Source: Histomonas meleagridis 2922-C6/04-290x
Taxonomy: Eukaryota; Protista; Parabasalia
DNA: 64,000 nucleotides
Direction of reading: 5' to 3'
Assembly (NCBI GenBank): GCA_020184695.1
Contig: JAANOX010000224.1
Location: 186,001-250,000, forward strand
Both the position numbers and the translations under genes were made by a program. The notes under the pieces are model-generated. The model saw nothing but the letters and a program-made list of their open reading frames with translations. It was not told the DNA's origin and did no database searches. Shown here piece after piece: positions 1 through 64,000 of this stretch (its first letter is position 1; each line of letters starts with the position of its first letter).

Positions 1-54
1 AATAGATCTTTTCCAAGAAACTCATTTTTTGCCATAATTACAAATACGTTTTTT

Positions 55-3000
55 ATGATTCAAACATTTGCTACATTCTCATGGTTTTTTCATCCAGCTA
101 TTTGGCAAATTGAAGGAAATCTAGTTCTTCAATTTTTTCGCTACATATATTCAGTTGCTGATTTTGGTCTTTCTTTTGATTCTATTATTCCACCTATTAT
201 TGTTTCCGTTATTTCTTTTTTAGCAATTCTTTTTATTTTAATAATCCAATATTATTATAAACGAACTAAAACATATCCTAAATGGATGTTAGGCTTAGCA
301 GCACTTATATCCACCTTTATATGTCCCTTATTAGTTATTCCTACTTCTCATTCATGTGGTTATTACATCAAGCAAATTCTTATTTCATTTAATGGAACAT
401 ATTTATTTGTCATAATTATCACCTTTATCTTCTTTTTGACGAATATTTTCATGGTTTATCTCAATCAAATAATTAGTACCATGACACCATTTTTACCAAA
501 TAGTCTTTTATCATCATGGGATGGCGAAACCATTTATTACATCACTGTTGCAGCTTCTATTTGTTCTATATTTTCGTTTATTTTTGATATTTTACCCAAA
601 TATACATTTTATATCTCTGGTGCATTAGTTATTATTTTATGTCTTTATTTAATCTATAAAATGTTTCAGTTTCCATGTTTCCAAGTTTTTTCTAACGCAG
701 CCTTTTTAGCATTAGAATTATCCATATTATTTACAAACATATTTACATTTATTGAAATTAATCAAACGATTAAAATCTTTATACCAATTATAGTTATCAT
801 GATTTCATTACCAATATGTTATATAATTATGTCAAAATCACAACAATCTATTCGTAATAAAGATTATCCAATCGAGACAGAAACACAAGCAATTCGATCA
901 TTACGAGTCCAAATATATTATGATCCTCAAAAGTTTATAACATTAGATTTAATACGTGATATCTCAACGAAACATAAATCAACAAAAATATTAGTACAAT
1001 TAGCACGAATATTAGCAATGTTACCATTAGGAAGTCAATTATTAAATCGATTTATATCGATAATTAGTTATCGAACTGATTTAACATCATCTGAACGCTT
1101 TTGTTTTTTTCAAATCAAACGAATTCATTTATTACGACAATCATCAGTTTCACGACAATTAAACAATGATTTTAATGAAGTTAAAAAAGTCACAAGTCGA
1201 ACCATTAAAATTGCACAACAATTTTGGATTGATTTAGTTGATAAAAAGATTACACATAATTATGGATATTTCTTATCATTTTATCAAGAAATCCAAAAAG
1301 TAAATACGATTTGTTTAGAAGCTATTGATAAATATCCAAATAGTCCACGATTTGTTGATGAATATGCACATTTTCTCATCGAATGTAAAACAGATTTTGA
1401 ACTTGGAACTGAATATCATTATATAGCAGATCAAATCGAAAAAGGAAAACATAATAATATTGATTATGCTTATCGATCATTTGTTAATCGATATCCGATT
1501 TATTTAAAGGAGAAAATCCTTGATCATCGAGGTAAGAAAGTCATTGAACAAAAGAAAGAAAATGGCACAAGTAATTCATCTAATAATAACTCAAGTACTT
1601 TAATAAGTATTGATGATAATGAATTTGAAGAAGAAGCATCGAAAGTTATGGACCATAGTAAGTTACGTTTAGCATTACAAAAGGCATTAAATGGTTTAAA
1701 GAATCATCGATTAGAAAACTTTAAGATTACATTTGTATTAGAAATAATATTATGTATTATCATATTAATTACTTTTAGTTTATTCTTTAATGATTATTTT
1801 AATACATTAAAAATGCAATTTACTGCCGTAAAACAATTTTCAAATATTCGAGATACAATTTCACTTGAATGGTATTCATTTTCACGATTTTTAGAATCAA
1901 TTTCAAATTTATATATTACAAATGATATTAAAAATCAAATTTTAGGGTTTGATATAACAAAAGAAAATTTGGATTTAAATTATTTCGGTGTACCTAAAGA
2001 TATGTTATTAAAGTTTTGTGCTCAAGGAATGGAAGTTCAAAACACATTTAGTTATTCCGTAGCATTATTTGATAATGTTGAAGATTATACAGCATTATTA
2101 GAACCTTATTATAGTTTCCAAAATTGTACTTATTGTCAAAAACCAGAAAGTGGAGTAATAGTTGAAACATCAGGTAAAGCATTAATCGGAATGTTATTTC
2201 AACAATTTTCATTATTTTCGAATTATTCAAATGATAATTGGGAAACATCAAAAGAATTTTGTCAATTAATTAATAATTATAATTCATCATTAAAATTATT
2301 TCCTAATCAAATGGATTCGATTTATAATTGGTATACATCATTATCTAATTCATATAAGAAAACATTTTTTATTATTATTATAGTTATCTCTATTTTAGTT
2401 ATATTAATATGTTCGATAACATTTATTATACCATTTTATTTATTACGAAAAGATTTAAATTATTCAAAAGAAATAATGTTAAATGTCTCTAAAGAAGCAG
2501 CTGAAGAAGCATCGAAAACTATAATGAAAACTCATGATGATAATACATTAGTAATGTCATCAACATTAGAAGCTAAATCTTATGAAATGATATTATTACC
2601 AATTTTTAATATTCTTTTTATTTTTGGTATAATAATTTCATGTATAACTTTATATATAGCATTAATTGGATCAATTGATGTATATAATAATATATCAATT
2701 TGGTATATATTATCACATGAACGGAATTCTTACTTATTAGAAACTATGAGTATGGGAATTATTAGTTCAATAATTACTAAAAGTAATTTCCCGATAGAAC
2801 CTGATAATATAATATATACATATTCGAATTTATGTAATATTACAATGGAAATTCATAATCGTTTAATATCAACTGATAATAATATTAATGGATATTCCAC
2901 ATTAATTGATGATTTACATTTCATTTCTACTTGTGATAACAATGATAATATATCGAAAGTTGATGATATTAATGAACATAATAATTATAAATGTAATTCA

Positions 3001-4461
3001 ATTAATCAAATGATGATATTATTCCAACATTTACAAATCGATACATTAAAATCATTTAATGAACTTAATCCATTAGAAACTTCTCATTTCCAAAACTTAA
3101 TACATTTAATTGAATATCATTTATATCCAAAACTTTTAGAGATTAATTCGATATTAAATGAACAAACCATAAAATATGAAAAAGATTTTATTACATTTTA
3201 TTTCCCATTATATTTTTGTTTAATCATAGTTTGTTTAATATTTGTATTAATTCAAATCAAAACATTAATCAATTTAATACATTCATTTGAAATATCTAAA
3301 TCTTTAATTGGTAGACTTTCACCTCAATATATTGTCTCTAATCATAAACTTTTAAATTATGTATTAGATAATTCGAAAGAATTAAATTCCGAAAAATCAA
3401 GTTCAGCTGAACAATCAGTCATTAATTCATCGACTGATGCTATTTTAGCATTTGATCAAAACTTAATCATCGAATTAATGAATCCCGCAGTTAGTACAAT
3501 CTTTGGTTATACAGTTCAACAACTTTTAGGTCAAAGTATTACAACTATTTTACCTATTAATAAAGATCCGAAGAATTCACAACAATTTTATCAACAAATT
3601 AATCTCATGAAAAGTAAACAAGTACCTATGACATATTCATGTAAATTAATTGGAGAAAAAGATGATGAAAATGAAATCTTATTAAATGTTACATTATTAG
3701 GCATAAACAATGGGGAATCATTTGCGTTAATAATGAATGACATGACAATTGCAATGAAAGCTCAAAAAGATATTGAAGAAGCCAAAAAGAAAGCCGAGAA
3801 ATTATTATATCAAATATTACCACGTGATATTGTTAATCGAATTAATCAAGGAGAAACAGAAATATCATTTTCAGTACCAATTGCTACAATTACATTCATT
3901 GACATTGTTAAGTTTAGTGAATATTCCGCAACTTTATCCGCAAAACAAATAATGACAAACCTTGGAATGGTATTTAAATCATTTGATTCTTTATTAACAA
4001 AATATAAGACAATAATTAAAATCAAATTAATTGGTGACGTGTATATGGCTGCTGCTGGTTTATTCAACCAAAACTTATCAAGTGACGTGCCTGCTAGTGA
4101 AATGGTTTCATTCGCTATTGACGTGTTACATGTGTTGGATGAAATCAATCATGGATTGGAATCCAATTTGCAAGTGAGAATTGGAATTAACACTGGAGGA
4201 CCTCTGATCGCTGGCGTGTTGGGAATCGATAAGCCTTTGTTCGATATAATCGGAGACCCAATAAATGTCGCGTCAAGATTACAAAGTAACAGTCTGCCAA
4301 ACCATATACAGATATCACAGGCAACTTGCGACTTGATAAAGAATAAGGGATTCGTAATAGAAGAAAGAGGAAAGATACAGCTGAAGGGAAAGGGACTGCA
4401 GATGGCGTACTTCGTGGGAGTGGAGGAAACGTCAACAGAAGTGTTCCCGTTCTTGTCATAG
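55..4461 (+). CDS. Multi-pass transmembrane class III nucleotide cyclase (probably adenylate cyclase) with a PAS domain
   Basis: 1468-aa ORF with many hydrophobic segments. PAS-like DAILAFDQNLIIELMNPAVSTIFGY. Cyclase motifs ITFIDIVKFS, IKIKLIGDVYMAAAG, VRIGINTGGPLIAGVLG and LFDIIGDPINVASRLQS. The Lys/Asp specificity pair indicates ATP. This family is expanded in trichomonads. Confidence 0.93.
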   Translation: MIQTFATFSWFFHPAIWQIEGNLVLQFFRYIYSVADFGLSFDSIIPPIIVSVISFLAILFILIIQYYYKRTKTYPKWMLGLAALISTFICPLLVIPTSHSCGYYIKQILISFNGTYLFVIIITFIFFLTNIFMVYLNQIISTMTPFLPNSLLSSWDGETIYYITVAASICSIFSFIFDILPKYTFYISGALVIILCLYLIYKMFQFPCFQVFSNAAFLALELSILFTNIFTFIEINQTIKIFIPIIVIMISLPICYIIMSKSQQSIRNKDYPIETETQAIRSLRVQIYYDPQKFITLDLIRDISTKHKSTKILVQLARILAMLPLGSQLLNRFISIISYRTDLTSSERFCFFQIKRIHLLRQSSVSRQLNNDFNEVKKVTSRTIKIAQQFWIDLVDKKITHNYGYFLSFYQEIQKVNTICLEAIDKYPNSPRFVDEYAHFLIECKTDFELGTEYHYIADQIEKGKHNNIDYAYRSFVNRYPIYLKEKILDHRGKKVIEQKKENGTSNSSNNNSSTLISIDDNEFEEEASKVMDHSKLRLALQKALNGLKNHRLENFKITFVLEIILCIIILITFSLFFNDYFNTLKMQFTAVKQFSNIRDTISLEWYSFSRFLESISNLYITNDIKNQILGFDITKENLDLNYFGVPKDMLLKFCAQGMEVQNTFSYSVALFDNVEDYTALLEPYYSFQNCTYCQKPESGVIVETSGKALIGMLFQQFSLFSNYSNDNWETSKEFCQLINNYNSSLKLFPNQMDSIYNWYTSLSNSYKKTFFIIIIVISILVILICSITFIIPFYLLRKDLNYSKEIMLNVSKEAAEEASKTIMKTHDDNTLVMSSTLEAKSYEMILLPIFNILFIFGIIISCITLYIALIGSIDVYNNISIWYILSHERNSYLLETMSMGIISSIITKSNFPIEPDNIIYTYSNLCNITMEIHNRLISTDNNINGYSTLIDDLHFISTCDNNDNISKVDDINEHNNYKCNSINQMMILFQHLQIDTLKSFNELNPLETSHFQNLIHLIEYHLYPKLLEINSILNEQTIKYEKDFITFYFPLYFCLIIVCLIFVLIQIKTLINLIHSFEISKSLIGRLSPQYIVSNHKLLNYVLDNSKELNSEKSSSAEQSVINSSTDAILAFDQNLIIELMNPAVSTIFGYTVQQLLGQSITTILPINKDPKNSQQFYQQINLMKSKQVPMTYSCKLIGEKDDENEILLNVTLLGINNGESFALIMNDMTIAMKAQKDIEEAKKKAEKLLYQILPRDIVNRINQGETEISFSVPIATITFIDIVKFSEYSATLSAKQIMTNLGMVFKSFDSLLTKYKTIIKIKLIGDVYMAAAGLFNQNLSSDVPASEMVSFAIDVLHVLDEINHGLESNLQVRIGINTGGPLIAGVLGIDKPLFDIIGDPINVASRLQSNSLPNHIQISQATCDLIKNKGFVIEERGKIQLKGKGLQMAYFVGVEETSTEVFPFLS

Positions 4462-5202
4462 ATGTTATGTTCGGCGTTTCGGTAATGAAATTGTATTTAA
4501 TTAATAAATGTTTTTTTAAAATTTTTCAATAATGTAAATGACGGACGACCGAAAAAGATTTGATTCCACTCTTAAAGAAACTTCCATCAGAAGAACTTTT
4601 GTTTTGTGAAAGAGAAATATTTGCAAGCAATTCCAGATATCCAAATCGAATCATATATTTTTTCCGGGAAGAGATACTTAGATAGACTGCAGTGAAAAAC
4701 CTGTAGACCAACAACAAAATTCTATATAAATAATGATTTTAATAAAATTTGCTAGCAAATAGAAATTTTAACATATATTCCCAAAAATATGAATTAATTA
4801 AATATGTGAAGAAAATCGAGAAAAAAAATTTTTCCGTGTTAACGTTCTCTTTAGTGAAGTGAGTAAAAAATAGGAATATTGCGAAAATTACAAAATTAAA
4901 TCGAAAAAAATTTATTAAAATATATATTACTAAATATGTTCTCTATGAATAATGCTACAGTGTGAACTTGGGTTATAAATAGGTGTTTTTCATCCGTCTA
5001 CATGTTTTTCATTGCAGTCCATGATTTATTTTGATTACCAGAGTATTTGTTGATGTAAGACATTATATTATATATTTAGATAATTTTGGGTGAATAGTAA
5101 TTACTTGTCTTTACTGATATAATTTGGGGTGCCCCATTAAAATTTTCAATACAATTTTTTGACTGATTACTTGGCCAAAGCAACCAAACTTCACTAACAC
5201 AG

Positions 5203-6246
5203 ACGATTTCCAACAAACAAAATTTACATAATATTTGTTCTAAGCATAAGAAGCCTTTTGACTATTGTTGTGAAGAATGCGGAACTTTTTTATGCGGAGA
5301 TTGCCTTTTCGAACAATTAATGCAAAAAAGTGAAGAACACAAAACACATAAAATAATGAAGATATCTGAAATGAAAGAAAAGGTCTTGGGAAATTTGGAT
5401 CAATCTCTAACGAAATTAAATGACTCACTCAAAATCATCCATGATAAAGTTGAAAATCTCGAAAATTTAAGAACTCAGCTCTCAGTTTCATATGATGAAG
5501 CACAAATGGATATGTTTTCAACTTTTAGATCTATACAATCACATTTATCAGATTCAGAATCTAAGTGTGAATCTAAACTATCAAATAATATCAACACACT
5601 CAATGACCTTGCTAGCCGAGCCGAAGTACTTGTTGATGACTCAGAATCTATACTTAATTCCACAGATTCAAATTCCATCTCAGCAGCTCCACGTTTAATC
5701 GAAAATATTCGTTCTTTTGTATCTTTAGATACCAATTTTACCATTGAAGAAACTCCCACCATTGATTGGACTAATGAACTAATTCCAATATTTGCTTCAT
5801 ATCATCTTAAGATCCAAGATTTTATGAAATCATTCCGTGGCAAGCCTTTCACAGAGAAGTATTCTCGTGTAGTGTCCAGGTACAACGGCCAATGGAGAGT
5901 AAAAATTGTCAGATCAGATGGCGATCACCTTGGCGTTTTTATTGAGCTCCTCAGCGGGTTTTCTGAGCCTGCACAGTTTGAATATGCAGTTGAGATTGTT
6001 CATCCTCATGAGGATAAACATATTGTAAAAAGTTTCACTTCACTCTTCGGAATAATGGACTCGTGGGGATGGAAGAAGCTTGCCACAGCACGCCAGCTTG
6101 AGAGGGACGGATACGTTGATGAAAGTGATACTTTATGTCTATGTGTAAAGCTTAGGCCGGTATCGTTTAAAGATGCAGCAAGGATCGGAGAGGAGACACT
6201 AACAAAACTAAGGGAGAGGTACCATAAACTAAAAAATTGTGAATAA
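5203..6246 (+). CDS. TRIM37-like B-box/coiled-coil/MATH protein; the 5' exon is not identified
   Basis: The frame is open upstream of the listed ATG (5320) and encodes the B-box CSKHKKPFDYCCEECGTFLCGDCLFEQLMQKSEEHKTH. A coiled coil follows, then a MATH domain (GQWRVKIV...LGVFIELLSG...FEYAVEIVH...SWGWKK...EGY-like DGYV). A candidate 3' splice site ACTAACACAG ends at 5202. Confidence 0.75.
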   Translation, partial: TISNKQNLHNICSKHKKPFDYCCEECGTFLCGDCLFEQLMQKSEEHKTHKIMKISEMKEKVLGNLDQSLTKLNDSLKIIHDKVENLENLRTQLSVSYDEAQMDMFSTFRSIQSHLSDSESKCESKLSNNINTLNDLASRAEVLVDDSESILNSTDSNSISAAPRLIENIRSFVSLDTNFTIEETPTIDWTNELIPIFASYHLKIQDFMKSFRGKPFTEKYSRVVSRYNGQWRVKIVRSDGDHLGVFIELLSGFSEPAQFEYAVEIVHPHEDKHIVKSFTSLFGIMDSWGWKKLATARQLERDGYVDESDTLCLCVKLRPVSFKDAARIGEETLTKLRERYHKLKNCE

Positions 6247-6605
6247 AATTTTAAAATCGCATGACCGTTTAAATACAATACATTGACACAAATGTTTTGT
6301 CTGAAAATTAAGTGGCAGAAATACATTTTTGAAAAATAAATCTTTTAATTTTGTTAGGAATATTTCGTTTGTAAACATCAGAAATGGTCATTTTTTCAAT
6401 TATATAACCACTCGAACACTTAAAAGGGAGTTTATTTATAATTGAGAAATTATAACGGTTTATATTGTCAAATATACGGTTAAATTCAAATGATATAAAA
6501 TCAAAATTTAATCTGGATATATATCAACAAAAATTATAATAATAGAATGCAGTCAGAAATTAAGATGATGTATTCAAATCAGAATGTTTTTACTGATTAG
6601 AGATC

Positions 6606-6878
6606 TTAAAATATATCGTCATCAAAAGGCCCATTGTTATCATTGAAGTATTTATCAAAAATGTCATTTTCTTCGTCTACAGGCGTACTTGCTTCTTGGT
6701 TTTGCGTTTCATCTTGGTTTAGTTCTTCAATTATCGGCCAATCATAACACTCTGACAATCCAATATTTTCAATTATTTTACATTCTTTCACATCATAAAC
6801 GTGTGTGACATCACCAGGAAAGGTAGTAGTGATTTTTTTGATGCGCTTATTACGAGACCTTTCTCTTTTTGCTTCCAT
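6606..6878 (-). CDS. Small hypothetical protein with basic N-terminus and acidic C-terminus
   Basis: 90-aa ATG-started ORF of protein-like composition, with Inr-like TCAC just upstream and no overlap with other genes. Confidence 0.55.
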   Translation of the reverse strand: MEAKRERSRNKRIKKITTTFPGDVTHVYDVKECKIIENIGLSECYDWPIIEELNQDETQNQEASTPVDEENDIFDKYFNDNNGPFDDDIF

Positions 6879-7254
6879 TTATGTGAAGTGACCATTTTAA
6901 AGAAATTATCAATTTTCAGAACCTACAAAGGTTCTTTGCAGATTGAATTGTTTATTTCAAACGTTCGTACAAAACAAGAAAAAAAAACATAGTTAATCGA
7001 TAGCAAAACCGTTCAGATTTTGATTCAAAAAGTGGTCAATAAAATAAAAACACATCAATAAAAAATGATAAACTTCATTAAATTATTAACACAATATTGA
7101 AGATTTCTTATATATCAAATCAAGAAAACAAATTTCTCATCTGGCAACAATAACAATATGATGAAACGATAATGAGATAATGGAGCGTGATCACTTCCAA
7201 ATTCAATACTTTATATATATCAAACGGTTGATGGGGTATTTTTTGGGTAAAAAA

Positions 7255-8325
7255 ATGAGCGAAGACGAAGACCTTGACTTATCTCCGCTTGTTCTTCAAG
7301 AAATTAACGAACAAACATCAAAACCAAATGACATTTCTTCTTTTTTGACAACTGTCACATCAAAAGGAAACGAACAGAAAGTTATTTTTTTAACATCCAT
7401 ATTTCTTGCATTTTATTTTATATGTCTAGTACTATATTCTGCGTTCACTAAGAATTCTCCTTATGTTTCAACAGCTTTTACACAACTTATGCATTCAATA
7501 TTGCTTGCAATAACACTTGTTGCAGACTATTATTCAACGCTTTATCCTGATGAAAGACACACTTACGGGTACTCAAGGGCCACAATTGTTGCATCATTTG
7601 CAGTATCATTCTCCATAATTTTACTTGCTTTTTCTTTATTACTTGAAGCACTTAAGAATTTTTTACAAAACACCACTTCCACTCCTACTGACATACGTGT
7701 TATTTCTTCAATTATCCCACATATTGTTGTATTCATATCTTATGTGATTCCTGCATTTTTGTTAAGAAATGAATCTAAGAATCCATCTCTTTCTCATACA
7801 CCTCATTTCCATGCTGCCTTCCTTGTCTTCCTCTCCGGATCCATGCATTCATTGGCTCACTTCTGCTCGGGGTACACCCCATTTCTTAAGTTCACTGGTG
7901 AAGTAAGCGAACAGATTTCGCCACTTTTTCACGGGCTTGTTGCGCTTTTTATCATAGATCGCGCAAAGAGACTTCTTTATCCTTCTTTCCTTGTTTTGAT
8001 GCAAGCAACACCCTCAACGCTTTTGGAGGTGATTGATTCAAGACTAGGAGAAACGGTCATCGACAGAATGATACGAGAAGCTTCACATTTTGAAGGTGTT
8101 TTAGAGTGTAAATCTGCGCACTTCTGGGGAATCACATTCACAGAATACGTGGGATCTCTTCATATCAGAGTTAAGAATGATGCTAATGAGCAACATGTAA
8201 TTGCTCAAGCACATTCAAAATTTGATCCAATTGTTCATCATTTCACTGCACAAGTTGAAAAGGATCATTGGGATTATTTGGACAGAGCTTCATCGCCTGA
8301 GTTCGATGACGAGCTCGACTTTTGA
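7255..8325 (+). CDS. Cation diffusion facilitator (Zn/Co efflux) family transporter
   Basis: Motifs PDERHTYGYSRATIVASF, His-rich HTPHFHAAFL, FLVLMQATP and C-terminal HFWGITFTEYVGSLHIRV. Start moved to ATG 7255 (MSEDED), downstream of the M3-type motif AAACGGTTG at 7222-7230. Confidence 0.85.
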   Translation: MSEDEDLDLSPLVLQEINEQTSKPNDISSFLTTVTSKGNEQKVIFLTSIFLAFYFICLVLYSAFTKNSPYVSTAFTQLMHSILLAITLVADYYSTLYPDERHTYGYSRATIVASFAVSFSIILLAFSLLLEALKNFLQNTTSTPTDIRVISSIIPHIVVFISYVIPAFLLRNESKNPSLSHTPHFHAAFLVFLSGSMHSLAHFCSGYTPFLKFTGEVSEQISPLFHGLVALFIIDRAKRLLYPSFLVLMQATPSTLLEVIDSRLGETVIDRMIREASHFEGVLECKSAHFWGITFTEYVGSLHIRVKNDANEQHVIAQAHSKFDPIVHHFTAQVEKDHWDYLDRASSPEFDDELDF

Positions 8326-8381
8326 ATTCATTTGTTTTCTAAACGTTTTTCTATACAATTTCTGTTAACGGACAACTCCAT

Positions 8382-9398
8382 ATGGAGGAAGGCGGTGAGA
8401 ACGAAACGAAACTGGATGTTACACCTCTCGGGGAATTGCAAGCTGTGATCTGTACAGATGAATTTTTTTCAAATCCTAGCGTTATGGAAGAATCACTCGA
8501 AAAAGGAAAAAAGGATATCATGGCATTAAGAGAAGCGATCATAGCATCAAACAAAGCTTACCAAAGACAAATTAATTTGTTAACTTCTCGGCTTAATAAT
8601 AAGAAACAAATTGAGAATAATAAAAAAACGCCTAAAAGAGCAATGCCTTCTAATCTTATCTCAAAAGGCGAGAGGAAAATGTCCAGACAAATAACTCGCG
8701 AAAAAATAAGTGATGATTCTCTAGATATTTGGTGTCGAACAAAATTCATATTTAATTCAATTCCATCTGAAATTGACCTACGCCATATGCTCCAAAAAGT
8801 TGAGGTTGATCAATCTCAATATACAACAAATCATTCACCATGGGAATCCATCTTCAATGTTATTGAACGTTCATACAGTAATGCACAACATATTTCAGTT
8901 CCAGATGTTTCACAAGTAGAGCTTGAAGAAGAGACTTTTTCGGAAACAAATTTAAATCTTCCACCATTTCAAGTTGAAGAATCTCAAAAAAAGAGCAGTG
9001 GAATTTTCAACAATCTTCTCAGTGCCCTTGTTGAAGCCGATCCGATTCCGCCATCTGACGAACCACGCGAAGAATTTTTGCCAAGTCCACATCCTTTACT
9101 TCCAAAGATTGATTGTGACGAATATCTTGGATACTCATTTGATGAACGTCTAAGGATTGAGCTGATTGGCGCGGGATTGGTTCCAAGTGAAACGCTTGGT
9201 CGAAATCAACAAATTGAAGCGGAAATCATTGAAATCAAAAAAGAAATGGAAAATGTACAATCAGAAATTGCTCAACTTGGTGATGAAATATTTCAAAATA
9301 TGCATAAATATAGAGCAATGGAGGCAATGAACAATCGTGAAAATCTAAAATATAAGAAATTTTTGGAAGAAACAAAAAGGAAAAGGAGCAAAAGGTGA
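8382..9398 (+). CDS. Hypothetical nuclear coiled-coil protein, possibly Ada3/TADA3-like (SAGA subunit)
   Basis: 338-aa ORF. The segment YLGYSFDERLRIELIGAGL...IEAEIIEIKKEM resembles the Ada3 C-terminal pattern (S.EER...EL...GL...I..EL...Q.EL). Basic C-terminus. Resemblance judged by eye only. Confidence 0.45.
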   Translation: MEEGGENETKLDVTPLGELQAVICTDEFFSNPSVMEESLEKGKKDIMALREAIIASNKAYQRQINLLTSRLNNKKQIENNKKTPKRAMPSNLISKGERKMSRQITREKISDDSLDIWCRTKFIFNSIPSEIDLRHMLQKVEVDQSQYTTNHSPWESIFNVIERSYSNAQHISVPDVSQVELEEETFSETNLNLPPFQVEESQKKSSGIFNNLLSALVEADPIPPSDEPREEFLPSPHPLLPKIDCDEYLGYSFDERLRIELIGAGLVPSETLGRNQQIEAEIIEIKKEMENVQSEIAQLGDEIFQNMHKYRAMEAMNNRENLKYKKFLEETKRKRSKR

Positions 9399-9975
9399 AA
9401 AACGCCATCAGACTGTAAACCGACGATTAAAAACACGCTTTAGCGTTTGGTGTTGAAATAATTCAAACAATTGTTTCAAAAAATTGATATCCAATACTCT
9501 AAACGGCCGACTTGGTTGGCGAAGTTCGCTTCGCTTCAGTTTTTCTTACAAACTTCAATTCACTGTTGTTCATGCAGCACTCGAGAATTATAACTGGACG
9601 CCCTAAGTTTCACATTCGTGCTTCAAGGTTCTTTTCCTTCATCAGAAAAACAATTTGATTTTGAGCTTCACCATCAGATACTTATTGATGTATTTAATAA
9701 ATTTTATGAACAAGACACATATAGTAAACCATTAAATGATATCTAATGATAATTGTTATTTAAATAGTCAACACTTAAGTGGTAAATGTTTTAATAATAA
9801 TAATAATAAAAACAAATAATTTCAAAGTAGTTATAAGCATTAATATATGGTAAGAAAATAAATAAAAATACCCTTTAAATAAACAACAACATAAGTTTAT
9901 ATTATCTAAATAAAATATTTCAGATCTTTGATTTAGTTTTTACCGCAGCTGCATGAATAAAAAATGAGAATGTGT

Positions 9976-12099
9976 TCATTTTTTACTATTTTTACCTTTT
10001 TTCGTTGTTGTTGCGTTTTTGCTTCCTTTCTTTCTTCCTCTCTTTTTCGGCTCTTCATATTCGATGACGTCATCGTCCACTACAAACGATTCGTCGTCTT
10101 CTTCTTTCCTTCTCCAATCCTTTCCGCGTTTATTATTTTTCTTTTTCTTATTGCTCTTTTCCTCATATTCTTCGTCGTATTCCTCGTCAGTGTAATCATC
10201 TAAATCTTCGTCGCTGTAGTCGTCTTTTTTAGCTTTCGCTCTCCTCTTTGTTCTTCCTCTTTTCTCTACTTCGGCACTTGATATCAAATAGTCGGCTCTG
10301 ACTTCAGACTCCGATCGTATCTTCGTTTGGTCATCGTTGTGTTTCTTTTTGTAGTCGTTTGTGATTTGGGTTTTTACGTTGCTCGAAATCTTCTTCAAGA
10401 AATCTTTTTCTCCAAATGAACTTAGTTCTAAAACATGTAAAAAGTCATCTTTAGTGAGTTGTAATTCATTTAATATACCTAAAAATTGTTCAATTTGAGG
10501 ACTTCTTCCTTGTAATAATTTCATAAATTTTAATGTTAAACATGGAATAACAGAGTCATATAATTCATTAGAAGATACACCAATAGTTTTGGAGGACCGA
10601 TTGCCAATCTCTTGTGTATATCTTTGAAGCTTTTTACGCTTACCATACTTCCCGAAATATGACGGATACTTCATTAATCCGGTAAAATCACCTGTAGAAC
10701 ATAACGTAGTTGGCATCACTGATGATAATAACGCATGCGTATTAAGTAAATTCCATGAACCTGTGTCAAATATAGCTGAATCAATTAAATCTGAATATGA
10801 AATACTATCAAGTGCTTCAACAAAGTTATGTCGATCTTCGCCTGGTTTAATATTCTCTTGTATATAAAGTGGGACAAGTGAATAATCAACAAAATAATCT
10901 TCAAATCGTTGATCCATTGTTGTTTTGGTTAAAAACATTTGTTGTGCTGCATCAAGTGGTTCAGTGATGAATACATTTTTCTTATTATCTTCAGCATTTT
11001 TATCCATGTCGTCATCAATATCACTTTTAACCCAAAATTGTAAATTGTTAATCGCACATCGGAAATCTCCATTACATGTACGTGCTATGTGATCCAAAAC
11101 AGAATCACTCACATTAATATTCTCTTTGTCGCTGATCTCACGAAGACGACTCGAAATAACCTCCGGAAGCGTCGGTTTGAATTGAATATCAACCGAATAT
11201 TTAGCGAGCGTTTGGTACTTTTTGTCACCGCGTTCGTTACAAATACAAATTACAGGGTTAGAAGTTGTCTGAACCAACTTTGCTAACTCTTGAAGGCCAC
11301 CAATATCACTTCGTGACATTCCATCAATCTCATCAAATATTAAACAAAGTTTCGTATTCGACTTAAGAGATGTGTTACGAAAAGCATCAGAAATGGTTTC
11401 TTGAAGAAGCTTTCTACTACGCGTATCACTGGCATTGAATTCAACACTATTATAACCAAATTCAAGTGCAACTATATGAGCTGTGGTGGTCTTACCAACA
11501 CCTGGAGGACCACTAAGAATAGCACACTTTTCATCGCTCTCACCAAAATGCTTGAAAAAGTTCATAAGACTTTCAATTGCTGCTCGATTTCCAAGAATAT
11601 CACTAAGTTTGCGTGGGCGATATTTCTCTGATAGAAGTGTTGATGGTGGAAAGTAGTCGTCAGGAAGAACAGCTTTGCCTTCAATTCCTTTTGGTTTTGG
11701 TGGTTTATAATTTGGATTTGTTGATGCGAGATATTGAAAAAGAAGGTCTTCGTCAAGGATTTTTATACCCTTTTCTTTAGCTTTTTTTATTTTAGATGGT
11801 CCAACTTCTGTAATTCCACGAATTAAAATATCAGTACGACCACTAATAGCTGAAGTTACTCTTCCGCCATATCGTTCAATAAGCTCTTTGAGCATGCTAC
11901 GTGTAAGGCACGGCATTGTTCCAGTAGGAACAAAAGTTATTCCCAATAAACATCCTGCTGCACCAATTGGAATTGGTTTTTGATTTAAAAGAGGTGGGTT
12001 ATCAGACATTCCATATCGAAATCCAGCACTTGTTGTAAATTCGGACTTTGGTTCTGGTAAACTATAGAGTACACTCCTTATTATCTTTGTTGCTTCCAT
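9976..12099 (-). CDS. RFC1: Replication factor C large subunit
   Basis: N-terminal BRCT domain (LGITFVPTG...ELIERYGGRVTSAISGRTD). AAA+ motifs LSEKYRP, ILSGPPGVGKTT, VEFNASDTRS, LIFDEIDGM and PVICICNE. RFC1 C-terminal domain and acidic/basic tail. Confidence 0.95.
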   Translation of the reverse strand: MEATKIIRSVLYSLPEPKSEFTTSAGFRYGMSDNPPLLNQKPIPIGAAGCLLGITFVPTGTMPCLTRSMLKELIERYGGRVTSAISGRTDILIRGITEVGPSKIKKAKEKGIKILDEDLLFQYLASTNPNYKPPKPKGIEGKAVLPDDYFPPSTLLSEKYRPRKLSDILGNRAAIESLMNFFKHFGESDEKCAILSGPPGVGKTTTAHIVALEFGYNSVEFNASDTRSRKLLQETISDAFRNTSLKSNTKLCLIFDEIDGMSRSDIGGLQELAKLVQTTSNPVICICNERGDKKYQTLAKYSVDIQFKPTLPEVISSRLREISDKENINVSDSVLDHIARTCNGDFRCAINNLQFWVKSDIDDDMDKNAEDNKKNVFITEPLDAAQQMFLTKTTMDQRFEDYFVDYSLVPLYIQENIKPGEDRHNFVEALDSISYSDLIDSAIFDTGSWNLLNTHALLSSVMPTTLCSTGDFTGLMKYPSYFGKYGKRKKLQRYTQEIGNRSSKTIGVSSNELYDSVIPCLTLKFMKLLQGRSPQIEQFLGILNELQLTKDDFLHVLELSSFGEKDFLKKISSNVKTQITNDYKKKHNDDQTKIRSESEVRADYLISSAEVEKRGRTKRRAKAKKDDYSDEDLDDYTDEEYDEEYEEKSNKKKKNNKRGKDWRRKEEDDESFVVDDDVIEYEEPKKRGRKKGSKNATTTKKGKNSKK

Positions 12100-12720
12100 A
12101 TATGATGCGTACGTTTAAAATTTTCTGTATTTTATATTTCTTTTCCTTGACATTCGCATGAAATCATGATTTAAAAAGAAAAAGAAAGAAAAGAACATCT
12201 CATATTATTTATTATTCAATTTCACAAGTATGAAAATGGAAATGATTATCATTTGAAAAAAAAAAATACAAACATAATTAAATACATTAATAACAAGTAC
12301 GGCCTGTACAGGCAAACATGAAAAAAGGTAAATTAATTGTTTACATGAAATTTTTGCATTTGAACATGAAATGTGTTTTCATGTTTTGAGAACCAAGATA
12401 ATATTTCTATGATTATAAATGAATTAACGTACATGAAGAAAGAATGTCTATTGTATTTATCAAAAAATTAATTGGGGAAAAATAGTTGATGGAGACAAAA
12501 TTTACACCATTAACACAATTCAATGCCTTACACTGCTTTTGTTTGAAAAATAGCTCGATAGAAATCACTTTTTGCGCCTATTCAAAAAGCAAACCTTTTG
12601 TCTCATTTTATCATTTAATTTTCTGCTTGACAAATTTTGCTCTGAAAAACGAGACGATAAAACAGAAATTAGGTTATGATGAAACGGTTGGTATTAACCG
12701 CTTGGTTTTGAATTAATTGT

Positions 12721-12738
12721 GACGGTTGTTTAATCATT
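12721..12738 (+). promoter_or_regulatory. M3-type (RRCSGTTD) element plus Inr-like TCATT
   Basis: GACGGTTG at 12721-12728 and TCATT at 12734-12738, directly before ATG 12745. Both match the T. vaginalis core-promoter motifs. Confidence 0.6.
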
Positions 12739-12744
12739 TCTATT

Positions 12745-13356
12745 ATGTCCGAAGAAGCTCAAACATGCAGCAGAGGCTCGGAATGCCCATTCAAGAATCC
12801 AAAGAATATTGAAGAAAAACTTAAGCCATACGAAAAACACATCGAGCAAATCCAGGCAATGTTATTCTGGAGGAATCCAATCCCAATGGCTATTCTTCTT
12901 GTTCTTGTTAACCTCCTTTTCTTCATAATCTACAAATTGAACTTGTCATTTGTCCCAACAATGCTCTTGCTTGCTACAATTTCAGTTCTCATCAAGGTCG
13001 TCAAAAAGATTGCTGGTGAAAAGATCGCATCAATCTTATTCAAGCCAATTGAAAACAAGGAAGGAACATATAAGATTTACTCACTTGAAAGTGTTAGCCA
13101 AACACTTTCATGCATCGCTCAAAAGATTTCCTCCCTCAGAGGTCGTATTTGCCCAGGCGAAAAACCAACAATTGGTTCTGCATTACTTCCTCTTGGTATC
13201 TTAGCCGGACTCTTCTTAGTCTTCTTATTGACAGGCACATTCTGGTTGAACTTTGTTCTTGTTAACCTTATTCTCCTTCTCCCAGCCGTCATTTTCCACC
13301 CAAAGGTTTTGGAAAAGATCGAACCACATTTTGCTAAGTGCCAAAAGAAAGATTAA
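12745..13356 (+). CDS. Reticulon-homology (ARL6IP1/RETREG-like) ER-shaping membrane protein
   Basis: Two long hydrophobic hairpins; LFWRNPIPMAILLVLVNLLF is typical of the start of a reticulon homology domain; the C-terminal KKD is dilysine-like. Confidence 0.55.
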   Translation: MSEEAQTCSRGSECPFKNPKNIEEKLKPYEKHIEQIQAMLFWRNPIPMAILLVLVNLLFFIIYKLNLSFVPTMLLLATISVLIKVVKKIAGEKIASILFKPIENKEGTYKIYSLESVSQTLSCIAQKISSLRGRICPGEKPTIGSALLPLGILAGLFLVFLLTGTFWLNFVLVNLILLLPAVIFHPKVLEKIEPHFAKCQKKD

Positions 13357-13791
13357 AAAATCGTTCAACATGCTTTGGATGAAACTTACATTTTTATTTT
13401 AGTAACTTTTTTCTTTGAGATGAATTAAAGACTATGCTATGGCCTTTAACTCAAATTTTGGTTATGGGCGCAAAGATTTTCATGATTCAGAGCAAAAAGA
13501 CGCTGAAGAAAATTTTGTGTAGTTTTACAACAATTCAAAAAGTGGAAATTTTGCATTTGATTTTTTATTTTTCTGAAGGAATAAAAAAGTGAAGTGATGA
13601 AAATTTGTGACAAATCGTGAACTGATTTTGAGCGGTTTGCTTGAATGCTTTTTTTTTGTATTAAAACATTTTTTGAAATCAACGTTAATAATGATTCAAG
13701 AATCCGTTCCTTGAAATAAAATCACCTTGAAAAGATGAACGTAATATATTGATTTAAATTTATAGGTAAAAACAAGTTTATTTATAATCTA

Positions 13792-16356
13792 TTAATCTTT
13801 TAGATCGCGTTGTACATCTAAAGCCAACTTCGCAATTGGTTTATTTGTTTCCATCAGACTTGTTCCGAACTTAAACAATTTTGTTACTGATTCACTATGG
13901 AGATGAATATTAATTGGTGGGCCAATTTTATCGCCTAATGTTTTCAACAAATACAATGCGGCAACAATATTTGTGTGCGCATATGCATGCATTTTGTCAA
14001 TCTGCTTAAAAATTTTCATCATCCTGTGCTTCACCTCATTGATGAAGTTCCTCGATTTAATAACCTCCGGCGGGAGTACGTTTAAGATTGATGCGAAAAT
14101 TATGCAAAGCGATTCGAACAAATTATTCGCATATTCAACATCATTTTCAGATTCAGGGTCTAAGGAAACTGAAGTCTGTACAAGCATGAAGTTCCAAATC
14201 GCTCGAATCTGATTGATTGGCATTTGTTTTCCTAATCCATCAATCATAAAAGATAAGGCTAAAATCAATTGTGGCATCATCGTAACTTGTACTACTTCAT
14301 TTAGCTCAGTTATATACTTGAACAACCCTTCTACTTCATTATGTAAATATGGGATTACTCTTGTTTCTAAACATTTACACAATTTACCAATTGCTATTGC
14401 AGTCAAACAAACTAACTTTGGCGACTTTGATGCCATAGCTGCGTTGGCAATGCTTAGAAATTGAAGAGTATAAGGTTCGAAATTATATCCAATTGCCATT
14501 ATAATTGCTGTAAAACAAATCATTGCTTCTTCATAAAGAATTGTTGAGTGGTTGTTTAAAATCCCAAATAGAATTCCTATGACCGCTTGAGATATTGGTA
14601 AAACTTTATCTTCTAATCTTTGGATAATTGATGTTATTAATGAACAAATCCTAAAGTTCCTCATTTCATTTCCATTAGAAAATGATCCAAATGATTCCTT
14701 TAGCATTGCTAATGATCTTTCCAATAATATAGATAACTTCCTAAATGAATTTTCACCACAAGATTGTATTAAACAACACATTGCGTTGTAAGGAGAACTT
14801 GCAAAATCACTTTCTGCGAATTCCTGATCATTAATTTTTGCAAAAATTGTTGAAAAAATCAAATCAAAGTTAGAATCTACTTGTTCCTTTGATACATGCT
14901 TACACACTTTTCCCAACACATTTAATCCTCTTGCAGCAACTGGTGGAATACTCACAATTATCTTTGATAATGTTTCAAATATACTAGCTATAATAGGTTG
15001 CTGTTCAAGTAATTCTTCGTAATAAGTAACAACCAAGCCTATAAAACGTAATGATTGATCTGCAAGTTTTGGTATCGGTGAAAGTGCAAATTCCTCCGCA
15101 GCTCTCAAAAAGTTTACAATTAAATTTGATGTCAAATCATTTTTCAGATCACATGTCACGGACATCAAAGCCATAACCGCCGCGTTCTGGAACACCCAAC
15201 CGTTTTGTTGGAGCATTTCCGAAACGAAACCAGAAACAACATTAATGAATTCATCAAACATTTGAGTGCCATATACACTACGAAAGAATGCCTTTAAGGT
15301 GATATAAGAGTAATCTTCAAGCTGAGGATTTTGAACATCAAAAGCAGATGTACGATTTTCATCTTCAATTATTAAGAACCTTAGTGCGAAAGGTTCAAAT
15401 TGTAATGCAACTTTAGAAGTCACGTTCAAAAACCCGAAATTTTCATTTTTTAAATTCTTTGATTCGAATTTCCAAATTTCTTCCCAAAAATTCAATGATA
15501 TTCCTCTAAATATTACATCAGGACAACGCACACCTTCATAAGTGATTTCATAAATATGGTTAAAGAATTGTGGCGTGTATTGATATAGTCGTGTTACAAT
15601 TTCTAGAATGATCAAATGCATATTTCGATATAAAGTTTCATCTGACATCGGAATAACCATACGAATCAGAGTAAATAATGATGTAATACTTTGATCATTC
15701 ATGAAAATTTGCGGAAGACGAGAAATTAGTTTTTGCAATGTGTCGGAAATTATATATTTTCCGGTAATTGGAACATCGGGGCTTGAAAGCTGAGTAAAAA
15801 TTATTTGGAGAAATTCTATTATTTGCGGTGGAATTGACGCAAGTGGAATTTGTGGATTGAATATTGGAAGTTCGAAAATTTCACGTAATACATCAATGAC
15901 GCATGGGTGCATACTTACATTGGATTTAGCAATGTTGAGAAGATATTCAAAGATGGAACTCCAATTTGAAGATTCTATTTGTAATACTAATGCTAATGTA
16001 GCTGACGCAATGTTATGAACAATCATGTCACTATGCGTAATGTTAGTTGTAACAGTATGCTTGACAGAATCACGCATTTTTTGTGATGTGGGTTGGAACC
16101 AAGCTTTTCGAATGACTTCAATCGAAGTGGTTCGTTTTGGTCTAATGGTATCCCTAATTAAAGATATGGAAATAAATAATAGTTGAGTTGGAATGTTGGG
16201 AAGATTTGCAGCATCAGCAGAATATTGAAGAAAAACTACAGTGTTTATCCGACGTAATTCATTAAGAAGTCGGTTAGCTTCATTAACAACGTGATGATCT
16301 GAGTCTAGAAGTTGTGTAAGGCAATTTAGGAATTTGGGAAAATCTGAATCTCCCAT
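13792..16356 (-). CDS. Importin-beta-1-like karyopherin (HEAT repeats), divergent
   Basis: 854 aa. IBN_N-like N-terminus. GISLNFWEEIWKFE resembles KPNB1 QGIEFWSNVCDEE, and GWVFQNAAVMAL resembles DWRYRDAAVMAF. Confidence 0.75.
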   Translation of the reverse strand: MGDSDFPKFLNCLTQLLDSDHHVVNEANRLLNELRRINTVVFLQYSADAANLPNIPTQLLFISISLIRDTIRPKRTTSIEVIRKAWFQPTSQKMRDSVKHTVTTNITHSDMIVHNIASATLALVLQIESSNWSSIFEYLLNIAKSNVSMHPCVIDVLREIFELPIFNPQIPLASIPPQIIEFLQIIFTQLSSPDVPITGKYIISDTLQKLISRLPQIFMNDQSITSLFTLIRMVIPMSDETLYRNMHLIILEIVTRLYQYTPQFFNHIYEITYEGVRCPDVIFRGISLNFWEEIWKFESKNLKNENFGFLNVTSKVALQFEPFALRFLIIEDENRTSAFDVQNPQLEDYSYITLKAFFRSVYGTQMFDEFINVVSGFVSEMLQQNGWVFQNAAVMALMSVTCDLKNDLTSNLIVNFLRAAEEFALSPIPKLADQSLRFIGLVVTYYEELLEQQPIIASIFETLSKIIVSIPPVAARGLNVLGKVCKHVSKEQVDSNFDLIFSTIFAKINDQEFAESDFASSPYNAMCCLIQSCGENSFRKLSILLERSLAMLKESFGSFSNGNEMRNFRICSLITSIIQRLEDKVLPISQAVIGILFGILNNHSTILYEEAMICFTAIIMAIGYNFEPYTLQFLSIANAAMASKSPKLVCLTAIAIGKLCKCLETRVIPYLHNEVEGLFKYITELNEVVQVTMMPQLILALSFMIDGLGKQMPINQIRAIWNFMLVQTSVSLDPESENDVEYANNLFESLCIIFASILNVLPPEVIKSRNFINEVKHRMMKIFKQIDKMHAYAHTNIVAALYLLKTLGDKIGPPINIHLHSESVTKLFKFGTSLMETNKPIAKLALDVQRDLKD

Positions 16357-16876
16357 ATTTTATTTGAGGACTCTGTCTGATTTTATAGGACAATAAACGT
16401 TCTCTTGCTTTGCCTATGGACTCGATACAATGTTCACTGAAAATCATTAATTTTTTGGCGTTTAATCTCCAGCAAATCTAAAATAATAGATTAAATATTA
16501 AAAATTACCAACCTTTATCTTAAATGTTCTCAATAACAGTTCCAATACTCAAGAGATGGCTAGCATAAACAGAAAATTTGAAAAAAAATTCTTACAGCAG
16601 TTTGTTGGTATTCTCCTCAAAATAGAATCAGATAGGCAGTGCCTATTAGGCTGAATAAATATGGAAGTATGGGAGGGTTTGTTGTAATTCGCAACCCTCC
16701 GAGGGCAAAAAGTGACATGAGAGTGTTTGTTAACCGTTAATGCCCAACAAATTTTGTTAAAAAGATTTTTAGTAAAGCGTTCAAACGACACTTTTTAACT
16801 GGCAGCTTGCCGAAACAATTCAATGTGCTTTCGCGGTTTATCAACTTTTTGATAAATATCGCTTTCTTAGTCAAAT

Positions 16877-17479
16877 TTGATGCTGGCTTTTTTGATCGCA
16901 CTTGCTTCATGCAGGAAAAAGATTTACATCTATAAATCTCACGGCCATCACCGCATTAATAAGAGGATACCAGCGCAACCAAACAATGATTGGATTTTTC
17001 CTGATACAATGTCTGTAGTAATCAAAGACAATGCTATAATTTATGATAGAATGGCAGGTGATTTCTTTTTCAAACGTTACCTCAAAAAGGGCGAGAGAGT
17101 AAAAGTTATAGATTACTTTGATAAAGAAAAAGGTTTAGTTTATGTTACTACACAACGTGGTGGATTCCACGGCTATGTTTATGATGATGTTTTAAATGAC
17201 TATTATTATGAAGGGCTAAATGAACAAATTTATTCACCTTATCCCGTAACTGGTTATGTCGAAGTTAAAGAGGAACCATCTGAATCATCAAAAACCATTG
17301 CTAAGCTACATGATTGCGACTGGGTAAAGGTTTTATATGCTAAAAAAGGAGAACCTTGGATTAAGGTTGAAGTTGATGTTATTACTGAACTCTCTGATGA
17401 CTGTACTCCTGAAGAGTTAGAACGATTCCTTACACAATCCACTGCAGTTGGTTACATTCATCCTGAGGATTTATATTGA
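16877..17479 (+). CDS. Secreted protein with two bacterial-type SH3 (SH3b) domains
   Basis: Signal-like MMLAFLIALASC. Domain 1: LKKGERVKVID...GFHGYVYDDVL. Domain 2: VEVKEEPSESSKTIAKLHDCDWVKVL...PWIKV...VGYIHPEDL, which follows the SH3_3 pattern. Confidence 0.65.
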   Translation: MMLAFLIALASCRKKIYIYKSHGHHRINKRIPAQPNNDWIFPDTMSVVIKDNAIIYDRMAGDFFFKRYLKKGERVKVIDYFDKEKGLVYVTTQRGGFHGYVYDDVLNDYYYEGLNEQIYSPYPVTGYVEVKEEPSESSKTIAKLHDCDWVKVLYAKKGEPWIKVEVDVITELSDDCTPEELERFLTQSTAVGYIHPEDLY

Positions 17480-17924
17480 ATAATTATCACTTAAGGAATA
17501 TCTCCCTTCTAAAAGTTAATTTGATTTTTTTGGATAGTACTTCATGTTTTTTATCATGTTATAAGGGTGTTAATATGTCTTTTTAGTGAGAAATTTTCTT
17601 TCAACGATTAGTTAACCGAGTAAACGTTTAAAATCGGTGTTTGCGTAAACTATTGAAAAGTCCAGTGGCTAATTTTCACCATTCACTCACTAAAATTCAA
17701 TTTTTATATTTCAATATAATTCTGATTGGCGCTCATCCAAAGATTATTGTGCTTATAAATATCTTTTTGTTTTATCTTTTGAAGTTTTTAAGTTCAGAAG
17801 TTTTTTTCAAGGAAAGTTCAGAATCGGTTAATAGTTATCGTACACACTTTTTGAACTGATCGATTGTGTGTTCTTGAATGTCAAATGCATTCAAAAATTG
17901 AAATGCTTTTGACATCAACGCAAA

Positions 17925-18647
17925 ATGTTTTTTGCACTCGTTTGTGGTGCTCTCTCATGGCGTTTTAGTCAACACAAAGCTTTGACCAGACAAGCACTCG
18001 AAATCCTTAAGGCTGAACAGCCAAAAGCATATGATTTCTTCAACAACAAATATGCCGACTATTGGAATGATGTAATCTGGGGCTCATGGGATCCTGATAT
18101 CTTTGAATTTGGCACTGGTACACATTATTATGTTTACCCAGATGATGGATCAGAAAACGTTGGTCAATATTATCCAAACGCACCAAGACATAAGAATGAT
18201 GAAAGCTCAAGAACACGTCTTGAAGGACACTGGAAAGATGCTATTGAAGAGTTCAAGAGTGGAAAACTTGAGAAGACATTCCTTTCACTTGGTAGAGCAC
18301 TTCATTATTTAGGAGATATCGGCTGCCCACCACACTCAGGCGGTATCCAATATCCAAAGAACATCTTCGAAACAAACTATCATAGCCTTTTCGAAAAGTA
18401 TGCTAAGATTCTTGTTGATGGTGCTGCCAAATATCATGCTACTTCTGCTAAGGGATACTATGGTAAACTTGATGAGGCTACATTTGGTGTTGAAATTAAC
18501 AAGCTTTGCCAAATCGCTGCTTCCAACAAAGATCTTGTCTTAACTAAGGATGAAGCCAAATGGGATCAAGCAATTGTTAACTCTTTCCCATATGCAGAAA
18601 TATATGCAGCTGTTCTTCTTGAACGTTTCTATAGAGAAGTCCAGTAA
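17925..18647 (+). CDS. Secreted Zn-dependent phospholipase C (C. perfringens alpha-toxin N-domain / B. cereus PC-PLC family)
   Basis: An 11-aa signal is followed by Trp12 as the predicted mature N-terminus. SQHKAL, GSWDPD, GTHYY, ALHYLGDIGCPPH and NYHSLFE supply all nine family Zn ligands (W1, H11, D56, H68, H126, D130, H136, H148, E152 in alpha-toxin numbering). Confidence 0.85.
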   Translation: MFFALVCGALSWRFSQHKALTRQALEILKAEQPKAYDFFNNKYADYWNDVIWGSWDPDIFEFGTGTHYYVYPDDGSENVGQYYPNAPRHKNDESSRTRLEGHWKDAIEEFKSGKLEKTFLSLGRALHYLGDIGCPPHSGGIQYPKNIFETNYHSLFEKYAKILVDGAAKYHATSAKGYYGKLDEATFGVEINKLCQIAASNKDLVLTKDEAKWDQAIVNSFPYAEIYAAVLLERFYREVQ

Positions 18648-18846
18648 ATCAAAAGTGCTTTCGTTTAAAAAAACGTTAATTCTATCGTTCTGTCGTGTTT
18701 TGTAATATATTCAATTTTTTCTATGTAATATGATCGGTATTTGAAGTGCCAGGTTTCGATCATTTTGGATACAAATTCAAACTTTTTTATATAGGGTACT
18801 AAAAGGGGTTTTTTGGAAATATTGAAAATTATAAAAATGTGATATT

Positions 18847-19329
18847 TTATTGTGCAGGAGGAGCAGCGCCACCGCCTTTCATAGCGGACATGACAAAAAA
18901 TATAAGCAAGAAAGGAAGGAATTTCTTGATTAAGGAAAACAATCCACCTTCTTCTGGTGCTTCAAACTTTTGGTAATTTGGTTGGACCATATTTCTGGAT
19001 CTGGAAAGGGAAACTTGAACACCTTGTTTTTTATAAGAAGTTGATACTTCAAACATAACAGGCGTTTCCTGGAATATGTAAAGTTTGAACATTAAAGAAT
19101 TTGTATTTGAAGGAGATGGGAATGACAAAACAGTGCCATCCGGTCTAGTGATATGAAATGATTTTATATAATTGTTTTCGAATTTTGTATCAGATAATTG
19201 ATTGATTTTTCCAATATTTGATCTTTCTTGGTATTCCACTTCAGCAAAATCGTGGCTAGCGCCTTTCACATCTGTTGCAACAATTGTTAATCTTTGAGAT
19301 AATACCGAGAGGACAAATAAGTAAAACAT
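18847..19329 (-). CDS. Type I membrane protein, weakly EMC10-like
   Basis: Likely start is ATG 19329 (MFYLFVLSVLS signal), preceded by AAACGGTTA and TCAT. C-terminal TM GLFSLIKKFLPFLLIFFVMSAM with a short Gly/Ala tail. Confidence 0.55.
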   Translation of the reverse strand: MFYLFVLSVLSQRLTIVATDVKGASHDFAEVEYQERSNIGKINQLSDTKFENNYIKSFHITRPDGTVLSFPSPSNTNSLMFKLYIFQETPVMFEVSTSYKKQGVQVSLSRSRNMVQPNYQKFEAPEEGGLFSLIKKFLPFLLIFFVMSAMKGGGAAPPAQ

Positions 19330-19421
19330 ATGATTTCTAGCCAAACAAATAACCGTTTATATTTGACATGCTTTGTTCGAATGGGGAAAGGGTAAATTTT
19401 ACCCTTTTAAAATAGGCCAGA

Positions 19422-19682
19422 ATGAATATCCATAATTCAGAGATACTAAATGCACAACCACTTGAATTAGTTGACCGTTCTATAGGACAAAAGGTAGTGA
19501 TAGTGACAAGCTTAGGAATAGAGTTTGAAGGAATTTTAAAAGGATTTGATTCTGCTGTTAATTGCGTAATTGACGATGCAACTGAAACAAATGTTGTAAA
19601 CCCAGAATTTAAGCCACGACATCATGATACAGTCTTAGTTAATGGTGGTAGTATATCAATTATTTTACCTTTTGAAAATTAA
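19422..19682 (+). CDS. LSM5: Sm-like protein LSm5
   Basis: PLELVDRSIGQKV...FEGILKGFDSAVNCVIDDATE...DTVLVNGGSISIILP matches the Sm1/Sm2 motifs with the LSm5-type PLELVD start. Confidence 0.8.
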   Translation: MNIHNSEILNAQPLELVDRSIGQKVVIVTSLGIEFEGILKGFDSAVNCVIDDATETNVVNPEFKPRHHDTVLVNGGSISIILPFEN

Positions 19683-19784
19683 TTACAAATAAACATTACT
19701 TTTATTGTTACTCCAAAAAATCAAATTATTTTATTTTTAAACATGTGATTTTTAAATGCTTTTGCAAAAGTTATCAATTGTTTA

Positions 19785-20264
19785 TTACATTTGCTTTTTT
19801 TCCTCTTCAATGAGTGCCTTTAGTTTGGCAATGTTTGCTTTGAGTTGATTCCTATGTTCGTTTAGTCTCTTTAATCTTGTGATATGTGATTCTTGGAATT
19901 TTTGTCTTTTAATTGTGATTTCATCAATATCGCTCTCCACTCCATTAATTTCTTCACCTACAGCATAAAGTAGCATCTGTAGTTGTCTAATTTGTGTTCG
20001 CCAGTATTCTGATCTTCGAATGGACATAATATCTAAAAGTTCATCTTGTTGAAGAAGGTCTTCATAATACACCCCAAGAGGTAATTCATTTGGGACTATT
20101 CTTTCTACTTCTTGGAGCTCTTCAACTTCTTCAATTTTTGGTTCTTCTTGAGGAATTTTTTGCATTTCCTCATCAATAAGCGACTGTACATAATCTCTCA
20201 TCCCAGGCAAATTTATTTCTTGATCAATGTATGGATGTGAATATTCTCCTTCAAAAGAAAACAT
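19785..20264 (-). CDS. BCAS2/SPF27-like spliceosome (Prp19 complex) protein
   Basis: HPYIDQEINLPGMRDYVQSLIDEEM resembles BCAS2 [24 protein letters not shown]; coiled-coil C-terminus. Start set at ATG 20264, downstream of M3-type TAACGGTTT. Confidence 0.55.
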   Translation of the reverse strand: MFSFEGEYSHPYIDQEINLPGMRDYVQSLIDEEMQKIPQEEPKIEEVEELQEVERIVPNELPLGVYYEDLLQQDELLDIMSIRRSEYWRTQIRQLQMLLYAVGEEINGVESDIDEITIKRQKFQESHITRLKRLNEHRNQLKANIAKLKALIEEEKKQM

Positions 20265-20305
20265 TTGATCCAGTATAGAAACCGTTAAATGCACCAAAAA
20301 ACAAA

Positions 20306-20645
20306 AATATATGAGTTAAAAACAAAAGAAATGCAAATTCTTATATAATCAAATAAATAACTGGAAAATCGCACACAATAATACACAAACGATTTATTGT
20401 ATTTTGAATTTATCAAATCGAAATTTCGAAATATTTGATAAATTATAAAATTCGTAATTAAATAAATATATGAGTTAAAAACAAAAGAAATGCAAATTCT
20501 TATATAATCAAATAAATAACTGGAAAATCGCACACTATAATACACAAACGATTTATTGTATTTTGAATTTATCAAATCGAAATTTCGAAATATTTAACAA
20601 TTTCTAAAATTTGTAATTAAATGAAAATATGAGTTAAAAACAAAA
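20306..20645. repeat. Intergenic tandem repeat, 159-bp period, about 2.1 copies
   Basis: ATGAGTTAAAAACAAAA recurs at 20311, 20470 and 20629; the first two units are nearly identical. Confidence 0.9.
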
Positions 20646-20659
20646 TTTATTCAAACAGT

Positions 20660-23116
20660 TTAAAGTTGCGATATCTCTTTCACTGAGTTCTGTCTCTGTT
20701 TTTTCAGCTTTTCTATTTTTCTTGCAGCTTTATCCGCGATGTCTGATGAGTGCTGAAGCGATCTCTGCTCATTCGGCACATACTGAGTCTGCGCGAACGA
20801 CGAAAAGTTATTATTTCTTTGAGTCAACAATTGGAACTCTTCAATTCTTGCGATTTCGTCTGCCAAATACGACTTCTCTTTTATCAAATTCCTCAATTCA
20901 TTACCAATTATATCTTGGAACGCTTCGAATGAATTTTCGGAAATAAATTTTTCGAGTTGATCGATTTCATTTTGTATTTGTATTTGATATGATTCGATTT
21001 CATTATATTCATTATTTATGTTTCGTGATAACCAATCGTTTCTTCTTTGCTCCAAAAGTTGAAATGATTTATCGATTGATTCTTGTTCGAACTTTAGATG
21101 TACTGAACGCGTTTCAAGTTCGACATTTTCCAATTTAATTGATTTCATTTTGTTTTGAAGTGATTTTTCTTTTCGTAAATAATTTTGTTTGAAATTCGTC
21201 GAATATGTTCTTTCTCTTTCGAGTTCTTGAAGAATTCCATCAGCTCCTTCATTATAAATGGTTTTAAGTGAATCGATTTGTTCTTTAATTTGTTGAAGTT
21301 CATTTATACGTTGCGAAACTGTTGGTAACACTTTCGATTTCGCTTCTGTTAAAGTTGTTAACATTGGATTTATTTGTTCGTCAATCGATTTCTGTAATGT
21401 TTGTGTGGTGTTTTGTATGTTCATATTAAAGAAATCATTTGGAAGTTCGAATATTTCAGTGATTTCAGATATAAGTGAATCTGTGTAATCATCAAAGTTG
21501 AATGATGATATGGAAACTTCAAAGTTTTTCATAATGAATGAGAGATCATTGGAAAAACTATACTTTACGTTTGATAGAGAATTATTGATTTCGCTTTTGA
21601 GATTACGTTCCATACGTTCAAATTGTGTATTTGTTGTGTCAATTGGCGGAGATGTGATAATTTGTGGTGGGCGATAAAATGGTGAATAGTATGGATGCGA
21701 TTGCGTTGCTGGAAATTGCATTTGTTGTAATGAAATTTGCGGATTTTGATTAATGTTTTCATTTTGTAATGGAAGTGATACAGGTGCTTGAACTGTGTTT
21801 ATTTGGTTTGCTTGTGGTTGGACAGTGTTATATTGCTGTGGCTGTTGCAACGGCGTTTGACTTACTTCATTTTGATTTGGAATTATATTATTGTTTTGCT
21901 GATTTTGCATTGGCGTTTGACTTATGTTATTTATATTATTTTGCTGTGTTTGCATTAAATTCGTGTTCTGAGGTAACGCTGCATTGCTTATGTTATTCAT
22001 AGTATTTTGTTGTGGATTTTGAATTGGAATTTGATTTATTTCATTTTGTTGATTTTGATTCGTAATGTTATTGTTTTGTAATGGCATTTGGTTATTATCA
22101 TTTTGTTGTTGCAGTTGAATTATATTATTATTTGTCTGTGTCTGTTGTAGTGGTGTTTGCATTATGTCATTTTGTTGTTGTGATTGAATTATATTATTAT
22201 TTTGCTGTACAGATGTTAACTTTGGTGTTTCTGTGATTTGCTGTTTTAAATTTTGATCTAAGTTCAGTTGCAATTGCTTTTCTTTGTTCGGCGTCTGCTG
22301 CTGCGCGCCTTTGTTGAGTGGAGTCGTTCCCAGTAACCTTTGGAACCTCGGGCGAGGAACAGGCGGAGCTTCGTCTTCGTTGTTTTCTTTTGTTTGGTTA
22401 TTTTGTAAGTCGTTTGTGTTCTGTGGTATTTGAAGCATTGGTCGGGAAATTTGTTTTCCGTTTGGATTTGATGGGTTTGGATTATTTGCTTGCATCATCA
22501 TGTGTAAATTATTCGGAATTTGTGGTGTTTTATAAGGTTTATTGTCATTTGTTATTTGCACGTGATTAATGATATCCAGTGGCTTTGATTTTGGTGGTGG
22601 AACAGGTGGAAGTTTTGCAAACATTTCGAAAGATACGGAAGAATTCCCTTCAATTGATTCTTGTCGAGTAGGACTTTGATCAAGTGATTGCTGTTTATTT
22701 CTTTTCTCTCTTTTCTCATTCATTGATATCGTATCACTATCAAAACCATCAAGATTAAACGCCATGTTGTTGGTTCCTTTTGGTGTTAGAAGTGGACTCT
22801 TGGGATCGTCTGCGCCGAAGTCAAAATGTGACATTTCTGAGCTTGGACCAGTTTCATTGGCTTTCTCAATCGTGCCTTTACTTAAAAGTCCGCGGCCCAA
22901 TCCTAATCTGGGTGTAGTTTCCAATCGATTAGTTGTGTTATTTGGTATGGGGCTTATTGCTGGTGGCCTTGAAGTTGTTTCATTTTGATTTGTTTTCTTT
23001 TTGTCAACATCAGAATTTATATCAGATAATCCAACATCAATATCTTCATCATCTGTATTAAATTCGAATGAATCAAAATTATCAATTTCGCTTAAAGGTG
23101 GGGAATTATGGTTCAT
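20660..23116 (-). CDS. Hypothetical protein with a Q/N/P-rich low-complexity middle and coiled-coil C-terminus
   Basis: 818-aa ORF with an acidic N-terminus, repeated QTPLQQ/QNNN tracts and a heptad-rich C-terminal 300 aa. Confidence 0.8.
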   Translation of the reverse strand: MNHNSPPLSEIDNFDSFEFNTDDEDIDVGLSDINSDVDKKKTNQNETTSRPPAISPIPNNTTNRLETTPRLGLGRGLLSKGTIEKANETGPSSEMSHFDFGADDPKSPLLTPKGTNNMAFNLDGFDSDTISMNEKREKRNKQQSLDQSPTRQESIEGNSSVSFEMFAKLPPVPPPKSKPLDIINHVQITNDNKPYKTPQIPNNLHMMMQANNPNPSNPNGKQISRPMLQIPQNTNDLQNNQTKENNEDEAPPVPRPRFQRLLGTTPLNKGAQQQTPNKEKQLQLNLDQNLKQQITETPKLTSVQQNNNIIQSQQQNDIMQTPLQQTQTNNNIIQLQQQNDNNQMPLQNNNITNQNQQNEINQIPIQNPQQNTMNNISNAALPQNTNLMQTQQNNINNISQTPMQNQQNNNIIPNQNEVSQTPLQQPQQYNTVQPQANQINTVQAPVSLPLQNENINQNPQISLQQMQFPATQSHPYYSPFYRPPQIITSPPIDTTNTQFERMERNLKSEINNSLSNVKYSFSNDLSFIMKNFEVSISSFNFDDYTDSLISEITEIFELPNDFFNMNIQNTTQTLQKSIDEQINPMLTTLTEAKSKVLPTVSQRINELQQIKEQIDSLKTIYNEGADGILQELERERTYSTNFKQNYLRKEKSLQNKMKSIKLENVELETRSVHLKFEQESIDKSFQLLEQRRNDWLSRNINNEYNEIESYQIQIQNEIDQLEKFISENSFEAFQDIIGNELRNLIKEKSYLADEIARIEEFQLLTQRNNNFSSFAQTQYVPNEQRSLQHSSDIADKAARKIEKLKKQRQNSVKEISQL

Positions 23117-23813
23117 TAGAAAACATACGTTTAGAATTTTGAAATTATAAATAAATAAACTTCAGAAATTTTCACTCCAATCATTGCAACATATGTTGAA
23201 ATATGAGTTTTGCCATACAAAAGCAAGGGTTGGTCTGATTCAATAACAATTTCATTATTAACAGGATGAAATAATTTTACAGCTTCTTCAATACGTTTGT
23301 GAGGATTCCTTTAATGTCAATTTTTTTGTAAAAGTTTTTTAACATCTTCAGTTTGCATTTATCAGTGCTGTACCAAATAACTTGAATGTATCTTTGATCA
23401 ATATGGTTATAATTTGCGCTAGTATTTTGATAGTACTATGTTGATATTCTTTGTTTCTTCAAATTAAATTTTTGATGCATAATTTTGTAATCAATCAACA
23501 ATGGGTGTGGAATTTGCCAGAACGAAAATTTCAACTTCCTGCAAAACAAAGGTATTCCACCGCAATAATTTTTAAATCGTCTTTAAATTATATTTATGGG
23601 ACATATGAATATAAATTGATTATTAATGATCATCTTATTATATGGATAAACTCCAAGATTTGAACCAATACTATTATATTAAATGCAGTAAAACGTCCTA
23701 ATATACTTAGCCATCATGAATTATACTCAAAAACAATCTTTTAATAAAAGAAAAAAGAAAATAATAAATGTTTGATGGTAATTGTCTTTATAAAAAAGTT
23801 TTCTTTGAAAAAG

Positions 23814-24461
23814 CTAATAACCGTCAGAAGATTCAAAACTATCGGAGGACGATACGTCTTTCTCTTGCTCTTCATCAGGAAGAACTTTTTCTTCTCCTGG
23901 ATTATCAATAGGTATCTTTTTCGGCTGAACGAGTTCTGATTCATTCCAGCCATAATATGTTTGGAAAGCAATGAACATGCAAAGAACTCCAAAGAAAAAT
24001 GTGAGAGAGAAACTATAACTGGAATATTCTATTTTCTTGGTTATGAATATTTTGCATGGTTCTGATTCAGGTGATGTGTATGCTATAAAGCCACTGCCAC
24101 TATTGATGTTGCCAAATAATGAATGGTTAACAGATAGATTCACAAGGGAAGTGTGCAAGCCACACCTTGGTTCGAAATATAGATTAAGATTTGAAATAAG
24201 ATTAAAACGATTATCTGTTAGTTCAAATAAATTATCTTTTTTGTTCTTTAAAGAAAGGATGTGAAGATTGCTGTGATTCCAGTTTGAAGGTGAAATATCA
24301 ATGTGAAAATCAGATGATGCAAAAGAAGAAGAAACTTTGATCTTGAATTTTTCGGAAAGAAATGGACACTTATTTTCTGCAAGCCAAGTTCCTGTTAAGC
24401 ACGATTTTGCATTTTTAAGATCATGATTACTGAAGATGGCTAATACCAAAGGAAAAAACAT
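23814..24461 (-). CDS. Hypothetical type I membrane protein
   Basis: Signal-like MFFPLVLAIFS from ATG 24461; TM FSLTFFFGVLCMFIAF; acidic cytoplasmic tail. Confidence 0.65.
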   Translation of the reverse strand: MFFPLVLAIFSNHDLKNAKSCLTGTWLAENKCPFLSEKFKIKVSSSFASSDFHIDISPSNWNHSNLHILSLKNKKDNLFELTDNRFNLISNLNLYFEPRCGLHTSLVNLSVNHSLFGNINSGSGFIAYTSPESEPCKIFITKKIEYSSYSFSLTFFFGVLCMFIAFQTYYGWNESELVQPKKIPIDNPGEEKVLPDEEQEKDVSSSDSFESSDGY

Positions 24462-24729
24462 GTTAATATGAAGATAACGATCAATATTCACACAAAAATT
24501 ATTAAGAAATTTTGTGTGTTTTATTTGAAACTGTTTTCACAGTTCACAACACCCTAGAAATCCTTTTTAAACTGCTTTGTGTAAATTTAAACAAAACTTA
24601 ATTAAAAACCATAAACCTTATTAATAATATTTTAAGTGATTTTTTTCTTTTCGCTTCCTTAAGTTGAAAAAAATGATGAATTTGCTTTCGTGAATAATAT
24701 TATATTTACTCAATGACTTAAAAACAGAT

Positions 24730-24801
24730 TCGCTGATAGTGTAATGGTTATCATGTAGGATTGTCGTTCCTGTGATCCGGGTTCGATTCCCGGTCAGCGA
24801 G
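24730..24801 (+). tRNA. trnD: tRNA-Asp (anticodon GTC)
   Basis: 72-nt cloverleaf: acceptor TCGCTGA/TCAGCGA, D-arm TAGTGTAATGGTTATCAT, anticodon arm TAGGA-TTGTCGT-TCCTG, T-arm CCGGG-TTCGATT-CCCGG. No encoded CCA. Confidence 0.95.
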
Positions 24802-24808
24802 TTTTTTT
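24802..24808 (+). terminator. RNA Pol III oligo-dT terminator
   Basis: A T7 run directly follows the tRNA discriminator base. Confidence 0.7.
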
Positions 24809-24877
24809 GTGTTTTTTTTAACTTATTTTATAAATTGCTGTTCGTTTTTGTTTTTACATTTATCAATCCATCATTAA

Positions 24878-27800
24878 TTACAAAGAATCTTTTACTAAGT
24901 TTCTATAACTAAAAACATGTTTCTTTTGTTGAACTTCCTTTTTCTCTATTTTTGGAACTTTAACCTTAAACATTTCGCAAAGTTTCGTTATTCCTTCTGC
25001 ACATTTATCGAAGTCATTTTTCCAATCAATGTCTGACAGCAAGTTCTGCATCTCTATCAAATCTATAGTTTCATCATTTTCTTCTTCTTCTTCTGTGTGA
25101 TCAAATATACTGAACACTTCAATCGCTTCATTTAATTCATTTGCAGCTTTTTCTCTCACGACAGGATATTCGCAAACAAAAGTCGGTGCAAACAGTTCAA
25201 AAGATTTCCTTTTCTGTTCTCCAACACATAGAATGGACAGCCATGCGAGTGTTGGCGCCGACACCATTAATTTACGATATGTAATTTTTTTGAAGAAATT
25301 TGTAACAGTAACCAAAAACTCTTCTGTAAAATCATGCAGTAACTTCCCCATAAATAATCCTTCGCTTAAAATTTTTGGAATAAATGAAAACAAAGATGAA
25401 GTGAAAGTCACATCACATCTGAACTTTTTGAATAGTGTGTTAACGTTTTTTGCCATTTTCACTTTATTTTCTTCACTATTTTGCATGAAATGTATTAATG
25501 CATTTCCAGCTCTTTGTGAAAGATCAGGTGCATAAGCTCCGATACATAAAATTAATTTTTCGCAAATAAATGGAGCGAAATCATCAACCGAAATTAAAGA
25601 AGCGAAATTTTTGAAATCATTTGCATTCTCTTCTTTTAAGAAAAGTAAATTTTCTCGATGTGGAATTGTTTTAGCTTCTACAAGTTTCTTCATAACTTCT
25701 AATGATAATTCTCTAATTCCAGTGATTCGATCCAAACATAATTTTAATACATCGCAAAGTAATGACTTTGCTAATTCTTCATTTGGAAGTAATTCCAATA
25801 TCATTCGAAGTGACATCGCACGTACTGATGCACCTTCATCGCCTCTTTTTGTTGTAGTTCTATCATTAAGTCCGATACTTAATAATTCTGATACAGTTTT
25901 ACAATCAGTAAATTTTGATATACCAACAATTGATTGTAATAAATTTGATTTCGTTTCGATTTTTGTTTCGGGATTTTTCAATAAATTTAATATAATTTCA
26001 ATAATTCGTTTTATGTTTGTCTGAAGATACCAATTTGGAAATGAAATTAACGAAGCTGCAATTCCAGGATTAGAAATCTTTGTTAATAATTCATCAAAGA
26101 AATTGGATTCCAAATATTTATTTTCTTCGTCTTTTAAATATAACAATGCATCAATTGCAGATTTTTGTACCTTTTGCGAGTCACTTAAAAGCCATTCGAT
26201 AATTGTTTGCGTTAAATTTGGTGTTTCAATTTTTCTTTTTGTTGCAGCGCTTAACATTTTAATAAATGAACATTTAATATCATCGCTTTTACATTCGTCA
26301 GGTAACACTAAGTAATCTTTGATAATCGAATAATCAATTTCGATAACTCTTAAAAGACTTCCTAACGCTTCTAATCCTCCATGTTTGACATCAATATCAT
26401 AAGATGAACAACAATCACAAATTGCATATATTATATCTTCTGTGATTAATTCTTTTTGTGCTGTTGCTATAATAGATAAACTTTGTGATGCGAGCATTCT
26501 AATCTCATAATCCCAATGTCGAATTCGATTATTAGCTAAATATGTTACTATTGATTCCCCATATTCAGGAAATTGTGCTATAAATGGCGCAATTTTCGTA
26601 AAGCAGCCAATGCGTGAAGAAACAGACAAAAAATCTGCTACATGAATCAATTCAAGTCCATGTGGAAACTTTCCATGTCGTCCAACATTTTCTTGAAATG
26701 CTGCTGATGCTGATCTTCGTACATTTACTGCTCGATCAAACAAAAACACATTCACTAAATGTTGTGCTATTTGTGTCGCAACACTTTCTAAATGGACTCC
26801 ATCATATGAACGTGCTATTGCCCAACATATAAAACAACCTGAATCTCGAACATTATCTGCAACTGTATGCGCTCCATATTGGACATCATATGTTAATGCA
26901 TTAAATATTAATGGAATTGTCTTAAGTAAAACTGATGGTAAAAGAACTCCGCGAAGAGTAAATGCTACTAAACATAAACATGCACCATTAATAAGATTAT
27001 AATTATCTGTGTCTTCAAATAGACTAAATGTATATTCAATTGCTTGTGACGCAAATGAATATGGAAGGCGTTCAACAATTCGACCAATTCCTTTGGAGGC
27101 ACTCCATCGAACAATTGAAAGATTACTATGAAGGGCATTAAAAAGCATTCCAATGATCGTGTTAACTTCTAATGGAACTTCATATTCCTCATTAATATAC
27201 ATGTCATCACCGGACGATACATTGTTAACTTCTGAATTTTGTTGGTGTTTGCCAACTTTTTCAATATTAACCGTTCTTTTGCCTCTTTGATATCGCCATG
27301 GTGCAATATGCGGAGGAAGGAAAGAAAGAGCAAGTTGTTGGATAATCTTTGCATGGAAAAGTCTGTGGTGAGCAGATGGTGATTCTGCAAGAGGGCCAAT
27401 TGACTTAAGTATTTCTGAAGCAAATGGAAGAACCCAAGATCTATCATAGCTTGTTAGCATGTAAAATATACAACGAAGATAACCAGTAATAAGCCTTTCA
27501 TGATTCCCACTAAAAGAAGAAAATGCATTACGTAGAAACGCATCACGATTTTCAATCATATCTTTGCGAAGAAGAAGTCTAGATAAGAAAAATGAAGAGG
27601 CTTCACTATCGCGAGATGGTGATGACAAAAGATCAGTGGATTTGGTGATAATTTCAGAAATAAGTTTTTTACGTTTTTCTGATTCGAAGGAAATATCAAA
27701 TGGAACAAGCGAAAGCTGTGAAAGCCATAATAATAAAACATAAAGCACTTCCCATCTTTCAATTTTTTGGCAAAAAGCATTTGATACTGGTTCAAATAAT

Positions 27801-28180
27801 TCAACTTCGTTAGGGAAAAGTTGTAATAGTTCACGAAAGCCACGAATCTTTGATAATGTATAAATACAATAGTAAATTGTTTTTGGAAAAGGTTGGCCAA
27901 AATACTTACGACAAGTACTTGTTAATTCACCAATTAATTTTGCTAGAATTGGATCAAGTAATTGTGGCATTTCTTGATATTTAGTAACCAAATCAATAAT
28001 CTTTGCGGCTGATTCGTTATCTTCTACATTTTGACATAATAATTGGGTTAGCCTTTGAATTTCGCCTTCATTTTCAAGAATTGCGCTTTCACTTATTAAA
28101 GGATCATCAACAATTGAATCCTTATTTTCGTTGATTACAATTGTTGATAGATTATCAGCAACAGAGATTTTTTCAGCCAT
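24878..28180 (-). CDS. TBCD: Tubulin-folding cofactor D
   Basis: 1100 aa. Hallmark motifs KYQEMPQLLDP, APWRYQRG, VRWSASKGIGRI, VRDSGCFICWAIAR, FDRAVNVRRSASAAFQENVGR and RGDEGASVR. Confidence 0.93.
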   Translation of the reverse strand: MAEKISVADNLSTIVINENKDSIVDDPLISESAILENEGEIQRLTQLLCQNVEDNESAAKIIDLVTKYQEMPQLLDPILAKLIGELTSTCRKYFGQPFPKTIYYCIYTLSKIRGFRELLQLFPNEVELFEPVSNAFCQKIERWEVLYVLLLWLSQLSLVPFDISFESEKRKKLISEIITKSTDLLSSPSRDSEASSFFLSRLLLRKDMIENRDAFLRNAFSSFSGNHERLITGYLRCIFYMLTSYDRSWVLPFASEILKSIGPLAESPSAHHRLFHAKIIQQLALSFLPPHIAPWRYQRGKRTVNIEKVGKHQQNSEVNNVSSGDDMYINEEYEVPLEVNTIIGMLFNALHSNLSIVRWSASKGIGRIVERLPYSFASQAIEYTFSLFEDTDNYNLINGACLCLVAFTLRGVLLPSVLLKTIPLIFNALTYDVQYGAHTVADNVRDSGCFICWAIARSYDGVHLESVATQIAQHLVNVFLFDRAVNVRRSASAAFQENVGRHGKFPHGLELIHVADFLSVSSRIGCFTKIAPFIAQFPEYGESIVTYLANNRIRHWDYEIRMLASQSLSIIATAQKELITEDIIYAICDCCSSYDIDVKHGGLEALGSLLRVIEIDYSIIKDYLVLPDECKSDDIKCSFIKMLSAATKRKIETPNLTQTIIEWLLSDSQKVQKSAIDALLYLKDEENKYLESNFFDELLTKISNPGIAASLISFPNWYLQTNIKRIIEIILNLLKNPETKIETKSNLLQSIVGISKFTDCKTVSELLSIGLNDRTTTKRGDEGASVRAMSLRMILELLPNEELAKSLLCDVLKLCLDRITGIRELSLEVMKKLVEAKTIPHRENLLFLKEENANDFKNFASLISVDDFAPFICEKLILCIGAYAPDLSQRAGNALIHFMQNSEENKVKMAKNVNTLFKKFRCDVTFTSSLFSFIPKILSEGLFMGKLLHDFTEEFLVTVTNFFKKITYRKLMVSAPTLAWLSILCVGEQKRKSFELFAPTFVCEYPVVREKAANELNEAIEVFSIFDHTEEEEENDETIDLIEMQNLLSDIDWKNDFDKCAEGITKLCEMFKVKVPKIEKKEVQQKKHVFSYRNLVKDSL

Positions 28181-28577
28181 ATTTAAAGATATACGTTTAT
28201 TAATAAAAGTGCCAATTTTATTAAACTAAAAGGTTCAGCAAGTATTTTGTTTAAATATTAAAGAAAAAGCATATGTAAAAACTTCATTGGATTTATTTGA
28301 AATATTCAGTATGCAAGAAGTACTTACAAACATGTTAGAAATTATCAGATATAATATGTAATATGTAAAAATCAAGTAATGTAGAAATTTAAATTTAAAT
28401 CGACAAAAATGTTGTCAACCTTAGGCAGCTAAGAATTTTAGATAAATGAATTAAAAATACAATTATTTTAAGAAAGATGAGATGTAAATATTTTGTAAAC
28501 TTCATAAACAGTATCGATCATGTAAAATTCACAATAATTATCTAAAATATGCCATTTTCTTTCTATCATTTTTATTC

Positions 28578-30134
28578 ATGAAGAAAACAAAAAAGCCTAT
28601 TTTAGGGATTGATTTTGGTACAACTTATAGTTGTATTGCTGTAATTAAAGATGGTGTTATTCAAATTTTAAATAATGAAAATTATCATCATTCAATACCT
28701 TCATATGTTGCAATCGAAGAAAATGGAGATTTGATTATTGGTGAAGCTGCAAAAGATCAAGCTCCGTTTCATCCAACTTCTACAATTTTTGATTCCAAAC
28801 GTATGATTGGGCGCACATTTAATGATCCATGTGTTCAAAGTGATATACATCATTGGCCATTTAAAGTTGTTCCTGGTAAAAACAATTTACCCATGGTTGA
28901 AGTTCAAGTTAATAATAAGCCTAGTTTATATTCAGCTGTTGAGATTTCCTCCTTCGTTTTTCATCACTTGAAATTAATTGCTGATAGTTATCTTTCTCTT
29001 GATTCAAACGACACTGATTATGCAGTTATTACAGTTCCAGCATATTTTAATGCTGTTCAACGTGAAGCTATTCTGGAAGCAGGACGACTTGCAAACCTTA
29101 ATATATTACGAATCATTGATGAACCAACAGCTGCTGCCATTGCATTTGGCTTTAAAGAACTATATAACATCTCAAAGAAAATTTTAGTTTTTGACTTTGG
29201 TGGTGGTACACTCGACTTATCACTATTAGATGTTGATAAACGTAATTTTGTAGTACTTGCAACAGGAGGCGACACACATTTTGGTGGTCAAGATTTTGAT
29301 AATAAATTAGTCGAATATCTTGCGAAGAAAATACAGAAGAAATATAATTATAATATTTATGAAAATAAACGAGCACTTCTTATACTAAGAAGTCAATGTG
29401 AAAAAGCAAAAATAATGTTGTCAAATACAAGTATTTCCAAGGCATTAATTTTTTGTGCGAATTTATTTAATGGAATTGATTTCAAATATGAACTTACACA
29501 AGCGAAATTCGAGAAAATTAATGAAGAGCTTTTCGAAAAAATCAAAACGCCAATTATTCAAATTTTGGAAATTGCAAGAATTAACAAAGAAAACATTGAT
29601 AATGTTATACTCATTGGAGGTACATCACGAATTCCACTTGTAAGGAAAATTGTATCAGATTTCTTCAACGGGAAAATCCTTATGAATATTGATCCTGAAA
29701 AAGCAGTTGCACAAGGCGCAGCAATCGAAGCAGCAAGCAATGAAGAAGAAGAAGACTTCCCAATTATTAGATACACTTCAGTAATCTCTCAATCTATAGG
29801 TGTCGAAATAAATAGAACTGATATGGATATAATACTTAAACATGGTGAACAAATCCCTGTTAAATCTCAACCATTATACTATACACCAATAGAACAGGAT
29901 CAACCAAAAGTTTACATTAAGGTTTATGCGGGCGATAACCCAAAAACAAAAGATAATGTGTTCTTGGGAATGTTTGAATTAAAAGTTACAAAACCCGAAA
30001 GCGGTCAAAATCCGAAAATTGAGGTGAGATTGGAAATAGATAAAAATGGAATTTTAGATGTCACAGCTAAAGATATGGCTGCAGGAACATCAGATAAAAT
30101 GAGGATAAAAGTGGAAAAGATATTGAATTTGTAA
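28578..30134 (+). CDS. Divergent HSP70/DnaK-family protein lacking the C-terminal lid
   Basis: GIDFGTTYS, AVITVPAYFN, RIIDEPTAAA, VFDFGGGTLDLS, THFGGQDFD and ILIGGTSRIP. It ends after the substrate-binding beta-domain (IEVRLEIDKNGILDVTA) at 518 aa. Confidence 0.92.
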   Translation: MKKTKKPILGIDFGTTYSCIAVIKDGVIQILNNENYHHSIPSYVAIEENGDLIIGEAAKDQAPFHPTSTIFDSKRMIGRTFNDPCVQSDIHHWPFKVVPGKNNLPMVEVQVNNKPSLYSAVEISSFVFHHLKLIADSYLSLDSNDTDYAVITVPAYFNAVQREAILEAGRLANLNILRIIDEPTAAAIAFGFKELYNISKKILVFDFGGGTLDLSLLDVDKRNFVVLATGGDTHFGGQDFDNKLVEYLAKKIQKKYNYNIYENKRALLILRSQCEKAKIMLSNTSISKALIFCANLFNGIDFKYELTQAKFEKINEELFEKIKTPIIQILEIARINKENIDNVILIGGTSRIPLVRKIVSDFFNGKILMNIDPEKAVAQGAAIEAASNEEEEDFPIIRYTSVISQSIGVEINRTDMDIILKHGEQIPVKSQPLYYTPIEQDQPKVYIKVYAGDNPKTKDNVFLGMFELKVTKPESGQNPKIEVRLEIDKNGILDVTAKDMAAGTSDKMRIKVEKILNL

Positions 30135-31325
30135 AAAAAAAAAGTAAATGGTGTAATAAATAGCTATAACAGAATGATTTAATTTTTTATTTCTTTCAAA
30201 AATGCTTTAAACTATTTTTTCCATGCATAATGAAAAATGCTTATTTAATTTCATATTTAATTGATTTCTTGAAACACTTAAAACATATAAATATTTATTA
30301 CAAATAAAATAGTTCTAACTTAAAAATACAAATAAATTATTATGCAATAATCTTGAAACAAATTTTATTAGATTCTTCCCACCTGAAATATATGCAAGCC
30401 TAACCCCAATCTTTAAAGTGTTTTAGCAGTGTTGTAATATTGGCAACATGTTGGTAATGTCGTTTTCCGTTTTTTGGTGATCGGCGTTCATTGACAACCG
30501 TTTAAAATGTGACGGTTCAAAAATCAATTTCAGCGGCAAGCATTGAATTAGGAACGGTTGAGTGGTTGTAAAATAATAAAAACATTTTGAAAAGCATAAA
30601 CCGTCGTCATAAAACGAGTTTTTTTGGTGCGAAATCTATGGAATTTATTCCAGGATGGTGAGTACTTTGTGTGCATCTCAAAGGGGTTCAGCAGGAAAAG
30701 CCCTGACAGCTTTCAGCGCTCAAATTTGAGGGGAAATAAAGAAAGTTGATAATCTCCTTCATTGTGACGGTTTCTAAAATTTGTAACCGTTTTACCACAT
30801 CGGAGATGATTGACAGTGTTCTAAAAGTTTATAAAAGATATTAGAATATTTTGATTGCTTTATTTTGATTTTCAATTCTGTCATAAAAAAATCGAAGCAA
30901 GCTCATTCGTTTACGGGGATGGGAACTCTTCTCGTTCTGTTGATACCAAATTGGTTAAGATCTGTAAAAAGCTCAGTGTCGCTCGACAATACTTTAAAAA
31001 ATTCATTTCCCTTAGATATTAAATTCAATTCTGTCATTAATAATATTTCTAAAATGAAAATTAACTCAACTTATAGCACAAGACCTCCAAGTTTTTTTGG
31101 ACATTCTTTAGATAATTTTCTAATTTCAAATGCACTTTTTAATCAATTTTTAAAATTAATTCTTCCTTCGTTATATTCCTATTTTATTATTATTAATTTA
31201 TTATTATTTATAAATATTTTGTTATTTATCATTAAAAAATCATTTTATTTCATTAAATTCTTTAAACAAAATATTTATTTGAAAAAAACAAACAAGAAAA
31301 CAAAATATTTTTACTAATTTTCATA

Positions 31326-33667
31326 ATGTTTTTTATCCATACATTTCAAAGTTTTCATGAAGCTACAGGAATATTTGATATATATAATTCAAATGAATTT
31401 AGTGATATTAGTGAAGGAAATATTGACAAAGAAAAAATCAAATATGTTATAATTCAAAATGGTATTACAGAAATTCCAAAAAATGCATTTGAAGGATGTA
31501 TTTCATTAATCAATGTTTCTATTTCGAATTCAGTTACAACAATTCAAGAAAGTGCATTTTCAGGATGTTCTAGTTTAACTAATATTATTATTGGAGAAAA
31601 TGTTACTGAAATTGGAAGTCATGCATTTGAAAATTGTATTTCATTAAATAATATTATAATTCCAAATTCAGTTACATCAATTCAAGAAAGTGCATTTTTA
31701 GGATGTTCTAATTTAACTAATATTATTATTGGAGAAAATGTTACTGAAATTGGAAGTAATGCATTTGAAGATTGTATTTCATTAATTAATATTATAATTC
31801 CAAATTCAGTTACAACAATTCAAGAAAGTGCATTTTCAGGATGTTCTAGTTTAACTAATATTATTATTGGAGAAAATGTTACTGAAATTGGAAGTAATGC
31901 ATTTGAAGATTGTATTTCATTAATTAATATTATAATTCCAAATTCAGTTACAACAATTCAAGAAAGTGCATTTTTAGGATGTTCTAATTTAACTAATATT
32001 ATTATTGGAGAAAATGTTACTGAAATTGGAAGTAATGCATTTGAAGATTGTATTTCATTAATTAATATTATAATTCCAAATTCAGTTACAACAATTCAAG
32101 AAAGTGCATTTTTTTAGGATGTTCTAATTTAACTAATATTATTATTGGAGAAAATGTTACTGAAATTGGAAGTAATGCATTTGAAGATTGTATTTCATTA
32201 ATTAATATTATAATTCCAAATTCAGTTACAACAATTCAAGAAAGTGCATTTTTAGGATGTTCTAATTTAACTAATATTATTATTGGAGAAAATGTTACTG
32301 AAATTGGAAGTAGTGCATTTCAAGGATGTATTTCATTAATTAATATTACAATTCCTGATTCATTTCCAATAAGTGAAAGTAATATATTCCAAGATTGTAC
32401 GAATCTTCAATTTATTAAAGTATCTGTAAATAACACGAAATATTCCAATTATGAAAATGATGGAATTATTTATAATAAAAAAACATTACACAAATTATTT
32501 ATTGTCCGAAAGGTAAAAACGACAATTTCGATACCAAATAGTGTAACAAGGATTAATGATGAAGCATGTCGATCTTGTACATCATTAATTAATGTTACAA
32601 TGGCAAGTTCAGTTCAAACTATTGGTTCAAATGCATTTTATAAGTGTTCTAATTTAAAGATAGTTAATAGTGAAGAAGGTGTTTACACCATTGGTTCATC
32701 ATCATTTCAGTCATGTTCTTCATTAGAATATATTGAAATTCCTGATTCAGTTACAACAATTGAAAGTTTTGCATTTTATCAATGTTCTAATTTAAACACA
32801 GTTTTCATAGGTAAAAATGTCACAAAAATTGGTTCTAGTGCATTTCGTGATTGCATTAAACTTCAGTGTATTTATTATTATGGAGGAACACTTCCTGCGA
32901 TTGGAACAGATGCATTTACTAATATTCATACCACATATGTAATGACATTGGATTATTTTTAATAGTGAAGAAAACTCTAAATTTGGTGAATTAAGTATTT
33001 CGAAAGGAACAACAATTGATGAATGCAATCCGTGGCCAACGCATACGTTTTCATCATCAAACACATTCTCAAATACATTTACAAACACATTTTCGCAATC
33101 CGACACGTACTCTCAATTGAATACATATTCGCAATCGAATACATTTTCTTATTTGCTTCCAGAAAATATTACATTTAGCACAACCAACTCATTTATTATT
33201 AATTTAAATATTTCCAACACATTTTCGTTGATATTGACATTATCATTCACACAAACAATTTCAATTTTTATTTCTTCATTTTCAAATTCATTTTTTTGAT
33301 ATCATTTACTAACGACAATCGCGTTTATATTCCAACATTAATAATTTATTATGATTATACAATTGTTTCATATTCATTTTATTTCAGCTTTTATACGAAT
33401 TTCTTTACAATTTTACATCAAACAGAAACAAATCCATCTAAAGACAATGCAATTATTATCACAGCTGTTTGTGTTGCAATTGTAGTAGTTATCATTATAA
33501 TTTTAATTATTTTTTTGTTAATCAGAATTAAAAACAAAAAGCGTCTTAATGAATCAGAATCAACAAAAAGTTTGGAAGAACAGAACGGATTTGATAGCAA
33601 AGATACGTTTGCTGCAGTAATGAATTTGTCGAATGTTGAGGAAGATTCGTTTGCACCTGATTTTTAA
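31326..33667 (+). pseudogene. BspA-like (TpLRR) type I surface protein split over four frames by homopolymer indels
   Basis: TpLRR repeats (IIIPNSVTTIQESAF.GCS.L), an S/T-rich stalk, TM AIIITAVCVAIVVVIIIILIIFLL, and a tail ending EEDSFAPDF. Frame breaks fall at T7 32109-32115, T5 32956-32960 and T7 33291-33297. Confidence 0.8.
31533..32330 (+). repeat. Intragenic tandem repeat of 138 bp (two LRRs, 46 aa), about 6 copies
   Basis: Unit starts GTTACA at 31533, 31671, 31809, 31947, 32085 and 32225; spacings are 138, 138, 138, 138 and 140. Confidence 0.92.
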
Positions 33668-34380
33668 GGAAGATAATAAAATGATTTTATGAGTAAATAA
33701 GCGAATGTTAAATTATTTTTATCGAATCTCATTCACAAGTTAAATAATGTAAAGATATTAATAAGTGAATGAAGCTATAAATAAGTTATATAAAAATAAT
33801 TTTTTTCCATAATTAAAAATAGTATGTGAATAGTATTAAATATATTCAGTATATATTAGAAGGTATATTATTGATTATTTTTTCATTCTGAGTTACCAAA
33901 TTAAAAAAAAATTAACTTTATTTCCCAATATGTTTCGTAGAAATCTTGAAATAAATTATCAGTAGATATCACCATGAACGAATCATGATCATGTAAATTT
34001 TAGCAATATTTCAGATGATGAAGTTTAAACTATTTATAATTTGAATACAAATCAACCAATACAAGCAAATATGCTAATACAGTTCAAAACCGTGAACATT
34101 TACATGAACAAAATAATGGATATGAATCACTATTCGAATTTTATTGAATAATATCTCGTGGTATGTTATAATAAAATGAATTCAAAATAAAGTAACAAAT
34201 AACACAACATTCAAAGCTCCCAGTAAGTATAAATGAGTCACTAAACAAAGATTTAAGAATACAAATTGATATGAATTCGACATTTAAATGCATACAATTG
34301 AAATTTGTTTTCAAATTTTATCGCAGTATTCAATTTTTATCGATGAAGTGACAAAAATATTAATCATTTTTATTATTGTT

Positions 34381-35094
34381 ATGAGCAAGCCATACATTGT
34401 ATGCCACATGATTTCTGCACTTGATGGTAAAATCACAGGGCCATATCTAAAAACACCTGAGCATGATATATCAGGCAAACATTATGAATCAACCCATCAA
34501 TCTTACCATCCAGATGCTTGGTTATGTGGTCGTGTTACAACAGATCAAAACTTTACAATGTATGCCAAACCAGATATTGATGAAAATTCACCTGAAGTCC
34601 CTGAAGGAGATTATGTGGCCAAAGACAATTGCGAATCGTATTATGTTTCTGTTGATACATCAGGTCGCATTGGCTGGAGAACTAATACACTCAAATATCT
34701 TAATCGCCCTGATTCACATATTATCGAAGTTTTAAGCGAAAAAGTTCCAAATTCATATCGTGCATTTCTACGCAAATATGAAATATCATATATTATAGCA
34801 GGCAAGGAACACCTTGATTGCCAAGTTGCAGTTGAAAAACTCCAAAAACTTTTCCATATTAAAACATTAATGGTTGAAGGCGGAGGGTTCATTAATTATA
34901 CTTTTTTACAATCTGGATTAATAGATGAACTTAGTATGATTATTATACCTGTTGCAGATGGCGAAAATAACACTGTAACTCTTTTCGAAAGATCGGATTT
35001 CATGGATCCTAAAACATTTACATTTTCATTAAAAGATGTACAAAAGCTTGAAGGAAATACTGTGTGGCTCAAATACACAGTGAATAAAAATTGA
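34381..35094 (+). CDS. RibD C-terminal domain (DHFR-like pyrimidine reductase family) protein, bacterial type
   Basis: MSKPYIVCHMISALDGKITG, WLCGRVT and LMVEGGGFINYTFLQSGLIDELSMIIIPVADG. No deaminase domain. Start set at ATG 34381. Confidence 0.85.
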   Translation: MSKPYIVCHMISALDGKITGPYLKTPEHDISGKHYESTHQSYHPDAWLCGRVTTDQNFTMYAKPDIDENSPEVPEGDYVAKDNCESYYVSVDTSGRIGWRTNTLKYLNRPDSHIIEVLSEKVPNSYRAFLRKYEISYIIAGKEHLDCQVAVEKLQKLFHIKTLMVEGGGFINYTFLQSGLIDELSMIIIPVADGENNTVTLFERSDFMDPKTFTFSLKDVQKLEGNTVWLKYTVNKN

Positions 35095-35841
35095 TTTTTT
35101 CGATATTATTTTTTGATAATAAATGCGTAGGAATTATGGAATCATTCTTTATACATTTTTACATGCTATTTCTACCTCTATTTAAAATTACATTATTTAT
35201 TCAAAATAAATCCATTGTAACTATATGAGGGATGTAATCCGATAATTCAAAATAGTTTCTTAAGTTGATGGATCATTTTTCAATTAATCATTTAATACAT
35301 AATAATTTAGATATTTTTTGATAAGATTTCAAAATCTTAATAAAATTATATTTAGGCCAAATGAAATATATATGAAAAAAAATAGAAATGATTCTGTAAT
35401 TACTAGATAGAATAACCATATAAATGAAAACATGTTATGAACCAACTAATATATGTATCTTTTGGTTCTCGAATGAATGATTTTAATATTTGTATAGATT
35501 TAAAATTTTTAAAGAAAAAGAAACTTACAAAGGGAAATTCAAAATAACTAATATTCTCGCAAATTTACTTCTTTGCTAGAACCATTTTTTTAAATCAATT
35601 GATTTAAAATTGCAATTTTTCATTATGTTTTGTACGTTTCATTAACTTTTTTGATTTTAAGTAATGAAAGCAAACGTTCAAAGAATGATTGGTAATTAAT
35701 TAGTGTCCATAATTTAAATGAAATTATTAGTTATCCATTCATACCATTAACAACATCATCTTTTTCTAATTCGAAATTTATATTTTTTTCATCGAAAATT
35801 CCTTTACAATAATTCTATTATAACAATTTATTAAATATAAC

Positions 35842-38800
35842 TTAATTGGGCTCAAAGTCATCATCGTCATCAGATTGCGATTCGTTTGTCGAGCTCACGT
35901 CCAACTTCGCGATGTACTGAATCCTGTCCACCACTTTCGAATTCGTCAAACCGAACAAGAACTCACCCGACATTCCCGCCTCCTTAAACGCGATTTTTGC
36001 GTCATCGCCGAACTCATCTCCCAAAATATTTATAATTGCGTCTGACGGTGTAACGCCGATATATTCCTTGAAGCGATTACTCAGTAACGACGCAACGAAA
36101 ATTGGATTTTTACCAATCGCTTCTATTTCGCATCGAAAGATTACATCTTGCGGAATGTTCTTGAAGAAGCAGGAAGGCGATATTTGGCTGATGTAACCAA
36201 TCGGATATATACATGAACTTGTCCTAAACAATGGATCTTTTAACACTTTTCCATAACATTCGATTTTTAAGTTTGATGATATTGTGATTACGTACGTGGA
36301 ATTACTCGTTGGATCTTTAAGCGCCGAATATCCTCGCGCTTGATCTATGATTAATGATGTAATGTTTAATTTAACTTGTGAAGAACTAAGAAATTCTGTT
36401 AAAACTTGTTCATTGACACTAAATGTTATTGATTTATCTAAATACCATTGCGTTATATCATTAATCCCATGCTTCATTATCGATATTATTAAGCTGCGAC
36501 TATCATTCGGTGTCCACCATTCTGGTAATAATTCAATTTTAATATATTCAAATGATGATTCTTTGATCGGTTGAAAATCTTCAATAAATCGATAGATCTT
36601 ATCCATATTACGAACGACAAATATTAGGTTTAAATAATCATTATTATTAACTTTGTTTTCTAATGATTGAACCAAAGGAAATAAGTCGTATCGTGGCATT
36701 GAATCCGGCGACGATAGGATTGAAAGGGCAACCGATAGAATTGAATTGACACATTCAAAAACTGATTCCTCAGAAACATCGGTGAATTCACCCAACGATT
36801 TGTTTGAATTAATTTCATTTGGAACACCGAAATTTGACAAGATATGAAATAGTTTAAAGATTTCATCTTCATTTAAAACAGTTCTTTTGATGATATCGGT
36901 ATGTAATTCCATCCATTGGTTTGGGGTTAAAGGTTGGAAACTTAAATCTAATTTCGGGAATTCATTAAATTGTCTTTCGATAGCTTGTACTAATAAAGAA
37001 ACTTTTTTCTCGACTTGTCTTCTTGTCATTGAATCATTTTTCTTTAGAAGTTCATTTTCATTAAAAATTGATTGTAAATTCTTGAAGCCATTTTTATCTA
37101 ATTCATATAACAAAGCATATTCACTAAGTGCATCTCCCCAAATAGGTTTAACATTTGGCCAATTAATACTTTTTTGTGTAGTTAAAAACAATGCTCTATG
37201 TAATTCAGCAAAGAATATAATCGAAGAAAACATTTTTTCGGCATTTTTCTCAATGATTACTGAGAATTTACCGAATTTTTTTAATGGGTCATCACTTGTA
37301 TTATCGCCAACTATTTCTAATAACAAGTTCATTGATTTTCGATCTTCTGGAGGTGAAAGTGTTAAAGCGCATTTAATGAAATCAAGTTGATTTTCTTTAT
37401 TTTGGAATCCATGATTAACTATACTTTGTACCATATGTCTTGCATAACTAACTTTATCAGATAATGCATTAGTTGATGATGTTATTGATACAGGGAATTG
37501 AGGCGGATGTAATAAATTATTCCAAAATTCTTTTTGTTGATTATAATTAATTTCGACTTCATTTATTATAATGTTTTGTTTTATGTTATTTTGAAGGATT
37601 TCATTAATTTCGGAATTATAATATTTGTTTATTGATTCATTAATCGAATCATTAAATATAATTTCGGATGTACCACGTAACATTAATTCGATGTCTTCGG
37701 CATCCATTTCATGTATAGATTCTGATTCATGATAATCAACTATAGATTTATCAAAACATGCTTGTGATGAATCTAATTCTAATTCATATGTACCTTCTAA
37801 AATTAATCGATAAATTTCACAATTCATATTCTCAGGGAAATAATAAAAATCATTATCATATATTATTATAGTATCAAATAATCGATGATCGATTTTATAC
37901 CCATTAATTTTCGAGGAAAATAATAATATATTTATATCGGGATTATTTTTATATGTTTCGATAATAATATTTCGTTCATCAGGTAATGTCATTTGATTTA
38001 TCATTAAATATTTAATATCTTTTAATTTCAAATATTCATTTAATATTTCTATGACATTAACTAATGAAGAAAATATTAAAATTTTCTTGTTTTCATTTAA
38101 TAAAATTGGTAAAAATTTATCAATGAAATACATTTTACCAGATGAATATATTATATTATTTTTATCTTCTGATAATTCTTTATATATGTTATTAATTAAA
38201 TATGGATGATTACATACTTTCCTTAGATATGAAATTAATGATATTAATGGTGTGTCTGATTCATCCGTTATAGGCTTTAAGAAGATATCTGTTTTTTGTT
38301 TAATTGCTTCAATATAAAGTTTCCTTTGGATATTAGAAGGATAACATAAAACAATTTTTTGATTATTATGTTCAATAACTTTTTCTATTTCATTTGGATC
38401 TCTTGATAATATATATTTATTAATAACTTCAACTAAATTATTTCGTTTAACTTCATCTTGTAAATCATAAACTTCAGTGAACTTTTGGAAGTTAATAAAA
38501 CGGAATTGATCCAAAAAATTCAACAAGAAAAATATCTTAAAAATATCCGGCTTTTCAAATAAATCAATTTCCATTAATATTACTGAATGTTCATATTTAA
38601 TTGTACGTAATAATTTACGTAATCGACCTCTTGAATTAGATAACTTAAATCCATCATCAATAACTATACAACGCCATTCTATATCAACAAAATAATTATA
38701 CATTAATATAAAGAAGTCATGAGAAATTATTATAACATCACTACGTATTGCATCATTTAAAAGATTCCCATTAACATCATATACATTCATTTCATATTCA

Positions 38801-40137
38801 ACAATGGTATTACGACTTGATGCATTCCCTTGGAATATAATAACATTAAAATCAGTCCATTCTTCTATTTGTTGTTTCCAATATTCAAGTCTTTTATTTG
38901 TTGTTAAGATTAAATATGGCCCATTAACTTCATATCGTTTAGATAAATAATTCAGCATTAGAATAACTTGTAATGATTTCCCAATACGTGTTAAATCACC
39001 TAATATACAATTAGTTTGTTCATGATAACATTTGATTAACCAATTTAATCCTTCTAATTGAAAGTCTTCTAATATTTGTCCTGATTTAGAGATCGTTTTC
39101 TCAGTAATAACTTCATATGATGTAATTAACGGTCGCTTCCATCGTGATGGGATTTTGCGTGTGTTATGTCGTTTCATACGTCTTTGGTAATCTTCAACAA
39201 GTTTTATGTTCTTAAAAACAGTTAATTGTTCAATGGTACACATGTCATAACTTAAGTCTCGCCATTTGATTAAAAAATTTGTGGTGACGTCATTCTTAAA
39301 TTCTGTAATGACACGATCTGCTTCAAACCAATTCGAACAAATATTCTCTTCTTCAATGTATAATAAGTTTGGGATTGATGTGGATTGGATTAATTGATGT
39401 TTCTCAGTTAATGATAAAAATGTTCTAAGGGCATTTTCGCCATTCTCAAGTTTCAAAATAGATGATTTGCTCATCCAAAGTGACGACAAATACGACTTGT
39501 CTTCAAATTTGACAAAATATTTGTTATCAATATCTGGAATTGAACTTTGCCCTATGATTCGTTGAACTACTAGTGCTGGATTATGTTCTTTAACTTCTAA
39601 AGGAGCAGTTATAGTTGGCTCAATAGATATATTAATTGTTGAATCTTCTTCTGAAGTATTAATTTGATTTTGTTGTATGTTGGGTGCTTGTTCTGGAATA
39701 GGTTCTTCAGGTTTTTCTTCTTCATCAGAATATTCATATTCATACTCATAAGCATAATCAGCATAATATTCATCTGAATTTTCAAAATCATAGTCAAAAA
39801 CTGGATTACGAATTTTTTGGTGAATATCTTTAATTTTTGCTGGTGGTCTACCTCGTTTTCTTTTTAGTTCAAATGTTGGATCATATTCATGTTCACTTTG
39901 TCCAGAAATTGCTGGTGAAGGAGTTAAAGACCTAGGTATTTTCGGTGGTCTCCCACATTTTCTTGGTTGATTTGTTGAATGTTGATCTCTACTATTTTCT
40001 GGTGTTTGAACACGTGGTGGTCTTCCACGTTTTTTCTTCCTAACTTCAATTTGCATTCCGTCTTCATCTGTTTCATTGAACGATTTTGGCTTTCGAACGT
40101 TTCTATGTGCTCGATCGTATACAAGTGACCAGCTCAT
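35842..40137 (-). CDS. CHD-like protein (AT-hooks, tandem chromodomains, degenerate SNF2 helicase, FYRN/FYRC)
   Basis: AT-hooks KRGRPPR, CGRPPK and KRGRPP. Chromo motifs YFVKFEDKSYLSSLW and FLIKWRDLSYDMCT. LEDFQLEGLNWL, LRKVCNHPYL and SSGKMYFIDKFL. C-terminal FYR motifs IYPIGY...FRCEI...GVTP...SGEFLFGL. Confidence 0.88.
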   Translation of the reverse strand: MSWSLVYDRAHRNVRKPKSFNETDEDGMQIEVRKKKRGRPPRVQTPENSRDQHSTNQPRKCGRPPKIPRSLTPSPAISGQSEHEYDPTFELKRKRGRPPAKIKDIHQKIRNPVFDYDFENSDEYYADYAYEYEYEYSDEEEKPEEPIPEQAPNIQQNQINTSEEDSTINISIEPTITAPLEVKEHNPALVVQRIIGQSSIPDIDNKYFVKFEDKSYLSSLWMSKSSILKLENGENALRTFLSLTEKHQLIQSTSIPNLLYIEEENICSNWFEADRVITEFKNDVTTNFLIKWRDLSYDMCTIEQLTVFKNIKLVEDYQRRMKRHNTRKIPSRWKRPLITSYEVITEKTISKSGQILEDFQLEGLNWLIKCYHEQTNCILGDLTRIGKSLQVILMLNYLSKRYEVNGPYLILTTNKRLEYWKQQIEEWTDFNVIIFQGNASSRNTIVEYEMNVYDVNGNLLNDAIRSDVIIISHDFFILMYNYFVDIEWRCIVIDDGFKLSNSRGRLRKLLRTIKYEHSVILMEIDLFEKPDIFKIFFLLNFLDQFRFINFQKFTEVYDLQDEVKRNNLVEVINKYILSRDPNEIEKVIEHNNQKIVLCYPSNIQRKLYIEAIKQKTDIFLKPITDESDTPLISLISYLRKVCNHPYLINNIYKELSEDKNNIIYSSGKMYFIDKFLPILLNENKKILIFSSLVNVIEILNEYLKLKDIKYLMINQMTLPDERNIIIETYKNNPDINILLFSSKINGYKIDHRLFDTIIIYDNDFYYFPENMNCEIYRLILEGTYELELDSSQACFDKSIVDYHESESIHEMDAEDIELMLRGTSEIIFNDSINESINKYYNSEINEILQNNIKQNIIINEVEINYNQQKEFWNNLLHPPQFPVSITSSTNALSDKVSYARHMVQSIVNHGFQNKENQLDFIKCALTLSPPEDRKSMNLLLEIVGDNTSDDPLKKFGKFSVIIEKNAEKMFSSIIFFAELHRALFLTTQKSINWPNVKPIWGDALSEYALLYELDKNGFKNLQSIFNENELLKKNDSMTRRQVEKKVSLLVQAIERQFNEFPKLDLSFQPLTPNQWMELHTDIIKRTVLNEDEIFKLFHILSNFGVPNEINSNKSLGEFTDVSEESVFECVNSILSVALSILSSPDSMPRYDLFPLVQSLENKVNNNDYLNLIFVVRNMDKIYRFIEDFQPIKESSFEYIKIELLPEWWTPNDSRSLIISIMKHGINDITQWYLDKSITFSVNEQVLTEFLSSSQVKLNITSLIIDQARGYSALKDPTSNSTYVITISSNLKIECYGKVLKDPLFRTSSCIYPIGYISQISPSCFFKNIPQDVIFRCEIEAIGKNPIFVASLLSNRFKEYIGVTPSDAIINILGDEFGDDAKIAFKEAGMSGEFLFGLTNSKVVDRIQYIAKLDVSSTNESQSDDDDDFEPN

Positions 40138-40232
40138 AGAACTGTCAGTTTTAGAATTGAGAAGTGTTCAGAATAATTGGTAAGTTTACATTTATCAAAG
40201 GACTCAAAATTTTGTAACAGCTGTCTCTCTTG

Positions 40233-42030
40233 CAACTTAATGAATTTAATGTGTTATCACTTATCAACTTAATGAATTTAATGTGTTATCACTTATCAAC
40301 TTAATGAATTTAATGTGTTATCACTTATCAACTTAATGAATTTAATATGTTATCACTTATCAACTTAATGAATTTAATGTGTTATCACTTATCAACTTAA
40401 TGAATTTAATATGTTATCACTTATCAACTTAATGAATTTAATGTGTTATCACTTATCAACTTAATGAATTTAATGTGTTATCACTTATCAACTTAATGAA
40501 TTTAATATGTTATCACTTATCAACTTAATGAATTTAATGTGTTATCACTTATCAACTTAATGAATTTAATGTGTTATCACTTATCAACTTAATGAATTTA
40601 ATATGTTATCACTTATCAACTTAATGAATTTAATATGTTATCACTTATCAACTTAATGAATTTAATGTGTTATCACTTATCAACTTAATGAATTTAATAT
40701 GTTATCACTTATCAACTTAATGAATTTAATGTGTTATCACTTATCAACTTAATGAATTTAATGTGTTATCACTTATCAACTTAATGAATTTAATATGTTA
40801 TCACTTATCAACTTAATGAATTTAATGTGTTATCACTTATCAACTTAATGAATTTAATGTGTTATCACTTATCAACTTAATGAATTTAATGTGTTATCAC
40901 TTATCAACTTAATGAATTTAATGTGTTATCACTTATCAACTTAATGAATTTAATGTGTTATCACTTATCAACTTAATGAATTTAATGTGTTATCACTTAT
41001 CAACTTGATGAATTTAATATGTTATCACTTATCAACTTAATGAATTTAATGTGTTATCACTTATCAACTTAATGAATTTAATGTGTTATCACTTATCAAC
41101 TTAATGAATTTAATATGTTATCACTTATCAACTTAATGAATTTAATGTGTTATCACTTATCAACTTAATGAATTTAATGTGTTATCACTTATCAACTTAA
41201 TGAATTTAATGTGTTATCACTTATCAACTTAATGAATTTAATGTGTTATCACTTATCAACTTAATGAATTTAATGTGTTATCACTTATCAACTTAATGAA
41301 TTTAATATGTTATCACTTATCAACTTAATGAATTTAATGTGTTATCACTTATCAACTTAATGAATTTAATATGTTATCACTTATCAACTTAATGAATTTA
41401 ATGTGTTATCACTTATCAACTTAATGAATTTAATGTGTTATCACTTATCAACTTAATGAATTTAATATGTTATCACTTATCAACTTAATGAATTTAATGT
41501 GTTATCACTTATCAACTTAATGAATTTAATGTGTTATCACTTATCAACTTAATGAATTTAATGTGTTATCACTTATCAACTTAATGAATTTAATGTGTTA
41601 TCACTTATCAACTTAATGAATTTAATGTGTTATCACTTATCAACTTAATGAATTTAATGTGTTATCACTTATCAACTTGATGAATTTAATGTGTTATCAC
41701 TTATCAACTTAATGAATTTAATGTGTTATCACTTATCAACTTAATGAATTTAATGTGTTATCACTTATCAACTTAATGAATTTAATATGTTATCACTTAT
41801 CAACTTAATGAATTTAATGTGTTATCACTTATCAACTTAATGAATTTAATGTGTTATCACTTATCAACTTAATGAATTTAATGTGTTATCACTTATCAAC
41901 TTAATGAATTTAATGTGTTATCACTTATCAACTTAATGAATTTAATGTGTTATCACTTATCAACTTAATGAATTTAATGTGTTATCACTTATCAACTTAA
42001 TGAATTTAATGTGTTATCACTTATCAACTT
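40233..42030. repeat. Tandem satellite: 56 full copies plus 6 nt of a 32-bp unit CAACTTAATGAATTTAAT(G/A)TGTTATCACTTAT
   Basis: The period is exactly 32 with no indels (40233 + 56 x 32 = 42025). Only two unit positions vary (position 19 G/A, position 7 A/G). No spacers. Confidence 0.97.
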
Positions 42031-44441
42031 TGATCTATAGGTGTTATAGGCACTTGTGTCAAGTTCACGTTGTACCAACAATTCATGTAGAAGTCATTTC
42101 CGAGAGGAAGACTTCGTTTCCAATGTACGATGCCATTACCCAACGCCCAACCGAACAACAAAGAACAGAATATGATTGAGAAGTTCAACAACTTATACAA
42201 GAATCTCATTGAATAAATATCCAACAATATGTCGCCGCTCTCCAACATTTCCTTTGCTGCATCATCGATTTCATTTTCGATAACATCCATAACTTTCCAT
42301 AGTTGTGACGCCGGCTTTTCGATATCGTTTGACTTCTCCATACCTAATTGCAAGTGAATTGGCGCGAATTTCTTCAAGTTGAAGTTACCTTGTTGCAAAT
42401 CGTGCGGACGATCTCCTTCATCTGTATCATACTCAAACATTTCCGAATAATCCGAATACTCACTTTCGCTTAGTTTGCCTCCCGCCATTCTTGCTTGGTA
42501 TGCGCTGATTAAGAAGTTATCACGCTTAATGACGTGTGGTAATGAGTAATCGCATGGTAATAACTTTTTACTCTTACGTAAGAAGAATGGTAAGACAAAG
42601 ATAATGACAAATGGAATAATGAACATAATGATGAACAATGCTTGTAATGCTTCATCTGGCAAATCAAAATTAGGTAGAGTTATATCAAAAGCTACAAGTA
42701 ATGCAAATATGGAACTGATTGTGTAACAGATGAAATTGGTGATGTTGTGGAGCTGTGATACATATGGAGTTTGGAAGAATTGTGAAATGGATATACCTAT
42801 GGATGTGGCAAACAATAGCCATGGAACGATTTTTTGTGTTACTGTTGGTCCACCATTTGAATCGCCTGGTGAATAAGTTGATTCTTTTTCATCATCACTT
42901 ATACCTTCAAACAATGGAATCAAAGACACGAAGAACAATGCAAACAATTTGATTTGTTGGAACGTGAAGTAGAATAATGCTGAACGATGTTTGTATGATG
43001 TGAAATGTGAAATTGCACCATTCTGCAATAAGTTAACAATTGTCGAGAATTTACATTCCACAAATGATGTTGGCGCAGGTAATGCATCGACAATTTCTAA
43101 GAAGTTTTCGAACATATATCGAAGAATTTGCAATAAGACGGCTAAGAAATATACTTCTAACAAGCTGACTGGTAATGAGTATATAGAAGTAATATCATTT
43201 TCACTTAGACATGGATTTTCTTGATGAACCTTATACTTAACTGAAGCTTCCGTACGGAAACAATAAAATGAACAATTTCCATATAACCCTACTCGTGCAG
43301 AATCTGAAGTAAAGTTATATTCATTAACAACATATGTACTTTCATTACAATGTCGACAGCCAGCAGTTCTATGTGAGAAATAATCAACAACAGATTCTAT
43401 GCTGCCATTGAAATCATATGCTTGATGTTCTCCACAATATGTATCTTCTGTTGTGGCTGCATTCAAAACCATTTTCAAAATTGGCAAAAGTGCAACTGTA
43501 AATAACATGTTTATGCCTTTGAAACCAAGTTTTCTTAATACAACAAGTATGAAGTAGCACTTTGGTATAAACCATAGAACTTCGAGAACGATACGAATAC
43601 ATATACCAACTAAAATGATACATGAAATAACATCACATATGTAGACTATGTCTTGAAGCTGTTTGCCTTCATAGGTGCTTGATAAAATGCTTTCCCAACC
43701 AACTCCATAGCCAACAATGATTACTACTAAAAATAATACACCGACAATGATGGCATCAATAATCATTGAAAATGGTAAATCAAAGCCAAATATTGTCTTG
43801 CGTTTCATAAGTTTTGGATTTAAGCCAATTTCAAAGGATAATATCTTCTTGTGAATATGTTGCGTTTTCTCATTAAGCTGTTGGGGATCAACTTCTTTGG
43901 TAATTCTAGCAAGGAATACAGATGTGATTTGATGGGCTGCTTTGATATGCCAATGGAAATTCTTACGAAGAACAATGGCATAGCCCCATATACAAAGCCT
44001 AACAAGAACATATATCAAGCTAATGACAATAAAGACGATAGCTGCTGTCCTTCCTTCTTCATAATCATGATTAATAAAGCAACAGCCAATAGTAAGAAGA
44101 CATGGTATAAAGAGATCTGCGAAGAACAAGATGATCCGCCAAGAAGGCATAAAGAAAAGAACATAAAGAAAGTTCATGAAACATAAAATAATAATTGCAA
44201 ACAGCAGAACTCGCATAGGAGCAACAATTTGATTAAACCGTTCAATAAGATCAAGCTGTGAAAGGAGAACATCTACTGCTTTGTCAAAGCCATCTGGCTC
44301 ATTCGATCCAGATGGATTAATTCTATCATACTTTTTACAAATATCATATGGAAGAATTGCAAACTGGATGAATGTAACAACATTGGTAAATGATGTAAGA
44401 GACACAAGATCGAGCTCACGCCATCTGTATTGGAGAACCAT
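42024..44441 (-). CDS. Hypothetical polytopic membrane protein with a Cys-containing extracellular loop
   Basis: 805-aa ORF with more than 10 hydrophobic segments. Its stop TGA (42026-42024) lies inside the terminal satellite unit. Confidence 0.82.
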   Translation of the reverse strand: MVLQYRWRELDLVSLTSFTNVVTFIQFAILPYDICKKYDRINPSGSNEPDGFDKAVDVLLSQLDLIERFNQIVAPMRVLLFAIIILCFMNFLYVLFFMPSWRIILFFADLFIPCLLTIGCCFINHDYEEGRTAAIVFIVISLIYVLVRLCIWGYAIVLRKNFHWHIKAAHQITSVFLARITKEVDPQQLNEKTQHIHKKILSFEIGLNPKLMKRKTIFGFDLPFSMIIDAIIVGVLFLVVIIVGYGVGWESILSSTYEGKQLQDIVYICDVISCIILVGICIRIVLEVLWFIPKCYFILVVLRKLGFKGINMLFTVALLPILKMVLNAATTEDTYCGEHQAYDFNGSIESVVDYFSHRTAGCRHCNESTYVVNEYNFTSDSARVGLYGNCSFYCFRTEASVKYKVHQENPCLSENDITSIYSLPVSLLEVYFLAVLLQILRYMFENFLEIVDALPAPTSFVECKFSTIVNLLQNGAISHFTSYKHRSALFYFTFQQIKLFALFFVSLIPLFEGISDDEKESTYSPGDSNGGPTVTQKIVPWLLFATSIGISISQFFQTPYVSQLHNITNFICYTISSIFALLVAFDITLPNFDLPDEALQALFIIMFIIPFVIIFVLPFFLRKSKKLLPCDYSLPHVIKRDNFLISAYQARMAGGKLSESEYSDYSEMFEYDTDEGDRPHDLQQGNFNLKKFAPIHLQLGMEKSNDIEKPASQLWKVMDVIENEIDDAAKEMLESGDILLDIYSMRFLYKLLNFSIIFCSLLFGWALGNGIVHWKRSLPLGNDFYMNCWYNVNLTQVPITPIDQS

Positions 44442-45654
44442 CCTTTTTGTTGTAGTTTTTGATAATAACCGATTAATTCAGTCAATTTTTCGGTTTAGTT
44501 GAACTCAAAGTGTCTGTTTACATTTCCGTAAACTAGTGAAATAACGTGTCGTTTGGGGCGGATACCCCAAAATTCAGTGATTTATCAAGAAAATGATTCA
44601 TCACCAAGAATTTTTGACATTATAACAAAAATTCATACTTTTCTAAGAATTATTTTCTATCGTTTAAACCACGGTGGAAAATTGACCGTTAAAAAAAGAA
44701 ATCATTTAGAAGATCAAAAAAATTGGCCCCACAGATCTCTTAGCCAATATAAATTTATAATATACATACAATATGTGATGTAGAAAAAATTTATATCTAA
44801 GGAATTGTAACATAACGTTTTGCGAAATTATTATTTTATTATTTTCTATGGTTGAATCATATCGGCATTACTTTTTGAATACTATGTTATTTAAAAAGTG
44901 GTTTTGGCGGTTAACTCAGAAAAAACTGGTACAATAATTATTGATATTAATTTTAATAATTTTATTAAGCTTAATCACAATAGTTTGTATGACCATTCAT
45001 TTTTCAATTTGATCGTAAATGATTTCTGTTGTTCATTGAAGTCTTGCGGTTATTTTAAAATGATAATGTTTGTTCGAATACAGTTTGTGAATTATATATT
45101 TATTCTAAAAAATTACAAATCTATTGTTGAACTGATTTCAATATCAAAGAATTATATTATCAAAAATTCGTTAAAAATGAATATATATTAATAATAAAAT
45201 TTGGAGAGCTGTTTCGGAATAATGTTGAAAATTGTTATTTCAATGACGATATGTGTAAAATATATAATATTGTGAGTCGTAAAATCTTTTATTTAGAATC
45301 TTTTTTTAATTTTAATTTTATGGTTTTTCCAACAAATATCTTTTTAAAAATTACGATTCGGTTTTTCTTGAAAATTTTTTCTTATTAAAATCTCTTTTTC
45401 TTAAATTTGATAAATTTATTGATTTAATTTGTAAAGAGTACACTCCTTCTTTATATAAAAAACTTATTAAATTTAACGATTTTATCGTAAAAACATTCTA
45501 CGATTTTTATATAAGTGAAATAATGAACTTATTTAGATAAAACCAAATAGAAGTACTTCAACTACACAAATCATGAAAAAACCGAAATATATATTGATTT
45601 TTTATATGTAAAGTATTCATAAACCGAAACCGATGTTCTAGAAAGGAGGGAAAA

Positions 45655-48600
45655 ATGTCTGATTCTTATGATAACTCAGATTCGGAAACAAGTTATTCGA
45701 GTGAAGAAAATTCTGATTATATGGAACAACTTGATTACCAATCTGAGGCTCAACCAATTTTTATTGAGCTATCAACAAATTCAATTGATATTTCGAAATT
45801 TAATGAATTATCATTTTTGCCTCAACTTGCTGATCAAGATTATAACATGAAACAACTTAGCGAAACTGCACAAAATGAAGGATCAATTTCACCTCCAATT
45901 GATTCAGTTGTATTTGTTTTTTCAAATCCAAACATTTCTGATAATGTTGCTTCAAGTTATTCTTCAAGGAAACCAAAAATAAGTTCTTGGGTTGATGTTA
46001 AAACTATACATTATTCAGATTTTCAAATCCGTCAACAAGAATATATCAAAGAAAAATATACAAATTTAAAGAGTGACATTGATTGTATTTGTCATAACTC
46101 ACCAAGTTCTTCCAAATTAGATGGTTTAAGTTCACTTCGGAATGATGTCCCAAGACCAAGAATTATCTTTCATTATCTTGGAAAAGAGATTGTTGATGGG
46201 ACAATAATTGATAATTATCCCATTTCTAGAATATTTGGATCTCTTTCTCCACCATCATTTTTTATTTTTGATTGTTCAAATGCAAGTAATGCAATCGGCA
46301 TATTAATTAAATCAGCAGAAGAATTTAAAAATGCGCCACAACGAAGGAGTGGAAGGGGTAAGTTTGGTTATGATGGAGCACAAATTAATTGGGATGATTT
46401 TATATGTCTTTGTACATATGATCAAAATGAAGAATTACCAATAAACCCATCATTGCCATCAGATTTCCTTACTTCCTGCTTACTTACACCTGTTTCAATT
46501 TCCATTTTATGTCATATTCTTCAATATTATAGAACATCATTTAAAGATGATTATTTCCCATTAAAGTATTTAAACTCAGTTCTAATGTATGATAATCCTC
46601 ATGACCTAGAAAATTTCTTAAGTAATATTACGAATGCAATTGCTGTTGATTATTTATCTTCTTCATTATATTTCAAACTTTTTAATCAGGATCCGTTAAT
46701 AACAAAACTTTTTGAGAGGTTTATTTTATGTCAGTTTTTACTTAAACCTTATTCAGCATATCCAACTTCATATCCATCAATACCAAATATGAGTCGACAT
46801 TTATTTTGGGAAAAATGGGAAATGGCGATTGACAACACTTTAAATAGTATTGTTATACCAAAGCCATCATTTTCCAATGATTTTTTCAGTCAATCATTTT
46901 CAAGTTTTATCATGTTTCAAAAAGAAAAAATACTTAATACGATACCTAGTTCATATTTAGCTCCAATAGTTCAATATCCATTAATTACATATCAAATAGA
47001 AATCCAAGAATCAAAAAGTCCTGAAGCAAATAATCGAAAAGAAACATCAATTATTTCATATCTACAACAAAAAGAAGATAATTCATCAGCAATATTACCA
47101 ATGTCATTACCACTTGTCCAAATGCGATTAGATCATACATCACGTAGAGCTTCATCTAATGCTAAAGCAATTCCATTATTATCGCCAGGAAAACATAAGC
47201 CAAAATATAATATGAGTGATGACAAACAACGAACAGTACAATTTAAACAAGAAGAAAGCACATATAATAGTGTATGGAATTATCTTGCTGATTTTGCACG
47301 TGAAAGAGAAATTAATCGAATGAAACTATCACAAGTTATACCCATGAAAGAAATCTTTTTTTATTTATTCCAATGTAATAATCGAGAATTTGATTCAGTC
47401 TGTTATATTATTTCATTAACGTTAATATATAATCCTAATTCTTCATCTTGTATTCCGGATGATATTAAATTAGAAACACTTTTAGAGTTATTATTTGAAA
47501 ACAATTTAAAAAGGAATACAAAAATTTATATTTTAATAATATTATCTTCATTAACACATCAATTAAAACAATTAAGAAAACAATTTAAAAACGAAGAATT
47601 TTTGGATAAATATCGTAAACAAATTGTTAACTCTCATCCACGTTTACAAATTTGGTTAATGATATTACTAAAAAGAACTTTTGGATCGAATTCAATTCCT
47701 TATTCGATATATGGAAGTTCTTCAATTGATTTACAATTATGTGAATTAACTACGCATAAATCATTTGAAGTACGTTGCGCATCTCTTTTAGCACTTTCGA
47801 TATTGTTTCAAGATCAAAATCATCCAATCAACAAAATAATATTAGAATTAATCATTCCTTTGTTTACTGATGTTTCATTTTATGTTCGACATCAAGTTTT
47901 AATCATTTTAATTCGTTACATTTCAACATTTTCGCAATATAAAGAAACATTTAAATTCGGAAGTTATAAAGAAATAATAAAAAAAATTTATAATTTGGAT
48001 TATATTCCAGAATTTATACCTTTTGTCCAAAATATTAAAGAGCTTGAAATATCAGATGATGATATGATTGGTATCATAAACTCATTGATATATTATTTTT
48101 GTAATGATCCTCATCCGTATATTAAACAATTAGCTAATAAGTTCACAAATCAAAATTATTTCCCTTATCAAAAGTTCGAAACAAGTGAATTTAATGATTT
48201 ATTCGATGTTAGTGATAATAATGAACTCGAATCAGATTCAAAAGCATTTTTTAAAGTTTCATCTTCTCAAATAATGAGAAGTTCAAATGTAGAAGAAATT
48301 AAATTAGTTCATTCATTAGAACAAAATAATGAGTTTTCTAATGATTATTTTATATCACAATTTAAAAAAGCTGAGCTTTATAAAAGAATTCAAATCCAAG
48401 CACCTAGAAAAATTACGTTTCATGATAATTCTTTAAATGTCGTTATAGCTACTGCTAATAAAACCGTTTATGAACTCGATGAAAATCTGCAAACGGTCTC
48501 CAAAATTTGTCTAAGTAACGTCGAAGAGGACTTTTCTCAGATAGCGACCGTTAAGGATTCGGTTATAATTTCAACTGACGATGGAAGTTTACGCGTTTGG

Positions 48601-49284
48601 AACCCCCCAAACAGAGAGCTTTCAATTTGTTTCAAAGCTGATATTTGTAGTTTTAATGATATTAAATCACAACAATTTGTAGCGGTTAGTCATTCAACAA
48701 ATCAAATAGCCACTGCAAGGAGTGATAATGGGATTTATATATGGGATATTGAGATGCAACAGTACATTTGTAGTTGGCCGGTTAAGTCAAAAGTGACAGC
48801 TCTATCGGTTCATTCAAATGAGTCACGTATCGTCATTGGCGGTTTTGATGACGGTTCAATGATAGCATATGATTTAAGAATACCACATTTTATACAGACT
48901 ATAATGACATATAAAGAATTGAAGGATGAAGAAATAATTGATATATTGACAAATAATAGTAATTCTAATTTGGCATACTTATGTACGAATAAAGGAAATT
49001 GTTTGATTTGGGATGCTTTCTCAAATAAAACAAGGCTTATAAATAATCAAAGTAATGAAAGAGTAATCGAATCTGTCGGAATACATCCGTTCTTACCTTA
49101 TATTGTTTATTCTGATATTAATGATGTTCCATACATGACAAAACATGATGGCTCATTGCTGTACAAATTTAATGATGTACAGCCAAAGTCTGTCGTTGCA
49201 GTGCACCCGGTGAATTCGGTCGTTGCTTTTGCATATAATAATGAGATTCAATCATATCAAATTCTAACACAGAATGTTATGTAA
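45655..49284 (+). CDS. RPTOR: Raptor/KOG1-like TORC1 scaffold
   Basis: RNC-domain motifs PRIIFHYLG, FFIFDCSNA, EELPINPSLPSDFLTSCLLTP, ITNAIAVD and LFNQDPLITKLFERFILCQ. HEAT/ARM middle (FEVRCASLLAL) and C-terminal WD40 repeats. Confidence 0.85.
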   Translation: MSDSYDNSDSETSYSSEENSDYMEQLDYQSEAQPIFIELSTNSIDISKFNELSFLPQLADQDYNMKQLSETAQNEGSISPPIDSVVFVFSNPNISDNVASSYSSRKPKISSWVDVKTIHYSDFQIRQQEYIKEKYTNLKSDIDCICHNSPSSSKLDGLSSLRNDVPRPRIIFHYLGKEIVDGTIIDNYPISRIFGSLSPPSFFIFDCSNASNAIGILIKSAEEFKNAPQRRSGRGKFGYDGAQINWDDFICLCTYDQNEELPINPSLPSDFLTSCLLTPVSISILCHILQYYRTSFKDDYFPLKYLNSVLMYDNPHDLENFLSNITNAIAVDYLSSSLYFKLFNQDPLITKLFERFILCQFLLKPYSAYPTSYPSIPNMSRHLFWEKWEMAIDNTLNSIVIPKPSFSNDFFSQSFSSFIMFQKEKILNTIPSSYLAPIVQYPLITYQIEIQESKSPEANNRKETSIISYLQQKEDNSSAILPMSLPLVQMRLDHTSRRASSNAKAIPLLSPGKHKPKYNMSDDKQRTVQFKQEESTYNSVWNYLADFAREREINRMKLSQVIPMKEIFFYLFQCNNREFDSVCYIISLTLIYNPNSSSCIPDDIKLETLLELLFENNLKRNTKIYILIILSSLTHQLKQLRKQFKNEEFLDKYRKQIVNSHPRLQIWLMILLKRTFGSNSIPYSIYGSSSIDLQLCELTTHKSFEVRCASLLALSILFQDQNHPINKIILELIIPLFTDVSFYVRHQVLIILIRYISTFSQYKETFKFGSYKEIIKKIYNLDYIPEFIPFVQNIKELEISDDDMIGIINSLIYYFCNDPHPYIKQLANKFTNQNYFPYQKFETSEFNDLFDVSDNNELESDSKAFFKVSSSQIMRSSNVEEIKLVHSLEQNNEFSNDYFISQFKKAELYKRIQIQAPRKITFHDNSLNVVIATANKTVYELDENLQTVSKICLSNVEEDFSQIATVKDSVIISTDDGSLRVWNPPNRELSICFKADICSFNDIKSQQFVAVSHSTNQIATARSDNGIYIWDIEMQQYICSWPVKSKVTALSVHSNESRIVIGGFDDGSMIAYDLRIPHFIQTIMTYKELKDEEIIDILTNNSNSNLAYLCTNKGNCLIWDAFSNKTRLINNQSNERVIESVGIHPFLPYIVYSDINDVPYMTKHDGSLLYKFNDVQPKSVVAVHPVNSVVAFAYNNEIQSYQILTQNVM

Positions 49285-49403
49285 AATAATTTTTTAGGAT
49301 ACTTTATGATTTTTCCCTTTTAAAAGGAATTTCATTCACATGTTTTACTTCTTTCCTTTGTATAGTATGCTAAGGAAAATTCTCAAAATAATGTAGGAAT
49401 GGC

Positions 49404-49411
49404 GACCGTTT
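49404..49411 (+). promoter_or_regulatory. M3-type element GACCGTTT
   Basis: Matches RRCSGTTD, just upstream of ATG 49417. Confidence 0.5.
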
Positions 49412-49416
49412 AAATC

Positions 49417-52230
49417 ATGGGTTTCCTATCGTCTTCTTGGTCGCGACTAATGGAAGAATTTATTGCATATTTCCATCAGGCCCTTCAAGAAGGGACTGTT
49501 TCACAAGCATCACAAAGGATATTGGAAATGTCCTCAAATCCAGAAAATATATTTTACATATTACAAATTATTTGCTCAATTGATGAAAATTCAATCAAGC
49601 TAATTGCAATAATTACATTAAAGAAAATGTTAATACAAAAAAACATATTTGACCAAATATTTGCAAATCCTGAAATGAGAGGAATAATTTTAGATCAAAT
49701 ATTACATTTAATTGTTCTTTACCAAAATAACTATATATTATCCAATAATCTTATTGATGCGATTCAGCCTATTTTCCAAAATATTGGATATGAATGGAAT
49801 CAAATAATTAATTTTGTATGTGAATCATTATCATTTTCAACAATTTTTATTCTTTCCTCGTTTATTTCATATTCAAATGAAAGTAACATTGGACCTCTTA
49901 TTCCAATTTGCTTCAACAATATTCAAAAATGTATTCAATCGAACAATTCCGATTTAATTATTTTATCTTCCAAACTTTTTTCTGAGTTAGTTCATTTAAT
50001 CCCTGATGAGTGCTTAGGTATTGCATCTCAAGCCTTTGGTTTTTATTTAACACTATTTGCTAATACAACAGATTCTACTGATTTAGCAAATTCAATTTCA
50101 AAATGTTTCAACAAAAATCGAATATTTTTTGATCCAAGCGCAGTACTTTCACAGCTATTTCAAATTGCATCAAAATCAAGTCCAGTTGTAGTTTTTAATC
50201 CAATCAGAAGATTTATAAAAGTATTTGGGAAAATGTTTGTTTCGCAAGCACCAGAAATTACTTCAACAGTTTTAACGTTTGCCTCATCTTTGTATCAGGG
50301 TAATTGTTATATGGATGAATCAGATTCTCTTTTCGTTCTTTCCACTCTTCGAAAACTTGCCGATAAAACCCCAGAATATTTAGCGGTTTATTTGAATTTC
50401 ATGAAACCGTCGAATATTCCAGAGCTTTTTTCGGTTATCGGCGGCTTGTATTCAATTATCAGTTCAGTTTCAGAATCACTTCACCTTTATTCACAACAAA
50501 TTTTTAACTTTCTTTCAAATTGTTTATCAACTAATAATCATACAATACAAGAACTTGCATTGCTTTGTATTTTTGATATTCTTGATTATGAGCCAGATTT
50601 CTTTGAAAATTATGCCGATGATATATTCAAAGCACTTATTTCATTTAATTCACAACAACATGAAACTCTTTCTAATCTTGTAATACAATGTATACCACAA
50701 ATATTATTTAATTGCGAAGTTAGTAATGAAATATTATATCCAACGATTCCATCATTTATTAATCTTGCGGTTAATTCCAAAGAAGCAATGAAATCAAATG
50801 CGATATATATATTATATGGCATCATATTTTCTATTGAAAGTAATATATCTGAATATGCGCAATCGATAATTCCTATTTTATTACAATCTGCTGATGAAGA
50901 CTCTGAAATAAAATCGCGATCGATTGAAGCAATTGGCGCTTTAATGTGTTTTTCTCCACAAATTTGTATTTCTTTTATACAACAAGCATTTGAGATATTT
51001 ATACCAAACTTAAACTCTGATGATTCGAAAGTTGTTGTTTCATGTTTATCAGCACTTCGTCATACAGCTAACTCTAGAGAAAAAATCGATCCATTTATTG
51101 AAATTGGAATGTTTAATGTTTTGCCAATAGTAACAAACGCTTATAAAAACGAAGAAAACTTTGAAATAATTTCTTCTTCATTTTTATTCTTTGCGGATGC
51201 CATTAAATTCCATCCTAATTCATGTCAAAGGTTAATTCCATTTTTACTTTCGTTTTCTATCACATGTATGAAAGCACCTGATGAAGATATAGTAATTAAT
51301 GCAACTAAAGTTGCTTCTAAAGTTTCAGGGGATCAAATTCCCGAAGAATTATTTTCGTTATTAATTAATAATGCAAAGTCTGATAATATTTCTGTTTCCG
51401 GATCATCTTTTAAAGGAATTATTACAATATTAAAACGCGGTGTTAAGATTCCGATTGAAGTTTTGAATGTTTTTATTAATCTTTCAGCAATGGCAATTAA
51501 TCATAAACTTGAATGCCAGGATTCTGATGATGTTTCTTATAAGAAAGAAATTATTGATCCTGTTCTAAAGTTCATATGTCAAATTATACGAATAGATATT
51601 AATATTTTCACAATTGATTCATATGCTAAAATAATAATCGAAATGAAAGGTAATGTTTCAAGATATGAAACAGAGAAATGTTTGTTACCATTCATTACTT
51701 ATGTAGAAACAATTAAGAAAAGTCCAATTTTTAATGATATGCTTCAAATGGCAATTTCATTAATGAATGATAATGAAACTGATTATCCAATTATCCTTGT
51801 TAGAGTTATATTAGATTACGTTCCTGAGTTAATGTCACAAGAAATTTTGAACATGTGCCAAAGTAAATTACAAAATGGTTTATCAATTTCAATGATTTCA
51901 TTGTTATGTACTATTTCGAAATGTTGTCAATTCCCATTCCAAACATTATTACCAACAATGATAAAATGTTTGATATCGAAAGGAAATATATCGGAATTAA
52001 TTAACATTTGGAAAACGTTTTTAATGCTTTTGAAATCAGATGAAGTCGCAAACGCTTTCGGTAATGTGCTTTGTATGAAATTAATCGATTTTTTGGCAGT
52101 AAATGTAAATTTTGTACCAATGGAATTGGTTAGAGAAGCAGTGCAATTCTTGCTTCCATATGCAAATGGAAATAATGAAGTTGCACAAGAAATAGCAAAA
52201 CATCAAAATGTTTTATCTTTGTTTAATTAA
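49417..52230 (+). CDS. Importin-beta-family (importin-4/5-like) HEAT-repeat protein
   Basis: 937 aa. IBN_N-like start (KLIAIITLKKML) and recurrent HEAT motifs (IQELALLCI, IKSRSIEAIGAL). Confidence 0.6.
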   Translation: MGFLSSSWSRLMEEFIAYFHQALQEGTVSQASQRILEMSSNPENIFYILQIICSIDENSIKLIAIITLKKMLIQKNIFDQIFANPEMRGIILDQILHLIVLYQNNYILSNNLIDAIQPIFQNIGYEWNQIINFVCESLSFSTIFILSSFISYSNESNIGPLIPICFNNIQKCIQSNNSDLIILSSKLFSELVHLIPDECLGIASQAFGFYLTLFANTTDSTDLANSISKCFNKNRIFFDPSAVLSQLFQIASKSSPVVVFNPIRRFIKVFGKMFVSQAPEITSTVLTFASSLYQGNCYMDESDSLFVLSTLRKLADKTPEYLAVYLNFMKPSNIPELFSVIGGLYSIISSVSESLHLYSQQIFNFLSNCLSTNNHTIQELALLCIFDILDYEPDFFENYADDIFKALISFNSQQHETLSNLVIQCIPQILFNCEVSNEILYPTIPSFINLAVNSKEAMKSNAIYILYGIIFSIESNISEYAQSIIPILLQSADEDSEIKSRSIEAIGALMCFSPQICISFIQQAFEIFIPNLNSDDSKVVVSCLSALRHTANSREKIDPFIEIGMFNVLPIVTNAYKNEENFEIISSSFLFFADAIKFHPNSCQRLIPFLLSFSITCMKAPDEDIVINATKVASKVSGDQIPEELFSLLINNAKSDNISVSGSSFKGIITILKRGVKIPIEVLNVFINLSAMAINHKLECQDSDDVSYKKEIIDPVLKFICQIIRIDINIFTIDSYAKIIIEMKGNVSRYETEKCLLPFITYVETIKKSPIFNDMLQMAISLMNDNETDYPIILVRVILDYVPELMSQEILNMCQSKLQNGLSISMISLLCTISKCCQFPFQTLLPTMIKCLISKGNISELINIWKTFLMLLKSDEVANAFGNVLCMKLIDFLAVNVNFVPMELVREAVQFLLPYANGNNEVAQEIAKHQNVLSLFN

Positions 52231-52345
52231 TGTTTATTAAAATTTTAATAAATTATTTTTATTCATTGCATTTTTTTTTTTAATATTGCTTTTTATTTAT
52301 TTTTTGTTAATCTTTCATTTTCATGTGTTGAAATCCTTATGTTCA

Positions 52346-53488
52346 TTACACAGATTGTGTATTAGTCTCTTTTAATGTAGATTTTCTAGAGGAAATAATA
52401 ATGAAAGCCACAATTACTAAAAGAATTATCCCAATAACAGGAAAAACAATTATATATGTTTGTTTTAAATCTGATTTTTCTTCTTTTTTAGTGGTATCTG
52501 GATTATCTTCAGAGTAATTTTTAGAGTAATTTTCAGACTTCGGCACTTCAGATGTAAATGCGGTCGTATGTACTGTTGTACTCTCTTTTGTATATGTTTC
52601 TGTAGGAGACTGTGTAGGAGATTGTGTAGGAGTCTGTGTAGGAGATTGTGTAGGAGATTGTGTAGGAGATTGTGTAGGAGTCTGTGCAGGAAGTGCTTCA
52701 TAAATAATAGGGCCATAGACTGTATCAAGTTCTTCTAATTCAACAATAGTTATATTGAACTTATGTATGACGGGCAAACGAAATTTAGTAATTTGGCAAT
52801 TTATTTGGCCTTGAATATCTGCGCAAATTAAATCATATGGATCTTTGGTTACTACAAAACGAGCTGTTGGAGGGAACATCATTGTATTTGGATACTTCTT
52901 ATTTATATTCTGGAGTAATTTCAAATTCCTTTTTGCAGTAATTTTGAATATCAACTCTACACCTTTTTTACAAACTGATTCAAAAGAAGAATGAACTAAT
53001 GTAAATGCTCTTGTTATAACCAAAGTGTTCTTATTGAATAGTGTTGGGCTAATCTCATTTGAAGGTTTATAAACTGTTGTATATCCTGCTTTTGCTAATT
53101 TATCAAATCCTCTCATAAATCTATAAAATGTACACAAAAAATTATTAGTGATATTCCCTTTGAATGTTTCAGAATCTAAGCTCGAAATAAGTTCTGGATA
53201 AAATAAGTAGTCATGAATTATTTTAGCTTCATCATAATTTATAGGATCTAAGTTATTTTCTGATAATGATTTTAGTGTGTACGGATCAAATATTTGTTCG
53301 AACCATTTATTTTCATTAACATCTAATGAAACAACTTTTGATACTTCATCATGTACACATTGTTTTAGAGCAGGATCATGTATTTTTGGTAAAAAAGCAT
53401 GTAACTTATATGGGTGACTTTTTAAATCTGGTAAGATACCATCTAATTCGAGAGTACAAATTTCTAAAATATTAAAAAATAAATACAT
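52346..53488 (-). CDS. Type I surface protein with a mucin-like PTQS/PTQT stalk
   Basis: N-terminal hydrophobic leader, PAQTPTQSPTQSPTQSPTQTPTQSPTQSPTE, TM YIIVFPVIGIILLVIVAFIII and a short tail. Confidence 0.8.
   Translation of the reverse strand: MYLFFNILEICTLELDGILPDLKSHPYKLHAFLPKIHDPALKQCVHDEVSKVVSLDVNENKWFEQIFDPYTLKSLSENNLDPINYDEAKIIHDYLFYPELISSLDSETFKGNITNNFLCTFYRFMRGFDKLAKAGYTTVYKPSNEISPTLFNKNTLVITRAFTLVHSSFESVCKKGVELIFKITAKRNLKLLQNINKKYPNTMMFPPTARFVVTKDPYDLICADIQGQINCQITKFRLPVIHKFNITIVELEELDTVYGPIIYEALPAQTPTQSPTQSPTQSPTQTPTQSPTQSPTETYTKESTTVHTTAFTSEVPKSENYSKNYSEDNPDTTKKEEKSDLKQTYIIVFPVIGIILLVIVAFIIISSRKSTLKETNTQSV
52601..52690 (-). repeat. 12-bp coding minisatellite (PTQS/T), about 7.5 copies
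   Basis: TGTGTAGGAGAT/AGTC units on the + strand. Confidence 0.9.
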
Positions 53489-53873
53489 TAAAATGAAATG
53501 ATGTATAATTTAAACATAAAACTCATTAATTATATAAAAGCTATAAAGGTTAAATTATAAACTAAATAACATGAAAAACTGGCACAAAGAATAACCATGA
53601 TTTTGTCCAAATTTTTAAATATCTATATTTGAAAACTTAATAAAAATAATGATTTCGAGATATTAAATTAAAAAAATCATAAAAAAAGAGATATTGAAAA
53701 AACTCGAAAATTAGAAGAATGTGTATAATTTTTTTTTTTAAAACAGAATAATCGAACATACAACTCCTTATGTTTGAAAACATGTAGCAAGCCTTCATAG
53801 TCTTAAGACAACTCCAATTGGATTTACACCACAATTTCACAAAAGAAAACAATTAGAAAATCACTTTTTGAAT

Positions 53874-54536
53874 TCAACATTCGCACTTTTTCTTACCTCC
53901 GACACTTTTCCCTTTCAGTTCACATGACTCTTTTGTTTCGGTTTGCTGAGATGTGCTCACACCTGCTTTTTCCTTCATTGCTATAGCCATTGTGTAGAAC
54001 AAGTTGTCAACGTTCAGTGAGTCTTTTGCGCTTGTTTCCATAAATGGAATATCATACTCTCGCGCAAGTTGTTCGCCTTCTTCCTCTTTAACCTCTCGAA
54101 CATTGTTTAAGTCACACTTATTACCAATCAATATTTTACATGTATCTTCGCTTGAATCTGATTGTTGGATCTGTTCCATCCAATCTCGAACCTTTTCGAA
54201 AGTCTTGCGATCTGTAATATCGTAAACAATAACTATTCCATGACTACCTTGGTAGTATGTTTTCGTTATTGCACGAAATCGTTCTTGTCCTGCGGTATCC
54301 CAAATCTGGAGCTTCACGATCTTTCCATCTTGGTTAATTGTACGGATCTTGAAATCCACACCTATTGTTGATATATAGTTTTCAATGAAGATATCTTCAG
54401 TAAAACGGATCAAGAGGCAACTTTTTCCTACTCCAGATTCTCCAACGATGAGAACTTCTGATGTTAGAATCAAATCATACTAAAAAGGTAATCACTGTTA
54501 TGTTAGAAAAATAACATACTAATTTCCTAAGCTCAT
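53874..54536 (-). CDS. RAB1: Rab1 GTPase, three exons: join(54536-54520, 54494-54481, 54457-53874), 204 aa
   Basis: The spliced product begins [26 protein letters not shown], the canonical Rab1 start. YISTIGVDFKIRT, WDTAGQERFR, GNKCD, ETSAK and a C-terminal CCEC-type prenylation end (KKCEC). Total 17+14+584 = 615 nt, in frame. Confidence 0.93.
54458..54480 (-). other. Spliceosomal intron 2 of Rab1 (23 nt)
   Basis: GTATGATTTGATTCTAACATCAG: GTATGA donor, CTAAC branch site, CAG acceptor. Its removal restores YDYLFKV. Confidence 0.88.
54495..54519 (-). other. Spliceosomal intron 1 of Rab1 (25 nt)
   Basis: GTATGTTATTTTTCTAACATAACAG: GTATGT donor, CTAAC branch site, CAG acceptor. Confidence 0.88.
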
Positions 54537-54724
54537 TTATTGTTAAAAAAATGTTCTAAACGGTCAAAAGGGCTGAAATTTAAAAAACATCCACTTATTC
54601 AATGAAACCGCCTCTTTTGTCTGAAAAAGTCATCATCGTTGTATTGAAAACCTATTTTACGACGATGTTCACATCGCAAAGTTTTAAAACTTATAATCGT
54701 TATATTTTATTATATATAATAATA

Positions 54725-57700
54725 TTATTCCAACAAGTTTTTATATTCATCGATCAATTTTTCAGTTTCTTCGCAGTCCTCATTATACGCTGCAATCTTT
54801 AGCGCTTCATCGTAATGTTTCTTCGCTACTAAAGCTAACGCGCATCTTTTCACCCTCGATGGGAACAAATTAATACAGTCCAAAATTTCCGCGGACACGT
54901 CAAGTGTTTTATGTACCTTCAAGAAGTTAATAATTGCAACAATGTAACTGAACAAACGCGGCATATGTTGCACAGTTTGGAATATCGCGAGCGATGCGAA
55001 AGTTTCCTTCGACATGAAATTATAAAACATGTTCATCCACAAGAACAAAGTTTCGTGGAACAGATAATAATCGTCGTTTTCACAATCGGATAACCATTTG
55101 TAGTAATTATTTATAATTGTTTCTTCGGCGTCGACTAAATTCGACTTTATCATTCCCATCGAGAAATGATAAAATGTTAAAATGTTATAATGATTTAAAG
55201 GAATCGATTGAAGGAAATCACGTAATTGTAAGAATAATGTTGTTTTATGATTACTTTTGATTATTATTTGTCGAATTAAAGGAACATAAAAGTTAAAAGT
55301 TGAAATTTTATAATTATTTGGGAAAAATGATTTTATTGACTTACAGAAATAAATTTGTAAGTTTCCAAATGATTCATTTTCATATATCGTTTGAAGTAAT
55401 AATGAAAATGAATATTGATGGAAATAATTCTCTTTATAATTATTCAGATGATTAAATATTATCGAAAAATAATTTTTAGTGTTCATTATAGTTACATTTG
55501 GTGATGCATGTTTAAGATATAAATTACATAACTTAATTGTTGATAAAAAAAATGATGGAATTGTTATTATGTTATTAATCACATGATTAATAACTGACTC
55601 AAATGGAAATGAATCTTTTATATAATATAAAATAGATGTATGAACATTATAAATAGAAATGAAATAATGAGTAGTTAAATAGTTTAAATCATCAAATAAT
55701 TTTTTGACGATGATTCGAAGTTTCGATTTAATGTTCGTTTTTATTGATATAATAGAACAACATAATGATAACTCATAAATTGGAAGTTTTTGTGTTTCGA
55801 TATTATTAAATAGAGTAACAAATGATTCGATTTGTTCTTCTGTTATTTCTTTTAGTAAGTTAAAAATAATTGTTATATAATATAATGAAAATTTCAGTTT
55901 TTTAGGTTTGTTTATATAATCATTTAAACATTTAATTCCAAAACTAATTAATTCATTTAAATTTTCCATTTTAATTTTCGGAATTATCGATAAAAATTTC
56001 GGAAAATTATTTACTGTTAAGTTTTGTTTATTTTGTATTATTTCATTAAATAAAATTATTAAATTTGTTTCTTTGATTTCATTTGTGATATCAATGTTCG
56101 AATAAAAAATAGAAATTCTTTCTTTAGTATGAAAAATATATGAAAAAGGAGTTTCATTAAAATCAAATTTATCAAAAGGAAACTCAATTGATCTTTTATG
56201 GAAATATTTAATTAGATCAAATAATGAATTATAATCCAAATCAATTAAATATTTCGAAATCATTTCATTAAGTTTCTCATTATCAAAATCAAACAAATTA
56301 TATTTTATTTGAGTTTTGATAATTGATAAATTTTCGGAAAATTCTTTTAATGATTTAATATCATTATAAATATATTTTTTAGTTACGATTTCATTAGTTT
56401 CATTAATTTCTTTTTTATTATCTATTTCTTTATTATCATCATTTTCTATTGTAATTTTATTAGTAAATATTTTAGTGTTTTCATCTTTTTGTTGTATATA
56501 ATATTGAACTTTATCTTGTAAATCTTTTGGAAAAGTATCAAAAAATGTATGAAACTCATCAACGCTAATATAAATCGATTTATAATATGAATAATATTGT
56601 ATACATTCAACAGAATAATTTCTTGGCGATAAAAAAGCAATTGTAGATAATGTATTAAAACATGAAATTGCTTGTTCATTTAAATTCTTTCTTAAATTTG
56701 GTGGTATTTTTAGATAATATAAACACCATTTTGATCCATTTTCAACATCTTGAAACAGATTCAAATAATTTAATACATTTAAAAATATTAAAAACAAATT
56801 CATATCAGAAACTTTTTGCGCAAGTTTTGTAGACTCAGTTGGGAACAAATATATTACATCATTACATATGAATTTAATGAAATTTGTATCATTTATATTA
56901 AATTTATCAATGATTTTTATTACATATTTAACATAATTAAATGATAATTCTTCAACTTCTTTGGTTTCTATATCATGTTCAATTATTTCATGCATAAAGT
57001 AAATGTTTTGTTCGATTTGTGAACTATTTATAATTCCTGAGAAACATGCAGAAAACGAAAAAATCGTTGAATATAAATATTCGATAATTTGAGAAATTTT
57101 TCGTTTTGAAACATTAAACAATAAAATAAATTTATAATATAATGATATTAAATCAATATCAGTATGTGAATAATGAATTAACTCCAAAATTATATCCAAA
57201 AATGAATACATTGAATTGGTTATTCCGAATTTTTTAATGATTTTTAATAATAATTTAATAATTTGTTTCATTTTATTCATGTTAAAAATATCATTTTCAT
57301 TAATAATTTTCCAAAATATATTTTCGAAATTATTCGAATTAATTAAAGAAAATATTATTTTCGATGCTAACTTTGATAATTGTTCATTTTCATTTAAAAG
57401 ACTTTTTATTAATATTTCAAATATTTTATTATTTCCACCAATAAAACAAAAATATTTTGTTGATAATTTTTGTATAACATATAATATATCTAATGAATGA
57501 ATCCATGAAACATTATTAACATAAATAATTCTCCTTAAAAACGTCGAAAACATATTTATCGATAAAAGTTCTCCAAATTTATTTATACAATTTGCTAAAT
57601 TCTTTAAACATGTCGATATATATTGATTATATTCTTTATATAGAAAATCCTTAAAACAGTTAAAAATTGGTAAAATTTCATTTAAAGTATTACATTCATT

Positions 57701-58654
57701 AGCTAATTTCGATAATTGTTTAAATTTGATTGTAACATGTGATATACTGTCTTCTTCGTTTGGAATTAAGTCATTAAAACTATATATAAAATTATAAAAA
57801 AATGGATGTTCTTTCATTGTTTCAAGCGTTACTTCGCATTTAATTTCTTTGTGGGTAAAAATTACTTTGTCCAAATCAATTTTCGCTGTGGTTTCCCCAT
57901 GATAATATAATATTTGCAAATAAATATCAATGTCATTTTGCGTGGTAAGTGTTGGTAAATCATGAATTAACTTGTCAATGAAGTTAATTTTGGTAAAATT
58001 AACCGAATTTGTTGACATAACAAACGATAATAATGATAAATATTTGATGTCATATAAACTTTCAATGAGTTCTGGATAGTTTTGAATAATTAAACTAATG
58101 GTCTTATGATGGTAATATTGGATTTCTTCAGATAATAATTCATTTAAAAGTTGTTGATTCCATTCTAATCCAAAATTCTTAAAAGAAGGTATATAATTAG
58201 ATATATACTGATGGAAACTTGAACACCGTGATCGAAAATGTGGAATTATATTGATTTGACTACAAAATGATTGAATTTTACTATTTTGAATTTTGGAAAT
58301 AATGTAAGATGAAATTCGAATAACAACTTGAGCAGTACTGTTTTGAAGGGATTCTTTTTGTGATATTTGAATTGTCTTTTGTTCAATAAATGTTGGGTAA
58401 TATGGATAAAATTTCATGACGAAAATCATTATTGTCCTTTCTGCAGTATTTACAACAGAAGTGTTGTCGTGTTCGCATGAACCAATTAAAAATTCCCAGA
58501 CTTTTTGAAGTTTAGAAATTTGAAATTGATATGGTATCCCAGAAATTATCCCTCTGTGAAAATGCTTTTGAATATCAAGAAGAACACTGATAACACTTGC
58601 TGCAGGAGAATTTGATTTTTGTATATTTTCGATTTGGGAAACAATAATCGACAT
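54725..58654 (-). CDS. Large hypothetical ARM/HEAT-like helical protein
   Basis: Uninterrupted 1309-aa ORF rich in Ile/Leu/Phe/Asn; no specific family recognised. Confidence 0.75.
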   Translation of the reverse strand: MSIIVSQIENIQKSNSPAASVISVLLDIQKHFHRGIISGIPYQFQISKLQKVWEFLIGSCEHDNTSVVNTAERTIMIFVMKFYPYYPTFIEQKTIQISQKESLQNSTAQVVIRISSYIISKIQNSKIQSFCSQINIIPHFRSRCSSFHQYISNYIPSFKNFGLEWNQQLLNELLSEEIQYYHHKTISLIIQNYPELIESLYDIKYLSLLSFVMSTNSVNFTKINFIDKLIHDLPTLTTQNDIDIYLQILYYHGETTAKIDLDKVIFTHKEIKCEVTLETMKEHPFFYNFIYSFNDLIPNEEDSISHVTIKFKQLSKLANECNTLNEILPIFNCFKDFLYKEYNQYISTCLKNLANCINKFGELLSINMFSTFLRRIIYVNNVSWIHSLDILYVIQKLSTKYFCFIGGNNKIFEILIKSLLNENEQLSKLASKIIFSLINSNNFENIFWKIINENDIFNMNKMKQIIKLLLKIIKKFGITNSMYSFLDIILELIHYSHTDIDLISLYYKFILLFNVSKRKISQIIEYLYSTIFSFSACFSGIINSSQIEQNIYFMHEIIEHDIETKEVEELSFNYVKYVIKIIDKFNINDTNFIKFICNDVIYLFPTESTKLAQKVSDMNLFLIFLNVLNYLNLFQDVENGSKWCLYYLKIPPNLRKNLNEQAISCFNTLSTIAFLSPRNYSVECIQYYSYYKSIYISVDEFHTFFDTFPKDLQDKVQYYIQQKDENTKIFTNKITIENDDNKEIDNKKEINETNEIVTKKYIYNDIKSLKEFSENLSIIKTQIKYNLFDFDNEKLNEMISKYLIDLDYNSLFDLIKYFHKRSIEFPFDKFDFNETPFSYIFHTKERISIFYSNIDITNEIKETNLIILFNEIIQNKQNLTVNNFPKFLSIIPKIKMENLNELISFGIKCLNDYINKPKKLKFSLYYITIIFNLLKEITEEQIESFVTLFNNIETQKLPIYELSLCCSIISIKTNIKSKLRIIVKKLFDDLNYLTTHYFISIYNVHTSILYYIKDSFPFESVINHVINNIITIPSFFLSTIKLCNLYLKHASPNVTIMNTKNYFSIIFNHLNNYKENYFHQYSFSLLLQTIYENESFGNLQIYFCKSIKSFFPNNYKISTFNFYVPLIRQIIIKSNHKTTLFLQLRDFLQSIPLNHYNILTFYHFSMGMIKSNLVDAEETIINNYYKWLSDCENDDYYLFHETLFLWMNMFYNFMSKETFASLAIFQTVQHMPRLFSYIVAIINFLKVHKTLDVSAEILDCINLFPSRVKRCALALVAKKHYDEALKIAAYNEDCEETEKLIDEYKNLLE

Positions 58655-58765
58655 TTCTTTGGTTTGAAACGATTACTTTTTACAACAAACAGAAAATTTA
58701 ACGTTCGTTATCCAGCAATTTCTTATACAAAAAAAATTCGTGATTATAAACATACAAAAAATTTA

Positions 58766-61600
58766 TTAATTATTAGATAAAATAAATGAAGATATTGCAT
58801 TAGGAATAGATTGTTTTGGTCCTAATTTTAATAATTCACGAACTGCAAGATCATCACGAAGAAGTTCTTTAAATTTTTCGCTTATATTTTTTAAAAATAC
58901 ATCAAAATTATTAATATTTAATCCTTCTTTCGTATCAAACATTATACAAAAATGTGATGCTACTAATGCAATGAAATTCTGTTGAATTTCTTCGACTTTC
59001 TTCTTATAGTTTTCTATTGTTTCTTTAAATTTCGCTTCTTTGGAAAAAAGTTCTGTTTTGTAGTATGAATCTTTTAATTTTAATTTACGCGTGAAATCAC
59101 TCGTTAAATTTTTGTTTTTATCTTCTGAATGTTGTAATTTTAATAACAATTCTTCAATTTGTATTCTAAATGAATTGTTATCATTTTGAATTTTCTCGAG
59201 TTTTTCTTGAATTTGAGAATTATTTGAATTTAATTCTTTGATTTTATCTTGATATGTTTCTATAATTGAATCATTTTTCTTTACATTAATTTCTTTTATT
59301 TTTTCATCTTGTTTCAAATTAAAATGATTTTGATTTTGGTATTTTTGAATTTCTTTTTTCTTCTTTTGAATTTGTAATTGGAATAAAGTGTTTGCTTGCT
59401 TTTCTTTTTCATAATCTTTTTGCAAATTTATAAGTTTCTCTTCAGATGTTCTTAATTTAAGTGATAATTCTTTGATTTTATTGTTTAATAATTGATTTCT
59501 TTTTTCAAATTCATTAATTTTGGCTTCAAAACATAAATTATTTTCATGGATTTGTTGTTGTTTTTGTTCTATTATTGCTTCTTTTTCACTTTCTATTTGT
59601 AAAACTTGTTTTTGTAAATCAATAATTTTGTTTTCAAATTCGGAAATATTTATTTGGATATCTTTTTTCTGAAGATTTTGTGATTTAATTAATTTTTTTA
59701 ATTTATGATTTGAATTTTTATAATTATTATTGATTTTAATTTGTTGAGTTAAGCATTCTTTAATATTTTTAATTTTATTATAAACTTCATCAATATCATT
59801 ACATTTTAACATCAAAAAAAGATTTAGAATTTTACTTTCTATATTTTGATATTTTTCTTTAGATTCATTAGTTGAAAAACGAAGTTCTTTTATACTATTT
59901 ATAAATAATGCTTGCAAATTATCATCAAATATTAAGTCATTAAGTGGTTTTGTTATTTCAGGGAAAAGTTGTTGGATTAAATTCACAAATAATTTATATT
60001 TTTCTTCAAATAAATTTAATTTTTGCCTGATAGATTCATAATCATTATACATATTTTTGTTTTTATTATTATACCATTCATTAATTATTGAAAAAATTTG
60101 TTTCATTTTCGTAGGTGTTGATATAGTTTTATTATTTGAAATACTTAAAATTATTTGATTTAATTCTTTAGGGAATATACCTAAACAAGAAGTAGCTATT
60201 GGTAAAAGACAACTTTCATCAAATGGCTGTAAAATATTTGAATATTTTTGTTTGATCTCTTTAATTTGTTGTTCATAAGAATACTTTTCTTTTGTAAGTT
60301 TGTGAACAATTTCTTCATACTTTTGAATAACTAAATTTTGCTTTGTATTTAAGCCAAAAAATTGATCTCTTAAGTTCTTTAATTCAACAATTTCCTTGTT
60401 TTGATTTTCGATTATTATTTCGATTTGATTTAAATATAATTTATACTTTTTATTATCATTAATTTGAGAATTTAATTCTGTTTTTAATTCTTTTCCTGTT
60501 GTAATAAGTTCTTTTATTCTTTTATGAAGTTCAATTACATCTGTTTTTAATTTATCTCTTTCATCAACTATTGTTGATAATTCTTTTGTTAATTTGGAGC
60601 TTGTTGTCTTTTGATTTGATAATTCTGTTTGGTTTAAATTGTTTGTATCTAAAAGTTGTTTTTTTACTTTTTTTAACTCATTTACTTGATTCAAAAATGA
60701 TTTTAATTGCTTGTTTAATTGTTCATTTTCATCATTTAACTGTACATTATTTTTTGATAATTGTTCAATTCGTTGATTTAGTTGTAATAATTGTTCAAAT
60801 TGTTTTGTTTCATTGGCTTTCTCCATACATTGGATATTAGTTGATAGAGTTCCATTTTCTTTTAGAAGTTGTTCATTAGTTTTGGTTAAGCTTTGAATTT
60901 GAATTATTTGTTTTTCGATTTGGTTTTTCATTTCTGTTTGCTCATTTGTGTTCTCACCAATTTTTTGTTTGAAATTATTTTGAATTGTTTTAATTTGTTT
61001 TTTGAGACCAATATTTTCATTTTTTAGTTTTTTAATTTTTGATTTAAATTTATTGAGTTTACTTTGGTGCTTCTCTCGAAATTGTTCTTTCCTTATACTT
61101 GAATTGACTAAATTAATAGTTGTTTCATAATCTTGATTATTGATTCGAAAATATTCTGATACTTTTGCCATTATTTCAGAAAGTTGTTTTTCCAATTTCG
61201 TTTTTTGATCTTCTATGATTTTTTGTGATTCTTTTAATTGGCCAATAATTCTTTGCTGTTTACTTATTTCATTTGTCATTGTATTCCTCATCTCTTCCAT
61301 TTTCATGTTAATTCCTTTGATAGTTTTATCGTTTAATAACTCAAGCTGAGCTTTTTCATCCGAAAAAGATTTTTCTATATCAAGATTTTTCTGAGCGCTA
61401 ATTTGTAGCCTGTGCTTTAAATCAGAATTTTCTGCATTTAATTTACGAATTTCATTTTCTAATCCTGTTATTTGATTATATAAACCATCAATTTGAGATG
61501 AAATTGAAACAGCACTACCAAATTGTTTTTGAAGTGAAGCAACCTCTTCTCTTAAACTTTGATTTTCTTGAAGAAGTTGCTGGATATCTTTTGTGTCCAT
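58766..61600 (-). CDS. Long coiled-coil protein
   Basis: 944-aa K/E/Q/N-rich ORF with heptad periodicity throughout. Confidence 0.8.
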   Translation of the reverse strand: MDTKDIQQLLQENQSLREEVASLQKQFGSAVSISSQIDGLYNQITGLENEIRKLNAENSDLKHRLQISAQKNLDIEKSFSDEKAQLELLNDKTIKGINMKMEEMRNTMTNEISKQQRIIGQLKESQKIIEDQKTKLEKQLSEIMAKVSEYFRINNQDYETTINLVNSSIRKEQFREKHQSKLNKFKSKIKKLKNENIGLKKQIKTIQNNFKQKIGENTNEQTEMKNQIEKQIIQIQSLTKTNEQLLKENGTLSTNIQCMEKANETKQFEQLLQLNQRIEQLSKNNVQLNDENEQLNKQLKSFLNQVNELKKVKKQLLDTNNLNQTELSNQKTTSSKLTKELSTIVDERDKLKTDVIELHKRIKELITTGKELKTELNSQINDNKKYKLYLNQIEIIIENQNKEIVELKNLRDQFFGLNTKQNLVIQKYEEIVHKLTKEKYSYEQQIKEIKQKYSNILQPFDESCLLPIATSCLGIFPKELNQIILSISNNKTISTPTKMKQIFSIINEWYNNKNKNMYNDYESIRQKLNLFEEKYKLFVNLIQQLFPEITKPLNDLIFDDNLQALFINSIKELRFSTNESKEKYQNIESKILNLFLMLKCNDIDEVYNKIKNIKECLTQQIKINNNYKNSNHKLKKLIKSQNLQKKDIQINISEFENKIIDLQKQVLQIESEKEAIIEQKQQQIHENNLCFEAKINEFEKRNQLLNNKIKELSLKLRTSEEKLINLQKDYEKEKQANTLFQLQIQKKKKEIQKYQNQNHFNLKQDEKIKEINVKKNDSIIETYQDKIKELNSNNSQIQEKLEKIQNDNNSFRIQIEELLLKLQHSEDKNKNLTSDFTRKLKLKDSYYKTELFSKEAKFKETIENYKKKVEEIQQNFIALVASHFCIMFDTKEGLNINNFDVFLKNISEKFKELLRDDLAVRELLKLGPKQSIPNAISSFILSNN

Positions 61601-62518
61601 ATTGTCGTACGTTAATTTTTGGCGGCAGTTTTAAACCAAGTACCACCCACTTTAGAATTCTCTATAAAGATTATTATAAAATATTGGATAGATCCTATAA
61701 TCCTATTTCTAATTAATTAAAAAATACCATACTCATTGATTTGCAAATCATTGAATGTAACAAAGAAGAAGAACAGATCAGATCATAGGATTACTATGAA
61801 ATTATATCTTTGTTTCAACCTCTAACACAAACCAAATCCTCCAAAAGTTTTTACATAGGTATAACACATTGAAATTAATATCATGTTAATGATAAAATTG
61901 TATTTGACTTCATTTTTAACAATTGTAAAAAAATACTTGTGAAATATTATTCAACACTTCGTGCTTCCATTAAATTTGTTCAGAAGTTTGATAGAATTGC
62001 ATAAGCTGATGGAAAAAAAAAATCAGTAGGATCGATTTCACTTTTTGAACATGATTCTATTGAAACCGATCGAAAAGAACTTATTTTTTACACAGAATGA
62101 GGTGAACTCACCCCTCAAAAAAGTACATTTCAGTCCAGTTTGGCTTCATCCAGCCACTTTCTATTGGCACAAGTTCAAAGGCACTGGGCTCGCCTCATTT
62201 TTGTATAATGTGAAATAGATTTTCCTCCGATATTAAAACATAAATTAAATTGATCTTCGAATGATTTCATAAAACATCCTTTACTTTTTGTGGCGTTGTC
62301 AGAAGCTTCATTTTTTCATTGTTTTCACCTTTTAATTGAGATTATAGGTTTGTCGCTCTGTTTTTTCTCCATTAGTTGATCACTTTTATGATATTACTCC
62401 AATGAGTAATCATCCAACTTTTTAAGAACATAACAGTTTCACTATCTCAATTTTTTCATTATCATTAGCATTGAAAACAAAAAATGCCAAACAAAGAGAG
62501 AACAACCACTCTGACAAA

Positions 62519-64000
62519 ATGATGTACTTTGTTTTCTCTGTTTTATTATTCTATAAAAGTTTTCAAATATCTCAATTTTTTGTCACAGAAGATGGAATTT
62601 TTGAATATGGCTTTCAGGAGTCGTCAGGTGATCTTGTTCTTACAAACATTCTACAAAACATTGTCGGCAATATAATTATTCCTTCAACAATTCAACATGA
62701 AGGTAAAAATTATGCTGTGACTCGATTAGAAATTAATCAAAACCTTGTTGGTAATCTAACAGGTGATCTAAAAATTTCAGACACAGTTACAACAATTGGA
62801 AATAATTTTTTCAAAGAACAAGAGATTACATCACTTCATTTAGGATCTGGTTTAAAATCCATTGGTGATTATTGCTTTGCATACTGTAATAAACTCAAAA
62901 ATATAATATTTCCTTCTTCACTGGAAGTAATTGGGAAATGTGCTTTTATGGAGACTAACATTAATTCATTTATCTTACCAGAAAATTCAAATCTTCAAAT
63001 CATTAATGACCAAGCATTTTTTCATACAAAATTAGTTGGAGATATTAAATTTCCTCAAACCCTTGTACAAATTGGTAATGAGTGTTTCAAAGAATTAGAT
63101 ATTACTTCAATATCTTTCGGAACATCAGCAGCACTTGAAATTGGATATTCAGCCTTTGAGAAATCAAAATTAAATTGTGATTTAAAATTTACAAATGATA
63201 ATTTAACCATTGGCTATAATTGTTTTGATCATACAAATATTACACATTTCGAAGTTAATGCAAAAAATTTTGTAAATATATTATCATATGCCTTTTATAA
63301 ATGTTCGTTCTTGAAAAAAGTTAAAATTTCACAAAACCTTTGTGGAACAAGAATTTTGCAAAGTTCTTTTGAAAAATGTGAGAATCTTATATCATTTGAA
63401 GCTAATAGTTTATTGAATATTTCGTCCGCTTTGGTAAGTGAATGTAAGAATTTAGAAACTTTTACGATTAGCGGATTATTTCGAGACTCTAAAATTTTGG
63501 TATCAACATATGGTTGTCCTAAACTTTCAGAAGTTTCTTTAAGCAATGCAAATTATTTACTTTTAGATGCATTTGTTTCTGTCGAAACACTTGAATATAT
63601 TTACTTCTATAATTCAGATATCAATTTTTCTAAATATTCATTTAACAATTGTCCACTTTTCAAAAATATTATACTTATTGGTTCAAAAATTGATGTTATT
63701 GAATCTTTTGCATTTTATAAATGTCCTCTATTAGAATTTGATAGTTCCATTTCATTACGTATGGAATCACATGCATTTCAAGAATCATGTTTACAAACTT
63801 TTACTTTTAATGTTTCAGTAATTCCTTCTTATGCAATTTCAGGATCATTAACATTAAAATATATTCGAATTACAAAAACTGTAACTTATATTTCTGCACA
63901 TTTTATAGAACAATGTCCTAATTTTATATCACTTGAATTTCTTGATCCTGAATCAGATGGAAATGATTTAATTATTGGTAATGAAGCATTTTGGAAAATG
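62519..64000 (+). CDS. BspA-like (TpLRR) surface protein, 5' part; runs off the window edge and is absent from the ORF track
   Basis: From ATG 62519: MMYFVFSVLLF signal, IIIPSTI, ISDTVTTIGNNFF, LKSIGDYCFAYCNKLKNIIFPSSLEVIGKCAF and FPQTLVQIGNECF. No stop found by hand translation up to 64000. Confidence 0.85.
   Translation, partial: MMYFVFSVLLFYKSFQISQFFVTEDGIFEYGFQESSGDLVLTNILQNIVGNIIIPSTIQHEGKNYAVTRLEINQNLVGNLTGDLKISDTVTTIGNNFFKEQEITSLHLGSGLKSIGDYCFAYCNKLKNIIFPSSLEVIGKCAFMETNINSFILPENSNLQIINDQAFFHTKLVGDIKFPQTLVQIGNECFKELDITSISFGTSAALEIGYSAFEKSKLNCDLKFTNDNLTIGYNCFDHTNITHFEVNAKNFVNILSYAFYKCSFLKKVKISQNLCGTRILQSSFEKCENLISFEANSLLNISSALVSECKNLETFTISGLFRDSKILVSTYGCPKLSEVSLSNANYLLLDAFVSVETLEYIYFYNSDINFSKYSFNNCPLFKNIILIGSKIDVIESFAFYKCPLLEFDSSISLRMESHAFQESCLQTFTFNVSVIPSYAISGSLTLKYIRITKTVTYISAHFIEQCPNFISLEFLDPESDGNDLIIGNEAFWKM

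Follow-up and report, generated by a model that had tools for sequence, protein, structure and literature searches.

A probable Rab1-family gene of Histomonas meleagridis with two predicted ultra-short introns around a conserved 14-nt micro-exon

Organization of the Rab gene and its reading frames

The window, that is, the whole 64-kb stretch of Histomonas meleagridis DNA that was analyzed, carries on its minus strand a Rab gene whose first 31 coding bases are divided by two short segments with the signals of introns (Table 1). The first-pass annotation of this DNA had proposed two very short introns around a 14-nt micro-exon, and its exon/intron string and coordinates are present on the minus strand exactly as given. 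Intron 1, the micro-exon and intron 2 form a cassette of 62 nt. Both candidate introns show the features of the type B class, i.e. a length of 23–28 nt, a GTWY-type 5′ splice site, a fused TCTAAC box and a branch A 6–8 nt from the intron end. This branch A is found at +17 in intron 1 (54503, 8 nt from the end of the intron) and likewise at +17 in intron 2 (54464, 6 nt from the end). The 14 nt enclosed between the CAG of the first and the GTATGA of the second lie within the size range of micro-exons, taken as internal exons of about 27 nt or less between an acceptor and a donor. When both segments are removed, exon-by-exon translation gives a conserved reading frame that is collinear with the intronless paralogues. 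The predicted product has 203 residues and begins with MSLGN, followed by YDYLFK.

Table 1. Features of the Rab gene and of its surroundings in the window
Feature	Position	Strand	Description
Candidate promoter octamer GACCGTTT	54558..54565	-	ends 21 nt upstream of the ATG; weak candidate; may resemble the trichomonad M3 motif
ATG of exon 1	54536	-	start codon
Exon 1	54520..54536	-	17 nt; ATG, MSLGN and TA, the first two bases of a Tyr codon
Intron 1 (predicted)	54495..54519	-	25 nt, phase 2; 5′ end GTATGT, branch box TCTAACA, 3′ end CAG
Exon 2 (micro-exon, predicted)	54481..54494	-	14 nt; last base of the Tyr codon, DYLF and first base of a Lys codon
Intron 2 (predicted)	54458..54480	-	23 nt, phase 1; 5′ end GTATGA, branch box TCTAACA, 3′ end CAG
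Exon 3	53874..54457	-	584 nt including the TGA stop; last two bases of the Lys codon, whole GTPase domain and C-terminal CEC
Stop codon of exon 3	53876-53874	-	
Downstream neighbour	52346-53488	-	380-codon ORF; (SPTQ)n repeat, C-terminal transmembrane stretch; resembles a surface protein

The combination of signals is rare. A motif made of GTATG, CTAACA and CAG in this order was matched twice in the window, both times at the Rab gene, for 0.02 matches expected from shuffles. The search was extended to the genome (281 contigs, 43,133,364 bp), where paired TCTAACA boxes 20–50 nt apart in an AG/GT context were detected only in the window gene and in its paralogue. The exact pattern of AG, a 14-nt exon and GT is likewise restricted to these two genes genome-wide.

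Other sequences were noted on the way. At C111:103259-103308, on the minus strand, two TCTAACA boxes lie 36 nt apart and the second is preceded by GTATGG; a G directly follows the first box, which probably is no intron end. A long tandem array (C11:209898-212831), whose period is about 55 or 110 nt, gave repeated one-mismatch matches to the micro-exon pattern and is unrelated to the Rab gene. The octamer GACCGTTT, which may resemble the T. vaginalis M3 promoter element, precedes the start codons of several Rab genes, including L005 (contig C77) and L006 (contig C271), by about 20–45 nt.

Translation of the incompletely spliced forms was then compared with that of the joined exons. The unspliced frame opened by the ATG at 54536 meets a TAG stop at codon 6, with the same outcome if intron 1 is retained. 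Retention of intron 2 leads to a stop four codons into the intron, at codon 14, and skipping of the micro-exon (first donor to second acceptor) joins TA to A and creates a TAA at codon 6. Because each mis-spliced form stops within about 14 codons, production of the window-gene protein needs the removal of both introns. Within exon 3, the first in-frame ATG does not occur before about residue 97. The sole long ORF of the locus (53874-54473) opens at a TTG within intron 2 and is devoid of the conserved Rab N-terminus, which is supplied by the joined exons, exon 2 minus its first base reading DYLF and the whole codons of exon 3 starting at 54455. The earlier observation that the unspliced ORF lacks the Rab start and that joining the exons provides it was thus borne out.

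Exon 3 scored 215 bits against the Pfam Ras model, with the P-loop and the WDTAGQE, NKCD and SAK motifs all visible, and the protein ends with CEC, a double-cysteine prenylation motif. Scores against solved structures were near-equal for Rab8A (212 bits), Ypt1 (210 bits) and Rab1A (209 bits). In a tree with no Rab8 outgroup, the window gene was placed among parabasalid Rab1 genes, next to the Rab1 of plants, fungi, insects and a cryptophyte. The T. vaginalis orthologue (P0007) is named Rab-1 by its source, and paralogues in this genome are named H. meleagridis RABD1. With exon 3 or the single exons as queries, no full-length spliced product of the window gene was found among the matches of the protein search. 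A look-up of the downstream neighbour's protein, aimed at transcript contigs, gave no identical protein on record. Judged from these sequence features, the locus is very likely a Rab1-family GTPase gene of this poultry parasite, functional by prediction, with two U2-type ultra-short type B introns in an inherited layout.

Twin-intron relatives and other readings of the locus

The twin-intron layout is not restricted to the window gene. Expressed as exon/intron/exon/intron lengths, the window gene reads 17/25/14/23 nt and its paralogue on contig C197, with 86% protein identity, 17/24/14/23 nt. The Tritrichomonas foetus orthologue reads 20/25/14/25 nt, and two metagenomic parabasalids read 17/37/14/30 nt (a contig from ENA) and 20/24/14/23 nt (a contig from JGI, found by a degenerate pattern). 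In each of the five twin-intron genes, which come from at least four organisms or assemblies, the micro-exon has exactly 14 nt. Between the window gene and the C197 paralogue, synonymous sites are saturated (pS 0.75) and dN is 0.09; the two copies therefore go back to an old duplication and have both stayed under purifying selection. In spite of the saturation, they still share their splice signals and the 14-nt spacing.

Sequence changes within the first two exons are for the most part synonymous or conservative. The Leu codon of the micro-exon varies between CTT, CTC, TTA and TTG across the twin-intron genes, and the remaining differences in this exon are third-position changes or a Tyr to Phe replacement. 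In exon 1, the Leu and Gly codons show synonymous differences only (window gene, C197 paralogue and a relative on a Logan contig). This predominance of synonymous change indicates that translation passes through exons 1 and 2 in the frame of the upstream ATG, which requires the removal of both introns. Moreover, two further paralogues in this genome (66% identical), which are intronless, read straight through both predicted junctions. It is very probable that the two segments are genuine spliceosomal introns and that the 14 nt between them are a genuine coding exon. The conserved layout in five genes, the synonymous change and the collinearity of the intronless paralogues all agree with the first-pass annotation on this central point.

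The Logan contig brings in an intermediate form. Its first 31 coding bases are uninterrupted, the 14 nt being fused in frame to exon 1, and intron 2 alone is present. Such a sequence could in principle derive from a partly spliced RNA; an intergenic stretch and a second gene on the contig speak for genomic DNA, and it would then represent a precise loss of intron 1. The public model of the T. foetus gene (P0006, annotated 'RIC1', 178 aa) begins at MIRFTED and is devoid of the P-loop. The true start, with the two introns and the 14-nt exon, lies about 130 nt upstream of MIRFTED (L081, T. foetus MLAK01000897.1, 1373-1500).

Both introns could be real and yet be spliced inefficiently or in a regulated manner, many transcripts being unproductive, so that the cassette would act as an expression gate rather than persist as a neutral relic. 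The early stops speak for this reading: every incompletely spliced or skipped form terminates within about 14 codons, and splicing efficiency would therefore directly set protein output. In addition, the cassette was kept in several lineages though its precise loss is clearly possible, and intron 2 matches at 20 of 23 positions between the old paralogues, above the level of the saturated synonymous sites. However, constitutive splicing needs conserved splice signals just as well, and the early stops are no evidence of design, because they arise automatically when the Tyr codon (TA|Y) and the Lys codon (A|AA) meet GT and AG. No conserved RNA structure was seen either: the predicted fold of the pre-mRNA (54430-54560) was no better than that of shuffled sequences (z = 0.20). 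We consider regulated splicing of this kind quite unlikely.

Translation of an unspliced transcript from the downstream TTG, or from another non-ATG codon, would give an N-terminally altered Rab. The 199-codon ORF spanning 54473 to 53874 is compatible with such a start, and gene callers produced models of this sort on the contigs of relatives (P0002 and P0003, 193 aa; P0006, 178 aa). In such proteins, however, residues derived from the intron would replace the conserved YDYLFK strand, and the T. foetus model even lacks the P-loop. This reading also leaves unexplained an upstream ATG followed by conserved, synonymously evolving codons, and the ATG located within intron 2 is out of frame and missing from the paralogue. 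Initiation downstream of the cassette is highly improbable.

The two-intron appearance could also be a chance likeness in AT-rich DNA at the 5′ end of a decaying pseudogene or of a mis-assembled gene. In its favor, the assembly is Nanopore-based and errors are frequent in T-rich runs, chance matches to the loose intron motif are common across the genome, and the protein search gave no annotated protein for the locus. Against this, the ORF of exon 3 is complete and includes the full set of GTPase motifs and the prenylation tail, dN against the paralogue is 0.09 for a saturated dS, the motif pair is expected only 0.02 times per window, and the exact 14-nt exon with both introns recurs in five genes from at least four organisms or assemblies. 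This explanation, to which we give almost no credit, is close to refuted. Equally remote is the removal of all 62 nt as one intron, with the first GT as donor and the second AG as acceptor, so that the 14 nt never enter the mRNA: the size of such an intron fits the range of long type A trichomonad introns (50–196 nt), but its junction would create a TAA at codon 6 in five of five genes, the 14 nt encode a conserved DYLF with synonymous variation, the internal branch box with its AG and the internal GT are conserved, and in the Logan relative exon 1 continues in frame into the 14 nt.

Short introns of the genome and probable history of the intron pair

The window introns belong to a class that is present elsewhere in the genome. 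Sixteen other T-rich introns of 23–25 nt and of the same form, the removal of which restores the interrupted ORFs of conserved proteins, were found in genes for Arl, MOB, LSm, RING-H2, kinase and armadillo proteins; they are clean examples chosen by eye (L061-L076). Several belong to gene classes that have type B introns in Trichomonas. The branch A was at +17 in 18 of the 20 Histomonas short introns considered (these sixteen and the four Rab introns of the window gene and its paralogue, all four of them at +17), at +17 or +18 in all sixteen, and its distance to the 3′ end was 6–8 nt in the 20 introns measured. Counting matches to a loose single-intron pattern genome-wide gave no enrichment (47 matches against 67 in a reversed control); the motif alone therefore proves nothing when the ORF context is not considered. 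With respect to the splicing machinery, three full-length U2 genes with a GTAGTA box and one near-threshold U6 match were detected. The Rfam U1 model gave no match in this genome; it was equally silent on the control genomes, hence uninformative.

Other Rab genes of the genome differ in their intron content and in their branch boxes. L014 (contig C19, ~8840-9060) carries a 24-nt intron at the intron 2 position and a 23-nt phase-0 intron just before NYVSTIGVDF, the two being separated by a 77-nt exon, and its paralogue L015 (contig C101, ~19470-19600) retains the second only. Both branch boxes there read ATAAC instead of CTAAC. The near-identical genes L005 (C77) and L006 (C271) are interrupted at the intron 2 position by an intron of 23 nt whose branch box is CTTAC. 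A public Histomonas protein of the L005/L006 type (P0143, 194 aa) starts at MEVLLIG and appears to be devoid of its true first exon (MSSTDFDLLF).

In a maximum likelihood tree, one clade (100/99 support) holds the window gene, its paralogue and the Logan contig, T. foetus together with the ENA contig, and T. vaginalis P0007 with three metagenomic relatives. The twin-intron genes, that of the JGI contig included, all fall into this clade. The DNA of P0007, P0004 and P0008 was read and contains no intron.

Comparison of intron positions shows that the intron 1 site is common to the Rab1 genes of T. vaginalis, a plant and a cryptophyte, and that intron 2 is absent from the plant and cryptophyte genes. 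In Brachypodium RIC1 (L088) and in Baffinella Rab1 (L090), the first intron follows the TA of the Tyr codon before DYLFK, i.e. it has the position and the phase of intron 1, and the intron 2 position is empty in both genes. The Nezara Rab1 gene is intronless, hence uninformative on position. The T. vaginalis gene is TvRab1a (TVAG_383350), whose intron, 25 nt long and in phase 2 after a first exon of 16–17 nt, belongs to a set validated by RT-PCR and RNA-seq (PMC6260720, PMC12316389). The single 25-nt intron mentioned by the first-pass annotation for this gene thus exists and matches intron 1, yet it sits in another Rab1 paralogue. The TvRab1a primer starts with ATGACTGCTAATGA, so that the protein starts with MTAND, which assigns TvRab1a to the other parabasalid Rab1 clade, that of the Histomonas RABD1 genes, which start alike and are intronless, with its intron at the intron 1 position. 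Since position and phase are common to TvRab1a and to the Rab1 genes of Brachypodium and Baffinella, intron 1 appears ancient. It is best read as an ancient Rab1 intron, a reading founded on two outgroup genes. Intron positions specific to a subfamily are strongly conserved in Rab genes (PMC3504004), and the sharing of intron 1 agrees with this.

The intron 2 site, in phase 1 within a Lys or Arg codon that follows LF or LY, has a different distribution. An intron with the same position and phase is found in Histomonas Rab genes on contigs C197, C77, C271, C248 and C19, and the same site is occupied in T. foetus and on the ENA, JGI and Logan contigs. Because it is found in at least four Histomonas Rab lineages, intron 2 appears to have been retained and not recently gained; judging from this distribution, it is an old parabasalid Rab intron. 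Of the two origins offered earlier for the second intron, a lineage-specific retention or a lineage-specific gain, retention is favored and gain is not. A small GTPase gene of T. stableri, TsBTPI-3_018792, has a first exon of 33 nt and a 25-nt phase-1 intron (PMC12316389), and may carry intron 2 alone. In this scenario, the common ancestor of Histomonas and Tritrichomonas would already have had the intron pair, always kept 14 nt apart, both introns would have been lost from the Trichomonas orthologues, and intron 1 would have been lost precisely in one close relative.

Proposed splicing of the cassette and comparison with known systems

We propose that an ordinary parabasalid spliceosome removes the two introns one after the other. 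Whichever intron goes first would merge the micro-exon into a longer exon and leave an ordinary single type B intron. The distance from the branch point of intron 1 to the 5′ splice site of intron 2 is 22 nt, and U2 and U1 particles together usually cover more RNA than this. Given this gap, two complexes probably cannot sit on the cassette together, and sequential removal is probable; such a sequence of events is in any case the ordinary expectation for a micro-exon. Regarding the order of removal, a consistent difference in donor strength that would set it was not found, and the fold at the level of shuffled sequences gives no sign of a structure that would bring the sites together or set the order.

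Two splicing events within 62 nt had been taken to imply a minimized spliceosome or a strictly ordered reaction. We found no support for this implication; 23–25 nt is the normal short class both here and in Trichomonas, and full-length U2 genes and a borderline U6 match are present. No spliceosome other than the one that handles the other 23-nt introns of this genome is called for. The fixed +17 position of the branch A suggests that this machine works at a minimal, ruler-like distance. A stronger proposal would make the 62-nt cassette a natural minimal substrate, on which two full splicing cycles take place in less RNA than one conventional spliceosome covers; we regard it as unlikely. If it were true, it would mean either a much smaller footprint of the parabasalid spliceosome, measured by the fixed donor-branch distance of about 17 nt, or an obligatory, coupled order of removal in which, for example, components are handed on from one intron to the other. 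The exact 14-nt spacing of the five genes would then be required by the splicing mechanism and not by coding alone.

In Trichomonas vaginalis and T. stableri, RT-PCR and RNA-seq have confirmed type B introns of 23–26 nt with a TCTAAC box fused to the 3′ site (PMC6260720; PMC12316389). The earlier statement that parabasalids are intron-poor holds for trichomonads (PMC6260720, PMC12316389). Like the window introns, the Trichomonas type B introns are GT-AG introns of 23–28 nt with a loose 5′ site and a branch box 6–8 nt from the end. Unlike the window gene, with its second intron 14 nt further on, TvRab1a is listed with one intron and falls in the other Rab1 clade, and the T. vaginalis orthologue P0007 is intronless. 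Three genes of T. stableri were described as the first trichomonad genes with two introns (PMC12316389, S2 Table), and multi-intron candidates of T. vaginalis failed validation (PMC13548475). The T. stableri genes resemble the window gene in having two type B introns in one small gene. They differ from it in that their middle exons are 54, 73 and 76 nt long instead of 14 nt, no small GTPase is annotated among them, and conservation in T. vaginalis is seen for none, whereas the window layout is conserved across genera.

Outside parabasalids, the first intron of the Brachypodium and Baffinella Rab1 genes has the same position and phase as intron 1 and follows a first exon of 14 nt, but it is about 480 nt long with ordinary signals. 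Animal and plant micro-exons (internal, about 27–30 nt or less; PMC8378409) are, like the 14-nt exon, too small to be bridged by exon definition, and a stepwise removal of the flanking introns is expected. Unlike it, animal micro-exons have long flanking introns, are in many cases alternatively spliced and need dedicated enhancers or factors. The 14-nt exon is flanked by introns of 23–25 nt and must be constitutive for the protein to exist. Ciliates (Stentor, Paramecium) and the Bigelowiella nucleomorph have introns of 15–30 nt, near the physical minimum and almost fixed in length. Those genomes are intron-rich, whereas parabasalids have only tens of introns, in which the branch box is yeast-like and fused to the 3′ site.

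Part of this picture is already published, namely the ultra-short Trichomonas introns, the Rab1a intron and the T. stableri genes with two introns. What is new is an internal exon of 14 nt that is flanked by two type B introns and conserved in Histomonas, Tritrichomonas and uncultured relatives; it is the shortest internal exon that we found reported for parabasalids (14 nt versus at least 54 nt in T. stableri). The link of intron 1 to the Rab1 genes of a plant and a cryptophyte, as read from their gene sequences, is also new. The genome paper of this attenuated Histomonas meleagridis strain describes genes with one intron at most (PMC8529796). At least three Histomonas Rab genes carry two introns by our reading, and such predicted multi-intron genes are new and stand against the published annotation (PMC8529796). 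Gene models are corrected at the window locus, at the T. foetus orthologue that lacks the P-loop and at another Histomonas Rab devoid of its N-terminal strand, and the sixteen short introns could seed a motif-aware re-annotation of Histomonas introns.

A micro-exon conserved across genera provides a clean natural substrate to ask how close two splicing events can lie and in which order they occur. As both introns, one or neither are kept across parabasalid relatives, these genes form a compact system for the study of intron loss, in which an ancient Rab1 intron would be among the few introns that an intron-poor metamonad has kept.
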